The translations under genes and the position numbers were made by a program. DNA of 64,000 nt from Anaerolineae bacterium. GTDB lineage: Bacteria > Chloroflexota > Anaerolineae > DUEN01. The stretch is taken from contig DAOUBB010000045.1 of assembly GCA_034432955.1 (NCBI GenBank), forward strand, positions 24,302-88,301. Direction: 5' to 3'. The notes beneath the pieces are model-generated. The model did not search any database, was not told where the DNA came from, and was given only the letters and a program-made list of their open reading frames with translations. The first letter of the stretch is position 1. The number at the start of each line of letters is the position of its first letter. This document shows, piece by piece, positions 1 through 64,000 of this stretch.

Positions 1-1104
1 CGCGCCAGAGGGTAAGCCTTCGAGCCGCGAACGGACGACGACGGCCGCGTGAGCCAGTCGCGGCTCATAGATGGCGGTCCAGGGCACATGCTGGTACGTG
101 CGAGCCAGGGCGGTCCACAGCCACTGCGGCAGCTTGCCGCTGAGGACCAGGCCGCGGTCCCTGGGCACCGGGGGCGTGGCTAGCTCTTCCAGCTCGCTGT
201 AGTCTACATAGTGATAAGGCAGGGTGAACTCCAGGCGCGTATGATCTCCCTCAACGAAGGCCACCGCCTGTAAAGGGGAGCGACGGGCGGGCGGGGCGAT
301 GGGGAGGGACGTCGTGACCACCCATCCCAGCCGTGGGTCGAATTGGTAGAAATCGTGCGGGTACGTGTGGCAGGCGATGGCGGCGTACAGCCAGGCAGGC
401 CCGCGCCCATACAGGGAGATCGGCGTGTCCGCAGGCAGATAGGCGAGCACCGCCGGAAGGTGGCCAGGCTGCCACGCTCTGGGATCCACTCGCAGGGTTT
501 CGGCCAGCCGGTTGAGCTCGACCACGATCTCCGTGAGGGCCTGCGACAGGTGGAGGCCACGCAGCTCCTCGGCCGTATAGGCGAAGAGGTTTTCCAGAAG
601 GTTGACGAGCGCATCAAAAGTGTCTCCCGGGCGATATCCCGATCGGTCGAGCCCGGAGATGGTGCCCCGGAGTATGGGATGTTCCGCTTCGATGTGATCT
701 TGCCCCTCGAGCGTGGAGCGGAGGTCCGCGATCACGATCAGGTTGTGGCGCTGGGCCAGGCTGGACCAGAAATCGTGGGTCTCGGCATCACGGCTGAGAA
801 GTATGGCGTGAGTGCAGTGATCGAAAATCTCCTCCTGAGACGGTTGGGGCAGGCCTCCCACGTCCACGAGCATGGGCACAAGGCGGCTCGCGAGGCTCTG
901 GCACATGGCATCCACCCATCTTTGCGTGAAGGGGCCTTTGATGCGAATGGCGCGCACCACCTCTGTATTGGCCTGATACGACCAGTCGCCTTCGCCGTCT
1001 GGTGCCGCGCGCAGCAGATAATGGTCTACCTCGCGGGCGCGCAACTCCTGCGATAGATGATACGCCAGGGTGGACTTGCCACTGTGAGGAGGTCCGCCGA
1101 TCAT
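1..1104 (-). CDS. P-loop NTPase, kinase-like (partial; C-terminus runs off the window start)
   Basis: Checked codon by codon: no reverse-strand stop from 1104 down to 1. ATG at 1104..1102 (alternative in-frame GTG at 1125, preceded by GGGAGGTGA). N-terminus MIGGPPHSGKSTLAYHL is a Walker A motif, followed about 25 aa later by APDGEGDW, a spacing typical of P-loop kinases (APS kinase, PNK, KTI12-like). Absent from the ORF track because it is edge-truncated. The listed + ORF 343..1056 is its antisense shadow. Confidence 0.6.
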   Translation of the reverse strand, partial: MIGGPPHSGKSTLAYHLSQELRAREVDHYLLRAAPDGEGDWSYQANTEVVRAIRIKGPFTQRWVDAMCQSLASRLVPMLVDVGGLPQPSQEEIFDHCTHAILLSRDAETHDFWSSLAQRHNLIVIADLRSTLEGQDHIEAEHPILRGTISGLDRSGYRPGDTFDALVNLLENLFAYTAEELRGLHLSQALTEIVVELNRLAETLRVDPRAWQPGHLPAVLAYLPADTPISLYGRGPAWLYAAIACHTYPHDFYQFDPRLGWVVTTSLPIAPPARRSPLQAVAFVEGDHTRLEFTLPYHYVDYSELEELATPPVPRDRGLVLSGKLPQWLWTALARTYQHVPWTAIYEPRLAHAAVVVRSRLEGLPSGA

Positions 1105-1344
1105 GACAGCGGGTAAGGTGTCCACGGGTCATCACCTCCCGATTTCGCCGTCCGCGGCCGTGACCGCGAACAGCAGGCTGAGCGTGGTTAGTTTTTCACC
1201 CTATCTTCCCAATATCACAAGATGAGTTTTGCCGCGTTGCGTCCTTTTACCAACACGCCTCTGCTGCTCTTCGCCTCTGCGGTGAGAAGGCTTTTGGCAG
1301 GGACTTCCCTTTTTACTCATGAAAGCACACGGGAGGCAGCGAAG

Positions 1345-2229
1345 ATGGCTGTTTCGGCAGTGGAAAGCGTGATGATCGCCACCATTGGCGGCCAGCCCCA
1401 GGTTTTGACTTTCGCCCTGGATGCCCTGCTGGCGCGCGGCGAAGTGGTGCGTGAGGTGATCGTTCTGCACCTGTCGGCGGACGATTCTCGCCTGCGGCGT
1501 TCGCTGGCGCTGTTGAGCGCCGAGTTTGCTGGCGATCGCTATGCCGGGCGTCCTTGTCGGTACCGGCTGGTGCCTATACGCGCGGATGGGCGTCGCCTGG
1601 AGGATATCCGTTCGGAGGTGGACGCGGACGCCGCCTGGCGAGCCGTTCATGAGCTGATTGCCGAGCTGAAGAGCATGAGCGAGCGGCCGCTGCACCTCTG
1701 CATCGCGGGGGGGCGTCGCCTGCTGGCGCTGGTAGCGTTGTCGGCCGCCATGCTGCACTTTGGGCATCAGGATCAGGTGTGGCATATTTACACGCCGCCA
1801 GAGTTTCTGGAGCGGGCGCGGGATGGCGCGATCATGCACGCCCGGCCAGAAGATGGGGTGCGCCTGATCCGGGTGCCGCTGGTGCCGTGGGGCGCTCAAT
1901 TTCCAGCCTTGCGGGAGCTGGCACAGATGCGTCCCGGGGGCCTCGGTAGAGTCGTTGTGAGCTCGGAAATGGAGCGACAGCGCTGTGAGGCTGTGTGGCG
2001 TGCATTGACCGAGCGCGAGCGCGAGGTGTTGCGCTGTTTCGCGGGCGGATTGACGCCGCAAGAGGTGGCGGAGGAGCTGGTGATCTCGTTGAGCACGGTG
2101 AACACCCATAAAACCCGGATTTTGGCGACATGCCGGCAGGTGTGGACGTTGGGCGAGCATGAAAGGTTGACTTATCATTTTCTCCGCGAGCATTTTCATC
2201 CATTCGTCCAGAGCTTATCGAAACTATAG
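1345..2229 (+). CDS. LuxR/GerE-family transcriptional regulator with N-terminal CARF-like Rossmann sensor domain
   Basis: GGGAGG sits 8 nt upstream of the ATG at 1345 (MAVSAV...). C-terminal TEREREVLRCFAGGLTPQEVAEELVISLSTVNTHKTRI is a LuxR-type HTH. The N-terminal beta1-loop VMIATIGGQPQVLTFALDAL, EVIVLHLSADDS and LHLCIAGGRRLLALVA match CARF-domain topology (compare Csm6 VSVHTLGTSPEA / VYVLHT / DLTSGTKAMSAGL). Confidence 0.65.
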   Translation: MAVSAVESVMIATIGGQPQVLTFALDALLARGEVVREVIVLHLSADDSRLRRSLALLSAEFAGDRYAGRPCRYRLVPIRADGRRLEDIRSEVDADAAWRAVHELIAELKSMSERPLHLCIAGGRRLLALVALSAAMLHFGHQDQVWHIYTPPEFLERARDGAIMHARPEDGVRLIRVPLVPWGAQFPALRELAQMRPGGLGRVVVSSEMERQRCEAVWRALTEREREVLRCFAGGLTPQEVAEELVISLSTVNTHKTRILATCRQVWTLGEHERLTYHFLREHFHPFVQSLSKL

Positions 2230-2388
2230 CAAGTTCGGGCGACGGACGCATCAGAGGAGTTGATGATTTTTTTACGATCCGTTTACACCAATGTGACAAC
2301 CCCTTTACGCCGTCCGCCGTCGGTGAGGGATACACTCGATCCGAGCTTGGCGATGGGTGGCCCATACGGGCCACGGGGAGGTCACAGG

Positions 2389-4107
2389 ATGGTGGATGGA
2401 CACTGGCGATCGGCGGGCGCTCCACAACCGGTGGTCGAGGCGTCTGAATCCCTCCAGGTAGCGCAGAACCTGTGTTGGCAGGCCGTGTCCGATTTTCAGG
2501 CCGGCCGCTATGAGGATGCGATCTCGCGCCTCCAGGAAGCGCTTGGCACCCATCCTGGCCTGCATGACGTGCACTTTCTGCTGGGGGCGTGTTATCAGAA
2601 GCTAGGCCGGCTGGAGGAAGCCGCGCGCGAAGCGGAGGTCGAGCTTCAGGCCCATCCGGATCACGTGCTGGCCTGGAGCCTGCTCGGGCAGGTCCGGCTC
2701 AGCCAGGGGCGCATCGCCGAAGCTTCCGCCGCGTTTCAGCGAGTGCAGCAGCTTGAACCGGAGAGCTGGGAAGCTCAATTCCACCTGGACTCTGCTTCCG
2801 AAGCGTCCTTTTCCACGATCCCCCCCGCGCAGTGGCCCTCGGTTTCGGTTTGCATGATCGTGCGCGACGAGGAGACGACGTTGCCCCGTTGTTTGAACTC
2901 TCTGGGCGATCTGGCGAGCCAGCTCGTGGTGGTAGATACCGGCTCTCAAGATCGGACGGTGGAGATCGCTCGCTCCTTTGGCGCTGAGGTCTACTGCTTC
3001 CAATGGGTGGATGATTTCTCGGCGGCTCGCAATGAGTCGCTGCGCTACGCCCGCGGCGAGTGGATCTTCTGGTTGGACGCGGACGATGAGTTGAGCCCGG
3101 AGGCGGTGGCGCAGATCAAGAATGCGATCGCGTCGGGGCAGGCCGACGCGTACGTCTGCCATGTTGCCAGCCGACTGCCGAACGGGACGGAAGACATCGT
3201 CCCGCACACACGGCTGTTCCGGAATGGGCTGGGCATTCGCTTCCACGGTCGCGTTCACGAGTCGGTCTGGGCGGATGTCATCGCCAAGGGGCTCAAGGCG
3301 CTGGATACGGACATCGTGATCGTCCATCACGGGTACGAGGCTGACTGGGCCGTTTTGCGCAGCAAGCACGAGCGGAATCTGGCGTATGTGGAGAAGGAGC
3401 TCGAACGCTATCCGGACAACCCGGGGCTGCTGTGCTATTTCGGCATGGCCAAGATGGGGTTGGGGGATGTCGCTGCGGGCGAAGCGGCCCTGCGTCGGGT
3501 GATCGAGTTGCCGCCCACGGATGTGCGGTTTGACTCGTTCCGGTTTTGGGCTTGGGCCTCCCTGATCCGCCTGTACCTCGCGCGCGGGGAGGATGAGACA
3601 GCCCGGCAGATGGTGAACCGGGCATTGGGGGAATTTCCCGGGCATCCGTATTTTTTGGCGCTGAAGGGGGACATGGCGTTTCGGTCCGGTGAGCTGTCTG
3701 AGGCGTGGTCGCTGTGGCGTGCGGCCTATGAGCGGGATCATGCGCTGGTGTGGGGATATCGTCCGGACCGAAAGTCGCTGGCGTTGGGGATTGCGGCGGG
3801 CTGTGCGATGACAGGAGACAGGATCGAGGAGACGCGGTGGTTTGAGCGGGCGGGACGAGTGGGTGAAGAGGAAGTGAAAGTCTATTTGCAGTTTGTGCCG
3901 CGGCTGATTCGACAGGGGAGGCTGGTGGAGACCCAGAGGGTGCTGGAGGCGGCCCGAGCGCATTGGCCGCGCCACCCGATGGTGTGGAAGGGGCTGGCGC
4001 TGGTGTACGAATATCATGGGCAGGCCAGCGCTGCCCGCGAGGCGTGGATGCGTGCGGCGGAGTGTAGCTTGTCCGGGGAAGAGGTTGCGCCTCACGTGGC
4101 CGCCTGA
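2389..4107 (+). CDS. TPR-repeat protein fused to family 2 glycosyltransferase
   Basis: GGGGAGG sits 7 nt before the ATG at 2389 (MVDGHW...). N-terminal TPR-like repeats. GT2 core VSVCMIVRDEETTLPRCLNSL ... VVDTGSQDRT ... WLDADDEL. C-terminal TPR. Confidence 0.75.
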   Translation: MVDGHWRSAGAPQPVVEASESLQVAQNLCWQAVSDFQAGRYEDAISRLQEALGTHPGLHDVHFLLGACYQKLGRLEEAAREAEVELQAHPDHVLAWSLLGQVRLSQGRIAEASAAFQRVQQLEPESWEAQFHLDSASEASFSTIPPAQWPSVSVCMIVRDEETTLPRCLNSLGDLASQLVVVDTGSQDRTVEIARSFGAEVYCFQWVDDFSAARNESLRYARGEWIFWLDADDELSPEAVAQIKNAIASGQADAYVCHVASRLPNGTEDIVPHTRLFRNGLGIRFHGRVHESVWADVIAKGLKALDTDIVIVHHGYEADWAVLRSKHERNLAYVEKELERYPDNPGLLCYFGMAKMGLGDVAAGEAALRRVIELPPTDVRFDSFRFWAWASLIRLYLARGEDETARQMVNRALGEFPGHPYFLALKGDMAFRSGELSEAWSLWRAAYERDHALVWGYRPDRKSLALGIAAGCAMTGDRIEETRWFERAGRVGEEEVKVYLQFVPRLIRQGRLVETQRVLEAARAHWPRHPMVWKGLALVYEYHGQASAAREAWMRAAECSLSGEEVAPHVAA

Positions 4108-4113
4108 GCCAGT

Positions 4114-7100
4114 GTGGAAGCGCTTTCATGGAGGAGATGCATGGATGAGTGGGAGACGATAAAGGCCCATTATCAGCGTGTGATTCAAGCGGCCTACGCG
4201 CAGCCCGTGTATTCTCATCATACTCGAGCCGCGTTCGAGGCCTGTGAGCATCTGCTTTCGGATCTCGATCTTCGAAACGCGGTGGAATTAGGCTGCGGGA
4301 CAGCCCCGGTTCTGGATTGGCTTGCTCGGCGAAAGGTGCAAACGCTCGGCATTACTCTCGGTAAGGAACCGCTGGCGCATGAATTTCTTCAGCGGGACTT
4401 TCATTTTACCGGGCTACCCGATGCAAGCTTCGACCTTGTAGTGATGCGTCATGCCCTGGAACATTCTCCTATGCCTCTTCTGGCTTTGTTAGAAGTAGCG
4501 CGAATATCTCGCCGATGGGCCCTGATCATCGTCCCATGTGACCATCCATACTGGATTAACTATCCGAATCACTATAGCGTGTTCTCTGATGCTGGGTGGC
4601 GTCGGTTATTTGCTGAGGCCGGGTTTCAGGTTGTCAGATTTGAACGTGGCTCTTTCGCAGAAGGCGCTCCATCTGACATCGACATTGAATGGCGTTACCT
4701 TCTGGAAAAGACTGCCTCTGTGGTTCATGACGATAAGACCCCACTACTAAGCGAAGCCGTAAGACGATGGACGCAAACGCAGGCAAGAGCCCCTCAAGTC
4801 TCTGTGATTACTCCGACCCGAGACCGAGCCCATTTGCTGAACAGATATCTCGAGGCTCTTAGTCGACAGACGGTGGTACCAGGAACCTTCGAAATTATTG
4901 TGATTGATGATGGTTCTACCGATAACACCCCCCAAGTCCTTCAGTCCTGGGAACATTGCTTCGGGCCATTCTTAAAGGTCATCAGGCAAGATAGCAGAGG
5001 CCCCGCTGCAGCGAGGAACGCGGGTATCAATGCGAGTCGGGGGAAGTTGATCATTTTCCTGGACGATGACGTGATCGCCCGGGAATCCCTCGTGGAAGCT
5101 CATCTGAAAGCGCACGAAGAATTTCCTGGCACAGAGGTGGCGTTTCTCGGCCAACTGGTTTGGCCAGATGAGTATCTCCAGGTTGAGCCATTCATGGAAT
5201 ACCAGTCAGCGGCTGGTACGATCATGTTTGACTACCCCAAGTTCCATGATCGCCAGCTTTTGCCATTTCGACACTTCATTACGGCCAACCTCTCCATCAA
5301 GAAGGATTTTCTCGGTGACGAACGCTTTGATGAGCATTTCCCGTATGCCATGATGGAGGATACCGAGCTCGGGTACCGACTTTCCCAGCGTGGCCTTCAA
5401 CTGCGTTACTGCCGTGACGCTGTAGGGTTACATGATTGTCGGCGTACATATTGGACCTTTAGAAACCGTCAGGAGCAATACGGCTTTTCCTTAGGATACT
5501 TAGAGAGTAGATGGGGGGATTTGGCACAGGAGTTAGGCGCTGCAAGCCTTCTCCAGCTCTGGTCAGAGAGCGGTGCCTTACTTCCCTCAATTGAGAACGC
5601 CATTGCTGAGTTGGAAAAGGTCTCGGTCAGAGGGCTAGACGCAAGATTACAGGTCAATGGGCATTCGCTGCAGCAACTCATCTTCCGTTTAAGGGCTCTC
5701 CTCTACGCGACCGCGCTGAATCTTCATATTGCCCGAGGTTACAAGAGGTGGCAGGAAAATCGGCGTTCTGGGAATGGGAATGGATTAAGAGGGAGAGCGT
5801 TTGCGCTCCCCTCCGGCGAGGCACAGTCAGGTGCTATCGAAAAAACCCAGAGTGAGCTCACACCTCTACTCGTTCCGGAAGCCGAGGACCTCATGCGCTT
5901 ACGGCAGCTCCGAGTAGCGCTCATTTACGACAACACGGTCCGGCCAGATACAACCGGAGAATACTGCCGAAGGGCGCTGGAAAGAGCCTGCATGGTAAAG
6001 CACATCCTACCGCAATATCTTAACGCCGTCCGGCCAGAAGACTTCGACCTGTTCTTCCATGTTGATGATGGGCTTAACTACCTCCTTCCACCCCACCTCA
6101 AACCGTCTATCTGGTGGGTTATAGATACCCATCTCCAGTACGAATGGGATGTCCTGAAGGCGCGCCAGTTCGATGCCGTATTTGCAGCGCAGCGTGATGG
6201 CACCGCGCGGTTGCGCTCGGACGGAGTACCAGCCATATGGTTACCGCTTGCGGCCGATCCTCAGGTACACCATCCCGTGGAGCTGCCCGAGAAGTTTGAC
6301 TGGTGCTTCGTGGGTAACCTGACAGAGCATGGGAATCCAATAGGGTTAGAGCGAGCTGCGCTTATTGAGCTGCTCAAGAAGACGTTCCCCAACTATTATG
6401 TGGGCAGGGCCTACGGCGATGATATGTGCCGCGTGTATTCAGCATCGCGAGTGGTCTTTAATCGGAGTGTTCGCAACGATGTGAACATGCGAGTCTTTGA
6501 GGCACTGGCTTGTGGACGGCCACTCCTTACCAATGCGATTGACCAGAACGGCCTGCCAGACCTGCTGATTGAGAACAAAAACTATGTCGCTTATCGTACA
6601 GCCGATGATCTGATAGAAAAGTTGCGGATGCTTTTGTCAGATGACGGATACCGTGTCAATTTGGGCCGATCGGGACGCGAGGCAGTCCTGGCTAAGCATA
6701 CCTATTTCCACCGGATGATGGCGGCCCTGAGCTGGCTGCTCAAGGAGGAAATCGTAAAGCCCAAAGGCAGCTCTTTCTTGGCCATCAAACCTACAGTCAG
6801 CCGCGCCTTTGCCGCATCTTTAAGCCCTCTTGTGAGCATCGTTATCCTTACTCACAACGAACTGAGCTCCACCAAGCAGTGTCTGGCGAGCATCGAAGCG
6901 CACACGTCCCAACCTTATGAGCTCCTCCTCGTGGATAACGGCTCGACCGACGGCACCCTGGATTTCCTGCGCGCCTATGCCGCGACCCGTGATCACGTGC
7001 GCGTCATCACCAACGCAGACAACCGCGGCTTCTCCGCCGGCAATAACCAGGGCCTCTCGCTAGCCAAAGGCGACTACGTGCTCTTGCTCAACAACGATAC

Positions 7101-8325
7101 CATCGTGACCGAAGGCTGGCTGGAACGCATGCTGGCCATCTTCCAGCGATATCCGCAGACCGGCATCGTTGGACCCATGTCCAACTATGTGTCCGGCCCT
7201 CAACTCGTGCCGAACGTCTCCTATAAAACGTTAACCGAGATGGAATCGTTTGCGGCGCAATGGGCAGCCGAGCATGCCGGGCAAAGCACGCAGGTCGCTC
7301 GCGTCGTGGGCTTCTGTCTGTTGGCGCGCCGGGAAGTGATCGAGCGCATCGGCGGGCTGGATGAGCAATTCGGCACAGGTAACTTTGAAGACGACGACTT
7401 CTGTATCCGCGCAGCTTTAGCTGGTTATGAGGTTCGGATTGCCCAAGACGTCTTCATCCACCATACTGGCAGTCAGACCTTCAGGAGCGCCGGGATTGAC
7501 TATCGCCAGAGCATGCAGCGCAACTGGGAGCTGTTCAAAGCTAAGTGGGGAATTCCGGCGGATACTCCTTTAGAGCAAGGGTATCGTGTGCCAAAGGAGT
7601 TGCCAGATCCGTCACGACTCTACGTGCCACTGCCCGATGTCAGCGCCGATCATCAGCTTGATACCAGTGGCCGCTGGTGGGAAGACGTGCGCCTGAGCGA
7701 ACTGCAGGCCACTCAAGAGGCTGTGCATCAGATCCTGGCCCCCGGCCAGGCCGCGCTGGAACGCGGCGACCTCGAAGCGGCTGCGCGCGAGTTCGCTCAG
7801 GTGACCCAACGCTACCCCGACCTGGCCGCCGGCCATACCGCCCTGGGCTCCACCCTCATGGCCCTGGGCCGACCACAGGAGGCGATCCCCGCGCTACGCC
7901 GCGCGGCGGAACTGGTGCCCCAGGCCGCGTCGCTGCAAAACCAGCTCGGCGTCGCGCTCTACCAGACAGGCGACCTGGTCGGAGCAGAGGCGGCCTTCCA
8001 GGCGGCCCGCCAGCTCGCCCCCAACGATGTGCCGGCCGCGCTCAACCTGATTGACCTGTATCGAACGATGGGAGATTATGCCCAAGCGACCGCCGTAGTC
8101 AAGGACGCGCTGCGCCAGCACCCCGATCACTCGGATGTGCTGGCCGCGTTTGGAACCCTGTGTGCCGAGCTGGGGGATGGCGAGGGGGTGGAGATGGCGC
8201 TCCGGCACATCCAGGCTCGCGATCCCCACCACCCGGCCATCGCGTCGCTGCAACAGGTGCTGTTAGCCTCAGACGAGAGCGGAGAAGCCGTAGAGACCCT
8301 CCCGGATACGGAAGAACCCGCTTGA
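4114..8325 (+). CDS. Multidomain glycosylation enzyme (class I SAM methyltransferase - GT2 - GT1-like - GT2 - TPR), 1403 aa
   Basis: Single long ORF. MTase motif LGCGTAPVLDWL. First GT2 VSVITPTRDRAHLL...IIVIDDGSTDNT. GT1-like EALACGRPLLTN. Second GT2 VSIVILTHNELSS...LLLVDNGSTDGT with DxD-containing FEDDDF. C-terminal TPR repeats. GC is visibly lower over 4114..~6800 than over the rest. Confidence 0.75.
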   Translation: MEALSWRRCMDEWETIKAHYQRVIQAAYAQPVYSHHTRAAFEACEHLLSDLDLRNAVELGCGTAPVLDWLARRKVQTLGITLGKEPLAHEFLQRDFHFTGLPDASFDLVVMRHALEHSPMPLLALLEVARISRRWALIIVPCDHPYWINYPNHYSVFSDAGWRRLFAEAGFQVVRFERGSFAEGAPSDIDIEWRYLLEKTASVVHDDKTPLLSEAVRRWTQTQARAPQVSVITPTRDRAHLLNRYLEALSRQTVVPGTFEIIVIDDGSTDNTPQVLQSWEHCFGPFLKVIRQDSRGPAAARNAGINASRGKLIIFLDDDVIARESLVEAHLKAHEEFPGTEVAFLGQLVWPDEYLQVEPFMEYQSAAGTIMFDYPKFHDRQLLPFRHFITANLSIKKDFLGDERFDEHFPYAMMEDTELGYRLSQRGLQLRYCRDAVGLHDCRRTYWTFRNRQEQYGFSLGYLESRWGDLAQELGAASLLQLWSESGALLPSIENAIAELEKVSVRGLDARLQVNGHSLQQLIFRLRALLYATALNLHIARGYKRWQENRRSGNGNGLRGRAFALPSGEAQSGAIEKTQSELTPLLVPEAEDLMRLRQLRVALIYDNTVRPDTTGEYCRRALERACMVKHILPQYLNAVRPEDFDLFFHVDDGLNYLLPPHLKPSIWWVIDTHLQYEWDVLKARQFDAVFAAQRDGTARLRSDGVPAIWLPLAADPQVHHPVELPEKFDWCFVGNLTEHGNPIGLERAALIELLKKTFPNYYVGRAYGDDMCRVYSASRVVFNRSVRNDVNMRVFEALACGRPLLTNAIDQNGLPDLLIENKNYVAYRTADDLIEKLRMLLSDDGYRVNLGRSGREAVLAKHTYFHRMMAALSWLLKEEIVKPKGSSFLAIKPTVSRAFAASLSPLVSIVILTHNELSSTKQCLASIEAHTSQPYELLLVDNGSTDGTLDFLRAYAATRDHVRVITNADNRGFSAGNNQGLSLAKGDYVLLLNNDTIVTEGWLERMLAIFQRYPQTGIVGPMSNYVSGPQLVPNVSYKTLTEMESFAAQWAAEHAGQSTQVARVVGFCLLARREVIERIGGLDEQFGTGNFEDDDFCIRAALAGYEVRIAQDVFIHHTGSQTFRSAGIDYRQSMQRNWELFKAKWGIPADTPLEQGYRVPKELPDPSRLYVPLPDVSADHQLDTSGRWWEDVRLSELQATQEAVHQILAPGQAALERGDLEAAAREFAQVTQRYPDLAAGHTALGSTLMALGRPQEAIPALRRAAELVPQAASLQNQLGVALYQTGDLVGAEAAFQAARQLAPNDVPAALNLIDLYRTMGDYAQATAVVKDALRQHPDHSDVLAAFGTLCAELGDGEGVEMALRHIQARDPHHPAIASLQQVLLASDESGEAVETLPDTEEPA

Positions 8326-8398
8326 GCGATCCGACCCTTTCGATGCGCGGGTGGTTTCCCTGTTGAGCGTTGCTACGCCACCCGTCGTGTTTTTTGGT

Positions 8399-8433
8399 CA
8401 GGTGCCCGGCACCTCAAAGGTGCCGGGCACCTG
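8399..8433. repeat. 35-bp perfect palindromic element CAGGTGCCCGGCACCTCAAAGGTGCCGGGCACCTG (copy 1)
   Basis: Exact hairpin with 16-bp arms and a 3-nt loop. Identical copies at 8614 and 20234. Lies between convergent genes. Confidence 0.85.
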
Positions 8434-8613
8434 ACATCCCGCAGCAGGTTGGGAACCCGTCGCGCGCCGGCCTGGGTGGTGCGCCGACGGCGGCGGCGCC
8501 TGGGCACCAAAAGATCATGCTCCCGCAGCAGGTGGAAGAGGCGATCTCGGCCGATGGAGAGCCCTTTTTTTCGCCATCTCCATGCCATACGCCTCCTGGT
8601 ATTGCAGCAACAC

Positions 8614-8648
8614 CAGGTGCCCGGCACCTCAAAGGTGCCGGGCACCTG
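8614..8648. repeat. 35-bp perfect palindromic element (copy 2)
   Basis: Identical to copy 1. Ends 3 nt before the PhyH-family gene stop (8651). Confidence 0.85.
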
Positions 8649-8650
8649 GT

Positions 8651-9662
8651 TTAGCCCCCGGGGAACTCGCCGCGCGCGGTGACGACGACCATCTCCCCAT
8701 CCATGCTCATCATGCGTCGAGGGGTGACAGACACGCTCTCCGACGGTGGAGGTTCCAGCGCGGCGCATGGAGTGCCAAAGGCCGGCCTGGCGAAGGGCAG
8801 GTGCGTCCGCCCGCGTGCCAGGATGTGCAAATAGTTGGCTGAGTCGCCCTCCCAGGGCTGCCCGTGGTTCCAGGGGACCCATGACCGGGCGTTGCAATAG
8901 TGGCAGACGAACGACCGGCGGAAGCGCGTTTTTGAACGATTGGGCGTGGAACGGTGAAGGATATGCCCCTGGAAGAAGACCACGTCGCCGGGCTCGGCGA
9001 TGATGGGAATCGGGGCAGGATACTTGCGCACGACGCGGGCGAGCGTGTTGATGCGGTCATCCTGGTGGCTTACGTTCTCGACCGGCTCCAGGTCCTCGAA
9101 GGCGCCATCGGCGTGGATCAGGCCGTGCGTGGGCTCTACCGGCGGGTAGATCGGCTCCCAGTTGGAGCCGGGGATCATACGCAGGCAGCCGGTCTCCTCA
9201 TCGGCCGTATCCAGCGCGATCCAGGCGCCGATGAGGGTGTCGGGATAGGTCGTGATGTAGTAGGCGTCCTGGTGCCAGCCCTGTCCGCCACGCCCCGGCG
9301 GGTTCAGGAACAACATCGTCTGCAAAGCCAGCACGTCAGGGCCGATCAGAGCCTCCAGCACGTCGAGGACGCGCGGGTGCAGCATGTATCGCTCGGCGAC
9401 CTCGTGGACTCGATGAAGCATATGAATGCGGGAGAAGCGGCCGAACAGCTCTTCCTCCATGGCGTGGGGGGGCGGGGGTGGCACACCTGGCAGCTCGATG
9501 CGCCCGTACAGGATGTCCATCGCGAATTGACGCAGCTCCTCTACCTCGGCCTGGGAGACCAGGCCGCGCACGAGGATGTAGCCATCGCGCTGGTAGGCGA
9601 TGTACTGATCCACGGTGACGCGATAGCGATCGGGGCGATCCTGAGCCACTGGGTGATACATG
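8651..9662 (-). CDS. Phytanoyl-CoA dioxygenase (PhyH) family Fe(II)/2OG oxygenase
   Basis: AGGAGG sits 9 nt upstream of the ATG at 9662 (MYHPVAQDRPDRYRV...). PhyH-like HxD...H signature region (WHQDAYY...GDVVFFQGHILHRS). The longer ORF start at 9781 lacks an RBS. Confidence 0.75.
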
Positions 9663-9762
9663 GAAGGGAACCTCCTGACCTGGAAGTATCTTTTACGGGG
9701 GAGGAACGCACTCGATCTCGACCAGCACGGCACAGATGCTGACGCGGATACCCGGACCCTTG

Positions 9763-9800
9763 CCCGTGCCCTCCGTGCCATCCGTGGCCATCCGTGTCAT
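9763..9800. promoter_or_regulatory. Tandem 9-10 bp direct repeats (CCGTGCCAT-like, x4) upstream of the PhyH-family gene
   Basis: cccgtgccct ccgtgccat ccgtggccat ccgtgtcat, about 100 bp upstream of the 9662 start. Periodicity resembles response-regulator direct-repeat operators. Confidence 0.3.
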
Positions 9801-10081
9801 GCCCTCTTCCGCCTAAGGGATTATAGCCTGGGCCAGAGGAGAGGGCAAGCGAGGAGGTTAGCATGAGCAGGGGCAGTCTGGTGCTGCGTCATGCTTGGCA
9901 GCTCCCCCCACTCTTGCTACAATAACAGCAAGGTGCGATGCTTGGGGAGGCACCTGGCAGCTAGGAGCCGAGGCGCGTCGCACCTGGAAACCAAGGAGAG
10001 CCAATGACCTCATGATGCCATGCAAGGGGCCGGTGAGGAGCAGGTCAGCGGCCGACGTAGAAGTGCATCGCACATGGGAGC

Positions 10082-12583
10082 ATGGATCGGATGATTGCGA
10101 TCAAAGCATTGGCCTTCAGCTTACGCTTTCGGTTGATCGTACTCGTCCTCATCGCCGGACTGCCCGGGATGGGGCTGGCGGTGTACAACGCCAACCAGCA
10201 GATGGAAGAGGCCCGCCACCGGGCGCAAGAACAGATGCTGCACCTGGCCCTTCTGACCGCCGGTGAGCACCAGGCCCTGGTCACCAGCACACGGCAACTG
10301 CTGGCCACGCTGGCCGAACTGCCCGATCTGCGCCCCGGCCGCGGCGGGGACTGCGACGCCCTGCTCGCCCGTCTGCTGGCCATCCACTCGATCTATGCCA
10401 ACTTCGGCGTCGCTAACCTGGCGGGCGACGTCGTTTGCTCTGCCGTACCACTGACCGCGCCCGTGAATGCCTCTGACCGGGCCTGGTTTATCCGCACCCT
10501 GCAAGCCCGCGACTTCGCCGTCGGCGATTACCAGATCGGCCGCATCACCGGCAAAGCGGTCATCGTCTTCGGTTATCCGATCCTGGACGAACGCGGCGAA
10601 ATGGCCGCTGTGGCCTTCGCCGCGCTGGGGTTGGGCTGGTTGGAGCGGCTCACCGAAAGCGCTGCCCTGCCAGAAGAGGCCGTGTACACGGTTGTGGACC
10701 AGCAAGGGGTGATCCTGGCGCGGCATCCGGACGGCGCGGAGTGGATTGGCAAACCCTCGCCGGAGGGTTCCGTCGTCGCTCGCGTGCTGGGCGCGACCGC
10801 CGAAGGCCTGGCCGAAGCCCCGGGCGTGGACGGCGTGACTCGCCTCTACGCCTATGCTCCACTGCTGGCGGGCGGCGCGCCCGCCGCATACGTGATCGTC
10901 GGAATGCCGCTTGCGCAGGCATATGCAGCGGTGAATCGTAGCCTGTGGTGGAACCTGGGCTTCCTGGGGAGCGCGGTCCTGCTGGCGCTGGCCGCGGCGT
11001 GGATCGGCGACGAGGCGTTCCTGCTGCAGCGGATCCATGCCCTGCTGGCCGCCACGCGGCGTATAGCCAGGGGTGACCTGAGCGCCCGCACCGGTGTACG
11101 CTATGGGATGGGTGAACTGAGCCAACTCGCCCGCGCCTTCGACGAGATGGCGGAGAGTCTGGAAAGACAACACCGACAGCGGGAGCGAGCGGAGGTGGCC
11201 TTGCGGGAAAGCCAGCAACGTCTGGCCCATCTGCTTGCCGTCAGCCCGGCTATCATCTACACCCTCAACCCTGACGGTTGCGTGCCCACTTGGATCAGTC
11301 CCAACGTCGCCTTTCGGCTGGGGTACACGCCCGAAGAGGCGTTACAGCCCCGTTGGTGGGCCGATCACCTGCACCCAGAGGATCGCGAGCAAGCCCTGGC
11401 CAGGGCAGCCGGCATATTTGCCGAGGGCCACATGGTGCTTGAGTATCGTTTCTTCAAGAAGGATGGGAAACTGATCTGGGTGCACGATGAGCTCCGGCTC
11501 CTGCGCGATGAGCAGGGCAACCCCCTGGCGATCGTGGGGGCGTGGACCGACATCACCGGGCGTAAGCAGGCCGAGGAGCAACTACGCCTGCAGGCCACCG
11601 CTCTGGAGACGGCCGCGGATGCCATCTTCATCACCGACCGCGACGGGTTCACCCAGTGGGTCAACCCAGCCTTTACCGCCCTCACCGGCTACACGCCCGA
11701 GGAAGCCGTTGGCCAGACCATGCGGCTGCTGAAATCAGGTCAGCACGATCAGGCCTTCTACCAGAACCTGTGGCAGACCCTCCTTAGCGGTCAGGTCTGG
11801 CGCGGCGAGCTCGTCAATCGCCGCAAAGATGGCTCGCTCTATGATGCCGAGGAGATCATCGCCCCGGTGCGGGCGAGCAACAGGGAGATCACCCACTTCG
11901 TGGCCATCCAACGCGACATCACCGAGCGCAAGCGGCTGACGAGACAACTCGCCCAACAGGTAGAAACTCTGACCACCCTTTACCACGGGGCCCGGAAGCT
12001 TGCGGAAAGCCTGGACATGGAGGCCGTGGCTCAAGGAGTGGCCCAATTCTGTGTGGAGAACCTGGGCGTACGTCTGGCCTGGCTGGGCCGCGCCGAAGCA
12101 GACGGCCGCGTGACCCTCATCTCTCAGTTCCCCACCGACCATCCCTACCCGTCCCAGATCACCGTGCGTTGGGATGAGACCCCCCAAGGGCAGGGGCCCA
12201 CCGGCCGCGCCCTCCGCAGCGGCCTTCCAGAGGTCATCGCCGATGTGCTCGCCGACCCAGGCTTCGCCCCCTGGCGCCCCATCGCCGAGCGATACGGATT
12301 CCGAGCAGCGCCGTCTTCCCGCTCATCAGCCGCGGGCACACCTTCGGGACGCTCAACCTGTACAGCGACGTCCCCGGCTTCTTCACCGCCGAGCGGGTGG
12401 AGGCCTTCCAGGCTCTGGCCTACCAGGCGGGGGCGGCCCTGGAGAACGCCCGTCTGTACGCGGACGCGCTGCGCTGCCTCCAGCGGGTGCAGGCCTTGCG
12501 CAACATTGATCTGGCCATCACCGGCAGCCTGGACCCGCGCGTCACCCTGCGCATCCTGCTGGACGAGGTTACCCAGCAACTGA
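10082..12583 (+). CDS. Multi-sensor histidine kinase, N-terminal portion (TM, Cache-like sensor, HAMP, PAS x2, start of GAF); reading frame is lost near 12304
   Basis: TM segment FRLIVLVLIAGLPGMGLAV. HAMP region LLAATRRIARGDLSARTG...FDEMAESLERQH. PAS-like blocks. Translation is recognisable up to ...IAERYGFR and then turns to low-complexity nonsense. See the frameshift finding. Confidence 0.6.
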   Translation: MDRMIAIKALAFSLRFRLIVLVLIAGLPGMGLAVYNANQQMEEARHRAQEQMLHLALLTAGEHQALVTSTRQLLATLAELPDLRPGRGGDCDALLARLLAIHSIYANFGVANLAGDVVCSAVPLTAPVNASDRAWFIRTLQARDFAVGDYQIGRITGKAVIVFGYPILDERGEMAAVAFAALGLGWLERLTESAALPEEAVYTVVDQQGVILARHPDGAEWIGKPSPEGSVVARVLGATAEGLAEAPGVDGVTRLYAYAPLLAGGAPAAYVIVGMPLAQAYAAVNRSLWWNLGFLGSAVLLALAAAWIGDEAFLLQRIHALLAATRRIARGDLSARTGVRYGMGELSQLARAFDEMAESLERQHRQRERAEVALRESQQRLAHLLAVSPAIIYTLNPDGCVPTWISPNVAFRLGYTPEEALQPRWWADHLHPEDREQALARAAGIFAEGHMVLEYRFFKKDGKLIWVHDELRLLRDEQGNPLAIVGAWTDITGRKQAEEQLRLQATALETAADAIFITDRDGFTQWVNPAFTALTGYTPEEAVGQTMRLLKSGQHDQAFYQNLWQTLLSGQVWRGELVNRRKDGSLYDAEEIIAPVRASNREITHFVAIQRDITERKRLTRQLAQQVETLTTLYHGARKLAESLDMEAVAQGVAQFCVENLGVRLAWLGRAEADGRVTLISQFPTDHPYPSQITVRWDETPQGQGPTGRALRSGLPEVIADVLADPGFAPWRPIAERYGFRAAPSSRSSAAGTPSGRSTCTATSPASSPPSGWRPSRLWPTRRGRPWRTPVCTRTRCAASSGCRPCATLIWPSPAAWTRASPCASCWTRLPSN

Positions 12584-13791
12584 AGGTGGACGCTGCCGCG
12601 GTGCTGTTGTACAATCCTCACACTCAGGAATTGGAACATGCCGCCAGCCGTGGCTTTCAGGGCGGCGCCATCGAGCGTGTCCGCTTGCGCCTGGGCGAAG
12701 GTTACGCTGGCCGCGCGGCCCTGGAGCGCCGCCCGCTGGGCGTCGGCGATCTGGCCCAGGCCCGGGACTTCAAGCGGGCCCACTTGCTCCAGGAGGAAGG
12801 CTTTGTGGCCTACTATGCTGCGCCGCTGATTGCCCGCGGGCGCGTGCTGGGGGTGTTGGAGACTTTCCACCGCACCCCGCGAGATTTCGATGGGGAATGG
12901 CTGGAGTTCCTGGGGGCGCTGGCCGGACAGACGGCTCTCGCCTTGGAGAACGCCGGCCTCTACGCGGAGTTGCAGAAGTACACCGCGGAGCTGGAGCGCC
13001 GCGTAGCCGAGCGCACCGCCGAGCTCCAGGCCGCCAACGAACAGTTGCGCCAGGCCCACGAGGAGGTGAGCCGCGCCTTGGAGCGGGAACGGGAGCTGAA
13101 CGAGCTCAAGACCCGCTTCGTCTCCATGGTCTCCCACGAGTTTCGCACCCCTCTGACGGCCATTCTCTCCTCGGCCGAGCTGCTGGAACACTACAGCTTC
13201 CGCTGGCCTGAGGAGAAGAAGCTGACACACCTGCAACGCATCCGGGACACGGTGCAGCGCATGATGAAGCTGCTGGACGATGTGCTGGTGGTAAGCCGGT
13301 CTGAAGCCGGCCGGCTGGCGTTCAAGCCACAGCCGCTGGACCTGATCCCCTTCTGTCGCGACCTGGTGGAGGAGTTTCAACTGGAGATGGGGGCGCAGCA
13401 CCGCCTGATATTGGACCTGACTGGGCTGAAGGATCCGGAGAGCCTGCCGGCAGTGATGGACGAGCAACTCCTGCACCACATCCTGCGCAACCTGCTCTCC
13501 AACGCCATCAAGTACTCTCCGGCTGGCAGCGAGGTGCGGCTGGCGCTGTGGCGGCAAGGGGAGCGCGTGGTCTTCGAGGTGGAAGATCACGGCATTGGCA
13601 TCCCGGCGGCGGATCAGGCGCGATTGTTCGAGCCGTTCCACCGGGCTGGCAACGTGGGCTCGACGCCGGGCACCGGCCTCGGGCTACACATCGTCAAGCG
13701 GGCGGTGGACCTGCACGGCGGAGCGATCGCAGTGCAGAGTGAAGTGGATAAAGGGACTGTCGTGACGGTGGAACTGCCGATAGCCCCATAG
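12397..13791 (+). CDS. Histidine kinase C-terminal portion (GAF x2, HisKA, HATPase_c); continuation of the 10082 gene in the -1 frame
   Basis: GAF motifs. H-box SMVSHEFRTPLTAI. N-box LLSNAIKYS. G-boxes DHGIGI and GTGLGLHIVKRAV. This frame is open and homologous from about 12304 (SAVFPLISRGHTFGTLNLY...), upstream of the first ATG. Confidence 0.7.
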   Translation: MEAFQALAYQAGAALENARLYADALRCLQRVQALRNIDLAITGSLDPRVTLRILLDEVTQQLKVDAAAVLLYNPHTQELEHAASRGFQGGAIERVRLRLGEGYAGRAALERRPLGVGDLAQARDFKRAHLLQEEGFVAYYAAPLIARGRVLGVLETFHRTPRDFDGEWLEFLGALAGQTALALENAGLYAELQKYTAELERRVAERTAELQAANEQLRQAHEEVSRALERERELNELKTRFVSMVSHEFRTPLTAILSSAELLEHYSFRWPEEKKLTHLQRIRDTVQRMMKLLDDVLVVSRSEAGRLAFKPQPLDLIPFCRDLVEEFQLEMGAQHRLILDLTGLKDPESLPAVMDEQLLHHILRNLLSNAIKYSPAGSEVRLALWRQGERVVFEVEDHGIGIPAADQARLFEPFHRAGNVGSTPGTGLGLHIVKRAVDLHGGAIAVQSEVDKGTVVTVELPIAP

Positions 13792-13794
13792 AAG

Positions 13795-13998
13795 TGGCGC
13801 GGGCTTTAGCCCGCCATGGTGGCGTGGGCTTCAGCCCGCCCTGTGGCGCGGGCTTTAGCCCGCACCTTGCGGCCTGAAGGCCGCGCCACACTTGTGGGGT
13901 GGGCTTCAGCCCGCATGGGCGGCCTGAAGGCCGCGCCACACTCGTGGCGTGGGCTTTAGCCCGCCGTGGAGTAGGCTTGAGCCCGCCTTGCGCCACAA
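13795..13998. repeat. REP array (about 8-9 tandem copies of the 21-bp hairpin repeat GTGGCGYGGGCTTYAGCCCGC, in both orientations)
   Basis: Units separated by 1-5 nt. The reverse-orientation units read GCGGCCTGAAGGCCGCGCCACA. Each unit contains an internal hairpin (GGGCT-TTA-AGCCC). Confidence 0.85.
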
Positions 13999-14010
13999 AG
14001 AGACTCTAAC

Positions 14011-14688
14011 ATGGCTCAAGAAAAACACTACTACCGACGCGATCTACCGCACTACCATCCGGCTGACTCCGTCTTCTTCATCACCTTCCGCCTGGCCAAC
14101 TCCCTGCCCGCTCACATTTGGCAGGAACTTCTTGCTGAACGTGAACGGGAGCGCCGGGAATTGCAAGGGAAGCACTCCGGTGCAGCATATCGGCAGGCGC
14201 TTTACGAGCTAGAAAAGAAACATTTCGGTCGTTTCGACACCTGGCTGGATCGTTGCACAGAGGGCCCACGATGGCTGGCGGAGGAGCGCATCGCCCAGAT
14301 CGTCGCCCATGAGATCCATGCGTTAGATGGTCATCGCTATCATTTGTTGGCATACTGTGTCATGTCGAACCACGTGCATCTCTTGATTGACACCACAGGA
14401 TATGGGCATTCTTCCCCGCCTGGCGCAACGAGCACTGCGTCCTATCCTTTGGCCGAGACCTTGCGACTTCTGAAGGGAAGGACGGCGCGCTATTGCAACC
14501 AGGCCTTGGGGCGCAGTGGCATCTTCTGGCATGATGAAAGTTATGACCATGTTGTGCGCGATGAGGTGGAACTGAGACGCATTGTGTGGTATATTGCGAA
14601 CAACCCAGTGAAGGCTGGTCTGGTGAAAGATTGGAAGGAGTGGAAGTTCACTTTTGTTTCAACGGATATAATGGATTACATGTTCTGA
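14011..14688 (+). CDS. REP-associated tyrosine transposase (RAYT; IS200/IS605-like Y1 HuH transposase)
   Basis: HuH motif SNHVHLLID. C-terminal WHDESYDHVVRDE matches the RAYT W..(Y)(D/E)H.IR(D/N) tyrosine motif. Flanked on both sides by REP arrays. Confidence 0.8.
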   Translation: MAQEKHYYRRDLPHYHPADSVFFITFRLANSLPAHIWQELLAERERERRELQGKHSGAAYRQALYELEKKHFGRFDTWLDRCTEGPRWLAEERIAQIVAHEIHALDGHRYHLLAYCVMSNHVHLLIDTTGYGHSSPPGATSTASYPLAETLRLLKGRTARYCNQALGRSGIFWHDESYDHVVRDEVELRRIVWYIANNPVKAGLVKDWKEWKFTFVSTDIMDYMF

Positions 14689-14906
14689 AGGCCGCGCCGT
14701 GGTGTGGGCTTTAGCCCGCCATGGTGGCGGCGTGGGGTGGGCTTCAGCCCGCATGGGCGGCCTGAAGGCCGCGCCACACTCGTGGGGTGGGCTTCAGCCC
14801 GCCGTGGTGGCGTGGGCTTTAGCCCGCATGGGCGGCCTGAAGGCCGCGCCACATTCGGCCTGAAGGCCGCGCCACAGCCATGTGTGGCCTGAAGGCTGCG
14901 CCACAT
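14687..14906. repeat. REP array (about 9 copies, mixed orientation) downstream of RAYT
   Basis: Same 21-bp unit family as 13795..13998. Starts overlapping the RAYT stop codon. Confidence 0.85.
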
Positions 14907-14922
14907 TCGATCAGGAGGAGAT

Positions 14923-16014
14923 ATGACCACTATTCTCGTGATCGAAGACGAGGAATTCGTCCGAGAGAACCTCGTGGACCTGCTAGACGCCGAGGGCTAT
15001 CAAGTCATCAGCGCGGCCAACGGCCGCGTCGGCGTCCAATTGGCCCGACAGCACCTGCCCGACCTGATCCTGTGCGACATCCTGATGCCCGAACTCGACG
15101 GCTATGGAGTCTATCGGGAGCTGCTCCAGGACCCGGTCACGGCCACGATCCCTTTCATCTTCCTCACCGCCAAGGCTACCCCATCCGACGTGCGGGCCGG
15201 CATGGCCCTGGGCGCCGACGATTACCTCACCAAGCCCTTCACGCGCGAGGATCTGCTCCAGGCTATCACGGCCCGCCTGGCCAGACGGGAGATGATCGTC
15301 CGGCAATTTCAGAATAAGATGGACGAGCTGCGTCAGAGCATGGCCAAGATGCTGCCGCACGAGCTGCGCACGCCCCTCACCGGCATCCTGGGCTTTTCGT
15401 CCGTCCTGCTTGAAGACTACGCCACGCTGTCGTCGGAGGAGATCCGGAGGATCGCCGAGAGCATCCACCGCGCCGGCCAGCGCCTGTATCGGCTGGTACA
15501 GAAGTTCCTGCTGTATGCCGAGATAGAGCTGACCGCCAGGGATCCGGAGCAGATTCAGGCGTTGCGGTGCGGCCTGGTGAACTTGACAGCCCCGCTCATC
15601 GAGAACGCGGCGCTCCAGAAAGCCCAGGAGGCCAGACGCAGCGCCGACCTGGTCCTGGACTTGCAGGACGGGCCGGCTCAGATCGCCGAGCCGTATCTGA
15701 GCTTCATCTTGGAAGAGCTGATCGAGAACGCCTTTGAGTTCTCGCCGGCCGGGACGCCAGTGCAGGTCAGCAGCCGCGTTGGGGATCGCACCCTGACCAT
15801 CACGATCACCGACCGGGGGCGCGGCATGACCCCGGAACAGATCGCCGCGGTGGGCGCATATGTGCAGTTCGAGCGTAAGCGGTATGAGCAACAAGGCCAG
15901 GGGCTGGGACTGGCGCTGGCCAAACGCATCGCTGAATTGCACGGCGGCGAGCTGAGCATCGAAAGCGTCCCCGGCCAACGGACCACCGTTCGCGTCACCT
16001 TGCCGATGGTTTGA
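14923..16014 (+). CDS. Hybrid response-regulator receiver / histidine kinase (REC-HisKA-HATPase_c)
   Basis: Receiver LILCDILMPELDG with conserved Asp. Conserved Lys in LTKPF. H-box LPHELRTPLTGILGF. ATPase boxes ELIENAFEF, DRGRGM and GQGLGLALAKRIAELHGG. Confidence 0.75.
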   Translation: MTTILVIEDEEFVRENLVDLLDAEGYQVISAANGRVGVQLARQHLPDLILCDILMPELDGYGVYRELLQDPVTATIPFIFLTAKATPSDVRAGMALGADDYLTKPFTREDLLQAITARLARREMIVRQFQNKMDELRQSMAKMLPHELRTPLTGILGFSSVLLEDYATLSSEEIRRIAESIHRAGQRLYRLVQKFLLYAEIELTARDPEQIQALRCGLVNLTAPLIENAALQKAQEARRSADLVLDLQDGPAQIAEPYLSFILEELIENAFEFSPAGTPVQVSSRVGDRTLTITITDRGRGMTPEQIAAVGAYVQFERKRYEQQGQGLGLALAKRIAELHGGELSIESVPGQRTTVRVTLPMV

Positions 16015-16030
16015 AAGGTAGAGCTCACTG

Positions 16031-16495
16031 ATGACAAGACCTCGCGCTCGCGTCCAGCGATGGCTGACTACCACCTGGGGATACTGGCTCTCGCCGGCCA
16101 TCTGGATGGGGATGATCTTCCTGCTTTCCTCGCGAGCCGATTACCCGCGCTTGCGAGTGGGCACACCCGAGCTGCAGAACATCCTGGGGCATCTGTTCGA
16201 GTACGGCGTGCTGGCCTATCTCCTGGCGAGGGCTTTCGACCGCCTGCCATCGATCAGGCATGCTCATCTTTGGGCTGTGGCCATCGTGATGCTCTACGCG
16301 GCCAGCGACGAGTGGCATCAGACCTTCGTCCCGGGACGTCACGGGGACTGGTTCGACTGGCTCGTGGACGTCACGGCAGCGTTTCTGGTGTTGGGCCTGC
16401 GCCATTGGAGGAACCGAGGTCAAAGGCGCGCGGGTTGGCCCCCGGCGCCAGTCGGATCAGAATCTCCCCGAATAACTGAGGCTGCTCCGCGATAA
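16031..16495 (+). CDS. VanZ-like family membrane protein
   Basis: Multiple TM helices. Conserved ASDEWHQTFVPGR motif of the VanZ family. The 3' end overlaps the convergent scpA by about 125 nt, so the true stop or start may differ. Confidence 0.6.
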   Translation: MTRPRARVQRWLTTTWGYWLSPAIWMGMIFLLSSRADYPRLRVGTPELQNILGHLFEYGVLAYLLARAFDRLPSIRHAHLWAVAIVMLYAASDEWHQTFVPGRHGDWFDWLVDVTAAFLVLGLRHWRNRGQRRAGWPPAPVGSESPRITEAAPR

Positions 16496-17183
16496 CCTGC
16501 TGGCGCTTTATCAACTCCAGCACGGCCAGTAGGGTGACCACCACCTCCACGCGATCAGTCGCCCGCTCCAGCAGGCTCCGAAAGCGAACGACGGCTTGCA
16601 CCTGGAGCAGCCGGCTCACCAGCGAGATCTTGTCATGGATCGTGACAAGGAGCGGCTGCATGCCGTTTCCGGCCGCTAGGGGTGGCTTTTCGGCCAGCAC
16701 TCGCTGCATGGCGAGCAGTAGATCGGCCAGAGATACGTCTCCCATGTCCAGCCGCCTGGTGGCCGCGGGCGCTGATGCGACCCGCACGTACGCGCGCAGG
16801 CCGAGCTGCTCCCGCTCGCGTAGCCAGTCCGCCGCCTCTTTGAATCGCTTGTACGCTTGCAGTTGGCGGGCCAGCGCCTCTCCGGGGTCTTCGCCCACCG
16901 CTTCTTCGGTAGCGGGAGCCGGCTGAGGCTGCCCGCTGCCCGCGGCGGGCAACAACAACCGCGACTTGATCCAGATCAACCGCGCCGCCACCACCAGGAA
17001 ATCGGCCAGGACCCCCGCTTCCAGCTCCTCCAGGCGCGCCAGATAGTTCAGATACTGCTCCGTGACCTGCGCGAGCGAGACGACCGAGATGTCCAGCTCC
17101 TCTCGCTCGATCAGGTGAAGCAGCAAATCGAGCGGCCCATGAAACACGGGCAGATCAATTTCACACGGTAACAGATTCCACAT
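16371..17183 (-). CDS. scpA: Segregation and condensation protein A
   Basis: FHGPLDLLLHLIEREELDISVVSLAQVTEQYLNYL and AARLIWIKSRLLLP are typical ScpA N-terminal motifs. C-terminal LELIKRQQV...FGEILIRL matches too. Confidence 0.7.
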   Translation of the reverse strand: MWNLLPCEIDLPVFHGPLDLLLHLIEREELDISVVSLAQVTEQYLNYLARLEELEAGVLADFLVVAARLIWIKSRLLLPAAGSGQPQPAPATEEAVGEDPGEALARQLQAYKRFKEAADWLREREQLGLRAYVRVASAPAATRRLDMGDVSLADLLLAMQRVLAEKPPLAAGNGMQPLLVTIHDKISLVSRLLQVQAVVRFRSLLERATDRVEVVVTLLAVLELIKRQQVIAEQPQLFGEILIRLAPGANPRAFDLGSSNGAGPTPETLP

Positions 17184-17241
17184 CCCCAGATCCCGTAGAG
17201 ACGCCCCACCGGGACGTCTCGTGGGCCCCGGCGGGGCTGGA

Positions 17242-20130
17242 TCATGTCAGGGTCTTGAAGCGGCGGCCCGAGGCGGCCAGCTCATCCAGCATGGCCTTGG
17301 TCTCCGCTTCATTCGCGCCGGCCAGTCGTTCGACCTTGCAGCCGGCCGCGCGCAGCCGCTGCTCATCCTCCACCGAAACCCCCGCCACACCCCCTACGAT
17401 GGTCACGTACTGCGCCTGCATCGCATCTTCGATCCGGAAGCCGCACGCCGGCCGGAACCGCTGGATGTAGTTGGTCGCGTTGGCCCAATCCTGCCGCGCC
17501 CAGAAATCAGGGCTACGCCACCAGAACAGCAGATAGTGCTCAATCGTCTTGCGCGCGGTGTTCGCGTATTGAGCCTGTACCTCCTGGATGCGACGCATGA
17601 GCGCCTCTTTCCACTTCTGCCCGTTCAGCCACATGTCGCCCGGACAGGCGGTGGTCTGGTTGGGCATCTCCTTGTGCCCGCGCACCCAGTCCAACGGCAC
17701 ATTGAGCTGTTGCATGAGCCAGGCGATCAGGTGCCCGCCTCGCTCGATCTGCTCCGGCGTGGGGGTGGCGTTGGTAAAATCGCCAGCGAAGGCCACGCCG
17801 ACGCTGTACGCGTTCTGCCCGCGCGTGTGCGCCGAAACCGTCTCCACCCAGTTGGTCTGCTCGATCGTCCCGTCCGGGTTCACGAAGAAATGATAGCCAA
17901 TGCCGGGCCAGCCGTTGGTGTTCACGTGTACCTCGGCCACGCGGCGAGCCCCGATGGTGGGCGGAACCGCCGTGTGGTGGACGACGATCGCCTTAATGGC
18001 CGAGCGGAACCGCGTGCCGTAGACGTTGTTGGGGTCACTGCTCTTGGGCAGCTCATCCACGATCACATTGAGGGCTGGCCTGGGGATGGGGCCTAGCGGC
18101 ACATCGTCTAACTGGCGACGCAGGCTGGTGTTCTCACGCTGCAATTGACGGATTTGGGCTTCCGCGGCGGCTAGCTGTTGGCGGGCCGCATCCAACTCCG
18201 ATCGGGCCGTCGTCAGTTGAACCTGCAGCTCGGCCACACGTGCCCGTAGCTGGGTGATCTCCTCGGCCGGGGTTGCCTGTAACAAATCCCGAACCCTTTG
18301 CAAGAGCGAGTCCTTCCAGCGAGCGCCTTGTAGCCACTGCGTCCCCGGCGAGAAGGTGGAGGTCAACTCTGACATCCCAACGATCGCGGTCTCGGGCAGG
18401 TTGAGTTCCTGAAGCAGCCACGCGCTCAGGTGCGCCGCCGCATCCAGTTGGGGAGCGGAGGGGGGCTGCTCCATGAAATTGCCCGCCACGTAGATGTTGA
18501 CCCCTTCCACCGACCACGTCTGTTGCCCGTTCACCACCTCGGTCAGCGGCTGTGTCTGCAGGATGCGGCCATCGCCTGTGATCAGGTATTGGCCGGCGAA
18601 TCCTGGTAACCCGCGTTCCCGATGCGCCGTCGCCAGCCGATCCACGCTCACGGTGGCCGGCACTGCCGTGTGATTGAACACGAGATAACGGATCCGCTCC
18701 AGCGGCCGCTGGACAAAGCCGGCCGGGTTACGGCTCAACCGGCTGATCACGTCCTCGATCTGAGGGCGCTCCACGCGTCCGGTCGCCCGGTTGGGGGCGA
18801 CGGTCACCTCGATGGGAACGGTAAGCGGGGGGTTGCCCTGATCGCGGAACCAGGTAATCCCCTCCTCGACCAGATCCCACTCCAGGACGTAGTTGCCCGG
18901 CTGCGCTGGCGCTACCACCCGTGCGTCCACCTCGATCGTTTCGCCCGGCGCTACGTCCGATGGCAGCTCGCTGCGGATATCGTGCTCGGGCATCAGGAGC
19001 ACTGGCTGTCCCATCTGATCGAACCAGTGGAACCCCAGGTGCACAGGGTTCGCCCCATCGCGCTTCCAGAGCTGGCTCCCGTCGTTTCGCAGCCGAAAGT
19101 GCACCGCGTAGGTGGTGCCGGTGTACATCCGGGCTGGCGTGCTGTGTTCCAGAAACGCCGCGCGATACGGCTCGGCCACCGGCTGCTCTCGCCAGCGATA
19201 GTCGAAATCCAGGGCCATCAGAAAGTCCTCGATCACCCCGCGCTTCCCCTCAATCACCCACCGGTCCCGCGGCGGCCATCGGTACAACGCCAGCAGCCGG
19301 ATCTGCTGATGCCCCGGCTGCTGATTCCACCAGTTGATCTCGGCATAGGCGTTGCGCACCCATCCGCTGTTCACGTCCGCCCAGGGATCATTCTGATCCG
19401 TCTCCGTGATGTACACTGGCAGATGCCGCATGGAGGCCGGGATCGCTTCCATCAAGTCGCGGTAGGCGAAGAAATGGTAGTATCGGTGCTGGAAAGGGGG
19501 GGCCATGCGCGCCGTGCTGAAGATCAGGTTCGGATCGGCGCCGTGCGTGTAGGTGTGCAGGGCGATCGCGTCGCAGCCGTCAGGGCCCAACAGGCGCAGG
19601 ATGTCCTGGAAATAGACCACCCAATCACCGATGCTGTTGCCGGGATACGTGGTCTCATTGTTCCATAGCCCGACGGCTGCCACGCACACCTGGTCGTTTT
19701 CGTGGCCTGGCACCTGTTTGATCGCCTCCCGGCACAGACGGTAGCAGCGGGCGTACAACTGGGGTGTGATCACCTCACCGGTTCGCCCGCCGGGCCGTTC
19801 AACGGGCAGGTTCGGTTCATTGCCGATGATCCAGATGTGCGCGCCGCGCGAGGCCGCGACGAAGTTGGCGCAGCGCTGCGCGAAGTCCGCATATCGGCTG
19901 GAATGGGGGATCGTGCCGTTCGGCTCATAGCCATGGTTCAGGCGCACGATCACGCCCAGGTTCTGGTCAGACCACGGTCGGTAATCCCGGCCGGTACGGT
20001 TGTTGGGATCCGCTCCGAGCTCTTCGGTGAACACGATCCACCCGGGCTTGCCCTTGGCAAGCATGTATTTTTCGCCGCCCTCTTCGTGGATCCCGAAAAT
20101 GTACGGAGAATCACGCAGTGGTCGAGGCAT
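17242..20130 (-). CDS. Large cell-wall hydrolase: GH5-like (clan GH-A, GNEPN motif) domain plus two N-acetylmuramoyl-L-alanine amidase (Amidase_2/PGRP) domains plus coiled coil
   Basis: IWIIGNEPNLP glycosidase motif. Two amidase_2 blocks (VFNHTAVPATV...GVNIYVAGNF and VVHHTAVPPTI...SVGVAFAGDF). Heptad-rich segment ELQVQLTTARSELDAARQQLAAAEAQIRQLQREN. No N-terminal signal peptide. Confidence 0.7.
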   Translation of the reverse strand: MPRPLRDSPYIFGIHEEGGEKYMLAKGKPGWIVFTEELGADPNNRTGRDYRPWSDQNLGVIVRLNHGYEPNGTIPHSSRYADFAQRCANFVAASRGAHIWIIGNEPNLPVERPGGRTGEVITPQLYARCYRLCREAIKQVPGHENDQVCVAAVGLWNNETTYPGNSIGDWVVYFQDILRLLGPDGCDAIALHTYTHGADPNLIFSTARMAPPFQHRYYHFFAYRDLMEAIPASMRHLPVYITETDQNDPWADVNSGWVRNAYAEINWWNQQPGHQQIRLLALYRWPPRDRWVIEGKRGVIEDFLMALDFDYRWREQPVAEPYRAAFLEHSTPARMYTGTTYAVHFRLRNDGSQLWKRDGANPVHLGFHWFDQMGQPVLLMPEHDIRSELPSDVAPGETIEVDARVVAPAQPGNYVLEWDLVEEGITWFRDQGNPPLTVPIEVTVAPNRATGRVERPQIEDVISRLSRNPAGFVQRPLERIRYLVFNHTAVPATVSVDRLATAHRERGLPGFAGQYLITGDGRILQTQPLTEVVNGQQTWSVEGVNIYVAGNFMEQPPSAPQLDAAAHLSAWLLQELNLPETAIVGMSELTSTFSPGTQWLQGARWKDSLLQRVRDLLQATPAEEITQLRARVAELQVQLTTARSELDAARQQLAAAEAQIRQLQRENTSLRRQLDDVPLGPIPRPALNVIVDELPKSSDPNNVYGTRFRSAIKAIVVHHTAVPPTIGARRVAEVHVNTNGWPGIGYHFFVNPDGTIEQTNWVETVSAHTRGQNAYSVGVAFAGDFTNATPTPEQIERGGHLIAWLMQQLNVPLDWVRGHKEMPNQTTACPGDMWLNGQKWKEALMRRIQEVQAQYANTARKTIEHYLLFWWRSPDFWARQDWANATNYIQRFRPACGFRIEDAMQAQYVTIVGGVAGVSVEDEQRLRAAGCKVERLAGANEAETKAMLDELAASGRRFKTLT

Positions 20131-20233
20131 TTCATTCCTCCATAATCAGAGTGCAACGTCGAAGCTGATCGCCTTCCGAGATTATATATTAACTTTTCGT
20201 GGCTGTCTACGGCCGGCAAGCGGGCATTATACT

Positions 20234-20268
20234 CAGGTGCCCGGCACCTCAAAGGTGCCGGGCACCTG
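20234..20268. repeat. 35-bp perfect palindromic element (copy 3)
   Basis: Identical to 8399 and 8614. Located in the divergent intergenic region between the hydrolase and the TPR-PD40 gene. Confidence 0.85.
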
Positions 20269-20378
20269 ATATCGCAGGCTACAAAGCTTGCGGGAGGGTT
20301 TCCAGTGCGTGCGATCATTTGGACACGCTTCCGGATTGCGAGTATAATCCCACGGATTGTGGGAGGAGACGATCACCC

Positions 20379-22133
20379 ATGGGGACTCTGCGCTGGAAAC
20401 TGGCGTTTGCGGCTGCGATGCTGATCGGCGTCTCGGCGCTGGTCCTGAGCGTCGCCCTGGGCGTCTACCAGGGCCAGCAACAACGGATCGAATCTCTGGA
20501 ACGACAAATTACGGCCTACCAGCGTGAGCTGGCGACCGTCCATTATCAGCAGGGGCTTGCGTATCTGCAAGCCGGACGGCTCGACGAGGCCCATGCCGAG
20601 CTGCAAACGGCCCTCGATCTGCAGCCGGATTATCCCGAAGCTGCTGCAGCGCTGCAGAGGCTGCAACAGCTACAGCAGTCGTCCACCCCTGCGCCAACAG
20701 GGACAATGACCCCCTCGCCTTCCCTCGCTGAGTCCGTCAGTGCGGGCCAAGGCGACGCGCTGCAGTTGCTCTTCGAGGGGGCAGCTCGAGCCTATCAGCT
20801 CGGCAATTGGGCGGAGGTTATCCGATTGCTCGAATCGCTGCGCCTCCAGGACATCGCGTACCAACGCCCGGAGGTGGAGCGCATGTTGTTCAGGGCGTAT
20901 CGCCAGCAGGGGGCAGCGCTGGTCGAGCAGGATCGCTTTGAAGAGGCGTTGCGCATGTTCGACCGCGCGCTGGTGCTGAGGCCGGATGCGCAGGACGTCA
21001 AGAGCGAGCGCGAGATGGCCGCCCTGTACAGTGACGGCTTGAGCTACTGGCGCGCCGACTGGCAACAGGCCATCGCCCGCTTTCAGCAGATCTACGACCG
21101 AAACCCAAATTATCGGGATGTCAGACAGCGCCTGGCCGATGCCCATGCCGGCTACGCGGAGCGGCTGGGCGAGCGCGGGAACTGGTGCGCGGCCGCGGAG
21201 CGATATGAGGAGGCGCTGAAGATCGTGGACTCCGAAGCCGTGCGTGCAAGCCGTGATCTTGCCGTGGAGCGATGCAAGGCCGGCGTAGGGGTGATCGCCG
21301 AGATAGAAGGGGTTGGCAGCAGCATGAAAGGGCGCGTGGCTGTGGCCGCGCGCGACCCGTATGTCCGACGCTATCGCATCTTCACGATCGCGCCAGGGCA
21401 GGCTCCCCAGGTGTTAATCGAAGAGGCCGCTCAGCCGACCTGGTCGCCGGACGGGAAAGCGGTGGCCTTTCGCTCGTTGAAGGCTGACGAGCTGGGCCTT
21501 GAGCTTCTCGTCTTCGCCACGGGCCAACGCCGTCGTGTGACCCGCTTCGCGGAGGATGGTTTCCCCTCCTGGTCGCCCGACGGACAGCAGATCGTGTTCG
21601 CCTCAAACCGCGAAGGGGATCGCCGCTGGCGCATTTACCGGGTGTGGGCATGGGCGGAAGGCACCCTTCCGGAGACCAGCCTGGGGTTCGGGCGATCGCC
21701 GGCGTGGTCCCCGGATGGCCAGCGCATCGCCTATCAGGGGTGTGATGAGCGGGGCAACCGCTGTGGTTTATGGACCATGGCGCCCGATGGCAGCAACCGC
21801 CAGCCGCTGACCGATGACCCCAGCGACACCGCGCCCGCTTGGTCTCCGGACGGCCGATGGCTGGCCTTCATGTCCTATGCGCGGACAGGTCGTTGGGATA
21901 TCTACGTTCTCCAGATGGCCACGGGAAAGGTGACGCCGTTGGTGATGGGAGCGGGCAACGCTGGCCTGCCGGCGTGGTCGCCAGACGGCCAGCAGATCGC
22001 CTTCCTCTCTGACCGATCAGGCAACTGGGCGATCTACGTGGTTCCGGCTGCGGGTGGCTCGATCCGAAAGCTGGCCGACCTGCCAGGCACCACCGATGAC
22101 TGGCTCCTGGAACGGTTGAGCTGGGGACGGTGA
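20379..22133 (+). CDS. TPR-repeat plus PD40/TolB-like beta-propeller protein with N-terminal TM anchor
   Basis: GGGAGGAG sits 10 nt before the ATG at 20379. [25 protein letters not shown] repeats. Repeated WSPDG(K/Q/R)xxAF PD40 blades. Confidence 0.7.
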
Positions 22134-22233
22134 ACCCGCGCTGGCACAGGGCGCGGGGTATGAATCAGCGCTCGCTGACTCGTTAAGGGCGTTTTTGACG
22201 GCTGCTGGGCTTGTGTGTATACTTGAAATCGGA

Positions 22234-22310
<77 letters not shown>

Positions 22311-22311
22311 T

Positions 22312-22386
22312 GCGGGAGTAGCTCAGATGGTAGAGCCTCGGCCTTCCAAGCCGTTGGTCGCGGGTTCGAGTCCCGTCTCCCGCTCC
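22312..22386 (+). tRNA. tRNA-Gly (anticodon TCC)
   Basis: GCGGGAG...CTCCCGC acceptor. Anticodon loop CTTCCAA. GGTTCGAGTCC T-arm. Confidence 0.85.
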
Positions 22387-22392
22387 TGAAAC

Positions 22393-22465
22393 GGGCCCCT
22401 AGCTCAGCGGTTAGAGCGACCGGCTCATAACCGGTTGGCCCTCGGTTCGAATCCGAGGGGGCCCA
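22393..22465 (+). tRNA. tRNA-Met (anticodon CAT; elongator type, could alternatively be tRNA-Ile2/lysidine)
   Basis: GGGCCCC...GGGGCCC acceptor with G1-C72 pair. Anticodon loop CTCATAA. GGTTCGAATCC T-arm. Confidence 0.8.
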
Positions 22466-22483
22466 CTCTTCTCCGAAGCTCCA

Positions 22484-22516
22484 GTCGTGTCAGGCTGGAG
22501 TTTGTTGTTCCTCAGG
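22484..22516 (+). terminator. Intrinsic terminator after the tRNA cluster
   Basis: CTCCAG-tcgtgtcagg-CTGGAG hairpin followed by TTTGTTGTTCC. Confidence 0.55.
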
Positions 22517-22560
22517 AGGGACGTGAAATGCCATCAGCCGATGGCACAGCCTGAACGCCA

Positions 22561-23283
22561 ATGGGTATCTGGTCTGATTGGCGGTTCGAGCTCGGCCCGT
22601 GGGTGCTGGTCTCGCTGCTGCTTTATCTGTTCGGTAGCCAGGCTCTGCGCCTGAATTCCGCCGCCCGGATGATAGGCTGGCTGATGGATCGCGGCATCCT
22701 GGGGCCGATCTGGTGGGGGGGGCGCCTGGCTTATCTGGCCGGCCTCCCCTATCTGGCCTTGCTGGTCGGAGCGGCCTCGCCTCGTGGCATGGGGTTGATC
22801 GGGCTGGATTGGGTGCGCACCCTGGGGTTCGGCGTGCCACTGGCCGCGGTGGCCTGGGCGTTGATTCTGGTCGGCTGGCATCAGGCCAGCCCGATGCAAT
22901 CCGATCCGAACGATGCCCGCCGTCGGGGCTTTCTGACGGCCGGCTGGCTATCGGCCGCGCTGGAGGCCGGCGGGCAGCAGATGCATTGGGCTTTCTATCG
23001 GGACGCCGGGATCCGCTGGTTAGGTCCCTACTGGGGAGCCTGGGCGAGCCTGCTGCTCCTCGGGCTGGAGTGGATCAGTGGAACCGTGGGGCGCGCTCGA
23101 GGTGCTCCAGTTCAGCCCCTCATGGTGAACATCCTGCTTGCCATCGTCACGACCGCCCTCTATCTGGCCGTGCCCAACTGGTGGCTGAGTTGGGGGTTGC
23201 ACACGCTCGCTTTACTCGGCACTCGAATGGCCGTGGGGCCAGTCGGGCTGCTTGACCGCGGACAATTGACGATGGGCGGATGA
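22561..23283 (+). CDS. Hypothetical polytopic membrane protein
   Basis: 240-aa ORF with about 6 hydrophobic helices. Trp/Leu/Gly-rich. No recognised motif. Confidence 0.5.
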   Translation: MGIWSDWRFELGPWVLVSLLLYLFGSQALRLNSAARMIGWLMDRGILGPIWWGGRLAYLAGLPYLALLVGAASPRGMGLIGLDWVRTLGFGVPLAAVAWALILVGWHQASPMQSDPNDARRRGFLTAGWLSAALEAGGQQMHWAFYRDAGIRWLGPYWGAWASLLLLGLEWISGTVGRARGAPVQPLMVNILLAIVTTALYLAVPNWWLSWGLHTLALLGTRMAVGPVGLLDRGQLTMGG

Positions 23284-23292
23284 TGAAAGGTG

Positions 23293-24462
23293 TTACCTAG
23301 CCAGCATCGGCAGATAGACGTAGGACGTTGCACCGGTACCCTGCATGCTGGCGAACACATCATCGGCGCCGGCCAGCCCTGTTCCCACCCAGGCTACCCA
23401 TGCCGCGCCCGTAAGCCCTACGGCCAGCGCTGGTTGGCTGATGCCGTTCGCCTCAGTCCACACGTTTTCCGCTGATCCCCACGTGCCGTTTACCAGAAAA
23501 CGAGCGCGCAGCGTATTACCCGCCACCCATACCTGTGCCAGCCGGTCTCCCCAGGCCAGCACCGGCTCAACCACGTCGGCGTTCGCCTGCGCCAGTACGT
23601 TGGGAGCCGTCCATCCTGTGGCAGAGCGGAAGGAAGTCCACACCTGCATCCTGCCGCTCACCTCTTCTTGCCAGGCTACCCACGGCGTGCCATCAGGGGT
23701 TAACGCCAGCGAGCCGTTAAACGATTGAGCGCTGGGCGTACTCGAGACATCTTCCGGCCACGTCCAGGCATTCCCCGTCCAACGTGTGTAAAACAGGTCC
23801 AGAGGATCGCCCAAAGTGTATGCCTCAGCCCACAGCACGTGCGGCCGATTCGCCGCGTCTACAGCGACCTGCGGGTCTAACCCGAAGGCGCCGAGCGAAG
23901 GATCGCTTTCCCACACCAGGCCATCATCGGACGAGGCATAGAGCACCCACGGATCGGTCAGCGGGTCTTCCACCCACACCACGTGCCGCCGGCCGTCAGC
24001 GGCCACTGCGATCGCCGGCGTAGCCGAGGGGGCGCTTGTGTCAGACACATTGACGGCCACTGTCCAGCCAGACGCACTCCAGGAACGATAGAGAATTTCC
24101 GCGTTACCACCGAACACGTCCACATAGACCAGGTGCAGCCGGCCATCGTTGCCGGCGGCTAAGGCAGGCTCAGACCCACGGCCGATCTGTACTGTAGGCG
24201 ACCAGCCTGAATCGGTTTGGTAACGGTGATAAAGCTGGCTCGATTCCTCCCAGACCACATGCAAGCGGCCAGCCACCAGCGCAACCGAGGGATTGGCCGA
24301 GTCAGCCTGAGACTGGGAGAGATTGATCGGCACAGACCAGGCCAGCGTCGCGCTGTCCGCCCGTTCGGCCCAGAGCAGCCATGCCAACGCCAGTGCCGCG
24401 CTCAGCAGCCCTCCCAAGACATACCCCGACGCTCGCCATAGAACACGCATAGCTCGTCTCAT
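23293..24462 (-). CDS. Secreted repeat protein (BNR/sialidase-like beta-propeller repeats), signal-anchored
   Basis: N-terminal signal/TM LGGLLSAALALAWLLWA. Repeated HVVW / HLVYV / HVLW blades with D-x-G-x-x-W-like motifs. Confidence 0.55.
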   Translation of the reverse strand: MRRAMRVLWRASGYVLGGLLSAALALAWLLWAERADSATLAWSVPINLSQSQADSANPSVALVAGRLHVVWEESSQLYHRYQTDSGWSPTVQIGRGSEPALAAGNDGRLHLVYVDVFGGNAEILYRSWSASGWTVAVNVSDTSAPSATPAIAVAADGRRHVVWVEDPLTDPWVLYASSDDGLVWESDPSLGAFGLDPQVAVDAANRPHVLWAEAYTLGDPLDLFYTRWTGNAWTWPEDVSSTPSAQSFNGSLALTPDGTPWVAWQEEVSGRMQVWTSFRSATGWTAPNVLAQANADVVEPVLAWGDRLAQVWVAGNTLRARFLVNGTWGSAENVWTEANGISQPALAVGLTGAAWVAWVGTGLAGADDVFASMQGTGATSYVYLPMLAR

Positions 24463-24545
24463 TCACCCTCGCTCCAGCACGCGAAGAGAGGCGGGCCATG
24501 CACTCCATAACCCGCCTCCTATGTCCCGAAGCAGCCTATCGCCGT

Positions 24546-26045
24546 CTAGCGATCCCGGGCCTGGCCAGGTTGCGGTCGCATCGAATCATTTCCGCGGACC
24601 CGCACCTGCTTTGCCAGCACCAGATAGCTTCCAAGCTGCCACCCCTTGACCTCGGCGCGACGTCCCACTGCGGGCGTGCCCCGCACCTCCGTCTCGGCCG
24701 TTACCTGCACGGTGTAATCACCGATCGCCCACTCTCCAATCCAGCCATTGCCTGGCATCCGTACGATGGCTCCGATGAACTCGACTTCATCTGGCTCAGG
24801 GGTTTCGGTGGGTTCGGGAGTCTCAGTAGGCTCCATTTCCTCTTCCACCCTGGTCGCAACCAGGGAATCGTCTTGCTGTCTGGCGTGCACTTCCACTCGT
24901 TCGCCCACCACAGGCGTGCCCTCGATCTCCGTCTCGGCCGTCACCAGAACCTCGATGCCGCCCACGATCCAGATCTGGGTTCCATTGGCGAGCGTCACAG
25001 TTGGCTCTACCACGCTCAGCAACGTGCCCTCGATCTTGACCTCGTCCCGTCCCGCCTCAGGCCGCAAGACTTTGATGTGAAGCGCCGTGAGCTGCCAGCT
25101 GCCGTTCATCGAGGTGACCGCTGCTTCTACAGCTACGCGAGCGTTCACATCAGCGAACCCATGTCGGGTATCCACGCGCGTGGAAGGCGTCACTGCTACC
25201 TGGACGGTCGAAATCACCCAGGAAGTATCACCCTTTTCCTGGATGACGCCGGTGAATTCCACCCCTTCTTCAGGTTCGGGCTCTGGCTCCTGGACGATGA
25301 TGCGAGTCGCGCGCAGCGAGCCATCGTTCTGCACCAGCGCGTGCACCTCGACTGTCCGCCCCACCGCTGGCTCACCGACGATCATCGTGTGCTCGTCCAC
25401 CATCACGCGCTGGCCGCTAACGATCCACTCTCCGAGGAGGCCGCCTTCTGGCAGGGATTCGATCTCCCCCCGGAACTTCACGGGCCGCGGGCGATCGCCC
25501 AGGTCTCGGACTTCGATTTTGATGGCCTTCAACTGGCCATTCTCAGAGATGGCATGGACCTTGACCCAGTCGCCTACATCGGGCGTGCCCTCGATCGTAG
25601 TCACTCCACCCGTCACATCGACCAGAACCTGCACCTGGCTGATCGTCCACACGCCATCCAGGCCCTGCTCGGGCAAAGCTCGGATGACGCCCTGAAACTC
25701 CACTCGACGCGGCCGTTCTTGCCGATGCACCTGAATCAGATCGGCTATCAGGCTGAGAGGGTTGCCGACCTGCATATGGGCAACGACGCGCACCTGGTCA
25801 CCCTGACTGGCAGGACCGTTGATGATGTTGGTTTCCTCAGTAACCTCCACCTGCACTGTCCCATACTGCATCTGAATCGTCCACACGCCCAGGCCATCAG
25901 GGGGCAATTCCTGTACCACCCCTTTGAACTTCACGCGGAGGCCACCTGGTGGATCGGAAGGGGCCGCCTGAGCTACACCGACCAGCCCCACGATCAGCGC
26001 AAGCATGAGCAGTCCGCCTATCAAAACCTGTCCTCGGCGTCGCAT
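24546..26045 (-). CDS. Secreted DUF5666-repeat protein
   Basis: AGGAGG sits 8 nt upstream of the ATG at 26045 (MRRRGQVLIGGLLMLALIVGLVGVAQA signal peptide). At least 5 tandem repeats of VEFxGVIxxLP...WxIxxxxVxVxxxTxIxGxPxVGxxVxVxA. Pro/Glu/Thr-rich linkers. Confidence 0.65.
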   Translation of the reverse strand: MRRRGQVLIGGLLMLALIVGLVGVAQAAPSDPPGGLRVKFKGVVQELPPDGLGVWTIQMQYGTVQVEVTEETNIINGPASQGDQVRVVAHMQVGNPLSLIADLIQVHRQERPRRVEFQGVIRALPEQGLDGVWTISQVQVLVDVTGGVTTIEGTPDVGDWVKVHAISENGQLKAIKIEVRDLGDRPRPVKFRGEIESLPEGGLLGEWIVSGQRVMVDEHTMIVGEPAVGRTVEVHALVQNDGSLRATRIIVQEPEPEPEEGVEFTGVIQEKGDTSWVISTVQVAVTPSTRVDTRHGFADVNARVAVEAAVTSMNGSWQLTALHIKVLRPEAGRDEVKIEGTLLSVVEPTVTLANGTQIWIVGGIEVLVTAETEIEGTPVVGERVEVHARQQDDSLVATRVEEEMEPTETPEPTETPEPDEVEFIGAIVRMPGNGWIGEWAIGDYTVQVTAETEVRGTPAVGRRAEVKGWQLGSYLVLAKQVRVRGNDSMRPQPGQARDR

Positions 26046-26269
26046 GACTAAATCCTCCTGCAGAGTGATTTTCGCTTTCGCGTTCTCCACTATCTTACTG
26101 CCGTCCACAGCGCATCACAATAAGGAAAAAGGGGGAGCCTCGCCCCCAGGCGCCAACGAACATGATCTGGTGGCCGATGACTTCACAAGGGTCACTCAGT
26201 TGAAGTGGTGTGGGTACTTTGCTATAATGCCGGCGTCTCCGCATTCCATCTTGTCCAGGAGGCGAAACC

Positions 26270-27169
26270 ATGATCGAACGAGTGAGCTATACTGGCTGGC
26301 CGAACTGCTACCGGCTGACGGACGGCCGGATCGAGGCGATCGCCACGGGGGACATCGGCCCGCGCGTCGTGCGGCTGGCCTTCGTGAACGGGGAAAACGC
26401 CTTTGGAGCCCTGGAAGAGCAGATGGGCCTCACCGGTGGAAACGAGTGGAGGCTCTATGGCGGTCATCGCTTCTGGCATGCACCGGAAGCTATGCCGCGC
26501 TCGTACTACCCAGACAACGAGCCAGTCCATGTGCGGGCCGAGGGTGATACCCTCGTGCTGACACCGCCGTTGGAGAAAACAACGGGCATTCAGAAGACTC
26601 TGACGGTGTCGCTGGTTTCCGGGCATTTCGAGGTCACCCACACCCTGCGCAACGAAGGGATGTGGACGATCCAGATCGCTCCCTGGGCGTTAAGTGTGAT
26701 GGCGCTGAACGGCGTCGCCATCGTCCCGCAACCTCAGGCGCCCGATCCTAAAGCGCTGTTGCCCAACCGCACGCTAATGCTCTGGCCGTACACCCATATG
26801 GCCGATCCTCGCTGGCACTGGGGCAACCGGTTCGTGACCCTTCGCCAGGATCCGAAGGCCGGGCCGACCAAGTTCGGCCTCAGCGCGGCCGATGGCTGGT
26901 GCGCGTACTGGAATCACGGCTTCCTGTTCGTCAAGCGATTTGACTATCGGCCAGGGGCAACCTACCCGGACAACGGCTGCACCGTTGAATGCTACACTAA
27001 CGAACGGTTTTTGGAGCTGGAGACGCTAGGGCCTTTGACATGGCTGGAGCCGGGCGCTTCCGTCAGCCACGTTGAGCGCTGGTACCTGTTCTCCAACGTG
27101 ACGATGGATGTCACCAACGAGGACGATATCGCCTCGGCCCTGGCCCCTATCCTGAGGCAGACGGCATGA
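26270..27169 (+). CDS. Hypothetical protein (beta-sandwich/carbohydrate-binding-like)
   Basis: AGGAGG RBS. -35 TTGAAG, 17-nt spacer, then TGCTATAAT -10 upstream. No confident family assignment. Confidence 0.55.
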   Translation: MIERVSYTGWPNCYRLTDGRIEAIATGDIGPRVVRLAFVNGENAFGALEEQMGLTGGNEWRLYGGHRFWHAPEAMPRSYYPDNEPVHVRAEGDTLVLTPPLEKTTGIQKTLTVSLVSGHFEVTHTLRNEGMWTIQIAPWALSVMALNGVAIVPQPQAPDPKALLPNRTLMLWPYTHMADPRWHWGNRFVTLRQDPKAGPTKFGLSAADGWCAYWNHGFLFVKRFDYRPGATYPDNGCTVECYTNERFLELETLGPLTWLEPGASVSHVERWYLFSNVTMDVTNEDDIASALAPILRQTA

Positions 27170-27248
27170 TCGGCCCCGAGCTTCCTTGGGGCATCAGCCC
27201 CATAACAAGATGGGTGACAGAAGGCGCTGCCTTCTGCCACCCAAAGGA

Positions 27249-27268
27249 CTAAGACTTTTCAGACACCC
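27249..27268 (-). repeat. 20-bp dispersed 3'-UTR repeat AGGGTGTCTGAAAAGTCTTA (copy A, downstream of tkt)
   Basis: Exact match to 58532..58551 in the same orientation relative to the upstream gene. Followed by a hairpin (GCAGAAGGC-agc-GCCTTCTGC). Confidence 0.7.
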
Positions 27269-27290
27269 TCTCAGAGCGAAGGAAGCTGCC

Positions 27291-29312
27291 TCACGCGAGA
27301 GCGGTTTGCCTGACCAGCGAACGGGCCGCGTCGGCCACACGCTGAGGGGTGAAGCCGAACTTCTCGGCCAGGACTTTGTACGGAGCGGAAGCGCCGAACC
27401 GGTCCATGCCGATGAAGACGCCTTCTGACCCCAGATAGCGATCCCACCCCAGACGTACCGCCGCCTCCACCGCCACGCGGCGAGTGATCGCGGGCGGCAA
27501 CACCGCCTCACGATAGCTGGGCGGCTGCTGCTCGAACAGCTCCCAGCTCGGCATGTTCACGACGCGGGCCTGAATCCCCTCGGCGGCCAGCAGCCTGCGC
27601 GCCTCCAGCGCCAGGACGACCTCCGACCCGGTGGCGAGCAAGATCACATCGGGCTGGCCGTTGGCCGCGTCGGCCAAGACATAAGCCCCCTTGCGCAGCT
27701 CAGACGCCGGAGCCAATTGCGAGCGATCGAGGATCGGCAGGTTTTGCCGGCTCAGGGCCAGCGCGGTAGGCCCCTGGCGCGTCAGCGCGACCTTCCACGC
27801 TTCCACCGTCTCGTTGGCGTCGGCCGGCCGGATCACCACCAGGCCGGGGATCGCGCGCAGCGCGGCCAGATGCTCTACCGGTTCGTGCGTGGGGCCATCC
27901 TCACCTACGAAGATCGAGTCGTGGGTGAAGACGAAGATCACACGGAGCCCCATCATGGCAGCCAGCCGCACGGAGGGACGCATATAGTCGGAGAAGACCA
28001 GGAACGTGCCGCCGAACGGGATCAGCCCGCCGTGCAAGGCCAGCCCGTTGAGGATGCCGCCCATGCCGTGCTCTCGCACGCCGAAGTGGATATAGCGGCC
28101 GCGGAAATCGCCGGGTTTCACATCTTCCACGCCCTTCGCGCGGGTATTGTTCGAAGGGGTCAGGTCGGCTGAACTGCCGATCAGCTCCGGGATAGCGGGG
28201 ACCAGCGCGTCGAGCACCCTGCCAGAGGCGGCGCGGGTGGCGATGTCCTTGTCGCCCGCCTGAAAGACCGGCAGATGGGCGTCCCAACCCTCTGGCAGTT
28301 TCCCGGCCATGACACGCTCCAGCTCAGCCGCCAGATCGGGATATTCAGCCCGATAGCGGGCAAACAGCGCATTCCAGGCCTGCTCCCTTTGGGCGCCCTC
28401 CTCTACAGCGCGGCGAAAGACGGCCAATGCCTCCTGGGGTACCAGAAACTGGGCATCCTCCGGCCATCCCAGATTGCGCTTGGTCAACCTCACCTCTTCT
28501 TCGCCCAGGGGAGCGCCGTGGGCCTCAGCGGTGTCGTGTTTGTTGGGGCTGCCGTAGGCGATATGGGTGCGGCAGATGATCAAAGAAGGGCGTTCCGTCT
28601 CGGCCTGGGCGGCGCGAATGGCGGCTTCCACGGCGGCGCGATCGTGGCCGTCTATCCTCTGGACGTGCCAGTGATACCCCTGAAAGCGCGCAACGACGTC
28701 ATCGCTGTACGCCAGGCTGGTCGGGCCGTCAATGGAGATGCCATTGTCATCGTACAGGTAGATGAGCTTGCCCAGGCGCAGGTGGCCGGCCAGTGCAGCC
28801 GCCTCGTGGGAAATCCCCTCCATCAGGTCACCATCGCTGACAATGGCGTATGTATAATGATCTATGATCTCGAAGCCGGGGCGATTGAAACGAGCAGCCA
28901 GGAGTCGCTCGGCCAGGGCCATGCCCACGCCATTGGCGAAGCCCTGCCCCAACGGGCCAGTGGTGGTCTCTACGCCTGGGGTCAGGCCGTACTCGGGGTG
29001 CCCGGGGGTCCTGCTCTCCCACTGACGAAAGCGCTTCAACTCTTCCAGTGACAGATCGTACCCGGTGAGGTACAGCAGGCTATACAGCAGCATAGAGCCA
29101 TGCCCGGCCGAGAGGACGAAACGGTCCCGGTTCATCCATTGGGGGTTACGGGGATTGTGGCGGAGAAACCGGGTCCATAGCACAAATGCAGCGTCAGCCA
29201 TGCCCATAGGCATCCCGGGATGGCCAGAATTAGCCTTCTGGACCGCGTCCATGGCCAGCGTGCGGATCGTGTTGACACACAGGTTCTCCAATTCTGGCGT
29301 CAGTGCGTGCAT
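27291..29312 (-). CDS. tkt: Transketolase
   Basis: [42 protein letters not shown]... with the canonical TPP-binding N-terminus. 673 aa. Confidence 0.92.
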
Positions 29313-29464
29313 ACGATAGAACTCCTAGCCATACAAAACTTAATCAAGGCATAGTAAATGCCTGTCGGCAGGGCAGAGCCGGCCCGATGCCGACAAAGCC
29401 GTGACCCAAACGAGGACGCCAGGGCGTCTTCAAGATGTGCTTCGCGTCCCTTGCCGCGCGAAGG

Positions 29465-29746
29465 TCACGAGGGTACGACCCTGAACCGGATGACGTTGCC
29501 TTTTGAGCGCTTGTATTCCAGGCGGATGCCCAGCTCTCTGGCAGCACGGTTAAGCCGGTTGCGAACCGTTGTTTTGCGTTCGTGCTCCCCCAGGATCAGT
29601 TCGCCTCCCTCGCCTATGGCAAGTTGCGAGAGGTAGCCTTTGTATTCTTCTCGGATCTTCGCGCGTTCGCTTGCGACGCTGCCTCGCTTGCCTTTCTCGA
29701 AGAGCGTATCCGTTCCTTGCGGGTTGAGTTTTCTAAACTGCACCAT
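29465..29746 (-). CDS. Small hypothetical protein (93 aa, basic)
   Basis: Single candidate ORF. No recognisable family. Local GC slightly reduced. Confidence 0.4.
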   Translation of the reverse strand: MVQFRKLNPQGTDTLFEKGKRGSVASERAKIREEYKGYLSQLAIGEGGELILGEHERKTTVRNRLNRAARELGIRLEYKRSKGNVIRFRVVPS

Positions 29747-29903
29747 ATCGTTCTCTTCTCACCCCCTTTGTCATGCATGGCCCATTATATGCATGTACGG
29801 GCAGTGTGCAACTTTTGGAGGATCGCTTTGCTTTCAAATATGCTATAATAGCCCAATGAGATCAGAGCGGATGTCCACTTTGCTTCGGATCGAGAAAGGA
29901 AAG

Positions 29904-30851
29904 ATGCGAATGGCTGGCAATGCAGATCGGTGGGTGCATCCCACGAAATTCACAGGAGAATATCCCCAAGGCTGGAATGGTTATGTCTTCCTGGATTGGT
30001 CAAAAGAGGGCCAGGCGTATCACCCGGCGGATGACTACAATTTCGGCTATGGAAACGATGATCTTGGCCAGGAGGTCTATGCGGCCGCGAACGGCGAGGT
30101 CGTCCACACCTCGGAGGCCCAAACGGGGTATGGCAACATCGTCGTCATCCGCCATCCGTTAAGCGCCGAGCTCCAGCGATTTGTCAAAGAGACCTACGCG
30201 ATCGAGACAGATGTCCTGTTCTCCCTCTACGCGCACCTGCAGGACTTCGTGGTTGCCCCGGGCGATCCCGTGGAGGCCGGTACGCTGATCGGCCATGTGG
30301 GGAAATCGGGGACCACGTGGGCCCATCTTCACTTCGAGATCTACGCCCCCATCCCCGGCACGACCTGGCGCTTCTGGCCCACTGGCTGGACGCCGGAGCA
30401 GATCAAACGGTATTACCTCCCGCCCTATCGCTTCATTGAGTCGGTCAAGAACATGGAGACGTACGCTCAGTTCCTGGGCAAGCCGAGAGAGTATTGGCTG
30501 CAGCTCGAACGAGAGCGGCAGGAACTGCTTGAGAAGCTGCAAAAGAAAGAGGAGGAGATCGCGCAACGGACGCAAGACTGGACGCGAAGGCTGGAGGAGC
30601 AACAGAAGCTTGTCCAGCAGGGGCAAGAGGAAATCGCCAGGCTCCAGGGTGAGATCGAGCGGCTACAGATGCCGATCAACGAGCAGATTGAAACGCTGTC
30701 CAGGCGAGTGCGTGAGCTGGAGCAGGAGAATCTCAGTTTGCGCGAGCAACTGGAAAAGGCATCGCTCTCCAACTATTCGGTGATTGAGCTGGGCCTGGAG
30801 ATCGCGCGAAGGGCTATCGCGGTGTTTGTGAGGAGCCGGACGCGCGTGTGA
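29904..30851 (+). CDS. M23 (LytM-type) metallopeptidase with C-terminal coiled coil
   Basis: AAGGAAAG RBS before the ATG at 29904. Extended -10 TGCTATAAT at 29843. M23 motifs HPADD and HLHFE. Long heptad segment LEKLQKKEEEIAQRTQDWTRRLEEQQKLVQQGQEEIARLQGEIERLQ. No signal peptide. Confidence 0.7.
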   Translation: MRMAGNADRWVHPTKFTGEYPQGWNGYVFLDWSKEGQAYHPADDYNFGYGNDDLGQEVYAAANGEVVHTSEAQTGYGNIVVIRHPLSAELQRFVKETYAIETDVLFSLYAHLQDFVVAPGDPVEAGTLIGHVGKSGTTWAHLHFEIYAPIPGTTWRFWPTGWTPEQIKRYYLPPYRFIESVKNMETYAQFLGKPREYWLQLERERQELLEKLQKKEEEIAQRTQDWTRRLEEQQKLVQQGQEEIARLQGEIERLQMPINEQIETLSRRVRELEQENLSLREQLEKASLSNYSVIELGLEIARRAIAVFVRSRTRV

Positions 30852-30990
30852 GGCACGCTGCCTTCATGCCTTCACAAGCTCAGGATGTACAAGGGTAGAT
30901 GAGGGCAATGCCCTCGTCTATCCTGAAGGACGATCACAAAGGCCACCGTAGGATGGTCTCGCAGCGCGAGCTGAAGCTCATCCCACCCCT

Positions 30991-31002
30991 GTGGCGCGAG
31001 CT

Positions 31003-31011
<9 letters not shown>
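30991..31011 (+). repeat. Single degenerate REP copy (GTGGCGCGAGCTTTAGCTCGC) overlapping the hemE stop codon
   Basis: Same family as the RAYT-flanking REPs. The 3' half encodes the last hemE codons plus stop. Confidence 0.6.
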
Positions 31012-32061
<1,050 letters not shown>

Positions 32062-32099
32062 CCCTGCGCTCCTATTTTGATGGAGAGAAGCGGTCTCTG

Positions 32100-33125
32100 C
32101 TATCCCTGCAACCACCTCGCCGCATCTTTGGCGAAGTAGGTCAGAATCAGGTCCGCGCCGGCGCGCTTGATGGCGGTGAGGATCTCCAGCGCCACGCGCC
32201 GCTCATCCAGCCAGCCGTTGGCGGCGGCCGCCTTGATCATGCTATACTCGCCGCTCACCTGGTACGCCGCCATGGGCAGGTCGAAGCGCTCCCGCACCGC
32301 CCGGATCACGTCGAGGTAGGGCAGCGCCGGCTTCACCATTAAGAAGTCGGCCCCCTCCATGACGTCCAGCGCGCACTCCTTCAGGGCTTCGCGGGCATTA
32401 GCCGGGTCCATCTGATACTGGCTGCGATCGCCGAAGGCTGGCGGGCTCTCCGCCGCCTCACGGAAAGGCCCGTACAAGGCCGAGGCGTACTTGGCCGCGT
32501 AGCTCAGGATCGCCACGTGTTCGAAGCCCGCCTCATCCAGCGCTTTGCGGATCGCACCTACCATGCCGTCTATCATGCCCGATGGAGCGATGATGTCCGC
32601 GCCGGCCTCGGCGTGGACCACCGAGGCGCGCCCCAGCATCCTCAACGTCAGGTCATTGAGCAGATAACCTTGTGGCAACGTGGCGACATGGCGGGGATCG
32701 CCGGGGCCGGGGTTGATGATGCCGCAATGGCCGTGATCGGTATATTCGCAGAAGCACATGTCGGAGATGACGATCAGATCGGGCACCGCAGCCTTGATCG
32801 CCCGGATCGCCTGTGGGACGATCCCGTTCGGATCGTAGTTTTCGCTGCCCAGCGCGTCCTTGCGGGCTGGTATTCCGAAGAGGATCACGGCAGGGATGCC
32901 CAGGCGGGCGATGGATTCTGCCTCAGCCGGCAACCGATCGACAGACCACTGATAGACGCCGGGCATGGAATGCACCGGCTGTTGAACGTCGCGCCCGTGG
33001 CGCACGAACAGGGGATAGATGAAATCGGCCGGCGTCAAGATCGTCTCACGCACCATGCGGCGGATGCTCGCATTCAGGCGCAACCGCCGCGGGCGAGCAG
33101 CCGGAAAAGGAGCCAAACCACTCAT
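32100..33125 (-). CDS. hemB: Porphobilinogen synthase (delta-aminolevulinic acid dehydratase)
   Basis: RPRRLR N-terminus. Active-site region [25 protein letters not shown] overlap with the hemD stop. Confidence 0.88.
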
Positions 33126-33973
33126 GTGTCCTCCTGTCTGTCATCCATCGTCCGTTGTCTATCGTCCCACCGTCTGTAATGCCGCGCCAGCGCCGCCACC
33201 AGCCCGTTCACCGTGTATTCCTCCGCCACCACCGTGGGGAGCAGCCCCTCGGCGCGAACCGCTGCTGCCGTAATCGGGCCGATACAGGCGATGACCACCT
33301 GGCGCAGGTCCGGCAGCGCCTCCCGGCCCACGCGGGCGATGAAGCCGCGCACCGTGGACGAGCTGGTGAACGTGATCGCGTCGATCTGGCCTTGGGCGAG
33401 CAGACCCAATACGTCCGGCTCTGGCTGTCTTGCGGCCGCAGGCTCCTCCACCACCGTGCGATAGGCGACCACCTCGTCCACCTGCGCCCCGGCCGCGCGC
33501 AGCGCCTGAGGCAGCGCCGGCCGCGCGAGGTCGGCGCGGGCCAGCAAGACGGATTGGCCCCGGACATCGCCCATCGCCGCCGCCAGGGCCTCCGCCACGT
33601 AAGCGGATGGCATCACGTCCGCGGGCCGGCGTAGAAGCTCCGCCGCCGCGCGAGCCGTGGCCGGGCCGATCACGGCCACGCGCGCCCGATCGAACCCCAT
33701 CCCCTCCAGCCCCAGGGCGGCCATTCGCTCGGCCACTGCGGCCACCCCATTCGCGCTGGTAAATACAACCCAGTCGTACCCGCCGCGCGCGGCGCGGGCG
33801 AGGGCCTGATCCAACCGGTCGAGGTCATCCGGCGGCGCGATGGCGATCACCGGATATTCGATCGGTTCAGCGCCCAACTCGCGCAGCCTGGCGCTCAGCT
33901 TTCCGGCCTGGTGGGCTGCTCGCGTCACCAGGATCCGCCGACCCAAGAGCGGTTTCTCCTGCCTGTCACTCAT
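33122..33973 (-). CDS. hemD: Uroporphyrinogen-III synthase
   Basis: Start [20 protein letters not shown] overlaps the hemC stop by 8 nt (GATGAGTGA). HemD fold motifs. The longer listed ORF start (34084) lies inside hemC. Confidence 0.8.
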
Positions 33974-34928
33974 CGAGGATCTCCCTGGCGCCCTGCTGCA
34001 GCGCCTGTTCCGCCGCCGCCATGCCCACCTGCTCCGCTTCATCCATTGTCCCATGAGCCTCCACGGTGACGACGCGCCGCCCATCCCGGCTGAGCACGCG
34101 CCCTTGCAGGGCCAGTGTCTGAGCGCTCCGATCCACTTCGGCGTGCGCGGCGATGGGCACAGCGCAGCCGCCGCCCATCCCGATGAGAAAGGCGCGCTCG
34201 GCGGTCACCGCGGCGCGGGTGGGCGGATCATCCAGCGCTTTCACGATGGCCTGCGTCGTTGCGTCGTCGGCCCGGATCTGTACAGCCAGGGCACCCTGGC
34301 CGGGAGCGGGGAGCATGAGGTCGAGGGGGAGCACCTGGGTGATGTGACGCTCCAGTCCCAGGCGCTCCAGGCCGGCGCGCGCCAACACCACAGCGTCGTA
34401 GGGGCCGGCCGGATCGAGCGCCTTGCGAACCCGGGTGTCCACGTTCCCGCGCAGGTCCAGGATGCGCAGATCGGGGCGATACGCCAGCAACTGGGCGGCC
34501 CGGCGCGGGCTGCTCGTGCCAACCACAGCCCCCTGGGGCAGGCGATCGAGGGAGTGCCCGTTGCGGCTGATCAGCACGTCCCGCGGGTCTTCACGGGACA
34601 AGATCGCCGCGACGGTCAGGTCATCGGCGGTCTCTGTCGGCAGGTCTTTCAGGCTGTGTACGGCCAGATGGATCTCGCCCATGCGCAGGGCGGCCTCGAG
34701 CTCGGCTGTGAACAGCCCCTTGCCGCCTACCAGCGGCAAAGGCCTATCCAGCGCCCGGTCGCCGCGGGTGGTGAGGACGATGGCCTCACATCGCAGGCCA
34801 GGCCACGCCTCTTGCAGCCGGCGCATGACGTAGTCCGTCTGCCAGCGCGCCAGCGCCGAGCCACGGGTCCCTGCCCGGAGCGTAATAGGATGGGCATCCC
34901 AGTTGAGCCTCGCCTCAGATGGTTGCAA
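33966..34928 (-). CDS. hemC: Porphobilinogen deaminase (hydroxymethylbilane synthase)
   Basis: ITLRAGTRGSALARWQTDYV and later conserved blocks. 320 aa. Confidence 0.88.
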   Translation of the reverse strand: MQPSEARLNWDAHPITLRAGTRGSALARWQTDYVMRRLQEAWPGLRCEAIVLTTRGDRALDRPLPLVGGKGLFTAELEAALRMGEIHLAVHSLKDLPTETADDLTVAAILSREDPRDVLISRNGHSLDRLPQGAVVGTSSPRRAAQLLAYRPDLRILDLRGNVDTRVRKALDPAGPYDAVVLARAGLERLGLERHITQVLPLDLMLPAPGQGALAVQIRADDATTQAIVKALDDPPTRAAVTAERAFLIGMGGGCAVPIAAHAEVDRSAQTLALQGRVLSRDGRRVVTVEAHGTMDEAEQVGMAAAEQALQQGAREILDE

Positions 34929-34946
34929 ACTCCTCTAACCTCACCG

Positions 34947-36248
34947 TTATCCGTTCAGTCCAAACAGCTCGCGCAGGGCTTCCCGATACTCGTCGTGGCC
35001 GTTGCTGGCGTACTCCTTGAGGCGCACGGTCGGCTCGTGCAGGATCTTCTGGACGATGCTGTGCGTCATGGCGGCGATGATCCGGCGCTCTGATTCGCTC
35101 AGATGAGGCAGGCGCGGCAACGTCTTTTTGAGCTCTTCCTCCGCGATGGCTTCTGCCTTCAAGCGCAACTCTTTCAGCGTGGGGACCACGTTCTGAACGC
35201 GCAGCCAGGTCAGATACTCCCTGGCCTCCTCGGCGACGATGGCCTCCACTTTGGGAATTTCACGGCGGCGTTCGGCCAGGCTTCCATCGGTGATGGCGTG
35301 CAGATCGTCTATGTCGTACAGGTAGACGTGCGGGATCTGTTCCACAGCCGGATCCACGTTGCGCGGGACGGCGATGTCAATGAAAAAGAGCGGACGCTCT
35401 CCTCGCTCTGCCATGATCTGCCGCACGCCCTCCGCGTGGATGATCGTATGCGGCGCCGCGGCCGAGGTCAGGACGATGTCAGCCCAGGTTAGCCCCTCGC
35501 CGATCTGCTCCCAGGCTATGGCCGAGCCGCCAAACGGGCGCGCCAGCTCATCAGCCCTCGTATAGGTCCGACTAACGATCCGGAATTCGGACGCGCCCGC
35601 AACGGCCAGGCTGCGAACAGCCGCCTCTGCCATCTCGCCGGCGCCCACCAGAAGCACGCGGCGCCCTTTCAGGTCGCCCAGGAGTTGCGACGCCAGCGCG
35701 ACGGCGGCGTTGCTGACCGAGGTGGGATGCCGCCCGATGGCCGTCTCAGTGCGGGCGCGCTTGCCGGCGTGAATGGCCTGACGGAAGAGGGCTGACAGGA
35801 TGGGGCCGATCGTGCCCATCGCCAACGCGGCCTGATACGCGTCGGCAACCTGGCCAAGGATCTGCGGCTCCCCGAGGACCATCGAGTCGAGCCCGGCCGC
35901 TACCCGCAAGAGATGGCGGACGGCCTCTTCCGTCTCACGCCGGTACAGGTGAGCGCGCAAACTCGCCGGCGGGAGGTCGCCCAGCTCGGCGAGGAATCTC
36001 TCGATCTGCTCCACAATGCCTGAACCGTCATCGCCTGTGGCGACATACACTTCCAGGCGATTACAGGTAGAGAGGATGGCCCCTTCGCCCCCTGTCGCCA
36101 GACAACCGGGATGAGGCTGATCAGGACCCTGCAGGAGGGCTTGCAGGTTTCCCAACGCCTGGTGCAGTGCCTCGCCGCTCAGCGCTACCCGCTCGCGAAC
36201 CTGAATAGGCGCTGTGGTATGATTCATCCCGACCAGAACGATCCTCAT
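34947..36248 (-). CDS. hemA: Glutamyl-tRNA reductase
   Basis: MRIVLVGMNHTTAPIQVRERVAL N-terminus. NAD-binding LLVGAGEMAE. Confidence 0.88.
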   Translation of the reverse strand: MRIVLVGMNHTTAPIQVRERVALSGEALHQALGNLQALLQGPDQPHPGCLATGGEGAILSTCNRLEVYVATGDDGSGIVEQIERFLAELGDLPPASLRAHLYRRETEEAVRHLLRVAAGLDSMVLGEPQILGQVADAYQAALAMGTIGPILSALFRQAIHAGKRARTETAIGRHPTSVSNAAVALASQLLGDLKGRRVLLVGAGEMAEAAVRSLAVAGASEFRIVSRTYTRADELARPFGGSAIAWEQIGEGLTWADIVLTSAAAPHTIIHAEGVRQIMAERGERPLFFIDIAVPRNVDPAVEQIPHVYLYDIDDLHAITDGSLAERRREIPKVEAIVAEEAREYLTWLRVQNVVPTLKELRLKAEAIAEEELKKTLPRLPHLSESERRIIAAMTHSIVQKILHEPTVRLKEYASNGHDEYREALRELFGLNG

Positions 36249-36457
36249 CCGTCCTCCGCACCATGTCGTCTGATCCAGGCCGGACAGGTCCTGGAAACTA
36301 CAAAATCTACAAAACGTACCGCCAGAATATAGCGCAGGAACCGCAGCACGTCAAGGTTGACAACTCGGTACAAACACATAAACTACATACCTGCGGCGAG
36401 GTGAGCAGGATCCTCAGAGCCGTTGCAGCCGCTCAATCTCACGGAGAGGGAGCAACC

Positions 36458-38059
36458 ATGCCACAACCGCGCGTGCTGAATGCAGATCAAGCCCAAAAGA
36501 GTTTGAAGCAAGGCGTTGACCTGATGGCCGACGTCGTCAGCGTCACCCTGGGCCCACAGGGCGGGCTGGTCGCCCACACGCAGTTCGGACGATCCGAACC
36601 GGAGCTTCTGACGGACGGCGCCACCATCGCCCGCCGGATCATCCAGATCCCCGATCGCAGCAAGGACGTGGGGGCCATGCTCCTCCGCCACATGGTCTGG
36701 CACATGCGCCAGGAGATGGGCGACGGGAGCGTGACCACGGCGGTGCTCACCCAGGCCATCCTGCGTGAGGCCCACCGCTGCATCGCCGCTGGTGCCAACG
36801 CCATGATGATCCGACGGGGCCTGGAGCGCGCGCTGAAGGCCGCCGTGCAGGCGTTGCGCGAGATGGCGACCCCCATCGCTGGCGAGGAGCAGATCGCCGC
36901 TTTGGCGACGGCCGTCACCGGGGATCCGGCGATGGGGCGCATGTTGGGCGAGATCTTCGACATCCTGGGGCCTGAAGGCGCTCTGGTGGTCGAGGAATAC
37001 GCCAGCACGTATCTCGAGCGCGAATATGTGGAAGGTGCTCGCTGGAAGGGAAACTACGACTCGCCCTACTTCATCAACGACACAGCCCGGCGGCGATGTG
37101 TTTTGGAGAATCCACGCATTTTGATCACCGACGCCCGCATCTCTGAGCTATCGGACATTCAGCCGATCATGGAGCAGATGATCCGGGCCAAAGCCGGTCC
37201 CCTGGCGATCATCGCCTGGGGCGTCTCCGGGGTAGCGCTGGGCACGTTAGTGACGAATAGCCAGCGCAACGTGCTCAAAGCGGTCTCCGTCAAGTTCGGC
37301 CTGCTTGGCGAGCACCGGCTGCGCGCCCTGGAGGACATGGCGATCATGACCGGTGCCCGCTTCATCACGGAGCAGGCCGGCATGAAGGTGGCCGACGCCA
37401 CGCTGGACGACCTGGGCCGGGCGCGACGCATCGAGGTGGGCGAAAAAGAGTTCACCATCATCGGTGCGCAGGGCGATCCCGCCGCCATCCGGCAACGCCT
37501 GTCCCTGATCAAAGCCGAGCTGCAGCAGACCTCGAACCTGGAGGAGCGCGACAAACTGCGGGAACGCATCAACTGGCTCTCCGGCGGCATCGGCATCCTC
37601 AAGATCGGCGCGACGTCGGCCAGAGAACGCGAGATCAAGAGGGAACGCGCCCAGGAAGCGGCGAAGCTGATCGCGGCCGCGATGGAGGAGGGGGTTGTCC
37701 CCGGCGGCGGCGTGGCCTATCTGAACGCGATCCCCGCCGTGCGCGCCATCGAAGCCGAAGGTGACGAGGCCTTCGGGGTGGAGATCCTGGCGCGAGCCCT
37801 GCGGGCCCCTGCGGAGCGGCTCTTACGCAACGCCGGGTTGTACCCCCCGGTCATCATCAGCGAGCTTCAGCGACGCGGGCCCAACTACGGCTACAACGTG
37901 ATCACCGGCGAAGTGGTGGACATGATTCAGGCCGGCATCATGGATGCAGCCAAGGTGCTGCGCGTGGCGCTGGAAACGGCCGTCAGTGGCGCAGCGATGG
38001 CCTTCACTGCGGGCGCGCTGGTCTTGCGCCGTAAGCCTCCCGAAAGCCTTGAACCATAA
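36458..38059 (+). CDS. Divergent GroEL/Cpn60-family chaperonin paralog (no GGM tail)
   Basis: GGAGAGGGAG RBS before the ATG at 36458 (MPQPRVLNADQAQ...). VSVTLGPQGGLV and GDGSVTTAVLTQAI correspond to GroEL TLGPKGRNVVL and GDGTTTATVLA. Ends ...LVLRRKPPESLEP without Gly-Met repeats. Confidence 0.65.
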   Translation: MPQPRVLNADQAQKSLKQGVDLMADVVSVTLGPQGGLVAHTQFGRSEPELLTDGATIARRIIQIPDRSKDVGAMLLRHMVWHMRQEMGDGSVTTAVLTQAILREAHRCIAAGANAMMIRRGLERALKAAVQALREMATPIAGEEQIAALATAVTGDPAMGRMLGEIFDILGPEGALVVEEYASTYLEREYVEGARWKGNYDSPYFINDTARRRCVLENPRILITDARISELSDIQPIMEQMIRAKAGPLAIIAWGVSGVALGTLVTNSQRNVLKAVSVKFGLLGEHRLRALEDMAIMTGARFITEQAGMKVADATLDDLGRARRIEVGEKEFTIIGAQGDPAAIRQRLSLIKAELQQTSNLEERDKLRERINWLSGGIGILKIGATSAREREIKRERAQEAAKLIAAAMEEGVVPGGGVAYLNAIPAVRAIEAEGDEAFGVEILARALRAPAERLLRNAGLYPPVIISELQRRGPNYGYNVITGEVVDMIQAGIMDAAKVLRVALETAVSGAAMAFTAGALVLRRKPPESLEP

Positions 38060-38079
38060 TCCCATGCCAGGAGAGGAGT

Positions 38080-39969
38080 ATGATGGAACGCAAGACGGAT
38101 TCACGTTGGATCAGGCTAGGCCCTATCTACCCTGGCGGGACCGTGATGGCATTGACCGTGCACAGCAGTTCAGAGGGAGACGTCTTCCTGGCCGCCACGC
38201 AGACAGGCATCTTCCGGTCAGAGGACGGCGGCCAGACCTGGAGCGCCGCCAATGAGGGGCTGCCGACGTTGCAGATCAGCGCGCTGGCCTTCGCTCCCAA
38301 CGGCACAGCCTTCGCCGGTGGGCTTACCGGCGGCATCGCCATCTCGGCCAACCGCGGATGCACCTGGTATGCGACGCGCTCGGCCGGGCTGGAGCAGGCG
38401 GTGACCTCCATCACGCCATCCCCCTGCTATGCTGAGGACGCGACCTTGCTGGTCGGCACTGATGGCGGCGGCGTGATGCGCTCGGCCGACCGCGGCCATC
38501 ACTGGGCGCCGGCCAACTTCCGGCTGAGTGATCTCCACGTGTTGGCGCTGGCCTGCGCGCCTGCCTGGGGCGATCACGAGGAGCTCTTCGCGGCCACGGC
38601 GGACGGCGTGTACCGCTCGACCAATGGCGGCCGCGCCTGGCGAGGCCCTGGTCGGGGACTGGCGGGAAAGGTCGTCCAGACGCTGGCGGTGAGTCCCCAC
38701 TTCGACCAGGACCGCACGCTGTTTGCCGGTACTGAGGGCGATGGCGTCTTCCGTTCCACGGATGCCGGGGTCTCCTGGGAGCCGAGCGGTGCAGGGACCG
38801 AAGGGCTCACGATCAACTGCCTGTGGGTTTCGCCCGATTTCGCACAAGATCGCACCATCCTGGCGGGCACATCGGCCGGCATCCTGCGCTCCACCGACGG
38901 CGGTGACACCTGGCAGGTGGTATACCAGAGCGGAGATCCCGTGCTGGCGCTGGCGGGTTCCAGGGCCGCGGTGTGCGCCGGGACCATGGAGCAGGGGATT
39001 CTGCGTTCGAGCGACGGCGGCCAGACCTGGTGCGTTTCCAACGAAGGCCTGGCGGCTCGCACGTTCCTGCGGACGTTGACCGTGGCCGGGCACCCTGAGC
39101 TGATCCTGGCCTTCGGCCCGCAGGAGGGCATTGTGCTCAGCGCCGACGGGTCCAGGAACTGGCAGCCGATCCCCGGCTTGAGCGAATATCTGCCGCTGAG
39201 CGCGGTGGCAGCAGCCAATCAGGGGGCTCATCGGCCGCCGTTATTGGTCGTCAGCACGGCCGAGGGGCACATCCTGCGCTCGGCAGACGCCGGCGTCACG
39301 TGGACGCCGAGCGCGGCAGGCATCCCCGCCACCACCCTGACCTTCGACCGCGGCGGGCAACGGGTCTGGGCGGCCACGGCCGACGGCTACCTGTTCGTCT
39401 CGCGCAACGGCGGCCTCTCCTGGGAGGGGTTGCCGCGGCCCCCGTTTGCCGGCGAATCGGTCCTTTCCCTGGTGCCATCGCCCTTCGTGGACGAGGATCA
39501 CACCCTCCTGGTGGGCTCGCTGGCACAAGGGAACACCAAGGCGCGCCTCTGGCGATCGCTGGACGATGGGCGGTCGTGGGACCTGGTATCGGAGGCTCAA
39601 ACCGAGGTGCCCTGGCTGGCATTGGTGGCCCCACCCGTGCGCGGCCGCAGGCCTTATGACCGGGCCATCCTGGGTGCCGGACGTTCGTGCATCGTGTCCA
39701 CAGGGCAGCAAAAGGACACCTGGAAGACTGTGCCGGTCGGCGACAAGGGGGCGTCCGTGTTAAGCCTGGCTGTGGACGGCCTTAGTCGTACGGTCTATGC
39801 CGGCACAAACCTGGGCCTCTACCATTCGCAGGACACCGGGCGCACCTGGCATCCTGTATTGGGGCCGCTGGAGGGGCAGCCGATCCTCGATCTCCAGGTG
39901 GACGAGGCGGACCGCAGCCTCCTGATGTTGGTGCCCGGCGGCACGCTGTGGCGCTACCGAATCCGGTGA
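38080..39969 (+). CDS. BNR/Ycf48-like repeat protein (multi-bladed beta-propeller)
   Basis: Many SxDGGxTW BNR motifs (SEDGGQTWS, STNGGRAWR, STDAGVSWE, STDGGDTWQ, SSDGGQTWC, SADAGVTWT, SLDDGRSWD, SQDTGRTWH). Confidence 0.65.
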   Translation: MMERKTDSRWIRLGPIYPGGTVMALTVHSSSEGDVFLAATQTGIFRSEDGGQTWSAANEGLPTLQISALAFAPNGTAFAGGLTGGIAISANRGCTWYATRSAGLEQAVTSITPSPCYAEDATLLVGTDGGGVMRSADRGHHWAPANFRLSDLHVLALACAPAWGDHEELFAATADGVYRSTNGGRAWRGPGRGLAGKVVQTLAVSPHFDQDRTLFAGTEGDGVFRSTDAGVSWEPSGAGTEGLTINCLWVSPDFAQDRTILAGTSAGILRSTDGGDTWQVVYQSGDPVLALAGSRAAVCAGTMEQGILRSSDGGQTWCVSNEGLAARTFLRTLTVAGHPELILAFGPQEGIVLSADGSRNWQPIPGLSEYLPLSAVAAANQGAHRPPLLVVSTAEGHILRSADAGVTWTPSAAGIPATTLTFDRGGQRVWAATADGYLFVSRNGGLSWEGLPRPPFAGESVLSLVPSPFVDEDHTLLVGSLAQGNTKARLWRSLDDGRSWDLVSEAQTEVPWLALVAPPVRGRRPYDRAILGAGRSCIVSTGQQKDTWKTVPVGDKGASVLSLAVDGLSRTVYAGTNLGLYHSQDTGRTWHPVLGPLEGQPILDLQVDEADRSLLMLVPGGTLWRYRIR

Positions 39970-40013
39970 GGCCTGACCGGCGACTCGGTGAGCTTGACCA
40001 GTCGAGGTATCTC

Positions 40014-41012
40014 ATGCTTGTAGCGCGCCTCTATCAGCCGCGGCCCATTGAAACGCATCCCCTGGTCCTGGAGGAAATGCCAGGCCCGGAGCCTGGCGCC
40101 GGCCAGATCCGCCTGCGCGTCCGGGCCTGTGGGCTATGCCATACCGACCTGCACACCATCGAAGGGGAGCTAACGTTGCCGCGCCTGCCGATCGTCCCTG
40201 GGCATCAGATCGTGGGTGAGGTGGATCAGCTCGGGCCAGGGGTGACGCGCTTCCGCCCTGGCGACCGGGTGGGCGTGCCCTGGCTCTATCACACCTGCGG
40301 CCAGTGCGAGTATTGCCGTCGCGGCCAGGAGAACCTGTGCGATCAGGCCTGGTTCACCGGCCTGCATGCGGACGGCGGCTATGCGCAGCATATGATCGTG
40401 GACCAGGGTTTCGCCTACCGGCTGCCGGATGGGTATGACGACTTCCAGGCGGCACCCCTGCTGTGCGCCGGCATCATCGGCTATCGTGCGCTGCGCCTGA
40501 GCGAGATCCGCCCCGGCGGCCGCCTGGGGCTGTACGGCTTCGGCGCGTCCGCCCACATCGCGATCCAGGTGGCCATCCATTGGGGATGCGAGGTGTACGT
40601 CTTCACCCGCAGCGAGCAACACCGCCAACTGGCGCGTTCGCTCGGCGCAACCTGGGTCGGCCGCGCGGAGGACACACCGCCTCACCCGCCCGATAGCAGC
40701 ATCCTCTTCGCGCCCGCCGGTCCGCTGGTTCCAGAGGCTCTGCGCGTATTGCGCAAAGGTGGCACCCTTGCCCTGGCCGGCATCTACATGACGCCGGTTC
40801 CTGAGCTCCCTTACGAACGGCTGTACTGGGAGCGCACGGTGCGCAGCGTGGCCAACAGCACCCGCCAGGACGCCGAGGAGTTGCTGCAACTGGCACCTCA
40901 GATCCCGATCCGAACGCATGTGGAGCTCTACTCGCTGGCGCAGGTGAATCAGGCGTTGGAGCGCCTCAAACGGGGCGAAGTGAACGGCTCAGCCGTGCTG
41001 GAGATCCCCTGA
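40014..41012 (+). CDS. Zinc-dependent alcohol dehydrogenase (MDR family)
   Basis: GLCHTDLH catalytic-zinc motif. GHQIVGEV. Structural-zinc Cys cluster CGQCEYCRRGQENLC. GxGxxG-like LYGFGASAH. Start chosen at MLVARLYQ; the ORF track offers an alternative GTG at 39948. The displayed coordinates appear to differ by 1 nt from the ORF table around 39960. Confidence 0.8.
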   Translation: MLVARLYQPRPIETHPLVLEEMPGPEPGAGQIRLRVRACGLCHTDLHTIEGELTLPRLPIVPGHQIVGEVDQLGPGVTRFRPGDRVGVPWLYHTCGQCEYCRRGQENLCDQAWFTGLHADGGYAQHMIVDQGFAYRLPDGYDDFQAAPLLCAGIIGYRALRLSEIRPGGRLGLYGFGASAHIAIQVAIHWGCEVYVFTRSEQHRQLARSLGATWVGRAEDTPPHPPDSSILFAPAGPLVPEALRVLRKGGTLALAGIYMTPVPELPYERLYWERTVRSVANSTRQDAEELLQLAPQIPIRTHVELYSLAQVNQALERLKRGEVNGSAVLEIP

Positions 41013-41073
41013 CCTCGCCGAGCCTCTATCGGTTCAGGGCGCACCAGGACACGGCGGGAAAGGCACAGGCGGG

Positions 41074-41838
41074 ATGGCCGTCGTGTGGGTTTTTCTGGCC
41101 TTCGTGGCGGGCTGGGCGCTCTTGATGGGAGCGTACATCTGGCGCGAGGCGCGGCGTTGGGGCGTGCCGCACCCGGACATCTGGCGTCTGGTTCTGCGCG
41201 GCGTGATGGACCCTTTGCGTTTCTGGTATTTCGAGCGTCCCATCCATTGGCCAGCGGAGACGCGGGAGAAGTGGCTGAAGGCGATGGCACAGCGTCTGGG
41301 CCTTGACGATGTACGAGCTGCTCATTGCCCGTTGTGCGGCAGCGAGATCCCCAACGCCTGGGGCGTGGACCGTCGCGGCCGGCTGACCGTTGGCCCCAGC
41401 CCGGTGCATTGCCCTCGATGCGACTTCCGGCTCGATGCCTGCCGTCACTGCCAGTACTTCCAGCCGGCGGGCGCCTCATCAGGAGGGGCATGGAGCGGGA
41501 TGGGGATGTCGTGGACCCATGGGCGCTGCACCTTTTACAAGTCCGTTCAGCCCGTAGAGGAGATCACCACAGCGGACATGGCGAGGCGGATGCGTGAACG
41601 AGGGTATACGCATCTGCGCGCGCCGACACCCATCGCCGATTCGTACATCCCGCTCGACATGTGTCATGCCTTTGCGTTGGAGCCCAGGTTTCTGCCCCAC
41701 AGCGGCATGCGCAAGCCTGGGCACCGTCAGCGGTGGGCGTTGCGCGTGCTGGCCGAGGCGCAGCCGTCCCAACCCGCACCGACGTCAGCCGAGGGAGAAG
41801 AGCCATCGCTCAGCGACGAAGAGCAGTGGTTGCTCTAG
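41074..41838 (+). CDS. Hypothetical membrane-anchored Cys-rich (zinc-ribbon-like) protein
   Basis: N-terminal TM helix VVWVFLAFVAGWALLMGAYIW. Paired CxxC motifs CPLCG / CPRCD / CRHCQ. Confidence 0.5.
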   Translation: MAVVWVFLAFVAGWALLMGAYIWREARRWGVPHPDIWRLVLRGVMDPLRFWYFERPIHWPAETREKWLKAMAQRLGLDDVRAAHCPLCGSEIPNAWGVDRRGRLTVGPSPVHCPRCDFRLDACRHCQYFQPAGASSGGAWSGMGMSWTHGRCTFYKSVQPVEEITTADMARRMRERGYTHLRAPTPIADSYIPLDMCHAFALEPRFLPHSGMRKPGHRQRWALRVLAEAQPSQPAPTSAEGEEPSLSDEEQWLL

Positions 41839-41861
41839 CTTTTCCCGCGAGAGGTGGGGAG

Positions 41862-42281
41862 ATGAAACACGCCTTGTTCGAGGGGCTGGTCGTCAACGAA
41901 GCCGGCCAGCCGGCTGAGGTGGTCTATCTGGGTGAAGAGCCGTTCTATGTGATCCTGGACGGCGACTTTCGCCGTCACGTGCCGGCGCAGTCCGTAGATT
42001 ACCAGGTCATGCGCTGGCTGCGCGATCAGATCATCGCTCATCAGGACATCGTGACCCAGCAGGCGATGGCGATGTTGGGCCGCGACGACCTGTTCACCAA
42101 AGCCATGCTCGACTCCTCGATCCGCAACCTGGATCGCCACGTGGAGCAACTGATCCAGGTCGGCCTCCCCGAGGCAGCGCGCGCCTGGTTGGGGCTGATG
42201 GGCTTCCTCGTCGTCGTAGACGTACACGGCGAGGTGGTGTCCATCAACCTGCCCGGCGGGCCTGCCCCTGACGATGAGTGA
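41862..42281 (+). CDS. Hypothetical protein (139 aa)
   Basis: GAGAGGTGGGGAG RBS before the ATG at 41862 (MKHALFEGLVVNEAG...). No assignable family. Confidence 0.5.
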   Translation: MKHALFEGLVVNEAGQPAEVVYLGEEPFYVILDGDFRRHVPAQSVDYQVMRWLRDQIIAHQDIVTQQAMAMLGRDDLFTKAMLDSSIRNLDRHVEQLIQVGLPEAARAWLGLMGFLVVVDVHGEVVSINLPGGPAPDDE

Positions 42282-42295
42282 CCCTCTTTAGAGCA

Positions 42296-42330
42296 TTGAC
42301 AACCGACGTTCAAGGCAGTATACTTAAGCT
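42296..42330 (+). promoter_or_regulatory. Near-consensus sigma70-type promoter (TTGACA-N17-TATACT) driving a structured, low-GC leader or small RNA
   Basis: TTGACAaccgacgttcaaggcagTATACT. About 190 nt downstream is a terminator-like hairpin (GCTGACGGC...GCGTCAGC then GTTTGTGCTTCTTATT), followed by further stem-loops before the 42704 start. Confidence 0.45.
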
Positions 42331-42703
42331 GCGAACTTGTGCCGATCGCTTCCCCACCGTATTCATCAAACCCAAGAGGGCGGGGGCCGAGAATGCCGAC
42401 ATAATCGGGAGACAAGCTCGCATCTGAGGTTGCTTTACAAGTTCAGGCGCCTGAATGAGGGGGCGGACATGGCAAACGCTGACGGCTTATGGGGATATTC
42501 CTGAGCGTCAGCGTTTGTGCTTCTTATTCATGAGAAATGGCAGTTCCGTAGCCCGTGATGGATCTCCGCGCTAACTGGAGGCGTGTCTGCCAGGGAACGA
42601 CCGCGGTGATCGCGGTCCCATGGCTTTCAGACACGCCCTGATATCTCGGCGCCTGCGATCACGGACGACGGCAGGCCATCGAAAGACACAAGGAGGTGTG
42701 ACG

Positions 42704-43135
42704 ATGGTTAGCGAAGCTGAGGTTCTATCCGTGCCATGGATCACTGCCGAATCTCAACTCGTGCCGTTCTCTGAGGCGAACCTAACCGATGCCCTGGCTC
42801 AGTATCGTCTGTCTTCCGAGGCGATCGCATTCATCCAGCGCCACATGCTGATGGAGGAAAAGCGAGCGCTCTTACGCTTTCTGTCCAGCCCGACCTCAGA
42901 TAAGAGCTTGCGGACCTTCTGCCAGCGGTGTGGGCGCAGCGAAGATCTGTTGTTGCCGGTTCTGAACGATCTCCTGGCCGAGCGGATTGTGACGCGCTGT
43001 TCGAGCCGCGACGGCGAAACGGTGTACGCTCTGACCGAGCATCCCGCGATCCGTCCTGTGATCGATGAGGTGTTAGCCGCTTACCACGGAAGTCCCGAAC
43101 TGCGATGCCTGCTGGCGAGGTATAACGCGGGCTAG
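42704..43135 (+). CDS. Hypothetical protein (143 aa)
   Basis: AAGGAGG sits 8 nt before the ATG at 42704 (MVSEAEVLS...). Preceded by a roughly 370-nt structured leader. Confidence 0.5.
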   Translation: MVSEAEVLSVPWITAESQLVPFSEANLTDALAQYRLSSEAIAFIQRHMLMEEKRALLRFLSSPTSDKSLRTFCQRCGRSEDLLLPVLNDLLAERIVTRCSSRDGETVYALTEHPAIRPVIDEVLAAYHGSPELRCLLARYNAG

Positions 43136-43201
43136 CTCGCCCCCTCGCCAGGCCGCTGGTTGTGCTATAATGCCCCCGATTCTCACAGGGGCAGGCTCAC
43201 A

Positions 43202-44119
43202 GTGACCGAGGTGTTGATTGACGGTGACAATCTGGCCGGCTGGCTGGCACAAGAGGGGTACATCGCCCATCGCCGGGACGATGAAGGACTGCTTCGTCTT
43301 CTGCGACGCTGGCAGCGGCAGGCGTTGGCGCGCCATCCAGATCACTGGATCACCCTCGTGCTCGATCCCGGCCCCGATCGCGATTACTCCAGCCACCAGG
43401 ATCAGCTCTGGGTCACCGTGGTCGAAGACGGCGGCAGCGCTGACGGTCGCCTGCTGGAGATGTTGGAAGAGGACCTCGTTATGGGGCGGCCACTGTATGA
43501 TGCCCTGGTGGTCACCTCGGACCGTGATCTGAGCGAACAGCTCAAGGCCCTTGGGGTTCGCGTCATGAGCGTTCCCCGATTCGCCCGCCATCTGTTGCGT
43601 GGCCTGCCTCCCCCTGCCGACAAGCCCATCCCCGGCGCGGAAGGATTCACCGACATCGAGCAGCAGTTCCTGGCCCTGGCCGCTCGTCCTCGCCCGCGAC
43701 GCCGTCCCCGCCCCCTGGACCCCGCGACGCTCGCCAGTGCTCTGGAGGGGCTCGCCGCCCAGGCGGTTGAGGAACGGATCGCTGCCGCGCGCCGGCTGGG
43801 CGAGCTGCCAGATCGCCGCGCGGTGCTGGCACTGCTCGAGGCGCTCGGGGATCCCAGCCCTCGCCTGCGGGCGGAAGCAGCTCGCAGCCTGGGCCGCCTG
43901 GGCTACCGCAGCCTGGCCCGGGCTTCCCTTCTCCAGCGATTAGAAGACCCCGACCCCGATGTGCGGGAAGCGGCCGCCACTGCCCTGGGCCGGTTGCAGG
44001 ACTCCTGGGCTATCCCGGCGTTACGAGCCCTGGCCGAGACGGAGCACACCGCGCAGGTGCGCCGCGCTGCGTGGGAGGCCTTACGCCATATCGCCGAGGC
44101 TCAGGGACCCATCCAGTAG
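43202..44119 (+). CDS. NYN-domain (PIN-like RNase) protein with C-terminal HEAT/PBS-lyase repeats
   Basis: Probable GTG start at 43202 after GGGGCAGG. The ORF-track ATG at 43160 overlaps the TGCTATAAT -10 box. VLIDGDNLAGW...ALVVTSDRDL NYN signature. Repeated ALGDPSP..A..LG / LEDPDPDVREAAATALGRL HEAT-like units. Confidence 0.6.
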   Translation: MTEVLIDGDNLAGWLAQEGYIAHRRDDEGLLRLLRRWQRQALARHPDHWITLVLDPGPDRDYSSHQDQLWVTVVEDGGSADGRLLEMLEEDLVMGRPLYDALVVTSDRDLSEQLKALGVRVMSVPRFARHLLRGLPPPADKPIPGAEGFTDIEQQFLALAARPRPRRRPRPLDPATLASALEGLAAQAVEERIAAARRLGELPDRRAVLALLEALGDPSPRLRAEAARSLGRLGYRSLARASLLQRLEDPDPDVREAAATALGRLQDSWAIPALRALAETEHTAQVRRAAWEALRHIAEAQGPIQ

Positions 44120-44163
44120 TGCCGGGTTTGGTTGGCCCCTTTGTCCTATGCTATAATCGCGTC

Positions 44164-45753
44164 ATGCCTTCGGAAACTGGATGGCCGACCTCCACCTCGC
44201 GCGAAATGGGCCTGGGCTTCAGCCTGGTGATCCTCACCCTGTTGACGCTCATCGTAGGGGCACCGTTGGCTTACCCAGGCTTTTTGGAAACCCACAGCGG
44301 CTTTCTCCCCGTTTACCGTGCCTACGAGCTAGCCGGCGGGGCCAACCTCTTCACGTGGACTCCCCATACCGGCTCCGATTTCGACCCCTGGCGCAGTGAC
44401 GGCCGCCTTCCCTACTGGATCGCCGCGCTGGCCATCCGCAGCGGGCTATCTGGCACGGCTGCCGTGCGACTCAGCTACGCGCTGGCGCTGGCGTTGGGCG
44501 CCTGGGGCATGCATGCCTGGGCGCGCCGACACCTGTCCCCACTCGCCGCACTGTTGGCCGCCTTAGTCTACGTCTTCCTGCCGTGGACGCTCGTCACCTG
44601 GTACGTCCGCGGCGCCCTGGGCGAGGCCTGGCTGTGGGCCATGACGCCCTGGCTCCTGTGGGGCGCCTCAGCGGGAGCGGCCGGCTTGCGCCAGGGCTGG
44701 GCCGCTACTGGGTTGGCCGCGGCGCTGCTCTTGTGGTCTCAGGCCGGGCTGGCTGCCTTCGTCGTCGCGGTATCCCTGCTTGCACTCATTCTCCCGCGTG
44801 GGCCCGGAGAGCGCACCCCGACGCTGATCGCGCTGGCCACGGGCGCAGCCAGCGGCCTGGTGGGGCTGATCCCCTGGCTGATGCAGCCCGGCGCCGGCTC
44901 CAATCCAGCCTTCGGCGAGCACTTCCTGTACCTCTTCCAGCTCTTCTTGCCCCAATGGGGGTACGACGTGAGCCGTCCCGGCTGGCAGGATACGCTGTCG
45001 TTTCAGGTGGGGGCGATGGCGATCGGATTGGCCTTGCTGGCCGCCTACGGATGGCCCACTCGCCAGCCTGACCCTGGACGAGACCGCCTGTTGCGATGGG
45101 CTGGCGGGGTTACGTGGATCGCTCTTCTGCTCACGCTGGGTATCACAGCACCCGTCTGGCGCATCACCGGCATGCAGCGCCTGCTCACCTATCCCTGGCA
45201 ACTGTTGATCGTCGTCGCGCCCTGGCTCAGCCTGATCGCCGGCAGCGCGGTGGATCTGATCCCTGGGCTGGAGGCGCGGCCCCGCTGGGCCGTCGTCGCC
45301 GGATTGGTGGTGCTCAGCGTCTACCCGTATCTGGCCCCCCGATTCACCCAGGTCGAGCCGGGCGTCAAGCCGGTAGCCATTCTGGGCGAGAACCAGATCG
45401 CCCTGGTGGACGCGCAGGTGACCGGTGACATCCGGCCCGGCGGCACCCTGACGGTCACCCTCACCTGGCAGGCGCTGAAGCCGATCGAGCTGGACTACAC
45501 CGTGTTCGTGCACGTGGTGGGCCCGGACGAGCAGATCCGGACGCAGCGGGATATTCAACCGCAGGCCGGCCAACGCCCCACCAATACCTGGGCTGTAGGT
45601 GAGGTCGTCCGGGATGAGCACCCGCTGTCCATCCCGGCCGACGCGCCGGCTGTTCGCTATCACATCAACCTGGGCCTCTACGACTGGCGCACCGGCCAGC
45701 GCTTGCGCGTGGGCAACACCGACTTCATCAGGCTGGAACCCGATGACCGCTGA
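44164..45753 (+). CDS. GT-C-like polytopic membrane protein, paralog 1 (YfhO/PTPS-related family)
   Basis: ATG lies 8 nt after the TGCTATAAT -10, so the mRNA is leaderless. Many TM helices. Shares blocks with the next two genes (YVFLPWTLVTWYVRGALGEAWLWA; C-terminal soluble domain). Confidence 0.6.
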   Translation: MPSETGWPTSTSREMGLGFSLVILTLLTLIVGAPLAYPGFLETHSGFLPVYRAYELAGGANLFTWTPHTGSDFDPWRSDGRLPYWIAALAIRSGLSGTAAVRLSYALALALGAWGMHAWARRHLSPLAALLAALVYVFLPWTLVTWYVRGALGEAWLWAMTPWLLWGASAGAAGLRQGWAATGLAAALLLWSQAGLAAFVVAVSLLALILPRGPGERTPTLIALATGAASGLVGLIPWLMQPGAGSNPAFGEHFLYLFQLFLPQWGYDVSRPGWQDTLSFQVGAMAIGLALLAAYGWPTRQPDPGRDRLLRWAGGVTWIALLLTLGITAPVWRITGMQRLLTYPWQLLIVVAPWLSLIAGSAVDLIPGLEARPRWAVVAGLVVLSVYPYLAPRFTQVEPGVKPVAILGENQIALVDAQVTGDIRPGGTLTVTLTWQALKPIELDYTVFVHVVGPDEQIRTQRDIQPQAGQRPTNTWAVGEVVRDEHPLSIPADAPAVRYHINLGLYDWRTGQRLRVGNTDFIRLEPDDR

Positions 45754-47641
45754 GCGAAATCTGCAAAACCGTGCATCCGGCACCCGATCTCCTGGATTCC
45801 GCGCCCTGCGTTCTGAGCCTGGCGCGTGGGCGCTGGTATTGCTGCTCTGCCTGTTCGCCATCGCGCCGTACCTGGAGCCTGGCTACTTTTGGAGCGCCCA
45901 CGACGCTCGCCACGACGTCTACTTCCTCTTCGAGTTCGATCGCGCCGTGCAGGACGGCATCTGGTTCCCGCGCTGGGCGCCCGATTTCACCTTCGGCTAC
46001 GGGTACCCGTTCTGGGTGGTGTACGGCCCGCTCGCCACCTTCGTGGGTGAGCTGTTTCATCACTTCCTGGGGTTGGGGTGGGAGAGCTCGGTGGAGACGG
46101 TGTACGCGCTGTCCATTTTGCTCAGCGCGCTGGGCATGTACGGCTTCGTGCGAAGCTGGGCCGGCCCTCGTGCCGCGTTGCTAGCGGCGGCTGTGTACGT
46201 CTACACGCCGTATCACCTGGTGGACCTCTACGTGCGGGCGGCCCTGGCCGAGTCAGTAGCGCTGGCGATCGTGCCGTTCGTGATGTGGGCCGCCCGAGGG
46301 GCCGTGCTGCGCCCACGGCTACGCGCGGTGACTGGCCTGGCCCTGGCCTACGCCGCGCTCATGTTCACCAGCAATCTGGTGACGCTGATCTTCACCCCGC
46401 TGCTGGCGGTTTACATCACCGCGCTGGTGTTATATCAGACCAACCAGGAGCAACCCTGGCGGCAGTGGTCGAAGGAATCTGTCCTGCCGCTGATGGCTCA
46501 GCTTGTGCGGCTCGCCATCTCGCCGGCGACGGGCCTGCTGCTGGGCCTGGGCCTCTCGGCGATCTTCTGGATTCCGGCGCTCGTCGAGTCCAAGTACGTC
46601 AATCAGGAGCAATGGTACGGCGGGTATTTCAGCGCGCGGCAGCACTTCGTCTATCCACATCAGCTCTTCTCGCCAGCCTGGGGGTTTGGCATCAGCCTGC
46701 CGGGGCCGGATGACGCCGCTCAGGGCGGACTGAGCTTCCAGATCGGGGCCGTGCCATTCGTGTTGGCGGTGCTCTCGCTGTGGGCAAGCACCTGGGCGCA
46801 GGGGGTGGTGCGATGGGAGCTGCGGCTATTTCAGGCTTGGCTCGTCGGCGTGCTCTGGCTAACCTTGCCGATCTCCGCGTGGGCTTGGGAACACCTGCCC
46901 GTCATCCCCTACGCCCAGTTCCCGTGGCGTTACCTGATGCTGGCGCTGCTGCCGTTGGCGGCGCTGTCAGGCTCGCTGCTGCTCCCGGATGACGTCACGC
47001 CAGTGAGGGGCCTGCGTGACGAACGCCTGCCCGATCTGGCGACGCTGGCGCTGGTGGCGCTGGTGATCCTGGGCAGCTATCCTTACCTGGACGTCCAGGT
47101 GCACGAGCCCACGCCGGAGCAGGGGCCGGTCTCTCTCCAGGCGATGATGCGCTTTCAGCGCTCCGCCGACCGGATGACGGGGGTGACGGTTTGGGTGGAT
47201 CCCGCACAGCGGCCGCGCTGGGGGCCTCTGGCTGACGTCTTCATGCTCGGCGAGGACGTGAGGTCTCGCGCTGACTACAGCGGCATGAGCAAGGAGACCG
47301 TGATCGTGGGCTCGGTGGACATCGGCAGCGCCCACGAGCAGCTCTTCTTCCACGCTGAAGGGGGCGAGCGCCAGGTGATGTTCAACACGTTCTGGTTCCC
47401 CGGCTGGAAGGCATACCTGCTCGACGGGCAAAACGGGCGGATCGTGCGGGAGCTGACGGTGACGCGGGAGGATGGTCCGCTCGCCCGCATCGTGGTCACG
47501 GTGCCCGAGGGCGAAGGGTACATGCTGTTGCGGTTCGAGGATACGCCGGTGCGCCGGGCCGGTAAAAGCATCTCGGCGGCGACGATGGTGCTCCTGTCTG
47601 CCCTCTGGGTCGGACGGTGGTGGTTGATCCGGCACTCTTGA
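45743..47641 (+). CDS. GT-C-like polytopic membrane protein, paralog 2
   Basis: ATG at 45743 overlaps the upstream stop by 11 nt. AHDARHDVYFLFEFDRAVQDGIWFPRWAPDFTFGYGYPFWVVYGPL, YVYTPYHLVDLYVRAALAES. C-terminal TFWFPGWKAYLLDGQ (YfhO-like). Confidence 0.65.
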   Translation: MTAERNLQNRASGTRSPGFRALRSEPGAWALVLLLCLFAIAPYLEPGYFWSAHDARHDVYFLFEFDRAVQDGIWFPRWAPDFTFGYGYPFWVVYGPLATFVGELFHHFLGLGWESSVETVYALSILLSALGMYGFVRSWAGPRAALLAAAVYVYTPYHLVDLYVRAALAESVALAIVPFVMWAARGAVLRPRLRAVTGLALAYAALMFTSNLVTLIFTPLLAVYITALVLYQTNQEQPWRQWSKESVLPLMAQLVRLAISPATGLLLGLGLSAIFWIPALVESKYVNQEQWYGGYFSARQHFVYPHQLFSPAWGFGISLPGPDDAAQGGLSFQIGAVPFVLAVLSLWASTWAQGVVRWELRLFQAWLVGVLWLTLPISAWAWEHLPVIPYAQFPWRYLMLALLPLAALSGSLLLPDDVTPVRGLRDERLPDLATLALVALVILGSYPYLDVQVHEPTPEQGPVSLQAMMRFQRSADRMTGVTVWVDPAQRPRWGPLADVFMLGEDVRSRADYSGMSKETVIVGSVDIGSAHEQLFFHAEGGERQVMFNTFWFPGWKAYLLDGQNGRIVRELTVTREDGPLARIVVTVPEGEGYMLLRFEDTPVRRAGKSISAATMVLLSALWVGRWWLIRHS

Positions 47642-47671
47642 GGACGTTTCCGGGGTCATCGGTGGAAGCCT

Positions 47672-49528
47672 ATGCTGGCGAGACGCACGCTGGGACAATG
47701 GGTCCGTCGGCTTTCCGGGGATCGCACCTTGTGGTGGGTGCTGGGGCTTACCGTCTTCGCGTGGGCGGCGCTCTTGTCACCGGGCTACTTCTTCAAGGCC
47801 CACGATGCCCGACATAGCGTATTTTTCCTGGTGGAGTTTGACGCCGCGATTCGCGATGGGGCGTGGTGGCCGCGCTGGACCATGGATCAGGCGCTGGGGT
47901 ACGGCTACCCGCTGTGGTTGTTCTACCCGCCGCTGTCATACTACCTGGCCGAAGCGTTTCACCTGTTGGGGTTGGGGTTCACGGCTGCCGTCAAGGCCAC
48001 CTATTTGGTCGGCTTTCTGGCGGCTGCCTGGGCGATGTATACGCTGGTCCGGCGATGGTGGGGGCCGGCGGCCGGGTTCGTGGCGGCTCTGGCCTACACG
48101 TATGCCCCGTACCACCTGGTGGACATCTACGTGCGCAGTGCCCTGGCCGAGTTCATGGCGCTAGCATGGTTTCCCCTGACGTTGCTGACCTTCGACGAGC
48201 TGGTGACTCGCGGCGGTCGAAGGAGGGTGGCCCTGGCGGCGCTGGCCTTCGCCGGGCTGATCCTCACCCACACCGTGACGGCTATGGCTTTTACGCCGCT
48301 GCTGGCTGCCACGGTATTGTGGGACCTGATCCGGCTGTATGTCCCGCTCGCTGGCTCTCACCAGGAGGACGCGAGCTCGGCCCCTTCGCCACAGGGGAAC
48401 CGCGCGGGAGGGACGCTCCTCCGCGGAAACTGGTTTCGCGCCCTTGACCTGTCCGTCCCCAGGCTGGATGGGCGAACCCTGGCCGAGCGCGCCGGGCAAG
48501 CATTGGCCACGGCATGGCTGGGGGTCGGCATCAGCGCCATCTTCTTGGTGCCGATGCTCCTGGAGCGCCCCTTTATCGTCCAGGAGCAGTGGATGCACGG
48601 TACGTATCAATATCAGCGGCATTTCGTGTATCCGCATCAGTTCGTATCACCCTTCTGGGGTTTTCAGCATTCGGTAGAAGGGCCGGGAGATGGGATGTCG
48701 TTCCAGTTGGGCGCGGGGATCACGGTGCTGGCCCTGGGGACGACGATAGCCGCGCTGGCGCGGCCTGGACGAGAGCGGGGACGGGTCCTGTTTATGGCTG
48801 CGGCCACGTTTGTGTTCTTATTGAGCATGACCAGTGTGGCCGAACCGATCTGGCGCTCGCTCTCGTTGTTGCAGCTTATCCAGTTTCCCTGGCGGCTATT
48901 GGCGCCGACGGCGGTCACCCTGGCGATCCTGGCCGGTGCTGCTGTGGCCTTCCTGCCCGATGGGGATGCCCGCACGTCCGCCGGCGTAGTGGGGTTGCTG
49001 CTCATCGCCGCCAGCCTTTCCTACACCGTACCCCAGTTCACCCCGGTCACCCCGGAGGACGAAAGCGCGCTGGCGATTATCCGCTTTGAGACGGAGTACC
49101 CGGACATGGTTGGCATGACCGCCTGGACCTCCACTCTGCCCGGTGACTCGCCCCTGGTGGCCCAATATCGAGAGGGGCGCCCGCTCGAACGGCTGGTGAT
49201 GGTGCGCGGCCAGGGCCAGGTGAAGACCACGCGCGTGGGCGGCGCCTCGGTGGAGGGGCAGGTGCAGGCTGATGGGCCGGCCACCGTCCAGTTCCTCACG
49301 TATTGGTTCCCCGGCTGGCGCGTCTGGCTGGACGGGAAACCGATCCCCAGCCGCCCGGAAGGCCCGTACGGCCTGCTGACGATGGACGTCCCACCCGGCG
49401 AGCACACCGTCTCCATTCGGATGGCGGGCACGCCTGCTCGCCACGCGGGGACCGGTATCTCGGCCATCAGTTTGCTGCTCACCGGTACGATCGCCCTGAT
49501 CCCCCGGAGATCGCGAGAGGGAAGGTGA
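47672..49528 (+). CDS. GT-C-like polytopic membrane protein, paralog 3
   Basis: AHDARHSVFFLVEFDAAIRDGAWWPRWTMDQALGYGYPLWLFYPPL, YTYAPYHLVDIYVRSALAEF, YWFPGWRVWLDGKPI. Confidence 0.65.
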   Translation: MLARRTLGQWVRRLSGDRTLWWVLGLTVFAWAALLSPGYFFKAHDARHSVFFLVEFDAAIRDGAWWPRWTMDQALGYGYPLWLFYPPLSYYLAEAFHLLGLGFTAAVKATYLVGFLAAAWAMYTLVRRWWGPAAGFVAALAYTYAPYHLVDIYVRSALAEFMALAWFPLTLLTFDELVTRGGRRRVALAALAFAGLILTHTVTAMAFTPLLAATVLWDLIRLYVPLAGSHQEDASSAPSPQGNRAGGTLLRGNWFRALDLSVPRLDGRTLAERAGQALATAWLGVGISAIFLVPMLLERPFIVQEQWMHGTYQYQRHFVYPHQFVSPFWGFQHSVEGPGDGMSFQLGAGITVLALGTTIAALARPGRERGRVLFMAAATFVFLLSMTSVAEPIWRSLSLLQLIQFPWRLLAPTAVTLAILAGAAVAFLPDGDARTSAGVVGLLLIAASLSYTVPQFTPVTPEDESALAIIRFETEYPDMVGMTAWTSTLPGDSPLVAQYREGRPLERLVMVRGQGQVKTTRVGGASVEGQVQADGPATVQFLTYWFPGWRVWLDGKPIPSRPEGPYGLLTMDVPPGEHTVSIRMAGTPARHAGTGISAISLLLTGTIALIPRRSREGR

Positions 49529-50625
49529 TGCGTCAACCAGTCATCCGGCGTTGCCCTCATTGCGGCGTCCAGGTCTCCTGGCGAGCCAGTACCTGTTTCA
49601 TGTGCGGCGTGCGCCTGGATGGGCGATCGCCAGGGCATCTTCGCGCGGTGGGGGCGGACATCCTCCTGGTGATCGGCGTGCTGGTTGCCGCCTGGCTGCT
49701 GTGGCGACGTGTACCGCGTCCGCAGGAGGATCTCTTCCCCACGCCGATGGTCGCCACGCCGGTCGTCATCACCTCGCCCACCCCTGTTCCCACTGCGACT
49801 GCGACCCCTGTCGTCACAGCTCGTGCGACTTCAACCCTCGAGGTGATCGGGACGCCCACGCCGATCGTTCACGTGGTGCGGCCGGGCGATAGCCTGGAGT
49901 ACATCGCCGGCTTCTATGGGGTGCGCGTCGCCGATCTCGTGGCGGCCAACGCGCTGGAAGACCCGGATCGGCTGCAAGTGGGCCAACGGCTGGTGATCCC
50001 CGCGCCCACTCCTCCACCTGGTGAGGTGACGCCATCCCCCACGACGGCGGACGTCGCCCGCTACGTGGTGCAGGAGGGGGATACGCTCAGCGCCATCGCT
50101 GTGCGCTTTCGCGTTTCCGTCGCCGCGATTCAGGCTGCCAACAACCTGGGGAAGAGCGAGCTCATCCGCGTCGGCGATACCCTGATCATCCCTACACCCT
50201 TCCCGACGGTTCAGGTGAGCGAGCCATTGGCTGGGCTCACGGTGACACCCATTCCCGTTCCCGACAGCCCGTATCGCTGGCCGGCGCCTCCCCTGCTCAG
50301 CCCGGCCAACGGAGCGGTCATCGCCAGCGCCGGGGAGCCGCTCTTGCGGTGGGCCGCGGTCGGGTTGTTGGACCAGGACGAGTGGTATGTGGTACGGCTG
50401 TGGCCAGCGGATCCCGGGTTGCCCGGTCCACCGGCGTACTGGACTAAGGGGACGAGCTGGCGCGTCGGATCGGAGTGGCGGCCATCCGAGATGACGCGTG
50501 GGCGGCGGTATTTCTGGCAGGTGACGGTGGTGCGCGCCCGGGGCGAAGGAGCCAGTCGACGCGTCGTGGAAGTCACCAGCCCTCTCAGCGAGGTGCGCAG
50601 CTTCGTCTGGGGAGAGGCCGATTAG
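49528..50625 (+). CDS. LysM-domain (x2) membrane-anchored protein with N-terminal zinc ribbon
   Basis: ATG overlaps the upstream TGA (GTGATG). GAGAGGGAAGG RBS. CPHCG...CFMCG zinc ribbon. TM ILLVIGVLVAAWLLW. Pro/Thr linker. Two LysM units (VVRPGDSLEYIAGFYGVRVADLVAAN; VVQEGDTLSAIAVRFRVSVAAIQAAN). Confidence 0.7.
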   Translation: MRQPVIRRCPHCGVQVSWRASTCFMCGVRLDGRSPGHLRAVGADILLVIGVLVAAWLLWRRVPRPQEDLFPTPMVATPVVITSPTPVPTATATPVVTARATSTLEVIGTPTPIVHVVRPGDSLEYIAGFYGVRVADLVAANALEDPDRLQVGQRLVIPAPTPPPGEVTPSPTTADVARYVVQEGDTLSAIAVRFRVSVAAIQAANNLGKSELIRVGDTLIIPTPFPTVQVSEPLAGLTVTPIPVPDSPYRWPAPPLLSPANGAVIASAGEPLLRWAAVGLLDQDEWYVVRLWPADPGLPGPPAYWTKGTSWRVGSEWRPSEMTRGRRYFWQVTVVRARGEGASRRVVEVTSPLSEVRSFVWGEAD

Positions 50626-50735
50626 TACTACAACGAGATTTCATCCTCGGCATCTCATTCCAGGCGAGCCTCTGGCCTGGCCGCCAGGACAGGCTGCCCC
50701 CGGCAGGCGAGTTCCCAACCCCCTTCCCTGAGCCG

Positions 50736-51851
50736 TCAATCCAGCCGACGGTGGACAGTAAGCAGGGAGATCGCACTCACGATGACGGCCAGCCCGGCCA
50801 ATGCCGCCACCTCCGGCCAGATCGCGCTCAATCCCGCACCCTTCAGCGAGATCGCGCGCAGGGCCGCCAGGTAGTGGCGAAGGGCGGAAACGACGGATAC
50901 AGTCTGCAGGAGCGCCGGCATGTTCTTCACCGGCACCATATAGCCCGATAAGCTAACGTCAGTCATGGCGACGATAAATACGAACAGGATCGCCTGCTGC
51001 TGCGTGCGGGAAATGGCCGAAATCAGCATGCCCCAGCCGATCTCCACGGCGATGAAGAGGATGGTTACACCGAACAGAAGAGGCAGGGAGCCGCGCATGG
51101 GCACGTGAAAGCCGTAGATCATCACGCCCAACATGAGCACAAAATCGAGGAGGCCCAACACCGCCGCCGGGATGGCTTTGCCCGTAACCAGCTCGAAGCG
51201 GTTCAACGGCGTCACGGCCAGTTGCTCCAGCGTGCCCAGTTCCCGCTCGCGGGCCAGCACCGTTGCAGCCACCGTCAACACTACCTGATAAATGATGAAC
51301 CCCATCTGAGCCGGTATCGCCTGGTGCTGAATGTTCATCGCCGGGTTGAACCGCACGGCGGCGCGCAGCTCGATAGGCACCGCGGCAAACCGGAGGGACG
51401 TTCCCGACTGCCTGCGCGCGAAGTCGGTGATCACCCCTTCAGCCGCGCTCAGGGCGGCGCTGGCCAGGATGTTATTGGCTCCGTCGGCGATGACCTGGAT
51501 CAGGGGTGGGTGGGCCGGGCGCATCAGATCACGCGAGAAGCCAGCGGGGATCACTACCACGATCGCCGCTTTCCCCTCGACCAGCAAAGTGTTCGCTTCC
51601 GCCAAGCTCTGGGGATAGTACTGGACATCCAGCTCTTCTGTCACGTCCAGAGCGGTGATAAGCTGGCGACTCAGCGTGGAGCGATCCTGATCCCAGACGG
51701 CCACGGGCAGATGAGTCCACCCGCGGCTGGTGGATTGAGCGATCAAACTGAGCTGGAAAACGGGGAACAACAAGATGAACGCGGCGAAAAACCGATCGCG
51801 GCGAAACTGGATGAACTCTTTGATGACCAGGTTTCTGATCCGAAGCAGCAT
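50736..51851 (-). CDS. ABC-2 type transporter permease (YbhR/YbhS-like)
   Basis: N-terminal TM plus large periplasmic loop. ABC-2 C-terminal 5-TM core. Paralogous to the 51873 gene. Confidence 0.7.
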   Translation of the reverse strand: MLLRIRNLVIKEFIQFRRDRFFAAFILLFPVFQLSLIAQSTSRGWTHLPVAVWDQDRSTLSRQLITALDVTEELDVQYYPQSLAEANTLLVEGKAAIVVVIPAGFSRDLMRPAHPPLIQVIADGANNILASAALSAAEGVITDFARRQSGTSLRFAAVPIELRAAVRFNPAMNIQHQAIPAQMGFIIYQVVLTVAATVLARERELGTLEQLAVTPLNRFELVTGKAIPAAVLGLLDFVLMLGVMIYGFHVPMRGSLPLLFGVTILFIAVEIGWGMLISAISRTQQQAILFVFIVAMTDVSLSGYMVPVKNMPALLQTVSVVSALRHYLAALRAISLKGAGLSAIWPEVAALAGLAVIVSAISLLTVHRRLD

Positions 51852-51872
51852 GGACGCGTCCCTTTGAGCGTC

Positions 51873-52985
51873 CTAATCCACTTGCTTTCGAAACGTCAAA
51901 ACGCTGAAGACCAGGGCAATCAGCCCCATCGCTGAGAGGGCCAGGACGGGCTGGGCGAGCTGAGGGATGGACAACCCCTTCAGAAATACGCCGCGGCCAA
52001 TGGCGATGAAATGGGTCGTCGGCAGGCTGTTGGAGATGAGCAGGGATCTCGCGGACGACGTGTCAATGGGGTGGATCAGCCCGGACAGGAAGAAGCTGGG
52101 CACAAAGGAGACCAGCAGCATGACCAACATCGCCGTCTGCTGGTTCCGGATGAAGTTCGCCAATACCAGGCTGAGCCCCATGCTGGCGCCGAAGAAGAGG
52201 ATCGTCACCGCGAGGAACACGGCTAGCTCGCCTCGAAACGGCACGTGGAACCAGAAGACGGCGACCGCCTGGGCGACGAGCGCGCTGATCAAGCCGGTGC
52301 CCATGTACGCGATCAGCTTGCCAATCAAATACTCTGGCCCGCGGACGGGCGTGGCGATCAACGTCTCGAAGGTCCCCATCTCCTTTTCACGGGTGAGCGC
52401 CAGGGTCAACGCCAGCGCCGGCATGATCAGGAAGATCCCCAACAAGCCCGGCACCATGCTCACCAGCGATTTCAGGCCGGGGTTATACAGCACGCGGCTA
52501 CGGATCTCCAGCGATGGGTGCGCCGCCAGGTTGGTTCCCGGCGCTTTCAACGCAAACGCGTTCGTGCGTGCCGTGAGCTCATGGATCGCCTGCCGGGCCA
52601 TAGTGGCCTCAGCCCCATCTACCAACAACTGCACTGGCGTGCCGCTTCCCCCCAGTACATCCCGCTCGAAGTCGGGAGGGATTACCAGCACTGCGTCCGC
52701 CCGGCCAACCTCCAACAGCCAATCCGCCTGCTGATAGCTTTCGACATCCGCCACCACACGCACGTCTCCATCTGCCGTCAACGCGGCCAGATAGTCGCGG
52801 GAAAGCCGGCTGCGATCCTGGTCCATGACCGCCATCGTCACCTGCCCCAAATCGAGGGCGAACACGTAGGAAAACGTGAACAGCAGAAAGGCCGGCGAGC
52901 ACGTCACCAGGAACAGCAGGCGCACATCGCGGGTGATATGGTGAAGCTCTTTGCGCAGGATGGCGACGGTGCGATCCAGTGACAT
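51873..52985 (-). CDS. ABC-2 type transporter permease (YbhS/YbhR-like)
   Basis: Same architecture as the adjacent gene (VAVWDQDRS / MAVMDQDRSRLS conserved block). Confidence 0.7.
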   Translation of the reverse strand: MSLDRTVAILRKELHHITRDVRLLFLVTCSPAFLLFTFSYVFALDLGQVTMAVMDQDRSRLSRDYLAALTADGDVRVVADVESYQQADWLLEVGRADAVLVIPPDFERDVLGGSGTPVQLLVDGAEATMARQAIHELTARTNAFALKAPGTNLAAHPSLEIRSRVLYNPGLKSLVSMVPGLLGIFLIMPALALTLALTREKEMGTFETLIATPVRGPEYLIGKLIAYMGTGLISALVAQAVAVFWFHVPFRGELAVFLAVTILFFGASMGLSLVLANFIRNQQTAMLVMLLVSFVPSFFLSGLIHPIDTSSARSLLISNSLPTTHFIAIGRGVFLKGLSIPQLAQPVLALSAMGLIALVFSVLTFRKQVD

Positions 52986-53094
52986 CGGCTTTACCAGGCG
53001 TTCGCGGTGGACGGCCGTCGAGCCAGAGCTCTCACTCGGCCCCCGTTGAAATTGGAAATCCCTCGCTCATCACGCCTCCTGAGGGCATGAAGAT

Positions 53095-53577
53095 TCAGCC
53101 GCCATAGAACCAGCCCGTGTCCCACATCTCCAGCGGCTTCGCCGCCGGGTCGCGCAGGCCGGCGTTGATCACCTCCGCCACAAAGACCGTATGGTCTCCC
53201 CGCCGGACGGCATCGGTGACGCGCGCCTCGAACCAGGCTGGCAGGTCGGTCAGCAGCGGCGCGCCGGTTTGCGGCCCTGGCTCGAAGGTATAGCCGTTGA
53301 TGCGCCTGTCCTCCACCTGCGATGGGCGAAAGAAGGCGGCGGCCACGTCCTTCTGATCGGCGCCCAGGATGTTGACAGCGAAGGCACCGCCGCGCTCGAT
53401 GAGCCGGTGCAGGTGGCTGTCTCTCTTGACCCCGACCATCACCAGCGGGGGCGTGAACGAGGCCTGGGAAAGCCAGTTCACCGTGCCGGCGGCCACCTCT
53501 TCACCGTCGGCGGCGGTCAGCACGTACAGACCGTAAGTCAGCAAGCGCAACGTTCGTTTCCTGATCTCCGGTTCCAT
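53095..53577 (-). CDS. Flavin reductase-like FMN-binding (split-barrel) protein
   Basis: TYGLYVLTAADGEEVAAGTVNWLSQASFTPPLVMVGV...AFAVNIL matches the flavin reductase/HpaC-like domain. Confidence 0.75.
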   Translation of the reverse strand: MEPEIRKRTLRLLTYGLYVLTAADGEEVAAGTVNWLSQASFTPPLVMVGVKRDSHLHRLIERGGAFAVNILGADQKDVAAAFFRPSQVEDRRINGYTFEPGPQTGAPLLTDLPAWFEARVTDAVRRGDHTVFVAEVINAGLRDPAAKPLEMWDTGWFYGG

Positions 53578-53674
53578 TCAGCGATCCTCTCCCTGGAGCC
53601 TGTCCAGTTGTTTCAGCACTTTGCGCTCGCCAAATCCCTTGCCTGCATGTCTTTTGAACGATCCTCCGGGGGTA

Positions 53675-53869
53675 TCAAGTTGGGCTTCCGGCCGTTGCGG
53701 GCGCTTCCACGATGACGGGACCCTTGCCGGGGTGTTGCCTGTGAGTGCCGTCACAGAATGGGAACTGCTGGGACCCAAAGCAACGGCACAGAGCCACTCG
53801 TTCTCCTGGCTGCAACCGTACAGTGGTGCGCGGATGTCCGTTGCGTTCTTCGGTGCTGTGCTCTGCCAT
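53675..53869 (-). CDS. CDGSH iron-sulfur domain protein
   Basis: CRCFGSQQFPFCDGTH matches the C-x-C-x2-S-x4-P-x-C-D-G-(S/T)-H signature. The overlapping 53578..53778 ORF has no motif. Confidence 0.65.
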   Translation of the reverse strand: MAEHSTEERNGHPRTTVRLQPGERVALCRCFGSQQFPFCDGTHRQHPGKGPVIVEAPATAGSPT

Positions 53870-54112
53870 GGAAAAACCCTCCTCGCTATGATTGAGAATC
53901 GAGCCTATTTACTATAACCGGCTCTTCGCTCCGTCCAAGTAATGCTGCTTCCACAACGGCTGCAGCAAGGCTTTCAGGGCCTCGTCATAGGTTCTCATAC
54001 CCTAGGCGTAGTTCCCGTCCAGGAGAGCCGGACGCGCGTGCTCATCGGTAGGCTCAGGTTCGTGCCGTGTCAACAGCCGCCGGATTTGCCTTTTGGGCCG
54101 AAATCGTTTAAG

Positions 54113-54811
54113 ATGCGGACTACTTACCAAACGTTCAGTTACCAATGCCTGCAGGGCGAGTGGGCAGTTAGCAGGATAGAGCGATCGTGCTGGGAGGAGT
54201 GCTTGGTAAACCCGACTTCCGGACCCGTCGAAGGCAAGGAGCTGATCCTGCGTGAGGCGGAGCGGCTCTTCAGCCAGCGCGGGTATCAGGGCGTGTCCAT
54301 CCGTGAGCTGGCGCAAGCCTGCGGCATGACGAACGCCGCTCTGTACTACCACTTCAAGGATAAGGAAGACCTCTTCTACCAGATGGCGACTCGCCAGGTA
54401 GAGCAGCTAGCACAAACGTTGCGGGAGCGAGCGGCCGCTGCCGGCGATGAGCCGCGGGCGCGATTGAAGGCCCTGGCCCATGCCTACGCCGAACACCTGA
54501 GACAGCGCCAGGACACCGCCCATGTGTACGCTGAGGCTTTTCACAAGCTTGGGCCGCAGCGGGCACGAGCTCTGCATGAGCACTTTCGCCGGCATATGCT
54601 GGGGGCGGTGGCGGAGGTGATTCGCGCCGGACAAGAGGTGGGCGTCCTTCGGCCGGCGGATCCTAACGTGGCGGCTCAGGCCTTCCTGGGAGTGATGGGC
54701 GTGCTGCGCTTTCAGTTCCCCGACGGAGGATTCACCCCTCAGCAGGTGGAGCAGTTGGTGGACATTTTCCTTTATGGCGTGGTGGCAATGTGGGAGGAGC
54801 AAAAGCCATGA
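54113..54811 (+). CDS. TetR/AcrR-family transcriptional regulator
   Basis: HTH ILREAERLFSQRGYQGVSIRELAQACGMTNAALYYHFKDKEDLF. The start is uncertain (ATG at 54113, or a TTG/GTG near 54200 after GGGAGGAG). Confidence 0.7.
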   Translation: MRTTYQTFSYQCLQGEWAVSRIERSCWEECLVNPTSGPVEGKELILREAERLFSQRGYQGVSIRELAQACGMTNAALYYHFKDKEDLFYQMATRQVEQLAQTLRERAAAAGDEPRARLKALAHAYAEHLRQRQDTAHVYAEAFHKLGPQRARALHEHFRRHMLGAVAEVIRAGQEVGVLRPADPNVAAQAFLGVMGVLRFQFPDGGFTPQQVEQLVDIFLYGVVAMWEEQKP

Positions 54812-56667
54812 GCCATGAGACGGGCCGGCCATCCATCGGACGTGATCTCGGTCGCGCTTTGAGCTATTTGCGCCGCTACTGGCTGACGACCCTGGGGGCG
54901 TGGTTCAGCTTGCTGTTGATGACCGCGGGGAACCTGGCCGCCCCGCGCCTGTTGCAGGTGTTGATTGACCGGGGGATCAAGACGGGCGATCTACGGCTGA
55001 TCTACAGCCTGGCGGCCGGGCTGGTGGGGCTGGCGGCCGCCCGCGGCCTCTTCACGTTTCTGCAAGGGTATCTCTCCGAGAAGGCCTCGCAAGGGGTGGC
55101 TTTCGACTTGCGCCAGGAATTGTACACCAAGCTGCAATCTCTCTCGTTCAGCTACCATGATCAGGCGCAGACGGGCCAGTTGATGACGCGCGCCACGAAC
55201 GATGTGGAGATCGTGCGCATGTTCACCGGCATGGGGTTCCTGCAGCTCCTCAGCACGGCCCTGGTGTTCCTGGGCACGGCTTCCCTGCTCATCTCCCTCG
55301 ACTGGCCGTTGGCCCTGCTGTCACTGACCATCGTCCCCATCGCCCTGATGATCACCACCATGCTGACGCGCCGGGTCATGCCACGTTTCCTGATCATCCA
55401 GCAGAAGCTGGGCAGCCTCAACACCCTGTTGCAGGAGAACCTGGCCGGCGCGCGCGTGGTGAAGGCGTTCGCCCGGGAGCCCTACGAGATCAAGCGGTTT
55501 CAGGCGGCCAACGTCAGCCTGCTTGAAGAGAACCTGCGCGTGGCTCGCGTCTTTTCCTTTAGCATCCCGCTCATCTTCGGCTTGGGTAACCTCGGCTCCC
55601 TGATCGTGATCTGGGTCGGTGGACTGCAGGTGATCGGCGGCCGGCTCACCCTGGGCGAGCTGGTGGCGTTCAACACCTACGTGACGATGCTCACCCTGCC
55701 CCTCTTCTTCCTGGGCATGATTATGGGGCTGATGACGCAGGCCGGCGCGTCCGCCCGCCGCATCTTCGAGATCCTAGACGCCGATGTGGAGGTGCGGGAA
55801 AAGCCGGATGCCATCCCGTTGCCGCCCTTGCGCGGTCGTGTGGAGTTCGACCACGTCACGTTCCGTTACGTCGGCGCCAGCGAGGACGCGCTGCAGGATG
55901 TCTCGTTTGTGGTTGAGCCGGGCGAGACGGTGGCGTTGCTGGGGGCGACGGGCTCCGGTAAGACTACCATCATCCACCTCATTCCCCGCTTCTACGATGT
56001 GAAGTCCGGCGCGGTGCGCGTCGACGGCTATGACGTGCGCGACGTCACACTGCACAGCCTGCGCTCGCAGATCGGCATCGTCCTGCAGGAGACGAACCTG
56101 TTCACGGGCACGATCCGGGAGAACATCGCCTTCGGCCGGCCGGATGCCACCATGGAGGAGATCATCGAAGCCGCCAGGGCTGCCGAGGCACATGACTTTA
56201 TCATGAGCTTCCCGGACGGCTACGAGACGCGCGTAGGCGAGCGCGGCGTGGGCCTGTCCGGCGGGCAGAAGCAGCGCATTGCCATCGCCCGCGCCCTGTT
56301 GCTCAACCCGCGCATCCTCATCCTGGACGACTCCACCTCGAATGTGGACCTGGAGACGGAGGCGCGCATCCAGCGGGCGCTGGAGCGGTTGAGGAAGGGG
56401 CGCACCTCGTTCGTGATTGCCCAGCGCATCAGCACGGTGCAGAAGGCGGACCGGATTCTGGTGCTCGATCGAGGCCGGCTGGTAGCCCAGGGCCGCCATG
56501 AGGAGTTGCTGGAGAGCAGCCCGATCTATGCCGAGATCTACTACCTGCAGTTGAACGGCAGCCGGCCCACCTGGGTCGAGGCGGTGACGGCGCCCGGCGA
56601 CGGCCGCCGCGACGGCGCATCCGGCCAGGCCCAGCCGGCTGATGGCCTGAAGCTCACGCGGACATGA
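54808..56667 (+). CDS. ABC exporter, fused permease-ATPase (MsbA/multidrug type), subunit 1
   Basis: ATGA overlap with the TetR stop. 6-TM domain. Walker A GATGSGKTT. Signature LSGGQKQRIAIARAL. Walker B ILILDD. Confidence 0.85.
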   Translation: MSHETGRPSIGRDLGRALSYLRRYWLTTLGAWFSLLLMTAGNLAAPRLLQVLIDRGIKTGDLRLIYSLAAGLVGLAAARGLFTFLQGYLSEKASQGVAFDLRQELYTKLQSLSFSYHDQAQTGQLMTRATNDVEIVRMFTGMGFLQLLSTALVFLGTASLLISLDWPLALLSLTIVPIALMITTMLTRRVMPRFLIIQQKLGSLNTLLQENLAGARVVKAFAREPYEIKRFQAANVSLLEENLRVARVFSFSIPLIFGLGNLGSLIVIWVGGLQVIGGRLTLGELVAFNTYVTMLTLPLFFLGMIMGLMTQAGASARRIFEILDADVEVREKPDAIPLPPLRGRVEFDHVTFRYVGASEDALQDVSFVVEPGETVALLGATGSGKTTIIHLIPRFYDVKSGAVRVDGYDVRDVTLHSLRSQIGIVLQETNLFTGTIRENIAFGRPDATMEEIIEAARAAEAHDFIMSFPDGYETRVGERGVGLSGGQKQRIAIARALLLNPRILILDDSTSNVDLETEARIQRALERLRKGRTSFVIAQRISTVQKADRILVLDRGRLVAQGRHEELLESSPIYAEIYYLQLNGSRPTWVEAVTAPGDGRRDGASGQAQPADGLKLTRT

Positions 56668-56707
56668 CGCGGTGTCTTGCCTCTTGCATCGGTAACACTG
56701 GCGAGGT

Positions 56708-58531
56708 GTGATGATGTTTGGTGCACACGCTTTACAGGCGTTGGCGCGTCAGCCTGAACGCGCACGCAATCGCCGACAGGCCGCGCGGCGCCTTGTCACC
56801 TATCTGTGGCCTTATCGCTGGACGTGGCTCCTGGTCCTCATCGCCACCGGGGGCGCCTCTCTCACCGCGCTGGCCGGTCCATATCTCATCGGCCGGGCCA
56901 TTGACCAGGCCATCGCCCAGGGCGACCGGCGCAGGCTGGCCATGACGATGCTCGCCTTCGCCGGCGCCATCGTTGGCGGATATCTTTTTAATGCCTTGAG
57001 CAACTACAGCATGGCGGTTATCGGGCAGCGCACTTTGCAATCGCTGCGCAACGACATCTTCAGCCAGGTGCAGCGGCTGTCGTTGCGCTTCTTCGACACG
57101 CACGAGCCTGGCGACCTGATGAGCCGCCTGGTCAACGATACCGACACCATCAACCAGTTCCTGAGCAACGGATTGAACCGCATCTTGATTGACACGCTAT
57201 CGCTGTTCGGGATCATCCTCGTCATGTTGCGATTGCAGATGAGCCTGGCGCTCGTCTCCTTCACGGTGATCCCGTTCATGGTCGGGATGACGGTCTACTT
57301 CGCCCGACGGGCACGGGTGGCTTACCGGCGCACGCGTGAGCGGATCGGCGCGGTGTCGGCGGAGTTGGAGGAGAACATCGCTGGCGTGCGGGAGGTGCAG
57401 GCCTTCGCCCGTGAGCGGGAGAACCAGCAGCGCTTTCTGGAGCTGAACGCGGCCAATCGCGATGCCGCCGTCAGCGCGCAGGCGATCACCGCGGCGTTCA
57501 TGCCCACGGTGGACATCCTGAGCGCCGTGGCGATGGCGATCGTCGCCGGGTACGGCGGCTATTTGGCCGTGCGGGGGCAGGCCTCCGTGGGGTTGATCGC
57601 CGCCTTTCTGGGGTATGTGCAGCGCTTTTTCATGCCGATCCGGGCCATCTCACAGCTCTACACGTCAGCGCAATCGGCCCTGGCCGGCGCCGAGCGCATC
57701 TTCGACCTGTTGGACGAGCAGCCCGAGATCCAGGACGCGCCCGATGCCTTCGAGATGCCGCCCATCCAGGGGCACGTGATCTTCGATCACGTCCGCTTCG
57801 GGTATAAGCCGGGCGAGGAGGTGCTGCACGACATCACGCTGGAGGCGCTGCCGGGGCAGACGATCGCCCTGGTAGGGCCGACGGGCGCGGGCAAGTCTAG
57901 CATCGTGAACTTGCTGATGCGGTTCTACGACGTGTGGGACGGGGCGGTGCGGATTGACGGCATAGACGTGCGCCAGGTGACTCAGTCCAGCCTGCGGCGG
58001 CAGATGGGGATCGTCCTCCAGGACACGTTCCTCTTCTCTGGGACGGTCGCGGACAACATCCGCTACGGCCGGCTGGACGCCACCGACGAGGAGGTCGAGG
58101 CGGCCGCCCGCCTGGTCAACGCCCATGAGTTCATCTCCCGCCTGCCGAACGGCTACCAGACGCGCGTGTTGGAGCGGGGGAATAACTTCTCGCAGGGGCA
58201 ACGGCAGCTCATCGCCTTCGCCCGGGCCGTGCTGGCCGACCCGCGCATCCTCATCCTGGATGAGGCGACGTCGAGTGTGGACACCCGGACGGAGGTGCTG
58301 ATTCAAGAGGCGTTGGGCCGATTGCTAAAGGGGCGGACCAGCTTCGTCATCGCGCATCGGCTGAGCACCATCCGCAACGCCGATCAGGTGCTGATGATCA
58401 TGGATGGGCGCATCGTCGAGCGCGGCACGCATGAGGAGCTGCTGGCCCGTCGTGGCGCCTACTATGTGCTGTATAGCCAGCAGTTTGCGGGCGATGGACG
58501 GGCGCGGGAGGAACCGATCGAGGTCGCTTAG
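56708..58531 (+). CDS. ABC exporter, fused permease-ATPase, subunit 2
   Basis: Walker A GPTGAGKSS. Signature FSQGQRQLIAFARAV. Walker B ILILDEATS. Confidence 0.85.
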   Translation: MMMFGAHALQALARQPERARNRRQAARRLVTYLWPYRWTWLLVLIATGGASLTALAGPYLIGRAIDQAIAQGDRRRLAMTMLAFAGAIVGGYLFNALSNYSMAVIGQRTLQSLRNDIFSQVQRLSLRFFDTHEPGDLMSRLVNDTDTINQFLSNGLNRILIDTLSLFGIILVMLRLQMSLALVSFTVIPFMVGMTVYFARRARVAYRRTRERIGAVSAELEENIAGVREVQAFARERENQQRFLELNAANRDAAVSAQAITAAFMPTVDILSAVAMAIVAGYGGYLAVRGQASVGLIAAFLGYVQRFFMPIRAISQLYTSAQSALAGAERIFDLLDEQPEIQDAPDAFEMPPIQGHVIFDHVRFGYKPGEEVLHDITLEALPGQTIALVGPTGAGKSSIVNLLMRFYDVWDGAVRIDGIDVRQVTQSSLRRQMGIVLQDTFLFSGTVADNIRYGRLDATDEEVEAAARLVNAHEFISRLPNGYQTRVLERGNNFSQGQRQLIAFARAVLADPRILILDEATSSVDTRTEVLIQEALGRLLKGRTSFVIAHRLSTIRNADQVLMIMDGRIVERGTHEELLARRGAYYVLYSQQFAGDGRAREEPIEVA

Positions 58532-58551
58532 AGGGTGTCTGAAAAGTCTTA
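58532..58551 (+). repeat. 20-bp dispersed 3'-UTR repeat AGGGTGTCTGAAAAGTCTTA (copy B, immediately after the ABC exporter stop)
   Basis: Exact match to 27249..27268. The flanking TCGCTTAG / TCGCTCTGAG are also similar. Followed by a nested hairpin (TTGCGCC...GGCGGGATGGATCCCGCC...GGCGCAA) and a degenerate REP at about 58608..58629. Confidence 0.7.
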
Positions 58552-58738
58552 ACAGGCCCCCTTTGCGCCAAGGCGGGATGGATCCCGCCCCTACTTCGTG
58601 GGCGCAAGCGGGCTGAAGCCCACACCACACGGGAAAAAGCGCCCGGCTCAGCGCACTGCTGAGTGCCTCGGAACCAGATTCCCATTCCACTCAAACGAAT
58701 TTCGCGACATCCTCTTAGCAAGGGGCAGGCAGCGGGCA

Positions 58739-59200
58739 TCACCGCTCCCGTTTCCAGTTCTTCATCTCCCTTTGTACCTCACGTTCGGCCTCTCGCCTGG
58801 CGATGGCCTCTCGCTTGTCGTACTCGCGTTTGCCGCGCACCAGGCCCAGCTCGATCTTGGCCTTGTTGTCCTTCAAATACAGCCGCAGCGGCACCAAAGT
58901 CCACCCCTTCTCCTGGACGCGGCCAGCCAGCCGGTTGATCTCCCGCCGATGTAACAACAGCTTGCGCTCCCGGCGCGGCTCATGATTTTGCCGGTTGCCC
59001 CCCGGGTAAGGCGCGATGTGCACGTTGAGCAGCCACACCTCGCCCCCGCGGATGATGGCGAAGCCGTCGCGCAGGTTCACCCGCCCCTCGCGGATGGATT
59101 TGATCTCCGTGCCGGTGAGCACGATGCCGGCTTCCAGGGTGTCCACGACCTCGTAGTCGTGATAAGCTTTGCGGTTGGTAGCGATGGTTTGAATCGTCAT
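58739..59200 (-). CDS. smpB: SsrA-binding protein
   Basis: [10 protein letters not shown]...GTEIKS...LLLHRREI canonical SmpB blocks. 153 aa. Confidence 0.9.
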
Positions 59201-59218
59201 CGGACCTCGCTGAGGAGC

Positions 59219-60574
59219 TCATCCCCCCGATGAGATGCCGAGCAGATACTCCACCGCGCGGTCCAACTGCGGGTCACGTCCGGCGGCGCGATCTTCCAGG
59301 GTGCGCTCCACGACGATGTCGGGCTCCAGGCCGATGCCGTCAATGCCCCGGCCCTTGGGGGTAAACCAGCGGGCAATGGTCACGCGCAGCATGGACCCAT
59401 CGCTCAGGCGGTGTGGCACCTGGACGGACCCCTTGCCGAAGGTGGTAACGCCGATGAGCGGGCCGCGCCCGGCATCCTGAATGGCGCCGGCGACGATCTC
59501 GGAGGCGCTCGCGCTGCCATCGTTGACCAGCACAGCCAGCGGGATGTCCGTGGCGAGGCCTCCCGGGCGCGCCGGGTACTCTTGCGCTTTTCCGTCCTTG
59601 AAACGTTCAATCAGGATGTTGCCCTTTCCCACGAACTGGCTGCCGATCTCGACGGCGGCGTCCAGAAAGCCGCCGGGGTTGCCGCGCAGGTCTAAGATCA
59701 ACCCCTTGGGCTTCTGGCGCAGCAATTCGCGCAGCGCCCGGCGCACCAGCTCGGGGGAACGGCCGTTGAATTCGCCCAGCTTGAGGTAGGCGATCCCGTG
59801 GTCCAGCATCTTGCTCTCGACGATGGGGATCTCAATGCGATCTCGCACGACCTCGATCTCGATCAGGTCCGGCTCGCCCGAGCGCTTGATGAGGAGGCGC
59901 ACTTTGGTGCCCTTGGGCCCGCGGATGAGCTGGATGGCATCGCTCAGCGGCAAGTCCGTCACATCTTGGCCGTCCACCTCGACGATGATGTCGCCGCGTT
60001 GGATGCCGGCTTCGTAAGCGGGCTGGCCTTCGAACGGCTCGACGATCAGCACTCCGCCCCCCGGCGCGAGGTCCACGCGAGCGCCGATGCCCTCGAAGGT
60101 GCCGGTGAGATCCACACTGAAGAATTCAGCCGATTGCGGGTCAAGGAAGGTGGTGTTCTCATCGTCCAGCAGCTCAAGGACGCCGCGGATGGCCCCGTAA
60201 GTCATCTCTTGGTTGCTTGGCAGCTCGCCGTAGTAGTCCTGCTGGAGCGCGCGCCAGGCTTCCCAGAAGACCCGGAACTCTTTCGGTTGCTCGGGCAGGC
60301 GATCTGGTTCGTTGCCGGGCTGCGACCCTGTTGTGGCCATGTCGGTGGAGGGAAGTGCCCCAGAGCGCGGGGGGGCGGTCGGCTGCGGCCTCGCTTCCTC
60401 GATCGGCCTGATCGCCCCGGCGGACGCGCGGGGGTTGGCGGGCGCCGTCCACCGGCCCACGCCAAAACCGGCTCCGAACCCTAGGAGGAAGGCCGACCCC
60501 GTCATGCTGACAACCAGGACAGATGCAATCAACCACTTAAGCACGTGACCGGATCCGTTGGAACTCATCTTCAC
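59219..60574 (-). CDS. Carboxyl-terminal processing protease (S41, PDZ-containing)
   Basis: N-terminal TM. PDZ domain. Catalytic block TFGKGSVQ and conserved LVNDGSASASEI (S41 Ser/Lys dyad region). Confidence 0.8.
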   Translation of the reverse strand: MKMSSNGSGHVLKWLIASVLVVSMTGSAFLLGFGAGFGVGRWTAPANPRASAGAIRPIEEARPQPTAPPRSGALPSTDMATTGSQPGNEPDRLPEQPKEFRVFWEAWRALQQDYYGELPSNQEMTYGAIRGVLELLDDENTTFLDPQSAEFFSVDLTGTFEGIGARVDLAPGGGVLIVEPFEGQPAYEAGIQRGDIIVEVDGQDVTDLPLSDAIQLIRGPKGTKVRLLIKRSGEPDLIEIEVVRDRIEIPIVESKMLDHGIAYLKLGEFNGRSPELVRRALRELLRQKPKGLILDLRGNPGGFLDAAVEIGSQFVGKGNILIERFKDGKAQEYPARPGGLATDIPLAVLVNDGSASASEIVAGAIQDAGRGPLIGVTTFGKGSVQVPHRLSDGSMLRVTIARWFTPKGRGIDGIGLEPDIVVERTLEDRAAGRDPQLDRAVEYLLGISSGG

Positions 60575-60653
60575 ATCCTCACCAGGCTAAGTTGTTCACG
60601 GTGGTACCTTCTGCCCTGCGTATGGCGCTGGCGAAAGGTGGAGCCAATACGCC

Positions 60654-61901
60654 CTACGGCATCGCCGCCAGCCGCTCGAGCGCCCGCTCCAATGCCGGGT
60701 CTCGCCCGGCCTGACGATCTTGCTCTGACGTCGCCACCGGGACGTCCGGCTCCAGGCCTTGTCGGTCAATCTGGCGGTGGTTCGGGGTGAGCCAGCGGGC
60801 GGAAGTGACGTGCAAGGACGAGCCATCGGACAGGTCGTGCACCAGTTGCACGGAGCCCTTGCCGAACGTCTTCTCGCCGAACAACAGCGCTCGTCCATGA
60901 TCCTGCAGAGCGCCCGCCACGATCTCCGCGGCGCTGGCCGTCGCTCCGTCTACGAGGACGACCAGGCTGCCATCGAACACCAGCGGGCGGCGTCGCACGA
61001 AGTAGGCTTTCTCTCGCCCTCCGGCCCTCTCCTCGTACAGCACCACGCCCTCGCGCAGGAAGGTGCTGCTCACGTCTACGGCGGCTTCCAGCAGGCCGCC
61101 ATTGTTGTGGCGCAGATCCAGGACGAGCCGGTCCACCCCCTGTCTTGTCAGGTCGTCCAGCGCCTTTGTCAGCTCATCGGCGGTGCGCTCGGTGAAGATG
61201 GCGAGCCGAATGTACCCCGTGTGAGGCGGCGCATCCAGGACGTGCCACTCGACGCTGGGCGTCTCGATGCGCTGGCGCTCGATCTCGAACGTGAGCAGCT
61301 CGGCTGTGCCGGCCCGTCGCACTTGAATGCGCACGATCGTCCCGATGGGCCCCCGGACCAGGCTCACCACCTCGTCTTGCGACATGGCGGGCGTGATCTC
61401 GCGCCCATCCACGGTCACAAGGAGGTCGCCCTCTCGGATGCCGGCTCGCGCGGCGGGCATGTCCGGCATCGGCCGTAGGCTATAGGAGCCGTCTTCTTCC
61501 CGGATAATCCAGGCGCCGATGCCGCCGAACTCCCCCTTCAGGTCTTCCCGTTCGCGCTGACGGGGCTGTGGCTCTACGAAGATCGTATAGGGGTCGCCGT
61601 ACGATTGGACGAGGCCACGGATCGCGCCGTAGATGCGTTGCACTGTGGAGGGGCTCTCTCCCAGAAAGGAGCGGTCCAGGATGTGCCACGCTTCCCAGAA
61701 GACGCGAAACTCAGCCGCCTCGACGGGGATCTGGTCTCGCGTGAGATACCAGTGAAAGGCGAACCCGGCCACAAACGTCAGCAGAGGGATAAGCGTGACT
61801 GTGGCGACGCCGGCGGCATATCGGAGCGCTCGCATGCGAGAAACGGTTGAACCCCTCGTCGTTAGTGGTGGCATTTTATCACGGCGATCCGGGGCTGACA
61901 A
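60654..61901 (-). CDS. Carboxyl-terminal processing protease (S41) paralog
   Basis: TFGKGSVQLVHDLSDGS and VLVDGATASAAEIVAGALQDHGRALLFG. PDZ segment. N-terminal TM. Confidence 0.8.
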   Translation of the reverse strand: MSAPDRRDKMPPLTTRGSTVSRMRALRYAAGVATVTLIPLLTFVAGFAFHWYLTRDQIPVEAAEFRVFWEAWHILDRSFLGESPSTVQRIYGAIRGLVQSYGDPYTIFVEPQPRQREREDLKGEFGGIGAWIIREEDGSYSLRPMPDMPAARAGIREGDLLVTVDGREITPAMSQDEVVSLVRGPIGTIVRIQVRRAGTAELLTFEIERQRIETPSVEWHVLDAPPHTGYIRLAIFTERTADELTKALDDLTRQGVDRLVLDLRHNNGGLLEAAVDVSSTFLREGVVLYEERAGGREKAYFVRRRPLVFDGSLVVLVDGATASAAEIVAGALQDHGRALLFGEKTFGKGSVQLVHDLSDGSSLHVTSARWLTPNHRQIDRQGLEPDVPVATSEQDRQAGRDPALERALERLAAMP

Positions 61902-61906
61902 GCCTG

Positions 61907-61953
61907 GTGGCGCGGGCTTCAGCTTGCCTGTGGCGGCCGGAGGGCCGCGCCAC
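61907..61953. repeat. Two degenerate REP units (GTGGCGCGGGCTTCAGCTTGCC / GTGGCGGCCGGAGGGCCGCGCCAC)
   Basis: Same family as the RAYT-flanking repeats. Sit directly upstream of the S41 gene start. Confidence 0.55.
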
Positions 61954-61993
61954 CCTTCTCACCCGTCATAAGAACCTATCCGAAAACCTCGCT

Positions 61994-62030
<37 letters not shown>

Positions 62031-62059
62031 CGCCTCATCTGCGAGTTTTCGGATAGGCT

Positions 62060-62266
62060 CTAAGTGACCACGCGAGGACGAAGGATGGTGGCGCCGATGC
62101 GGCGGTAAGCTTCCTGCAATCGTTGAAACGTTTCCTCGTCCCGGCAGATGCCGATCACCGCTCCGCCCGAGCCGCAGAACTTAGAGCTGACGCCCAGATC
62201 GCGGGCGGTCTGGATCAGCCGTCGGTTGAGATCGTTGATCCGATAAATGAGAACGTGTTGAGCACC
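62060..62266 (-). pseudogene. GHMP-kinase C-terminal remnant (about 68 codons, no start codon, N-terminal roughly 250 aa missing)
   Basis: Reverse-frame translation ...VLIYRINDLNRRLIQTARDLGVSSKFCGSGGAVIGICRDEETFQRLQEAYRRIGATILRPRVVT* carries the GHMP_kinases_C motif (K-x-x-G-(S/A)-G-G-G). Tandem in-frame TGA TGA lies immediately upstream. Only about 100 bp separate it from the next gene. Confidence 0.45.
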
Positions 62267-62365
62267 TCATCAGCCGTTGCCGATGAACTTTTGACGAAAC
62301 CGGCTTCAGATTATACCATGATTTGCGACTACCCGGTTGGAACTCCTCAGAGAAAGGACGATGGA

Positions 62366-63661
62366 ATGCTGCGCGGACGACGCTGGACCTGGATCGCATT
62401 ACTGTTGCTGGCAGCGGCGACCCCTTTTCTCCTCTTTCCGGGGGGATGGCGGACGCTCGCTCTGATGATCCTCCCTGTGATCTTGATCGGCAACCGGTTG
62501 GCCATGGGATGTTTCTTTCGCCGCACTCCCTATGACGCGGCGATCGCTCTGCTGTTGCTCATGGTGCTTGTGAGCCTGTACGCCACGTTTGATGTGGAGT
62601 TCAGCCTGCCGAAGATCGCCGGGATTCTGTTGGGGGTGACCACGTTGTATGTCCTGGTGAGCTTTGCATGTACGGTATCGCGTTTCGAACGAACGGTGTT
62701 CGGCTTGCAGGTCGTGGCGGCCGGGTTTACCGGCTTTCTGCTGGTAGGCACCCAATGGGGAAGCAAGGTACCTGTGCTGCAGCAGCTCGGCTCTATGATC
62801 CCTCAGGTGATCAAAGGGCTGCCTGGAGCGGAGGAAGGCTTTCATCCCAACGAAGCGGGCGGCGCCCTGACCTGGCTGGTCTTCTTGCCGCTGACCACCG
62901 GTCTGGGAGTGTGGGGGCGACGACGCTCCGCTTCCACGGCGATCGTGGCCTGCCTATTGCTGGGGCTGTCAGCCGCGATGGCTGGGGTGTTGCTGTTGAC
63001 CCAATCGCGCAGCGCCTGGATCGGGGCGATCGCCGGGATCGGAGCGCTGGCCTTTGCGGCTGGACGGTGGGGCAAGGCGCTGGTGGCCCTGGGCCTGATC
63101 GCCGTGCTGGCGACGATTTTGGTGATCGGCCCAGCCCAGGCCAGACAGGTGTTGGATGAAGGCTCTCCGGCAGAGCTGGGCGCGGTCACCAACATCAGCC
63201 TGGAAGGGCGGATGGAGATCTGGTCGCGTGCGCTTTATGGGATTCAGGATTTCCCGTTCACTGGAATGGGGATGGGTACGTTTCGCCGCGTGGTCCCGGT
63301 GCTTTATCCGTTGTTCCTGGTCAGCCCTGACCAGGACATCGGCCATGCGCACAACGAATGGTTGCAGGTGGGCGTAGACCTGGGGATTCCGGGGTTGATC
63401 GCCTACCTGGCGATTCAAGCTTTGGGGCTGATGCTCGCATACAAAACGTTCCGCTCGCCGGGGCCCCCTTTGGTGCGGTGGACGGCCGGCGGTGCGCTGG
63501 CCGGCTTGGTGGCACACGGGGTATACGGCATCACCGATGCGGTGGCGCTGGGGGCGAAACCGGGGGTGTTGTACTGGATCCTGCTAGCCCTGGTGGCAAC
63601 TGGATGGGAGCTAACGACAACGGCTGTGAAGCCTCCGACCAAATTCGAGGCCGAAGGCTGA
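62366..63661 (+). CDS. O-antigen ligase family (Wzy_C) membrane protein
   Basis: AAAGGA RBS before the ATG at 62366 (MLRGRRWTWIALLLL...). About 10 TM helices. Conserved GHAHNEWLQVGVDLGIPGL motif. The ORF-track N-terminal extension (62123) has no support. Confidence 0.7.
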   Translation: MLRGRRWTWIALLLLAAATPFLLFPGGWRTLALMILPVILIGNRLAMGCFFRRTPYDAAIALLLLMVLVSLYATFDVEFSLPKIAGILLGVTTLYVLVSFACTVSRFERTVFGLQVVAAGFTGFLLVGTQWGSKVPVLQQLGSMIPQVIKGLPGAEEGFHPNEAGGALTWLVFLPLTTGLGVWGRRRSASTAIVACLLLGLSAAMAGVLLLTQSRSAWIGAIAGIGALAFAAGRWGKALVALGLIAVLATILVIGPAQARQVLDEGSPAELGAVTNISLEGRMEIWSRALYGIQDFPFTGMGMGTFRRVVPVLYPLFLVSPDQDIGHAHNEWLQVGVDLGIPGLIAYLAIQALGLMLAYKTFRSPGPPLVRWTAGGALAGLVAHGVYGITDAVALGAKPGVLYWILLALVATGWELTTTAVKPPTKFEAEG

Positions 63662-63693
63662 TTTTGAACTTCATCGCTCATCGCGCGATGGGT

Positions 63694-64000
63694 TCACCCG
63701 GATGGCCCGGCAGCCGGCGGGATGGGGCGATCCGCCGGCGCCAACGCACTGACCGGCCGTGCCACCACGATCACCCGGTGTGTATTGCTGGTGTACGGCC
63801 AGCACGTCACCAACGTCAAGCGCTCGTCCGGGAAGGGGCCAATCCAACGGGCATTCTCTTGTCGCACCTCGGGCGGCTCCCCTTTCTCTTTGACGATCAT
63901 CTTGAGCTGAACCACGTAGCGAAACGCCCGTCCATCTGCATACAGCACGACCTCGTCGCCTGGCTTCAGCCGCTCCACGTAGCGAAAGACCTGCCCCTGG
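63694..64000 (-). CDS. Sortase-family transpeptidase (partial; N-terminus beyond window end)
   Basis: Reverse frame is open to the window edge (...GQVFRYVERLKPGDEVVLYADGRAFRYVV...). C-terminal LTLVTCWPY....THRVIVVA is the sortase TLxTC catalytic-Cys motif. Confidence 0.6.
   Translation of the reverse strand, partial: QGQVFRYVERLKPGDEVVLYADGRAFRYVVQLKMIVKEKGEPPEVRQENARWIGPFPDERLTLVTCWPYTSNTHRVIVVARPVSALAPADRPIPPAAGPSG

Follow-up and report, generated by a model that had tools for sequence, protein, structure and literature searches.

A CARF-LuxR regulator and a tandem-Csx3 P-loop protein beside glycosylation genes in Anaerolineae: probably an orphaned type III CRISPR regulatory module

Two divergent genes at the left end of the 64-kb stretch of Anaerolineae DNA analysed here (hereafter the window) encode a transcription regulator with a CARF sensor domain (1345..2229, plus strand) and a P-loop NTPase carrying two Csx3/Crn3 domains (1..1125, minus strand). 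On balance, this pair is probably an orphan, a copy of a regulatory module of type III CRISPR, conserved throughout Chloroflexota, that here stands beside glycosyltransferase genes in the place of the cas genes. An earlier note, made from the sequence alone, had presented the two genes as a novel, CRISPR-independent signalling pair. Independence from CRISPR is shown for this locus only, not for the genome, and the system adjoins type III cas genes in most informative related loci. The P-loop-Csx3 family, moreover, had already been catalogued as the type III accessory 'AAA-Csx3' (cluster 67, Caur_2269; Shah et al. 2019, PMC6546367).

The regulator and its partner

The regulator (294 aa, assigned from its translation and from Pfam and NCBIfam profiles) starts at ATG 1345, which is preceded 8 nt upstream by GGGAGG and is also the start in public gene calls. 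Its residues 17-190 matched PF09623 (Cas_NE0113) with 135.1 bits (cutoff 23, E 3.7e-39), and residues 1-195 (1345..1929) form a CARF domain of the Cas_NE0113/Crn1-like type. In a Foldseek search of the PDB with the AF2 model (pLDDT 87.9), most of the best matches were CARF proteins, led by 7ygh, the Crn1 protein Sso2081 (E 1e-7, TM on target 0.69), and including Sis0455, the CARF domain of Cad1 and Csa3-cA4 (6wxq, 2wte, 6w11); the Crn1 proteins Sso2081 and Sis0455 were the best structural matches overall (TM on target 0.64-0.70, E 1e-7). The non-CARF entries among the best matches were LuxR-type response regulators, in line with the C-terminal helix-turn-helix (HTH). The N-terminus is thus a true CARF domain by profile and fold, as had been proposed from the motifs TIGGQP, VIVLHLS and CIAGGRR (all present in the product), and neither method placed it in a non-CARF Rossmann family.

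The LuxR-type HTH predicted at the C-terminus was also confirmed. Residues ~218-266 (1996..2142) matched PF00196 (GerE) with 44.9 bits (cutoff 23.5, E 9e-12), further profile matches were to the DNA-binding domains of LiaR, VraR and NarL (E 5e-10 to 3e-6), and the model showed a four-helix DNA-binding domain with helices at 223-267, the recognition helix being STVNTHK (2092..2112). The DNA-binding domain is therefore of one family with that of the LuxR/NarL/FixJ regulators (LuxR, LiaR, VraR), but the sensor is a CARF domain and not a receiver or autoinducer-binding domain. The PF09623+PF00196 architecture is common to more than 850 homologous clusters, and the CARF-LuxR family was found in 164 species-level genomes.

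The ligand-site loops of the CARF domain, T13-x-G-G16-Q-P-Q19 after strand 1 and G122-G123-R-R125 after strand 4, aligned with LGTSP and GGRK of Sso2081 and were invariant or nearly so in 22 homologues, with T13, G16, Q19, G122, G123 and R125 invariant. Crn1 and Csx14/Cas_NE0113 proteins share with the regulator the PF09623 profile, the TxG..P motif that follows strand 1 and the GGR[RK] motif that follows strand 4. In ring nucleases, a Ser/Thr after strand 1 and a Lys after strand 4 have catalytic roles (PMC10018336, PMC8284326), which in Sso2081 are played by Ser11 and Lys106 (PMC10018336). In contrast to Crn1 and Csx14, the regulator has Gln17 and Arg125 at these positions, according to an alignment to Sso2081 that is weak (E ~0.1) and agrees with the fold match. 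It also scored below the NCBIfam equivalog cutoffs for Csx14 (TIGR03642, 43.3 against 90.35 bits) and NE0113 (TIGR02584, 37.1 against 80.65 bits). Together with the C-terminal HTH, these features make a sensor appear more likely than a ring nuclease.

The partner starts at GTG 1125, which is preceded by GGGAGGTG. The window covers the first 375 of its 384 codons, and its left edge cuts off the final 9 together with the stop (full-length gene, 384 aa, at 8627..9781 of locus L001). The gene had thus correctly been called edge-truncated, but its description as merely unannotated and kinase-like had missed the two Csx3 domains. The protein matched PF09620 (Cas_csx3) with 80.5 bits in two stretches (cutoff 21) and TIGR02579 with 64.4 bits (cutoff 55.4), and in the AF2 model (pLDDT 89.8) its C-terminal domain superposed on AfCsx3(-cA4) with a TM of 0.87-0.89, an rmsd of 1.1-1.8 Å and 31-33% identity. 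Homologues are already named Csx3 in some public sources, and the domain order, NTPase followed by Csx3, is that of the Chloroflexus cluster 67 (PMC6546367).

Both motifs quoted earlier for the NTPase are present in the minus-strand product, the Walker A motif GGPPHSGKST at residues 10-19 (1069..1098) and DGEGDW, a family signature of the P-loop domain, at residues 43-48 (982..999). Among 24 homologues, G10, G11, P13, H14, G16, K17 and S18 of the former and D43, E45, G46, D47 and W48 of the latter were invariant. The pLDDT was low at residues 48-52, which suggests that the DGEGDW region is a flexible loop in the modelled structure. The nearest folds were GPN-loop/SIMIBI GTPases, MeaB and adenylate or sugar kinases, so that the kinase-like character of the P-loop was borne out. 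An AAA+ assignment was not obtained, P-loop profiles giving sub-threshold matches only, and in this the NTPase differs from what the name 'AAA-Csx3' implies.

Unlike AfCsx3, the partner carries two Csx3 repeats in one chain, i.e. a built-in pseudo-dimer. Repeat 1 (277..552, residues ~192-283), which alone scored 22.5 bits against PF09620 (cutoff 21), keeps GRGPxW and has Y239, R241, W245, F262, D263, R265, L266, G267 and W268 invariant in 24 homologues. Repeat 2 (1..270, from residue 286 to the window edge) has a complete fold. The Csx3 enzyme has one face with His57, His60 and His80 and another with Asp69 and Arg71; the three histidines are reported to be conserved throughout the family, with H60 essential (PMC7371418). 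D263 and R265 are the counterparts of AfCsx3 D69 and R71, a pair that survives in repeat 1 only. In a phmmer alignment of repeat 2 to AfCsx3 (3wzg/6yud), counted in the numbering of PMC7371418, H57 is replaced by R, H60 by Q, D69 by E and H80 by R. Repeat 1 is without any conserved histidine, so that both repeats of the partner, in contrast to AfCsx3, lack the catalytic-type H57, H60 and H80. A tandem Csx3 of this kind casts doubt on the 'ring nuclease' label that some of these proteins are given automatically in public databases.

Association with type III cas operons and predicted operators

The regulator and its partner are a real unit. In species-level Chloroflexota genomes a homologue of the partner was present at all 80 regulator loci surveyed, adjacent and divergent in 77, which upheld the pairing expected from the window. 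Homologues were found in the Chloroflexus loci L027 and L058, and two NCBI-only homologues (P0009 and P0016) come from samples other than that of the window's assembly. Where at least 1.5 kb of sequence was available downstream of the regulator (55 informative loci), a type III-A, III-B or III-D-like cas operon began directly after it in 49, with genes for Csm1/Csm2, Cmr1/2/4, or Csx10 with TIGR03986 RAMPs. In related loci the pair is therefore an accessory module of type III CRISPR and no new CRISPR-independent system. Other cas-less contexts are L037, L048 and L059, and also L093, where a perfect ATCAGCAG..CTGCTGAT box is retained before an unknown gene.

Palindromic boxes lie between the regulator and the cas operon in relatives of the window. 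TCAGAG-N4-CTCTGA (at most one mismatch) occurred at 28 sites in 23 of 78 loci, no more than 160 nt after the regulator, with a single further site elsewhere in these loci (0.001 per kb). Fifteen loci had two tandem boxes, 11 of them with a -10 hexamer 20-22 nt past the second box. The box centre computed from these loci is near -42, as it is for the lux box. Generic palindromes after the regulator hardly exceeded the background density (6.6 per kb against 4.6), and enrichment was confined to specific box families. The half-site co-varied with the recognition helix: xTxD helices went with TCAGAG, xTxH with TTGGAA and xTxN with ATCAG/CATCA, the last in 21 of 25 loci (counts that ignore kinship among the loci). 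Because of this co-variation, the boxes are probably the operators of the CARF-LuxR regulators.

The window's regulator belongs to the xTxN class, and 19 nt past its stop codon is a box of the CATCA type, GCATCAGAGGAGTTGATGAT (CATCA-N7-TGATG; 2248..2267, plus strand), which is its predicted operator. In the type III-D-like locus L004 the regulator is followed by the identical 20-mer, which recurs at the same offset with one difference in L084 and two in L068. Across all cas-less lineages (the window, L084, L090 and L091) the CATCA-N7-TGATG box is invariant. The layout in the window departs from the usual two-box form in having a single box, ~65 nt upstream of a -10-like hexamer.

The cas-less locus and the glycosylation genes

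No cas family was detected by PADLOC in the 41 other ORFs of the window, and tblastn with cas proteins of related loci gave no match in the 64 kb, as the earlier note had stated. A spaced direct-repeat search (Tandem Repeats Finder alone being unsuited to arrays) found no CRISPR array in ~74 kb, i.e. the window and 10 kb upstream, and no Cas10 or other cyclase was present in the 64 kb or in the 10 kb to the left, which holds ABC exporters, PhoU and similar genes. Unlike 49 of the 55 informative family loci, this locus thus has no adjacent type III cas genes within the window and its left flank. The left-flank ABC exporter is shared with two relatives that do carry cas genes, L004 and L005, which marks the locus as orthologous. 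An equally cas-less layout is found in L084-86 (85% identity) and L087-92 (82-86%), so that the window's clade comprises three lineages (82-100% identity).

Where related loci carry cas10 or cmr genes, the window has a gene for a TPR and family-2 glycosyltransferase protein (TPR-GT2; 2389..4107, plus strand; Pfam TPR_19 and Glycos_transf_2), co-directional with the regulator and 160 bp from it. In L084-86 and L087-92, too, the regulator is followed by this gene; the content beyond it varies among the three cas-less lineages. In the window it is followed by a co-directional gene for a methyltransferase-GT2-GT1-GT2-TPR protein (4114..8325, plus strand; 1403 aa, domains from Pfam), which is probably part of the same operon.

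Regulator, partner and TPR-GT2 had dN/dS values of 0.117, 0.110 and 0.112 at dS ~0.8, the value of ~0.11 for the pair being that of the neighbouring housekeeping-type gene. Both reading frames of the pair are intact and retain every family-invariant residue. Regulator and partner are under purifying selection in the cas-less clade.

The divergent intergenic region (1126..1344) measures 219 bp, not the 240 bp given earlier for a shared promoter region. It is poorly conserved: the three cas-less lineages have lengths of 80, 139 and 219 bp, and the window exceeds the 85% relative by ~140 bp. In alignment only two ribosome-binding regions were conserved, and the search for an operator found no conserved block and a low box density in this region. 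A 23-nt direct repeat (1138..1160 and 2300..2322) is likely due to chance, since neither L084 nor L090 shows conservation of its first copy.

The region upstream of TPR-GT2 (2268..2388, plus strand) is conserved in a four-lineage alignment, with 87% identity to L084 despite dS ~0.8. It contains three TTTAC[GA] repeats (at 2271, 2282 and 2304), the -10-like TACACT (2331..2336), a hairpin (2357..2374) and the Shine-Dalgarno sequence GGGGAGG. A scan with the sigma-70 consensus showed no convincing promoter before the regulator, the partner or TPR-GT2. A structured RNA leader at 2245..2400 was considered and rejected: the region folds well (z -4.7), with no pair broken relative to L084, but in the third lineage conservation does not extend to its 3' half, the stretch also covers the likely promoter, and Rfam gave no match. 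The predicted operator between regulator and TPR-GT2, invariant in the cas-less lineages, makes control of the adjacent glycosylation genes plausible, as had been suggested, and TPR-GT2 is a likely regulated target of the CARF-LuxR protein.

Interpretation and significance

In the usual and presumably ancestral layout, the CARF-LuxR protein heads a type III cas operon and would bind palindromic boxes that overlap the cas promoter at -35. A cyclic oligoadenylate (cOA) made by Cas10, most likely cA4, would be sensed by the CARF domain, and the partner may bind this messenger, too, with the pseudo-dimer formed by its two Csx3 domains and couple binding to the P-loop NTPase. The window's clade would have exchanged, in place, the cas cassette behind the regulator for the TPR-glycosyltransferase cluster while keeping regulator, partner and one operator box. 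The pair would now most likely place the glycosylation genes under nucleotide-messenger control, the signal being supplied either by a type III locus in another part of the genome or by some other source. Three observations count against the orphaned-module reading, namely the lack of a nearby cyclase, the one-box promoter and the missing ring-nuclease residues in both proteins.

The last of these would fit a truly CRISPR-independent system in the window's clade, a self-contained regulator of cell-envelope glycosylation whose CARF and Csx3 domains sense a nucleotide not derived from Cas10, which the P-loop enzyme itself might make or process. The cas- and array-free ~74 kb, the selected cas-less layout in three lineages and the further cas-less contexts (L037/L048/L059 and L093) also agree with this. 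We nevertheless regard it as unlikely: type III operons are attached in 49 of 55 informative loci, no alternative cyclase was seen nearby, and genomes can hold type III loci elsewhere, the MAG CAYPOY01 carrying two regulator-partner pairs. Moreover, the CARF strand-1 and strand-4 motifs and the Csx3 motifs are identical in cas-linked and cas-less members, so that there is no sign of a ligand switch.

Given the family's tie to type III systems, the pair might instead regulate such a locus in trans, its adjacency to the glycosyltransferase genes being incidental and these genes having their own promoter. The conserved TTTAC repeats, spaced by 11 and 22 nt, could then serve a different regulator, and the window's box is further upstream than usual. 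The box is, however, invariant and directly upstream of the same TPR-GT2 in all three lineages at dS ~0.8, and regulator and TPR-GT2 are co-directional and 160 bp apart, which leaves this a quite improbable explanation. That the pair is a decaying, functionless remnant of a lost cas operon is disfavoured and very improbable. The cas genes are indeed gone and the divergent intergenic region is variable, with a 140-bp insertion, but the intact frames, the housekeeping-like dN/dS over dS ~0.8, the complete set of family-invariant residues and the arrangement shared by three lineages all speak for function.

One of the closest known counterparts of the regulator is Csa3 of the Sulfolobales, in which a CARF sensor is likewise fused to a DNA-binding domain (a winged HTH) and which binds cA4. 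Csa3 adjoins cas operons and regulates both cas and non-CRISPR genes (PMC9704534, PMC8699464), and a 2022 review names this transcription factor as the one non-nuclease CARF effector to have been characterised by experiment (PMC9704534). The Csa3-cA4 structures were among the fold matches of the regulator, but the score against the Csa3 profile TIGR01884 was 17.4 bits (cutoff 60.2). The regulator differs from Csa3 in its LuxR/GerE four-helix HTH and in its CARF domain, which belongs to the Cas_NE0113/Crn1-like branch. The family described here comes from bacteria (Chloroflexota) and goes with type III systems, where Csa3 goes with type I-A, and in every case a P-loop-Csx3 gene accompanies it.

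As a tentative extension of the orphaned-module reading, type III cas operons may have, in the CARF-LuxR proteins of this phylum, their bacterial master regulators, whose operators could be recognised from genome sequence, and in the window's clade the cOA module (CARF-LuxR protein, operator and a non-catalytic tandem Csx3 gating an NTPase) may have been rewired from a type III operon to envelope glycosylation. If this is true, the cell surface would change in response to infection sensing or to a nucleotide signal independent of Cas10. The CARF-LuxR family is a widespread bacterial counterpart to Csa3 with another DNA-binding domain, and is directly testable because its predicted operators track the recognition helix. 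That cas-less copies are under selection and still lie beside their box suggests that signalling by CRISPR second messengers can be turned to the control of ordinary cellular genes, here those of surface glycosylation.

Domain composition of the regulator and its partner

In the regulator ORF (1345..2229, + strand, 294 aa) the ATG is preceded at 8 nt by GGGAGG, and the partner is read divergently (1125..1, - strand) from a GTG start behind GGGAGGTG, across a spacing of 219 bp. The partner extends past the window edge; its full length, 384 aa, was taken from the public contig L001 (GCA_964426405.1), which carries an identical regulator. The motifs quoted in the earlier note were all present in the two translations: TIGGQP, VIVLHLS and CIAGGRR in the regulator, GGPPHSGKST and DGEGDW in the partner. 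About 140 bp of the intergenic region (1180..1320) are missing from an 85%-identical relative (L084), and neither a box search nor alignment with relatives found a conserved box in this region.

The proposal of an N-terminal CARF-like domain was borne out by Pfam, in which the regulator matched the CARF family Cas_NE0113 (135 bits) and GerE/LuxR (45 bits); its NCBIfam scores for Csx14, NE0113 and Csa3 stayed below the cutoffs. The closest solved structures to its AlphaFold model (pLDDT 87.9) were the Crn1 ring nucleases Sso2081 and Sis0455, followed by the Cad1 CARF domain, Csa3-cA4, Csm6 and Can2, while the C-terminal domain matched the DNA-binding domains of LiaR/VraR/NarL. The CARF domain looks more like a sensor than a ring nuclease, because Gln17 and Arg125 stand at the positions of catalytic Ser11 and of Lys106 in Sso2081, in a weak profile alignment that agrees with the fold match. 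The regulator thus has its fold and Pfam family in common with Crn1/Csx14, but their catalytic residues are missing. In working principle it resembles Csa3, in which a CARF domain is likewise joined to a DNA-binding domain, although it lies outside the Csa3 family. Csa3 is the only characterised non-nuclease CARF effector according to a 2022 review (PMC9704534). A full-text search for CARF and LuxR together gave only a general phage-defence review in which both words occur, the key classification paper being outside the search scope.

The partner matched Cas_csx3 in two stretches (Pfam, 80 bits) and lay above the NCBIfam Crn3/Csx3 cutoff. Residues 192-283 on their own still exceeded the Pfam Csx3 threshold, so the protein has two Csx3 repeats. 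In the model (pLDDT 89.8), the C-terminal repeat superposed on AfCsx3 with a TM of 0.87-0.89 and 31-33% identity. For the P-loop domain at the N-terminus, the nearest folds were those of GPN-loop GTPases, MeaB, and adenylate or sugar kinases, in keeping with the kinase-like NTPase suggested earlier, and not those of AAA+ proteins; the partner is not an AAA+ protein. AfCsx3 depends on two faces, one with H57, H60 and H80 and a second with D69/R71 (PMC7371418). The partner has the Csx3 fold without these catalytic histidines: across its family, the His positions of repeat 2 are taken by R, Q and R and that of D69 by E or Q, and repeat 1 has no conserved His but keeps an invariant D263/R265 and GRGPxW. 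We infer a cA4-binding pseudo-dimer which has lost the canonical Mn-dependent chemistry. Shah et al. 2019 listed this family among the type III accessory clusters (cluster 67, 'AAA-Csx3', Caur_2269) and proposed allosteric control of the ATPase by cOA (PMC6546367).

Association with type III operons

Regulator homologues with the identical two-domain architecture form more than 850 clusters. When one genome per species was scanned, relatives were found in 164 genomes, and 80 loci were kept, all from Chloroflexota (Anaerolineae, Caldilineae, Thermoflexia, Ardenticatenia, Chloroflexus and Roseiflexus). The conserved pairing expected in the earlier note was found throughout: the P-loop-Csx3 gene occurred in 80/80 loci, directly adjacent and divergent in 77. 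Clustering of neighbouring ORFs, together with NCBIfam, placed on the same strand after the regulator either Csm1/Csm2 (III-A), Cmr1/2/4 (III-B), or a degenerate Cas10 with Csx10 and TIGR03986 RAMPs (III-D-like). Where the sequence reached at least 1.5 kb past the regulator (55 loci), type III genes were present in 49 (24 III-D-like, 14 III-A, 11 III-B).

The earlier note had read the pair as CRISPR-independent. This stands as far as the window lacks cas genes: a PADLOC scan found no cas families among its 41 other ORFs, tblastn with all cas-cluster proteins gathered from related loci gave no match, and repeat searches found no spaced repeat array. It does not hold for the family, in which strict pairing, the type III genes after the regulator and the listing by Shah et al. 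together mark the pair as a conserved module at the head of type III operons and not as a CRISPR-independent invention.

Several other features were seen in these loci. Two conserved proteins, of ~420-450 aa and ~580-630 aa, are encoded by the first gene of III-D-like operons, which lies after the regulator and before the degenerate Cas10 (L049 5655..6923, 13 loci; L027, L063, L068, L072 and L076); for a representative of the first, neither Pfam nor NCBIfam gave a match. An IS element (DDE_3 transposase) lies between regulator and type III operon in L094 (11282..12446) and L095 (4960..6124), and in L095 a second Cas_NE0113 protein (14179..14563) is found at the far end of the regulator-headed operon.

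An Rfam scan of the window gave three tRNAs, in tandem at 22234..22465, and nothing else. Two arrays of ~25-nt hairpin units with GGGCTTYAGCCC and GGCCTGAAGGCC cores (13794..13990 and 14699..14920) flank an ORF (14011..14688, 225 aa) that matched the IS200-like Y1 transposase family (25.9 bits, cutoff 23), an arrangement resembling REP elements together with their REP-associated tyrosine transposase.

Predicted operators behind the regulator

Palindromes directly follow the regulator stop codon in most loci. TCAGAG-N4-CTCTGA (at most one mismatch) was found at 28 sites in 23/78 loci within 160 nt after the regulator, and at one site elsewhere in the loci (0.001 per kb). Two tandem boxes occur in 15 loci, and in 11 of these a -10 hexamer begins 20-22 nt past box 2, which puts the computed centre of box 2 near -42. 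This position is classic for a LuxR-type regulator (lux box). Recognition helices of the type xTxD pair with TCAGAG (13 loci, 0 with TTGGAA), xTxH with TTGGAA (9/13) and xTxN with ATCAG/CATCA (21/25), in counts that ignore kinship. Such co-variation is nevertheless as would be expected of a transcription factor and its operator, and disfavours the boxes being merely an RNA hairpin.

In the window, the helix STVNTHK fits a palindromic box, GCATCAGAGGAGTTGATGAT (2248..2267), the predicted operator. The cas-bearing relative L004 has an identical box and L084 one with a single mismatch, and the box is invariant in an alignment of four cas-less sequences whose synonymous sites are near saturation. 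A single box is left, farther from the -10-like TACACT (2331..2336) than in the usual layout, so the regulatory logic may have changed. Three direct repeats of TTTAC[GA] (2271, 2282 and 2304, within 2271..2309; spaced 11 and 22 nt), invariant in the same four sequences, lie between box and TACACT and might be bound by a second regulator. Within 2357..2381, a perfect hairpin, GTGGCCC-ATAC-GGGCCAC, directly precedes the Shine-Dalgarno GGGGAGG of TPR-GT2, the TPR and family-2 glycosyltransferase gene. The region 2245..2400 had a folding z of -4.7 and no broken pair against L084; the hairpin was not conserved in the third cas-less lineage.

The cas-less clade

Three cas-less lineages, the window, L084-86 (85% identity) and L087-92 (82-86%), have a common layout of ABC-ABC, the divergent P-loop-Csx3/CARF-LuxR pair, TPR-GT2 and more sugar-modifying genes. 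The 10 kb left of the pair, read from L001, encode an FG-GAP protein, DUF123, an oxidoreductase, PhoU and two ABC exporters, and contain no cas genes. Since the left-flank ABC exporter is common to the window and its nearest cas-bearing relatives (L004, III-D-like; L005, III-B), gene order indicates that the locus is orthologous to theirs, with the cassette after the regulator exchanged. Between window and L084 (dS 0.75-0.84), the regulator had a dN/dS of 0.117, the partner one of 0.110 and TPR-GT2 one of 0.112, and both window proteins keep all family-invariant residues. By these measures the clade is a maintained exception to the type III association.

Further cas-less contexts were seen in L037/L048/L059 and in L093, where a perfect palindrome, ATCAGCAG-AA-CTGCTGAT (11029..11048), lies ~45 nt upstream of an ORF of 325 aa that matched nothing in Pfam, and genes further downstream include UvdE and VIT1.

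The best-supported interpretation takes the pair in the window as an orphaned module of type III signalling, with the transcription factor and its box now in front of glycosylation genes.

Follow-up and report, generated by a model that had tools for sequence, protein, structure and literature searches.

Two copies of a 35-nt sequence, CAGGTGCCCGGCACCTCAAAGGTGCCGGGCACCTG, stand on either side of a short segment between two convergent genes of an Anaerolineae bacterium. What kind of element is this sequence, and does the enclosed segment belong to it? The first-pass annotation had seen here a novel family of perfectly palindromic repeats, and had likened the two copies with the DNA between them, a 250-bp unit, to a MITE or a paired bidirectional terminator. 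In the window, by which we mean the whole 64-kb stretch of DNA analysed, the 35-mer has three exact matches, all on the plus strand (8399-8433, 8614-8648 and 20234-20268), whereas its expected count over 100 shuffles is 0; the reported threefold occurrence at 100% identity is thus confirmed. Perfect symmetry holds for the arms, which are 16 nt long and fully complementary, and not for the centre. The 35-mer differs from its own reverse strand at three positions, all of them within the loop, and the central CAA is asymmetric, so that a copy can be assigned a direction. The three copies are oriented alike, and they are spaced by 215 bp and 11.6 kb. The features discussed below, named as we interpret them, are as follows.

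8399-8433, plus strand: REP doublet (compact REPIN), copy 1, made of units AGGTGCCCGGCACCT and AGGTGCCGGGCACCT with the loop CAA; its stem reaches 8397-8435 and its DNA hairpin has a folding energy of -25.7 kcal/mol.

8614-8648, plus strand: REP doublet, copy 2, an exact match oriented as copy 1, with a stem extended by a C..G pair.

20234-20268, plus strand: REP doublet, copy 3, an exact match oriented as copies 1 and 2.

8434-8613, minus strand: relic of an IS3-family transposase (OrfB) gene (NCBIfam NF033516, E = 9.6e-6).

Each copy is composed of two 15-nt units, AGGTGCC[C/G]GGCACCT, placed in inverted order around a 3-nt loop. Moreover, the arms are palindromic in their own right: both have an odd base in the middle of their 15 nt (AGGTGCC-C-GGCACCT in the first, AGGTGCC-G-GGCACCT in the second) and show a 7-1-7 symmetry. 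Neighbouring bases lengthen the stem to 17-18 bp, with a T..A pair in copies 1 and 3 and a C..G pair in copy 2. When folded as single-stranded DNA, the copies reach -23.7 to -25.7 kcal/mol (z about -10 relative to shuffles), and, as a consequence of the nested palindrome, the hairpins of the two strands are nearly identical. Searches of the 64 kb with an arm allowing up to 2 mismatches and with an 11-nt core revealed no other convincing copy, be it whole, half or degenerate. The six half-units of the window all belong to doublets, so that in this genome segment the unit is always the doublet. In Rfam, no family was matched at the gathering threshold, the best matches being generic hairpins (miRNA precursors, Pxr) with 21-31 bits against 40-168, and a literature search with the repeat sequence retrieved only unrelated primers and constructs and not the motif.

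Copies 1 and 2 do bracket 180 bp between convergent genes, as had been noted. Copy 1 starts 74 nt past the stop (8325) of a plus-strand methyltransferase/glycosyltransferase/TPR gene of 1394-1403 aa, copy 2 ends 2 nt short of the stop codon (8651-8653) of a minus-strand PhyH-family dioxygenase gene, and the interval between the two copies is exactly 180 bp (8434-8613). The placement of copy 3 in a divergent promoter region also stands: at 20234-20268 it lies in the ~250-bp gap between an Amidase_2 gene (minus strand, start 20130) and a TPR/PD40 gene (plus strand, start about 20380). There it is located between two outward-pointing promoter-like sites, with a -35 box at 20209 on the minus strand for the amidase and another at 20320 on the plus strand for the TPR/PD40 gene.

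To collect relatives, we scanned GTDB representatives, one genome per species, with the pattern half-N(1-12)-half, which gave 54 stretches. Nearly all of them come from about ten Anaerolineae-type MAGs, including AnMBR.bin316 (18 copies), CSSed162cmA_203 (13), SRP239243_co2_359 (6) and MFD05942.bin.2.46 (5). With 53 inverted doublets in about ten related MAGs, the repeat is a dispersed family and not a local duplication, in agreement with its initial description as a family. The relatives have loops of 3-6 nt that are largely genome-specific: CAA in 3 of 3 copies of the window, TCTG or its complement CAGA in 11 of 13 copies of CSSed162cmA_203, and 6-nt A/T-rich sequences in binchicken_co8_372. 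No other contig among the GTDB representatives or the JGI metagenome contigs contains the exact CAA-loop 33-mer (zero hits). Loops that are homogeneous within genomes and divergent between them suggest that the whole doublet is the multiplying unit. In addition, the odd bases at the arm centres complement each other (C..G or G..C) in 53 of 53 inverted doublets from the Anaerolineae-type loci, and the long hairpin is thereby preserved. The C-first and G-first doublets represent distinct variants rather than the two strands of one element.

Most doublets (41/53) lie outside open frames that extend 60 codons to either side of them. Clear in-frame intragenic cases number at least two. One (L001, 1598-1630) resides in nuoL, where it reads VPGTLEVPGT within the Proton_antipo_M domain and is accompanied by a degenerate second copy near 2560. 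The other (L044, 2718-2751) resides in aroC; the chorismate synthase encoded there is otherwise full-length, and the doublet, read as GAGHLLRCPAP, falls in a variable region of it. The arms of the doublet have no stop codon in any frame, and the two insertions add ~11 residues to otherwise intact essential genes. At three non-Anaerolineae MAG loci, from a Myxococcota MAG and an unclassified "bacterium", the 15-mer was found in an arrangement that differs from the inverted doublets, namely as direct repeats with 11-nt spacers and a 26-nt period (L039, 5818-5858; L041, 1211-1251; L046, 3099-3139).

One of the collected loci, L038 from MAG H63_643, contains a gene for a Y1/HUH transposase (RAYT) with doublets at both ends, the upstream one 16 nt ahead of the first ATG and the downstream one 4 nt past the stop codon. 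The gene is frameshifted in that assembly and its protein was reconstructed. In a database search it matches over 7,900 proteins (E <= 1e-10), which typically are 193 aa long. The clade protein belongs to Pfam family Y1_Tnp (PF01797), has the JGI name "REP element-mobilizing transposase RayT", and scores 76 bits against NCBIfam REP_Tyr_transpos, just below the 80-bit cut-off. It is homologous to E. coli TnpA_REP (PDB 4ER8), the only relative with a solved structure. In the alignment of 22 sequences the HUH motif PNHYH (H60, H62) and the motif RYIHANP (Y120...N124 P125) are invariant.

The repeat motif, GTGCCNGGCAC/GTGACCGGCAC, is present beside the gene in 12 of the 13 close RAYT members, L038 counted; the homologues other than L038 were retrieved via the protein alone and with no use of the repeat. 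A cognate transposase, which the first-pass annotation had proposed to look for, is thus found in relatives, with doublets at its flanks. The remaining close members show the following arrangements.

P0014, P0118, P0107, L065, L071 and L106: compact doublets on both sides of the gene, e.g. AGGTGCCTGGCACTT-tga-AAGTGCCAGGCACCT.

P0054, P0059, P0005, P0001 and L066: REPs of the same motif as long-spacer inverted pairs (about 55-67 nt, the classical REPIN spacing).

P0069: a diverged motif, the one exception.

The P0059 gene is followed by about 15 tandem long-spacer copies. At L060 (2086-3520), about 15 long-spacer REPINs are arranged head to tail with a 99-nt period directly downstream of a RAYT gene; a 433-aa gene call overlapping this array is probably spurious.

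Further from L038, the sequence of the repeat changes and its architecture is retained. Only 4 of 29 metagenomic RAYT loci at >=55% identity (80 loci) contain GGTGCCNGGCAC, the rest having other sequences in a like architecture, which indicates that the motif is specific to a subclade. Distant members (35-60% identity) are accompanied by hairpins of the same geometry and different sequence, such as AACCTTGCGAAGGTT-tga-AACCTTCGCAAGGTT, AGACCTCCGAGGTCT-agc-AGACCTCGGAGGTCT and AGAAACCAGGTTTCT-taa-AGAAACCTGGTTTCT. Both flanks were available for 75 wider-clade loci. Hairpins with stems of 12 bp or more accompany the RAYT gene on both sides in 32 of these loci and on at least one side in 48; as a background, the 64-kb window has 5 such hairpins, 3 of which are the 35-mer copies. 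In 28 flanking doublets of the 15-3-15 type, 13 of 15 stem pairs covary, and only A1, T15, A19 and T33 are invariant. Stem pairing in these doublets amounts to 99.5%, a value that is partly built in, because the set was picked with a hairpin finder. Quasi-palindromy of the arms, a trait that was not selected for, gives 89% of paired cells compared to 35-51% in slid controls.

RAYT genes of this clade and their REPINs were repeatedly observed inside restriction-modification/defence clusters (L056, L057, L062/L063, L145, L146). Their neighbours there include Eco57I/MmeI-like type IIG enzymes, hsdS and hsdR (with the RAYT between them), GmrSD, SLFN/AlbA_2 and a PLD-SNF2 helicase. In the 64-kb window itself, a tblastn search with the L038 RAYT detected no member of the 193-aa clade.

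Taken together, these results make it highly probable that the 35-mer is a compact REPIN, consisting of two inverted 15-nt REP units 3 nt apart, whose family co-occurs and co-varies with the 193-aa HUH/Y1 RAYT clade in Anaerolineae-type Chloroflexota. In Proteobacteria, REP dimers and REPIN-RAYT systems are characterized by inverted hairpin doublets dispersed mostly in extragenic DNA, by a single Y1 transposase gene with copies at either flank and by co-divergence of repeat and enzyme (PMC3116915, PMC5581495, PMC6006769). There is also precedent for in-frame or intragenic REP insertions (PMC6006769, PMC3733652) and for REP dimers 1-5 bp apart (PMC3733652). The repeat was first put forward as novel, a view that its being a known REP/BIME of this species was to refute, and it turns out to be a REP/BIME in kind; no repeat is known to have been catalogued for this uncultured organism. 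Neither a MITE, nor a terminator pair, nor a new kind of element is supported.

We considered whether copies 1 and 2 could instead be a pair of Rho-independent bidirectional terminators serving the convergent genes and reused elsewhere. Their positions 74 nt and 2 nt beyond the two convergent stop codons would suit such a role, as would their GC-rich, very stable hairpins, and a passage in PMC3733652 credits E. coli REPs with stabilising upstream mRNA. However, a terminator scan of 8200-8800 and 20050-20450 found no site combining a hairpin with a T-tract on either strand, no copy is followed by a T-tract, and copy 3 is upstream of both divergent -35 boxes. Given that a U-tract is missing at every copy and that copy 3 lies between divergent promoter-like sites, the terminator explanation fails. 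Furthermore, conservation of 33 identical bases between unlinked loci and between species, placement at either flank of transposase genes and in-frame positions within nuoL or aroC are all foreign to ordinary terminators. We therefore regard this explanation as very improbable. The proposed "paired bidirectional terminator" does not survive the U-tract test, whereas the accompanying remark that the element is "not just a terminator" is borne out by copy 3. As an incidental property, and not as their defining trait, the hairpins may stabilise or end both convergent transcripts.

An equally slim chance remains for the 35-mer being a double-stranded site, in which two adjacent 15-bp palindromic operators bind a dimeric or tetrameric regulator or a nucleoid protein and are conserved by the host. 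The 7-1-7 palindromic arm indeed has the classic shape of a dimer-binding site, the nested symmetry is conserved across the family, and copy 3 is positioned between two promoters. Against this, the arms are separated by anything from 3 to 6 nt, or by about 55-67 nt in certain genomes, and such variation would rotate one operator site with respect to the other. Complementarity between the arm centres is invariable, a feature that matters for intrastrand pairing and not for independent duplex sites. In addition, the sequence of the repeat tracks the lineage of the neighbouring RAYT rather than any regulon, and some copies are within coding sequences.

The compact REPIN identified here leaves the 180-bp segment between copies 1 and 2 to be explained. 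Its minus strand reads ...KKGLSIGRDRLFHLLREHDLLVPRRRRRRRTTQAGARRVPNLLRDV, and ~54 codons of an IS3-family transposase remain (...GLSIGRDRLFHLLREHDLLVPRRRRRRRTTQAG..VPNLLRDV), corresponding to positions 153-206 of the 369 in the NF033516 model. In line with this assignment, 7 of 9 weak tblastn plasmid hits of the segment are annotated IS3 transposases matched in the same region. Pfam searches with a 174-aa spurious ORF and a 61-aa fragment returned nothing meaningful. The IS3 homology stops at both doublets: on the left, the 73 nt contain no transposase-like frame, and on the right the PhyH stop follows at once. We found no DDE region and no IS ends in the spacer, and with ~54 internal codons only it is a relic and not an IS3 element. 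We do not count the relic towards the repeat element. No second copy of the 180-bp interior exists in the window or in the 54 related loci, and the 250-bp unit is accordingly two repeat copies around a gene relic, not a repeated element. The motif that had been described as duplicated within the segment is real (TCCCGCAGCAGGT, at 8437 and 8521). Its significance is another matter, as the CCCGCAGCAGGT duplicate is the reverse complement of the N-L-L-R-D and H-L-L-R-E codons of the relic on the minus strand; encoding the two Leu-Leu-Arg runs of the relic, the duplication is incidental.

Less probable still than the terminator and operator explanations is a MITE, with either the 250-bp unit or the 35-mer alone (its arms serving as minimal terminal inverted repeats) moved by a DDE transposase, for example of the IS3 family. 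In its favour are the small, inverted and multicopy nature of the repeat and the position of an IS3 transposase fragment exactly between two copies; yet the interior is unique in the window and the 54 related loci and is an internal piece of orfB (positions 153-206 of 369) rather than an IS end, the bases next to the copies complement each other (TC..GA, CC..GG) rather than forming direct repeats, which leaves no target-site duplication, and the transposase associated with the repeat in relatives is of the Y1 type, no DDE transposase being present among the gene calls inspected around the RAYT loci. The initial MITE interpretation of the 250-bp unit is therefore abandoned, its interior being a unique IS3 relic and no second unit or target-site duplication having been seen. 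With its inverted arms and with copies spaced by 215 bp and 11.6 kb, the 35-mer does not fit a CRISPR or tandem-repeat interpretation.

Since RAYT genes sit between doublets and L038 has, after its upstream doublet, a GACA..CGCAGCAG stretch in common with the 180-bp segment, we also considered the segment as a decayed cognate RAYT. This was rejected: the only tblastn match of the L038 RAYT in the window is at 14344-14652, and the stretch in common codes for the NLLRD residues of the IS3 relic. In the public annotation of an identical MAG contig, a 71-aa gene without a Pfam hit is called at 8373-8588 on the minus strand, spanning the relic and copy 1. This is most likely a false call, representing an IS3 pseudogene fragment.

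As for the history of the locus, the two doublets at the convergent 3' ends enclose the remains of a decayed IS3-family IS. Either the doublets colonised a dead IS or the IS inserted among doublets, and both scenarios would fit; the deletions that removed the rest of the IS would have ended at the doublets. IS3-family elements of the IS1397/ISKpn1 type insert into REP/BIME palindromes, and the present locus resembles them in having an IS3-family transposase remnant directly between REP palindromes. It differs in that only 54 internal codons are left, without visible IS ends or a split palindrome that would point to a targeted insertion. Conceivably, two directly oriented doublets may also carry the intervening DNA, with the IS3 fragment as their cargo.

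The window contains a second REP family, organized as a classical REPtron. GTGG-footed REP arrays at 13744-13994 and 14695-14918, in which GTGGCGCGGGCTTTAGCCCGC alternates with GCGGCCTGAAGGCCGC, surround a 225-aa RAYT gene at 14011-14688 (Pfam Y1_Tnp; 68 bits against NCBIfam REP_Tyr_transpos), and stray copies occur at 30987, 58602 and 61903. This RAYT, the only one in the window, is 26% identical to the L038-type clade. The window is the same as the NCBI MAG contig CAYRQQ010000026.1 (GCA_964426405.1) over the 20.7 kb compared, except for the length of the GTGG-footed REP array, which differs between the two. The 35-mer had been called unrelated in sequence to this REP family, and this is correct. 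In kind the two families are alike, both being REP doublets associated with a tyrosine transposase: they have in common that hairpin repeats stand at the flanks of a Y1 transposase gene, and they coexist in one genome. The GTGG family differs from the 35-mer in its canonical GTGG foot, shorter GCGGGC/GCCCGC stems, 4-nt loops and organization in arrays. A further pair of repeats in the window, the 25-nt TAAGACTTTTCAGACACCCTCTCAG, is located at 27250-27274 and 58527-58551, in inverted orientation, 96% complementary and 31 kb apart. Each of its copies adjoins another hairpin or REP (27211-27243; 58602-58629), and the pair may represent a third small repeat family.

By homology with E. coli TnpA_REP and IS200/IS605 TnpA, whose mode of action is established, the most likely way in which the 35-mer spreads is the following. 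In single-stranded DNA, such as that exposed at the replication fork, the doublet would form a hairpin of 15-18 bp, and this single-stranded hairpin would be the substrate of a single-copy RAYT encoded elsewhere in the genome. The enzyme would bind the hairpin and cut and rejoin the strand beside it, and the doublet, including its loop, could thereby be copied or moved to new, mostly extragenic sites. RAYT-catalysed mobility of this sort would keep the repeat homogeneous within a genome and let it drift between genomes together with its RAYT.

With the repeat recognized as a REP doublet linked to a tyrosine transposase, one candidate for a "novel element" drops out. What emerges in its place is a large and mostly uncultured RAYT clade consistently flanked by very compact, GTAG-less hairpins of one fixed geometry, which offers a test case outside Proteobacteria for substrate recognition by RAYTs. 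There are also consequences for annotation: inserts of 11-12 residues with the sequence VPGT.. or GAGHL.. in Anaerolineae proteins can be REP-encoded, and contigs of these MAGs often break at such repeats.

How does this family compare with known REPs? Canonical REPs are marked by a conserved 5' tetranucleotide, GT[AG]G (or CGTC), at the hairpin foot (PMC6006769, PMC3733652). The foot of the present doublet is (T/C)CAGGTG, with neither the 5' GT[AG]G nor the CGTC tag. Atypical REPs lacking the tag have been reported for RAYT subclass 2.6 and class 3 (PMC6006769). In E. coli TnpA_REP, GTAG is contacted by W94, Q95, E100, H101 and R104 (PMC6006769). When P0014 is aligned to 4ER8, these positions are occupied by F, E, A, I and D, respectively. 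By its sequence motifs, the clade enzyme may presumably be Quentin subclass 2.1 / Bertels Group 1-like, and such RAYTs have, to our knowledge, been reported without associated REPs. With no GT[AG]G guide, conservation confined to the A/T bases at the arm ends and the GTAG-contacting residues replaced, the 193-aa Chloroflexota RAYT clade and its 15-3-15 "palindrome of palindromes" could constitute an undescribed REPIN-RAYT lineage with a different mode of hairpin recognition, although for the time being we consider this rather unlikely.

The resemblance to E. coli BIMEs and P. fluorescens REPINs (PMC3116915; PMC6006769) extends to inverted hairpin-forming doublets that are dispersed, mostly extragenic and homogeneous per genome, to doublets on both sides of a single HUH/Y1 gene (REPtron), to co-divergence and to occasional in-frame copies. 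In contrast to those systems, the 35-mer family has no GT[AG]G foot, its spacer is 3-6 nt, the whole is a near-perfect palindrome of 33-36 nt with arms that are themselves palindromic, and its copies number tens per genome, not hundreds. Among Chloroflexi, only the GTAG-23 family of Thermomicrobium roseum is described in PMC3733652. The families of that study are tagged with GTAG or CGTC, whereas the 35-mer family has neither tag. Nevertheless, Opitutus terrae GTAG-17/-19 and Wolbachia CGTC-4 (PMC3733652) are similar to the 35-mer in forming abutted head-head/tail-tail dimers (1-5 bp) that make up a single stem-loop, and, like the doublets in nuoL and aroC, they are found in frame in genes, where they encode up to 20-30 residues.

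Follow-up and report, generated by a model that had tools for sequence, protein, structure and literature searches.

To our knowledge, RAYT/REP systems have been studied almost solely in Proteobacteria. In the REPtron of Escherichia coli K-12, the gene tnpA-REP (yafM/rayT; structure 4ER8) lies amid BIMEs composed of Y and Z2 REPs (PMC3479197, PMC2817692, PMC6006769), and REPIN-RAYT systems have been described in Pseudomonas fluorescens SBW25 (PMC3116915, PMC5581495). Among TnpA-Y1 proteins, the motif Y---NP is that of class 2, while Y---Q is that of IS200 (PMC6006769). Here, we describe a RAYT gene and its associated repeats within a 64-kb stretch of DNA, the whole of which is referred to as the window. 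It is very likely that the locus constitutes a REPtron, comprising a single-copy, vertically inherited RAYT gene of the domesticated type with BIME-like clusters of cognate REPs on both sides, and in this respect it is a clean but ordinary further example of the system known from E. coli and Pseudomonas. The gene at its center is:

14011..14688, + strand, RAYT (TnpA-REP-like HUH Y1 nuclease), 225 aa

An earlier note on this DNA had assigned this ORF to the RAYTs on the basis of the motifs HVHLL and WHDESYDHVVRDE, both of which are present, and profile and structure searches bear out the assignment. The best NCBIfam model was REP_Tyr_transpos (equivalog NF047646), which scored 68.2 bits, under its curated cut-off of 80, and aligned at model positions 24-145 only, because of an N-terminal insertion in the RAYT. 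By comparison, the IS200 model reached 13.9 bits versus a cut-off of 55. The Pfam model Y1_Tnp passed its cut-off (25.9 versus 23 bits). A PDB sequence search with the RAYT returned 4ER8 (TnpA-REP), and the top Foldseek match of the AF2 model (pLDDT 88.5) was 4er8_A (E 2.2e-7, TM 0.69 per target), with IS200/IS605 TnpAs ranking behind it at E ~1e-3. The HuH pair corresponds to H121-V-H123, within NHVH, and the catalytic tyrosine is Y194 within YIANNP, and not, as had been proposed, Y178 of the SYDH motif. Residues N120, H121, H123, W173, Y178-D179-H180, Y194, and N198 displayed no variation in 50 homologues. In the PDB sequence alignment, H121/H123, W173, H180, Y194, and N198 correspond to E. 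coli H59/H61, W94, H101, Y115, and N119 (PMC3479197; PMC6006769). The sequence Y194-IAN-N198-P supplies the class 2 motif Y---NP, and the IS200 motif Y---Q is absent.

The protein also departs from that of E. coli in several ways. Identity in the structural alignment is only 18%, and the protein is 225 aa long versus 165 aa, with a helical hairpin of 48 residues (34-81 in the AF2 model) inserted after strand beta1 and a variable loop of 18 residues (128-145) following the HuH strand. A REP covariance model found no match in the coding sequence of loop 128-145 that would indicate a REP-derived origin. In the sequence alignment, alanine (A202) stands in place of the E. coli metal ligand H123, and the C-terminal E161 is without a clear counterpart. 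Judged by motifs alone, the RAYT appears closest to TnpA-Y1 subclass 2.4 (Quentin et al. 2018, PMC6006769), with which it shares NH[IFV]H (here NHVH) and YIxNNP (here YIANNP), a similar length class, and GT[AG]G REPs flanking the gene; this subclass is scattered over many phyla. As a further point of agreement, the family members P0251, P0288, and P0313 contain long inserts that are in frame and in part tandemly repeated. It differs from subclass 2.4 in its W motif, which is WH (WH or WQ across the family) versus a consensus of WQ, in the large beta1-alphaA helical insertion, which is not listed for 2.4, and in its short REPs, as opposed to the 'long/double-foot' REPs of the subclass.

Given the HUH/Y1 fold common to this protein and IS200/IS605 transposases, the locus might instead be an insertion sequence of the IS200/IS605 type that recently inserted between kinase genes, with the ORF as its TnpA and the hairpins as its subterminal ends. 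The base composition of the gene (GC 53.5%, GC3 0.61), well under that of its neighbours (64-66%, GC3 0.84), would be in keeping with this explanation. However, we consider it very improbable in light of the IS200 model score and the presence of Y---NP rather than Y---Q. Moreover, no tnpB adjoins the RAYT gene, the neighbours being kinase genes, only one copy of the gene is found in the 64-kb window, the hairpins stand alone at other sites, and the site upstream of the REC-HK gene is unchanged across lineages whose proteins are ~75% identical. An IS200/IS605 insertion sequence is thus largely refuted by score, motif, tnpB, and copy number in the window, in agreement with the view already taken in the earlier note. 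What the RAYT shares with the TnpAs of IS608 and ISDra2 is the fold and the logic of ssDNA hairpin recognition; it is unlike them in lacking Y---Q, tnpB, and, within the window, multi-copy behaviour, and in having hairpins that are dispersed independently of the gene.

REPs were searched for throughout the 64-kb window using the degenerate 21-mer GTGGCGYGGSCTTYAGSCCGC with up to 3 mismatches and with shuffled sequences as a control. This search yielded 20 matches versus 0.07 expected from the shuffles. Sixteen of these are at the RAYT locus, eight upstream (13794-13986) and eight downstream (14699-14904) of the gene, and with three additional fragments (13987-14000, 14686-14698, and 14722-14731) the locus holds 16-19 REPs in all, depending on how fragments are counted, close to the 'about 17' first reported. 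The copies are as follows:

13794..13814, + strand, REP type A (GTGGCGCGGGCTTTAGCCCGC), 36.5 bits, beginning 2 nt past the TAG that ends the upstream kinase gene
13819..13839, + strand, REP type A
13843..13863, + strand, REP type A, forming a tail-to-tail doublet with 13869-13889 (-23.1 kcal/mol, z -6.1)
13869..13889, - strand, REP type B (GTGGCGCGGCCTTCAGGCCGC)
13894..13914, + strand, REP type A
13919..13939, - strand, REP type B
13944..13964, + strand, REP type A
13966..14000, + strand, degenerate REP GTGGAGTAGGCTTGAGCCCGC (13966-13986) with the 3' extension CTTGCGCCACAAAG, 28.6 bits
14686..14698, - strand, truncated type-B REP whose loop provides the TGA stop of the RAYT gene (read directly from the sequence)
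14699..14719, + strand, REP type A
14722..14731, + strand, REP head fragment (GTGGCGGC; read directly from the sequence)
14732..14752, + strand, REP type A
14757..14777, - strand, REP type B
14782..14802, + strand, REP type A, first member of a 75-nt A-A-B unit
14807..14827, + strand, REP type A
14832..14852, - strand, REP type B
14855..14875, - strand, REP type B with 1 mismatch
14884..14904, - strand, degenerate REP type B, ending 8 nt short of the AGGAGGA RBS of the REC-HK gene

RAYT genes have REPs on both sides in which a GT[AG]G head stands 0-2 nt from a hairpin, and each REP here consists of a GTGG head, 1 nt, and a stem of 6-7 bp. The head is invariant in 20/20 copies, and within the 6-bp stem 95% of cells are paired (~30% in slid controls). 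By published definitions of REPs, a stem of this length is among the shortest. There are two subtypes, the stems of which differ by a compensated G/C swap: type A (GGGC..GCCC), with 11 copies at the locus, and type B (GGCC..GGCC), with 5 full copies and 1 truncated copy. Double changes are also seen at individual stem pairs, with pair 10-17 being either G-C or C-G and pair 9-18 either G-C or A-T. The palindrome is therefore kept by compensatory changes. While it was correctly noted before that REPs are present in both orientations, the two strands do not carry the same repeat at the locus, where type A lies only on the + strand and type B only on the - strand. Similarly, spacers at the locus are mostly 1-5 nt, as claimed, apart from one of 8 nt and one of 12 nt.

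BIMEs are made up of regularly spaced REPs of two types that alternate in orientation. The arrangement of the copies includes A+B-A+B- alternation at 13843-13939 as well as same-orientation runs (A+A+A+ and B-B-B-). Doublets of A+ and B- with spacers of 4-5 nt occur within the arrays and at 61907-61953, and REP doublets fold into long hairpins (z -3 to -6). Two inverted REPs capable of forming one long hairpin thus recur as doublets, as is characteristic of REPINs and as had been suspected for these repeats, and flanking 16-mers are some of the commonest in the region. These features resemble the SBW25 systems, in which the RAYT is single-copy and vertically inherited (here, one copy within the window and probable vertical inheritance), most REPs form inverted doublets that can fold into long hairpins, and flanking 16-mers are abundant; the differences are the doublet spacers, which at 4-5 nt are very short compared with those of a typical REPIN, and the protein, which belongs to another subclass. 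The arrangement likewise parallels the E. coli REPtron, where one HUH/Y1 gene has REPs of two subtypes, opposed in orientation, clustered on both sides, GT[AG]G stands at the foot of the hairpin, and H-u-H, Tyr, and Asn are conserved; 4ER8 is also the best structural match. It differs from the E. coli system in that the head is GTGG versus GTAG, the stem, at 6-7 bp, is short as well as perfect and free of bulges, and the locus holds 16-19 REPs versus three REP pairs.

The arrays have tandem periods of 25, 50, and 75 nt. In a near-identical second assembly, the upstream array is identical base for base, and the sole difference is one extra copy of the 75-nt A-A-B unit (3 REPs) in the downstream array. 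Plain tandem duplication, and not transposition, accounts for part of the array structure. An Rfam scan of the whole window detected 3 tRNAs only, with no match over the REP arrays. Consensus scanning of 13400-15300 identified neither a + strand promoter for the RAYT gene nor a terminator inside the REP arrays, the consensus being uninformative for the host organism. Additionally, the arrays interrupt short-read assemblies and create spurious ORFs. The kinase gene upstream of the RAYT, which the earlier note had put in a putative common signalling operon with REC-HK, is itself split by a frameshift.

Short palindromes at such regular spacing could also be taken for a CRISPR-like array or for an assembly artefact, particularly as genes for proteins with Cas-like domains (Csx3; NE0113/CARF) lie ~12 kb away and several related contigs end at REP arrays. 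CRISPR arrays consist of direct repeats of 23-50 nt with unique spacers of similar length. The units here are 21 nt long, lie on both strands, and are separated by 1-12 nt, which rules out a CRISPR array, as the earlier note had argued from the spacers. Furthermore, single copies and doublets of these repeats are found at other sites, and two independent assemblies agree save for the one downstream 75-nt unit, so the probability of either explanation is, in our estimation, close to nil.

Beyond the locus, REPs were found at three further sites in the window:

30966..31011, no strand assigned, head-to-head REP doublet with a compensated GAGC/GCTC stem on both arms (-16.4 kcal/mol, z -6.1)
58608..58628, - strand, type-A REP within a 151-nt composite repeat (58568-58718)
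61907..61953, no strand assigned, A+/B- REP doublet, arranged tail to tail, in the gap that separates the divergently oriented S41 peptidase and Wzy-like genes

All three had been listed previously as single copies at 30991, 58608, and 61907, and their gene context is confirmed. The REP at 30991 runs over the stop of a URO-D (hemE) gene that is on the minus strand and ends at 31003, that at 58608 lies 77 nt past an ABC exporter gene, and that at 61907 is directly upstream of the S41 peptidase gene. Their description as single copies did not hold, since those at 30991 and 61907 have inverted partners (30966-30986 and 61933-61953, respectively) and the one at 58608 is embedded in the composite, to which the extension CTTGCGCCACAAAG of the REP at 13966-13986 is common. 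One more REP (L125:1878) was found in ~5.9 kb of neighbouring sequence to the left of the window, at a distance of ~4 kb; to the right, the extension yielded no more than a 1.9-kb contig. REPs typically number more than 100 extragenic copies per host genome; the case for dispersal here rests on these four extragenic sites outside the locus in ~70 kb. Together with the array at the syntenic position in a related lineage, they indicate that the 21-mer also exists away from the locus; its restriction to the locus was one of the conditions named in the earlier note as refuting, and the outcome for each of those conditions favoured RAYT/REP. A scan of a genome collection also recovered the 21-mer as a multi-copy repeat in genomes of several phyla (>111 stretches among the matches listed, with the source genome not among them).

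We compared the locus with its counterparts in related lineages. The order RAYT, REP array, REC-HK is kept in two of them (L116 and L120), and two others have a REP array ahead of REC-HK. The same A/B REPs are found upstream of REC-HK in L121, and in L123 REPs persist at this position without any RAYT. Although the syntenic RAYT proteins are ~70-77% identical, the REP heads are GTGG, GTAC, or GTAG and the stems differ as well; as judged from these sequences, both stem and head have turned over between syntenic lineages. More distant homologues, at 64-68% identity, have their own flanking hairpins, which are rich in AT and carry a GTA[AGT] head, and double-foot REPs are present in L003 and L117. 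Typically, RAYT genes number one or a few per genome, are inherited vertically, and do not reside on mobile replicons. The dN/dS of the RAYT gene relative to the syntenic orthologue is ~0.09, indicating that the gene is under purifying selection.

These comparisons bear on the possibility that the RAYT survives as a relic or has been recruited to another task, and that replication slippage and recombination alone maintain the REP clusters and alter their size. The clusters would then serve the host as RNA or DNA structures, for instance by protecting mRNA 3' ends, by tuning down translation of the gene whose stop they abut, or by insulating the two kinase genes from each other in transcription. 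The tandem periodicity and the 75-nt length polymorphism are consistent with this explanation, as are the position of the first REP 2 nt past the kinase stop and of another over the hemE stop, the L123 REPs lacking a RAYT, and the long-term synteny, which suits a host-integrated element. Nevertheless, we regard it as decidedly unlikely. The invariant catalytic residues and the low dN/dS argue for what would be a working enzyme, REP sequences shift together with the RAYT lineage, and identical or compensated doublets at unlinked extragenic sites require some mechanism of dispersal. Moreover, such host roles would be compatible with a REPtron.

Based on current knowledge of TnpA-REP, a model can be proposed for how the REPtron might operate. 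The RAYT would bind a REP hairpin extruded on ssDNA, such as the lagging-strand template, and read the 5' GTGG tetranucleotide at the hairpin foot, whereupon the metal bound by H121/H123, together with Y194, would allow ssDNA to be cut and rejoined beside REPs. This cutting and rejoining could disperse REPs to extragenic sites, mostly as inverted doublets (REPINs), and the gene-adjacent arrays would expand and contract locally as units of several REPs undergo slippage or are duplicated in tandem. We infer cleavage and mobilisation of REPs by this RAYT, as well as the site of cleavage, only by analogy with work on the E. coli enzyme, and an effect of the REPs on the expression of neighbouring genes is likewise something that we only infer. 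The locus and its relatives, all at one chromosomal site upstream of REC-HK, form a natural series for comparison within a lineage that is uncultivated and, going by the names of the best protein hits (Chloroflexota/Anaerolineae), probably Chloroflexota; the series is suited to the study of how a RAYT reads the guide tetranucleotide and hairpin and of the rate at which REP populations turn over. Otherwise, the locus confirms existing knowledge and does not change it.

A representative search with the RAYT returned 316 clusters (50% identity) at E <= 1e-30 and 2,897 at E <= 1e-10. It is conceivable, albeit unlikely, that the RAYT belongs to a very large undescribed sub-lineage marked by the 48-residue beta1 helical hairpin, with a REP scaffold of GT[AG]N-(N)-GCG-NNN-T/TY/A-NNN-CGC conserved in at least 5 phyla, and in which head specificity (GTGG, GTAC, or GTAG) is reset via the C-terminal tail and not via the conserved W/H/D/H/R recognition residues. 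If the tail does have this function, insertion of a REP at the 3' end of a RAYT gene could retune which REPs are recognised. The C-terminal tail is variable, and in every lineage examined the sequence coding for it runs across the first downstream REP.

A single ORF lies between two blocks built almost wholly from a 21-nt unit in the region 13794-14904. When the degenerate pattern GTGGCGYGGSCTTYAGSCCGC, with up to 3 mismatches, was run over the 64-kb window, 20 matches were recovered compared to 0.07 expected from dinucleotide-preserving shuffles. Sixteen of these were located at the RAYT locus, confirming the earlier observation of a RAYT amid REP arrays. The elements of the two arrays are as follows.

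Starts at 13794, 13819, 13843, 13869, 13894, 13919, 13944 and 13966: eight upstream REPs, from the GTGGCGYGGSCTTYAGSCCGC search
13987-14000: REP fragment, a 3' extension or head remnant
14011-14688 (+): RAYT ORF, 225 aa
14686-14698: truncated REP, whose loop is the source of the TGA stop codon of the RAYT ORF
Starts at 14699, 14732, 14757, 14782, 14807, 14832, 14855 and 14884: eight downstream REPs, from the GTGGCGYGGSCTTYAGSCCGC search
14722-14731: REP head fragment

The earlier note described the REPs as occurring in both orientations. Both strands are in fact occupied, but by two strand-locked subtypes: type A (GTGGCGYGGGCTTYAGCCCGC; 11 copies at the locus) is without exception on the plus strand, and type B (GTGGCGCGGCCTTCAGGCCGC; 5 full copies and 1 truncated) without exception on the minus strand. 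Their stems differ by a compensated swap (G10-C17 versus C10-G17). In an alignment of all 20 copies the GTGG head is invariant (20/20), and 95% of the cells of the 6-bp stem are paired, falling to about 30% when the partners are slid by 1-3 columns; two stem positions display two-sided changes (G-C/C-G and G-C/A-T). As DNA, a single unit forms a hairpin of -7.3 kcal/mol, and both the A+/B- tail-to-tail and the B-/A+ head-to-head neighbours fold as long hairpins of 46-47 nt (-19 to -23 kcal/mol; z-scores -4.7 to -6.1).

Consecutive REPs at the locus are spaced by 1-5 nt, with the exception of one 8-nt and one 12-nt interval, and Tandem Repeats Finder returned periods of 25, 50, 22, 33 and 23 nt, indicating that the architecture of the arrays is partly one of higher-order tandem repetition. 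That the locus is a CRISPR or an assembly artefact has a negligible probability, given that both are ruled out by the anatomy of the repeats and by the concordance of two assemblies. The second assembly (GCA_964426405.1) matches the window at 100% identity over 10.8 kb on the upstream side and at 99.86% on the downstream side. The two upstream arrays do not differ, and the downstream array of the second assembly carries one additional 75-nt A-A-B unit (11 REPs versus 8); either the array is truly polymorphic in length or it has collapsed in assembly. Short-read contigs of related organisms also start or stop in or beside REP arrays (L121:1, L122:1, L124:1 and the end of L126), and the arrays thus appear to break assemblies. 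Additionally, a mechanical ORF list contained ORFs of 62-100 aa consisting nearly entirely of REPs, at 13694-13996 (-), 14676-14930 (-) and 14704-14892 (+), which are likely to be spurious gene calls.

The top NCBIfam model for the RAYT protein was REP_Tyr_transpos, at 68.2 bits and under its cut-off of 80; Pfam Y1_Tnp was slightly over its cut-off (25.9 versus 23 bits), and the NCBIfam IS200 model, at 13.9 bits, did not reach its cut-off of 55. A sequence search of the PDB returned E. coli TnpA-REP (4ER8) as the sole match. This structure was also the best PDB match to the fold predicted by AlphaFold2 from 50 homologues (mean pLDDT 88.5), with an E-value of 2.2e-7 and a target-normalised TM score of 0.69, followed by the transposases of IS608, ISDra2 and IS200 at E ~1e-3. 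Compared to E. coli TnpA-REP, the model predicts two extra long helices (34-54 and 57-81) between beta1 and the first core helix, as well as a loop (128-145), modelled with low confidence, that joins the HuH strand to the helix after it.

The active site of E. coli TnpA-REP comprises H59/H61, Y115, N119, H123 and E161 (Messing et al., PMC3479197). Pairwise alignment to 4ER8, in numbering that agrees with that study, places Y115 on Y194, N119 on N198 and H123 on A202, indicating that the catalytic tyrosine is Y194, in YIANNP, a correction to the earlier note. The WHDESYDHVVRDE segment named there as a RAYT motif is the counterpart of the W94...H101...R104 region, the reader of the GTAG tetranucleotide in the E. 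coli enzyme. N120, H121, H123, W173, E176, Y178, D179, H180, Y194, N198 and K201-L204 are invariant in the family alignment. YIANNP bears the 'Y---NP' class-2 signature (Quentin et al., PMC6006769), which, along with the top-ranking family model and fold match, supports the interpretation of the gene and its repeats as a RAYT with its REPs.

A HMMER search of 1.84 billion cluster representatives returned 8,502 clusters at E <= 1e-3, of which 2,897 reached E <= 1e-10 and 316 reached E <= 1e-30. The best matches are full-length proteins of 200-230 aa, and the nearest homologues are from Chloroflexota/Anaerolineales MAGs, several of them labelled 'REP element-mobilizing transposase RayT' by JGI. 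Several longer relatives matched the query in two pieces, with a break near residues 126-140. In one of these homologues, P0251, a 36-residue unit occurs four times in tandem, in frame, in the stretch from the HuH motif to the following helix (residues ~130-275), and two others, P0288 and P0313, carry long insertions there, similar to the REP insertions reported inside subclass 2.4 genes (Quentin et al.). The subclass 2.4 motifs NH[IFV]H and YIxNNP suit RAYT, and by its motifs alone the protein would fit TnpA-Y1 subclass 2.4.

RAYT is flanked by an upstream GAF-HisKA-HATPase kinase gene and a downstream REC-HisKA-HATPase gene (REC-HK, 14923-16014). The first REP starts 2 nt beyond the kinase stop codon; in E. 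coli, a REP within ~15 nt of a stop codon can reduce translation of the upstream gene. The kinase gene is itself split by a frameshift within a GAF domain (window 12290-12400; ORFs 10082-12583 and 12397-13791) that is the same in both assemblies, and therefore either the gene is a true pseudogene or the two assemblies have a sequencing error in common. At the left window end (1-2229; L125:5831-8089 in the second assembly), genes for a Cas_csx3-domain protein and a Cas_NE0113 (CARF-like)/GerE/LuxR HTH protein were observed, with no CRISPR array seen.

Related lineages retrieved via RAYT or via the REC-HK protein show the following arrangements (identities are to the proteins of the window).

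L116: RAYT 76%, REC-HK 73%; RAYT immediately upstream of REC-HK, flanked by GTACCGCGACCTTCAGGTCGC (+) and GTACCGCGGCATTCATGCCGC (-)
L120: REC-HK 83%; RAYT C-terminus, REP array of GTAGGGCGAGCTTCAGCTCGC (+) and GTACTGCGAGCTTTAGCTCGC (-) units, REC-HK
L121: REC-HK 79%; contig begins within an (A+B-)x4 array of the window's A/B units, followed by REC-HK
L123/L124: REC-HK 78%; GAGC-type REPs upstream of REC-HK, RAYT absent from the 743-nt gap upstream of REC-HK

Non-syntenic homologues (L002, L003 and L117; 64-68% identity) have AT-rich hairpins on their flanks, headed by GTAA, GTAT or GTAG, e.g., GTAAGTCGAAATTAATTTCGAC. All loci compared share one REP plan: GT[AG]N, 0-1 nt, a 7-8-bp stem with T/A closure, and a 2-nt TY/TA loop. 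Between the window and L116, dN and dS are 0.16 and 1.85 for RAYT (ratio ~0.09), and 0.18 and 0.85 for REC-HK. These values imply that the RAYT gene is old at this site and under purifying selection, and its REPs have been replaced or remodelled during the same period. The chief value of the locus lies in this syntenic series with switched REP heads, which could serve in studies of RAYT recognition. In all lineages examined, the RAYT stop codon lies inside the first downstream REP, in its loop or head (window 14686-14698; L116:831-851; L120:169-193; L003:5651-5676; L117:5651-5675), and the protein tails beyond WKFTY are variable. Dimorphic REPs, BIME-flanked RAYTs and REPs against stop codons have been described previously (Nunvar et al. 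2010, PMC2817692; Quentin et al. 2018).

These comparisons bear on two other accounts of the locus. The tandem periodicity of the arrays and the presence of REPs without RAYT in L123 would suit a purely structural or regulatory repeat beside an idle RAYT, but the catalytic residues are invariant, dN/dS is low and the REPs covary with RAYT lineage, all of which makes this improbable. An IS200/IS605 element is a still more remote prospect: motif, model score, copy number and synteny all disagree with it, no tnpB was found among the neighbouring genes, and tblastn detected no second RAYT copy within the 64-kb window. The sole hint of foreign origin is the low GC of RAYT (53.5%, GC3 0.61, versus GC3 0.84 in both neighbours), which is unexpected in a gene whose synteny goes back far enough for dS to have saturated; the L116 orthologue is likewise low in GC.

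The best-supported reading, which we consider very probable, is that the locus is a REPtron. What the enzyme does, where it cuts and how it affects the host are inferred from work on E. coli TnpA-REP (PMC3479197) and from REPIN studies (PMC3116915, PMC5581495). It would attach to single-stranded DNA at REP hairpins, recognising their GTGG foot, and Y194 together with a HuH-bound metal would cut and rejoin the DNA. REPs would thereby be dispersed, predominantly as inverted doublets, and the clusters beside RAYT may grow and shrink through tandem duplication.

For REPs outside the locus, the 20 copies were used to build a covariance model; run unfiltered over the window, it recovered all 20 along with a new partner at 30966-30986 (-). 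The dispersed sites, including one in the second assembly (L125), are listed below.

30966-31011: head-to-head REP doublet, both arms with an identical compensated GAGC/GCTC stem; between convergent genes, overlapping the stop codon of the minus-strand URO-D/hemE
58608-58628 (-): REP, 77 nt past the ABC exporter gene and 110 nt from the convergent smpB
61907-61953: A+/B- tail-to-tail REP doublet, between divergent S41 peptidase and Wzy-like genes
L125:1878-1898: REP, between phoU and an ABC transporter gene

Every one is extragenic or at a gene end. The copies at 30991, 58608 and 61907 are present as the earlier note had claimed, but they belong to doublets or to a composite repeat and are not singletons. 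A weak match at 3949-3975 (21 bits), within a coding ORF, is doubtful as a REP copy. The REP at 58608-58628 sits inside a 151-nt composite repeat (58568-58718, -), a second copy of which (L125:1787-1937, 93% identical) is located in the second assembly, ~4 kb beyond the left edge of the window. The composite contains a terminator-like hairpin with a T-run, a GTGG REP, the motif TTGCGCCCACAAAG and a GTAG REP; both copies are directly 3' of a same-strand gene (smpB and phoU), and a TTGCGCC(C)ACAAAG extension is common to the composite and the last REP before RAYT (13966-14000).

An exact-pattern scan for the REP 21-mer, with each species represented by one genome, yielded at least 111 stretches. 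Among the matches listed, the 21-mer was multi-copy in two MAGs of Thermoanaerobaculia and in one MAG each of Bryobacteraceae, Solibacteraceae, Planctomycetota, Verrucomicrobia and Chloroflexota, with the consensus in each almost the same as type A. Lone matches in other GC-rich genomes are, by our estimate, compatible with chance. The RAYT lineage presumably constrains the head, the GCG clamp and the TTYA loop, leaving ~3 stem pairs free, so that GC-rich hosts could converge repeatedly on one 21-mer; horizontal transfer is an alternative. Distant organisms have been reported to share GTAG-type REP families, which were detected in both the PVC group and Chloroflexi (Di Nocera et al., PMC3733652), and such cross-phylum sharing therefore has precedent.

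In the Bryobacteraceae locus (L079:1622-2340), a shorter RAYT, ~30% identical, is bracketed on both sides by exact type-A REPs. It is read in two frames, possibly reflecting a frameshift, and is followed by five units of 15 nt that all end in the REP head complement CGCGCCAC. In an Anaerolineae MAG (L115:1-560), head-to-head REP doublets of the same family form at least 8 repeats with a 64-nt period, an array that resembles the BIME-2 type and adjoins a putative tRNA gene.

Other palindromes were also observed in the window. Beside each dispersed GTGG REP is a second, GTAG-headed palindrome set (30893-30925, 61993-62027 and 58572-58594, the last on the minus strand), e.g., GGGTAGGCGAAGGCATTGCCTTCGCCTACCC, a perfect 'double-foot' palindrome, and GTAGGGGCGGGATCCATCCCGCC; the three copies are unlike in sequence, and they may represent another REP family with its own RAYT elsewhere in the genome. 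Finally, a 35-nt palindromic doublet, CAGGTGCCCGGCACCTCAAAGGTGCCGGGCACCTG, is present in three identical extragenic copies (8397-8431, 8614-8648 and 20235-20269) and is a separate REPIN-like family without the GT[AG]G head.

Follow-up and report, generated by a model that had tools for sequence, protein, structure and literature searches.

A conserved, folded leader precedes a winged-helix regulator gene

Does the low-GC stretch that precedes a small regulator gene in an Anaerolineae bacterium act as a control element, and if so, of what kind? Anaerolineae are abundant and mostly uncultured, and to our knowledge the regulation of their genes is almost unexplored in this class of the Chloroflexota. 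We studied the stretch within 64,000 nucleotides of contig sequence, which we refer to as the window. The first-pass annotation of the window had marked positions 42290-42703 as a structured leader. The leader is a non-coding stretch of ~375 nt (42331-42703) located 5' of a gene on the + strand (42704-43135), which encodes a winged-helix (MarR/ArsR-like) protein of 143 residues, an assignment made at the level of the fold. Its transcript had been described as AT-richer, in agreement with a dip of the GC content to 0.545-0.59 over 42200-42900 compared to 0.61-0.69 in the preceding 2 kb and 0.63-0.78 from ~43000 on.

The leader folds with a minimum free energy (MFE) of -157.8 kcal/mol (z = -3.4), which none of 100 shuffled sequences equalled, and the + strand folds better than the - strand by 13.5 kcal/mol. 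Six-frame translations in four lineages revealed no conserved reading frame on either strand. The only long antisense frame was rejected as coding, as it is disrupted by a 1-nt deletion in orthologous locus L005, and two short frames located 3' of the terminator-type hairpin described below (MRNGSSVARD... and MAVP) have no Shine-Dalgarno sequence and are not retained in the lineages. Judging from the lack of a conserved frame, the better fold of the + strand and the G-U pairs within the hairpin, the leader is a non-coding RNA element that is read on the + strand.

Promoter and entire leader are retained in four orthologous lineages despite differing upstream neighbors, i.e., a Crp-like gene, a sigma-70 gene or a hypothetical gene. 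Sequence identity reaches 0.85-0.90 in the conserved blocks of the leader, compared to 0.61 at third codon positions and 0.31 beside the transcription start. Over four sequences, the 102 predicted pairs were paired in 96.3% of cases, against 33-46% when the partners were slid. Most pairs are invariant; four of the 102 are compensatory in the whole-leader fold, a number equalled in 24 of 500 shuffles. Covariation is modest, with the observed score being reached by 11/500 and 13/500 shuffles, and the comparison covers at most eight closely related lineages. Altogether, the comparative alignment that the first-pass annotation had suggested showed strong conservation among relatives with substitutions compatible with pairing, and sequence comparison together with predicted folding confirmed 42290-42703 as a real, conserved and folded untranslated leader.

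Neither Pfam nor NCBIfam, including its MarR-type models, matched the 143-residue protein. Its AlphaFold model (pLDDT 83.6) retrieved MarR-family regulators as best Foldseek matches with an E-value of about 1e-3 (~1.5e-3) and TM-scores of 0.4-0.5, so that the resemblance to MarR holds for the modelled fold only. We found 11 clusters of this protein, all from Anaerolineae-type metagenome-assembled genomes and metagenomes. The gene context comprises the MarR-like regulator and a HEAT-repeat protein and does not suggest a ligand.

The leader matches no Rfam family

With the extent of the leader at hand, we searched for relatives. At gathering thresholds, Rfam 15 reported only three tRNAs in the whole window, and a permissive scan of 42150-42850 (E up to 10) gave a best match of E = 0.7, whose 11.6 bits fall below the gathering score of 88. 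The Rfam/Infernal scan thus agrees with the earlier inspection by eye, which had found no fitting riboswitch class; tmRNA, RNase P RNA, T-box, PyrR-site and 6S RNA were likewise rejected by eye, as the leader lacks fitting motifs and gave no Rfam match. A silent Infernal search combined with a lack of conservation had been named as the outcome that would speak against the element. The former was indeed observed, but the region is strongly conserved.

Leader-wide nhmmer matches were confined to orthologous loci among the matches listed. An 18-mer pattern gave at least 104 matches in genome contigs, where the nhmmer match at each locus listed was restricted to the stretch around the seed 18-mer with E-values of 0.005 or worse. 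A 17-mer pattern retrieved four chance matches from viral contigs among the matches listed, and a two-block pattern in metagenome contigs gave one chance match listed (L019), which nhmmer did not recognize. Among the matches listed, the distribution of the leader is very narrow; its true range may be wider. In the loci examined, each of which has a single copy, the leader is located solely directly 5' of a gene of this family, and neither the window nor the other loci yielded a second copy by nhmmer, pattern search or a covariance model. The sequence AGTATACTT at the start of contig L008 was considered as the promoter of a short leader and rejected, since this contig is truncated and corresponds, in the alignment, to the 3' portion of the leader of L124.

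A conserved promoter is followed by a variable 5' domain

The sigma70-type promoter is located on the + strand at 42296-42324 and consists of the -35 hexamer TTGACA (42296-42301), a 17-nt spacer and the -10 hexamer TATACT (42319-42324). It had been annotated as the best promoter of the window; its score of 11/12 is indeed the highest, but is shared with sites at 20209 on the - strand and 20320 on the + strand. Both hexamers and the 17-nt spacing are kept in L005 (TTGACG/TATACT), L009 (TTGACA/TATATT) and L001 (TGGACA/TATACT). From the position of the promoter, we infer a transcription start near 42331.

The 5' part of the transcript contains a pyrimidine-rich segment, Py1 (UCGCUUCCCCACCG, 42346-42359, + strand), which is conserved in four lineages and complementary to two regions, a purine tract (42457-42463) and the start-codon region of the regulator gene (42702-42714). 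In the fold of the 5' domain, RNAalifold paired Py1 with the purine tract; in the full fold, its partner was the start region. Three substitutions in L005 maintain or lengthen the pairing between Py1 and the purine tract (AUCACUUC/GAGGUGAU). Py1 and the purine tract flank the variable 5' domain (42360-42456, + strand), which has a mean pairwise identity of 0.61-0.72 and in which the motifs AUCAA-ACCCAA-GGCG and GAUGCC-ACAUAA are conserved. A hairpin on the + strand formed by CUGAGGUUG (42424-42432) and CAAGUUCAG (42438-42446) shows two compensatory pairs, in which C-G is changed to U-A and U-A to G-U. The motif GAUGCCGACA is also present in the L127 leader, and L124 retains part of it as GAGAAU.

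A terminator-type hairpin is the most deeply conserved element

The 5' domain leads into a terminator-type hairpin on the + strand (42472-42518), which is composed of a 13-bp lower stem (GCAAACGCUGACG/CGUCAGCGUUUGU) and an upper stem (CUUA-GGG/UCC-UGAG). It is followed by the U-rich tail GCUUCUUAUUC (42519-42529, + strand), in which 7 of the 11 residues are U and the U run is interrupted in the window. The hairpin had been reported earlier at about 42490-42535; it is real, but its position is to be corrected to the one given here. A built-in terminator scan overlooked it owing to a loop limit of 8 nt. The energy of the hairpin amounts to -28.8 kcal/mol in the window (z = -4.8) and ranges from -26.8 to -31.6 kcal/mol (z = -3.4 to -6.2) over six lineages, giving the stable, G+C-rich hairpin of an intrinsic (Rho-independent) terminator.

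Hairpin and U-tail are the deepest conserved element of the leader, being found in seven lineages down to ~52-55% protein identity, and their place between promoter and regulator gene is constant. The hairpin is missing in L007 and L125. Over eight sequences, its cells were paired in 96.3% of cases, against 30-43% with the partners slid. The substitutions comprise one swap of A-U to G-C and one-sided, wobble-compatible changes in seven pairs, and many pairs are G-U, whose equivalents on the - strand would be C-A mismatches. While the sequence ACGCUGA/UCAGCGU of the lower stem is invariant in all clades, the upper stem is free to vary and differs wholly between clades with pairing preserved. 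All lineages have a U-rich tail (GCUUUUUGC in L009, AUUUUUGG in L124, GCAUUUUUCC in L011 and L127), with a U5 run 1-3 nt from the stem in L009, L124, L011 and L127. An interrupted tail, UUUGUUGUU, is likewise found at the hairpin after the tRNA cluster of the window.

A loose scan for hairpins followed by U residues gave 25 matches in the window, many of them within genes. This motif alone is not rare, and the argument for a terminator therefore rests on its conservation. In L011 and L127, the distance from the U-tail to the AUG of the gene is only ~55 nt and contains no promoter-like sequence by eye, so that expression of the gene should depend on read-through. We also folded transcripts truncated before the 3' arm of the hairpin and found no consistent partner for the 5' arm, i.e., no antiterminator, in six lineages. 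A seemingly compensatory change in L009 that would pair the purine tract with the U-tail was rejected, as it needs a 3-nt register shift and does not represent column-level covariation.

A short reading frame starts at the foot of the hairpin

The purine tract that can pair with Py1 (GAGGGGG, 42457-42463, + strand) resembles a Shine-Dalgarno sequence and reads GAGGUGG, GAGGUGAU or AAGGAGG in orthologues. In five lineages, its predicted duplex with the 3' tail of 16S rRNA reaches -10.7 to -13.0 kcal/mol, compared to a mean of -3.5 to -6.1 for the leader background and about -15 kcal/mol for the Shine-Dalgarno sequence of the main gene. An AUG at 42469 follows 6-8 nt after the tract and opens the frame MANADGLWGYS* (42469-42504, + strand), with the AUG abutting the 5' arm of the hairpin (from 42472). 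The first-pass annotation did not contain this frame.

In the window, L001, L005, L009 and L124, this AUG is invariant, the spacer is constant in length and variable in sequence, and no other AUG of the leader is preceded by a strong Shine-Dalgarno sequence throughout these five lineages. The start of the upstream frame hence looks like a genuine start site by its sequence context. The frame, M(A/T)NAD..., is present in five of the seven hairpin-bearing lineages; the other two, L011 and L127, retain GGAGGUGA at the position of the purine tract without the AUG. Its length is 11, 11, 7, 30 and 20 residues in the window, L001, L005, L009 and L124, respectively. Neither the stop codon nor the tail of the peptide is conserved: the stop is located in the 3' arm in the window and L001, in the upper stem in L005, and past the U-tail in L009 and L124. 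The residues M-(A/T)-N-A-D are conserved, and indels in the loop shift the frame. Because the conserved codons coincide with stem-forming bases, conservation of the peptide is no independent evidence.

The 3' domain is predicted to pair with the translation start

Past the U-tail, a clade-specific domain of ~170 nt with an identity of 0.88-0.90 lies ahead of the gene. It opens with the near-invariant block AAUGGCAGUUCCGUAGCCCGUGAUGGAUCUCCGCGCUAACUGG (42535-42577, + strand), within a stretch of 0.88 identity (42519-42590). The block includes CCGUGAU (42553-42559), which is complementary to AUCACGG (42658-42664), and CGCUAAC (42569-42575), which is complementary to GUUAGCG (42707-42713), i.e., codons 2-4 of the gene; all bases of both pairs are invariant. 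A long hairpin on the + strand (42578-42637) follows. The long-range pairing GAGGCGTGTCTG...CAGACACGCC noted previously was found at 42578-42589 / 42628-42637, where it forms a near-invariant base of 10-12 bp (GAGGCGUGUCUG/CAGACACGCC), and so was the stem GACCGCG-GUGAU-CGCGGUC (42599-42617). The latter is the non-conserved tip of the former hairpin, a relation that had been overlooked. The tip has an identity of 0.475 and differs in length, yet forms a hairpin in each lineage. A further hairpin on the + strand, GCCUGC/GCAGGC (42651-42676), carries a 14-nt loop (GAUCACGGACGACG), and 11 of its 12 pairs never vary. Its AUCACGG might form a loop pseudoknot with 42553-42559, as their complementarity suggests.

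In the translation-start module (42676-42713, + strand), the AUG at 42704 is part of CGAUGG (42702-42707), which pairs with CCAUCG (42676-42681). The loop of ACAC/GUGU contains AAGGAGGUG (42690-42698, + strand), the Shine-Dalgarno sequence of the gene. The start codon is base-paired in all predicted folds (MFE and RNAalifold). Pairing of the type CAUCG/UGAUG is retained with wobble changes in L124 and L008, and L005 and L009 each show one uncompensated disruption. Altogether, three upstream segments are complementary to the start-codon region, which the first-pass annotation had not noted.

A ribosome-gated attenuator as the favored reading

From these features, we propose that the leader acts in cis as a transcription attenuator of the MarR-like regulator gene that is gated by the ribosome and carries a second, translational layer, a reading that we put forward tentatively as quite possible while still short of probable. 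A riboswitch, an attenuator and a small RNA had all been suggested for this region. Sequence comparison supports this proposal, and of the three readings the attenuator has the most support, as the hairpin with its U-tail is the deepest conserved element and is regularly positioned between the promoter and this gene. Transcription from the conserved promoter would yield the leader as part of the regulator mRNA, and the hairpin with its U-rich tail, ~140 nt into the transcript, would act as an intrinsic terminator that by default releases an RNA of ~195 nt. A ribosome initiating on or translating the upstream frame while the polymerase is on the hairpin would keep the 5' arm single-stranded and allow read-through. 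Access to this ribosome site would probably be set by the 5' domain, in which Py1 can pair with the Shine-Dalgarno-like tract. In the read-through RNA, the clade-specific 170-nt domain would pair with the start codon and codons 2-4 and thereby provide the translational layer. The sequence comparison shows that promoter, leader, hairpin and upstream frame are conserved and that substitutions are compatible with pairing; that termination takes place and the upstream frame is translated, and in which direction and by which physiological signal the gene is regulated, are parts of this model that we infer. Ribosome occupancy of the upstream frame, or another factor, is our best reading of what blocks the terminator.

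In five lineages, the leader carries the start codon and Shine-Dalgarno sequence of a separate frame, as an attenuator of this type entails, and this frame and the terminator overlap. Folding in six lineages revealed no mutually exclusive antiterminator, which a direct block of the pyrBI type does not require. Ribosomes that suppress a terminator overlapping their frame have precedents in bmrB/bmrCD (PMC4191407) and in the repression of terminators a few bp past a stop codon (PMC4824070). Several observations argue against the attenuator. Covariation is modest among the few lineages, no conserved RNA partner of the 5' arm was found, and the U-tail of the window is interrupted. L007 and L125 lack the hairpin, L011 and L127 carry the hairpin and the Shine-Dalgarno-like tract without an AUG, and the stop and length of the upstream frame vary between 7 and 30 codons, with loop indels breaking the frame. 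The folded hairpin, 3 nt past the AUG, would itself impede initiation. In E. coli, a terminator can be efficient when it lies in the first 100 bp of a coding region (PMC4824070); a block by a ribosome positioned this early would therefore need pausing of the polymerase. Furthermore, an attenuator alone does not explain why the 170-nt 3' domain is so extremely conserved. A clade-restricted RNA with two sensors, in which a translation-gated terminator with a 5' sensor is joined to a ligand- or protein-binding domain at 42535-42680 that controls translation of the MarR-like/HEAT-repeat pair, seems distinctly unlikely.

Alternative readings

Binding of a metabolite, an ion or a protein, possibly including the product of the gene itself or its HEAT-repeat partner, to the 5' domain (42346-42465) and/or the 3' domain (42535-42680) is an alternative that we consider rather unlikely. 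In such a riboswitch-type or protein-binding leader, binding would set terminator versus read-through and burial versus exposure of the start codon, while the Shine-Dalgarno-like tract would be a mere strand of the closing helix and the upstream frame would stay untranslated. Its layout is matched by a promoter, a domain of ~120 nt closed by Py1 and the purine tract, and then a terminator; the substitutions in L005 preserve the closing helix, and the tract and hairpin of L011 and L127 occur without the AUG. The invariant lower stem suggests sequence-specific recognition or an alternative pairing, the 3' domain is more conserved than a simple spacer needs, and the loop pseudoknot is possible. 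However, no Rfam family was matched even at E up to 10, and folding of truncated transcripts revealed no antiterminator. Within the leader, conservation is lowest in the putative aptamer region, which is the reverse of typical riboswitches, and metabolite riboswitches are usually widespread, whereas the leader is very narrowly distributed among the matches listed. The conserved AUG and Shine-Dalgarno spacing of five lineages would also be left unexplained.

That the product is a trans-acting small RNA of ~195 nt (42331 to ~42528), with the adjacent gene being incidental or expressed by leak-through, is very unlikely in our view. The strong conserved promoter and terminator lie 190-200 nt apart, and an attenuated product would accumulate regardless and could have gained a function in trans. 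Yet in the loci examined the element is never found away from the gene, conservation runs unbroken up to the start codon, no promoter-like sequence was seen between U-tail and gene, and the body of such an RNA would be the least conserved part. Just as improbable appears a constitutive structured 5' UTR, which would protect from 5' decay or fix a low level of translation in a thermophile and would involve no switch. The stable folds, the buried start codon and the lack of an alternative structure on folding truncated transcripts would agree with this, but 375 nt at 85-90% identity with an invariant lower stem exceed the needs of a stability element, a U-tailed hairpin within a UTR would waste transcripts unless regulated, and conservation of the Shine-Dalgarno tract and AUG would lack an explanation. 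Palindromes close to the promoters of their own genes are common binding sites of MarR/ArsR-like regulators, and given the winged-helix fold of the product, the inverted repeats could in principle be DNA operators for autoregulation at the DNA level, with TTCAGGCGCCTGAA (42442-42455, a perfect 14-bp palindrome), AGTATACT at the -10 box and the hairpin arms as candidates. We regard this as extremely improbable: the hairpin substitutions are compatible with G-U pairs, which matter only to + strand RNA, the spacing of the hairpin arms (21 nt) is variable, and the 14-bp palindrome is imperfect in L009, absent from L124 and accounted for by its role as 3' arm in an RNA hairpin that shows a compensatory C-G to U-A change.

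Relation to known leaders

Because a terminator hairpin is overlapped by a tiny upstream frame in the leader of a small regulator gene, we most likely face a new example of a familiar type of control, the early stop of transcription, as far as can be judged from sequence. A promoter, a frame at the foot of a terminator and a structure burying the start codon would together constitute a concrete and testable example of attenuation in the Chloroflexota, and the leader would give a handle on an uncharacterized family of MarR-like regulators paired with a HEAT-repeat protein. If the 3' or 5' domain binds a ligand, it would represent a new riboswitch class, and otherwise another lineage-specific attenuator.

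With terminator-type riboswitches and 5' riboregulators (Rfam; PASIFIC-type predictions, PMC5314783), the leader shares a helix-closed domain of ~120 nt, a terminator and structure at the ribosome-binding site. It differs from them in the missing Rfam match, the least conserved 'aptamer' part and the lack of a detected mutually exclusive antiterminator; at 375 nt, it is also much longer than usual and has a second conserved domain past the terminator. As in the trp, his and phe attenuators, a short leader peptide frame precedes an intrinsic terminator, but MANADGLWGYS contains no run of regulatory codons, alternative pairings of the 1:2 / 2:3 / 3:4 type are not found and the downstream gene is not biosynthetic. 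The Salmonella mgtA leader is structured, exceeds 250 nt, senses Mg2+ and contains the proline-rich upstream frame mgtL, whose occupancy affects the choice of stem-loop and the continuation of transcription, and its attenuation is Rho-dependent. Both leaders are long and structured and combine an RNA domain with a short upstream frame, although the terminator described here is intrinsic and is not known to be linked to an ion or ligand.

At pyrBI of Escherichia coli, the leader frame pyrL overlaps the terminator and a close ribosome blocks the hairpin, according to the account in PMC5021804 citing Roland et al. 1988. The leader studied here has the same overlap of frame and terminator. The pyrL frame comprises 44 codons, and the input to pyrBI is UTP-sensitive pausing of the polymerase in a U-rich stretch ahead of the terminator; here, in contrast, no U-rich tract precedes the hairpin and the gene class is unrelated.

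In bmrB/bmrCD of Bacillus subtilis, blocking bmrB translation leads to a higher efficiency of the terminator (PMC4191407). BmrB has 53 codons with a predicted antiterminator and anti-antiterminator, whereas the putative frame at our locus has 7-30 codons with no antiterminator found, begins at the foot of the hairpin and precedes a MarR-like regulator; the two share no sequence similarity, and the frame is known from sequence, its translation and inducing signal being putative. The similarity lies in the arrangement of a promoter, a leader frame preceded by a Shine-Dalgarno sequence and an intrinsic terminator within or overlapping that frame (PMC4191407), and in L009 and L124 the upstream frame spans the whole hairpin as well. 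The genomic context is also reminiscent of bmrCD, as two ABC exporter genes are located downstream of the regulator gene in L001-L006.

Conservation and structure of the leader

The regulator gene (42704-43135, + strand) is preceded by an untranslated leader (~42331-42703) and a sigma70-type promoter, TTGACA-N17-TATACT, at 42296-42324. All elements listed in the first-pass annotation, which had proposed a riboswitch, attenuator or small RNA here, were found in the window sequence. The promoter scores 11/12, yet it is not the single best in the window as had been stated, but ties with those at 20209(-) (TAGACA/TATAAT) and 20320(+) (TGGACA/TATAAT), which are divergent and lie ~110 bp apart. The region is indeed low in GC (0.545-0.59 over 42200-42900, compared with 0.61-0.69 over the preceding 2 kb and 0.63-0.78 downstream of ~43000) and highly structured, with a whole-leader fold of -157.8 kcal/mol (z = -3.4).

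We compared the leader with those of the orthologous loci L001-4, L005-6 and L009-10, whose regulators share 79-85% protein identity with that of the window, as the first-pass annotation had proposed. Both promoter hexamers, their 17-nt spacing and the entire leader are kept, and the upstream contexts differ (a divergent Crp-like gene, a sigma-70 gene or a hypothetical gene). Overall leader identity (0.75-0.81) is approximately equal to that of the coding sequence, but patchy. As blocks 42447-42590 and 42628-42703 reach 0.86 and 0.89, versus 0.61 at third codon positions, 0.31 over the first 15 nt past the presumed transcription start and 0.475 in the hairpin tip, the conserved blocks are under strong purifying selection. 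The region is a real, conserved and structured 5' leader.

The leader is a non-coding RNA read on the + strand. On both strands, stops are differently placed in every frame across four lineages, and the longest frames are disrupted by 1-nt indels. The - strand folds 13.5 kcal/mol worse, and the terminator hairpin is rich in G-U pairs that would become C-A mismatches on that strand. An RNAalifold model of the four long leaders (window, L001, L005, L009) contains 102 pairs, which are 96.3% paired versus 33-46% with partners slid by 1-3 columns. Two-sided changes occur at 4 pairs (matched by 24 of 500 shuffles) and the covariation score is 0.118 versus 0.099 (13 of 500 shuffles), which is only weakly consistent with the structure because most pairs are invariant. 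Local structural support is best for a 5'-domain hairpin at 42424-42446 (C-G to U-A, U-A to G-U) and for the big hairpin. The long-range pairing GAGGCGTGTCTG/CAGACACGCC noted earlier (42578-42589/42628-42637) forms the base of a long hairpin (42578-42637), and GACCGCG/CGCGGTC (42599-42617) its tip.

A terminator-type hairpin at the core of the leader

The terminator-type hairpin reported in the first-pass annotation at 42490-42535 is present, but lies at 42472-42518 (+). It comprises 13 lower pairs (GCAAACGCUGACG/CGUCAGCGUUUGU) and an upper stem, followed by GCUUCUUAUUC, and has an energy of -28.8 kcal/mol (z = -4.8). In the more distant homologous loci L124, L011-13 and L127 (52-55% protein identity), the leaders have diverged over most of their length, with short 5'-domain motifs recurring. 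One module is kept: a Shine-Dalgarno-like purine tract, then (G/A)ACGCUGA...UC(A/G)GCGU(U/C)GU and a U-rich tail (AUUUUUGG and GCAUUUUUCC in the distant homologues, GCUUUUUGC in L009). Across eight sequences, the 17 alignable hairpin pairs are 96.3% paired versus 30-43% in slid controls; one pair changes from A-U to G-C in three sequences, and seven vary on one side only, each time to a wobble-compatible base. The upper stems differ wholly in sequence and retain pairing, and energies range from -27 to -32 kcal/mol across lineages. The module is the deep core of the leader; L007 and L125 are without it.

Good promoters lie ~250 nt upstream of the gene in L127 (~2540-2552, TTGTATAAT, extended -10) and L125 (2720-2752, TGACAG-N17-TATAAT); long leaders thus seem to be a trait of the family, including the hairpin-less L125. 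Elsewhere in the window, a hairpin with an interrupted U-tail, AGUUUGUUGUU, lies just past three tandem tRNA genes (22234-22465; hairpin CUCCAGUC...GGCUGGAG, ~22478-22510). Broken U-runs such as the leader's may thus be tolerated by the terminators of this genome.

Nhmmer, pattern search and a covariance model detected a single leader copy at each orthologous locus and no copy outside them, and scanning viral, metagenome and genome collections for patterns built on exact seeds gave chance matches only. Within these scans, a narrow Anaerolineae group is therefore the sole known source of the element.

An upstream reading frame that starts next to the hairpin

An AUG at 42469 (+) abuts the 5' arm of the hairpin, 6-8 nt after the purine tract at 42457-42463 (GAGGGGG, GAGGUGG, GAGGUGAU or AAGGAGG). 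It is invariant among the five lineages that have it, with a spacer constant in length and variable in sequence, and it alone among the AUGs of the leader is preceded in each of the five by a strong predicted Shine-Dalgarno duplex (-10.7 to -13.0 kcal/mol, versus -3.5 to -6.1 for the leader background and ~-15 for the main gene). The predicted peptides are MANADGLWGYS, MTNADGLWIRS, MTNADGL, a 30-residue form (L009) and MANADCSYHQEGDQRSYFWR (L124).

A proposed model of attenuation

The most likely reading of the leader is transcription attenuation, in which an upstream frame begins at the base of the terminator, with a further layer of control acting on translation. By default, the hairpin would form and transcription would end at the U-rich tail, yielding an RNA of ~195 nt. 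A ribosome initiating at 42469 would occupy the 5' arm and block the hairpin, and polymerase would read on; in L009 and L124 it would translate across the whole hairpin. A pyrimidine-rich 5' segment (42346-42359) is able to pair with the purine tract and may therefore gate ribosome access. The same logic, a ribosome on the leader frame suppressing a terminator, has been shown for bmrB/bmrCD, in which a terminator inside the leader frame became more efficient once that frame was no longer translated (PMC4191407), and also applies to pyrL/pyrBI (PMC5021804). On comparative evidence, the leader would be a fresh case of an already known type of regulation. Repression of terminators a few bp past a stop codon agrees with the model, but termination can be efficient at terminators that lie within 100 bp of the start of a coding region (PMC4824070). 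The folded hairpin itself would also impede initiation, and the failure to find an RNA antiterminator for it counts against the mechanism.

The conserved codons of the upstream frame coincide with stem bases, and its stops and lengths vary between lineages. In L011 and L127 the AUG is absent, with just an in-frame GUG within the purine tract at unusable spacing. In L011 and L127, the U-rich tail is only ~55 nt from the start codon and no promoter-like sequence was seen by eye in this interval, so expression of the gene there is expected to rely on read-through. An Rfam scan of the leader gave no matching family. Each of four rival readings is given a lower probability than attenuation: a leader that acts as a riboswitch or binds a protein, with the purine tract serving just as one strand of a helix; an independent small RNA; a UTR that stabilises the mRNA constitutively; and DNA operators bound by the MarR-like product. 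The leader contains a perfect 14-bp palindrome, TTCAGGCGCCTGAA (42442-42455), which is imperfect in L009 and missing from L124. The 3' arm of an RNA hairpin, together with the helix that follows, accounts for it, and it could also be a protein-binding site on DNA.

The putative translational layer concerns the further 170 nt (42535-42703), which are nearly invariant in the window's clade and are the least explained part of the leader. Three upstream segments, CCAUCG (42676-42681), CGCUAAC (42569-42575) and the 5' segment UCGCU...CCACCG, are complementary to the start region GCGAUGGUUAGCGA, the main gene's Shine-Dalgarno sequence AAGGAGGUG lies within a predicted hairpin loop, and CCGUGAU (42553-42559) is complementary to the loop AUCACGG (42658-42664). 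These pairings are predictions, all on invariant bases.

The regulator gene and its neighbours

The 143-residue regulator has no Pfam or NCBIfam family. Its AlphaFold model (pLDDT 83.6) weakly resembles MarR/ArsR-type winged-helix regulators (Foldseek E ~1e-3, TM 0.4-0.5), and its family is tiny: a set of 5.8 billion proteins yielded 11 clusters, which come from metagenomes and metagenome-assembled genomes of Anaerolineae. The gene would be 28 codons longer if it began at an in-frame ATG at 42620, which has a Shine-Dalgarno-like sequence upstream (-12.5 kcal/mol); this ATG is probably unused, because it sits in the hairpin tip, which is not conserved, and orthologues lack it. Two genes upstream of the leader (254 and 139 aa, within 41074-42281) also lack a Pfam or NCBIfam family and are unlinked to the leader in other lineages.

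The winged-helix gene (143-156 aa) is paired with a HEAT-repeat gene (~300 aa) in the window (43160-44119, next after the regulator gene), L007, L011-13, L124 and L125. L001-L006 have two ABC exporter genes (ABC_membrane + ABC_tran) downstream instead. A perfect extended -10 element, TGCTATAAT (43163-43171), lies in the 67-nt gap between regulator and HEAT-repeat genes, and the latter may therefore have its own promoter in addition to read-through from the leader promoter.
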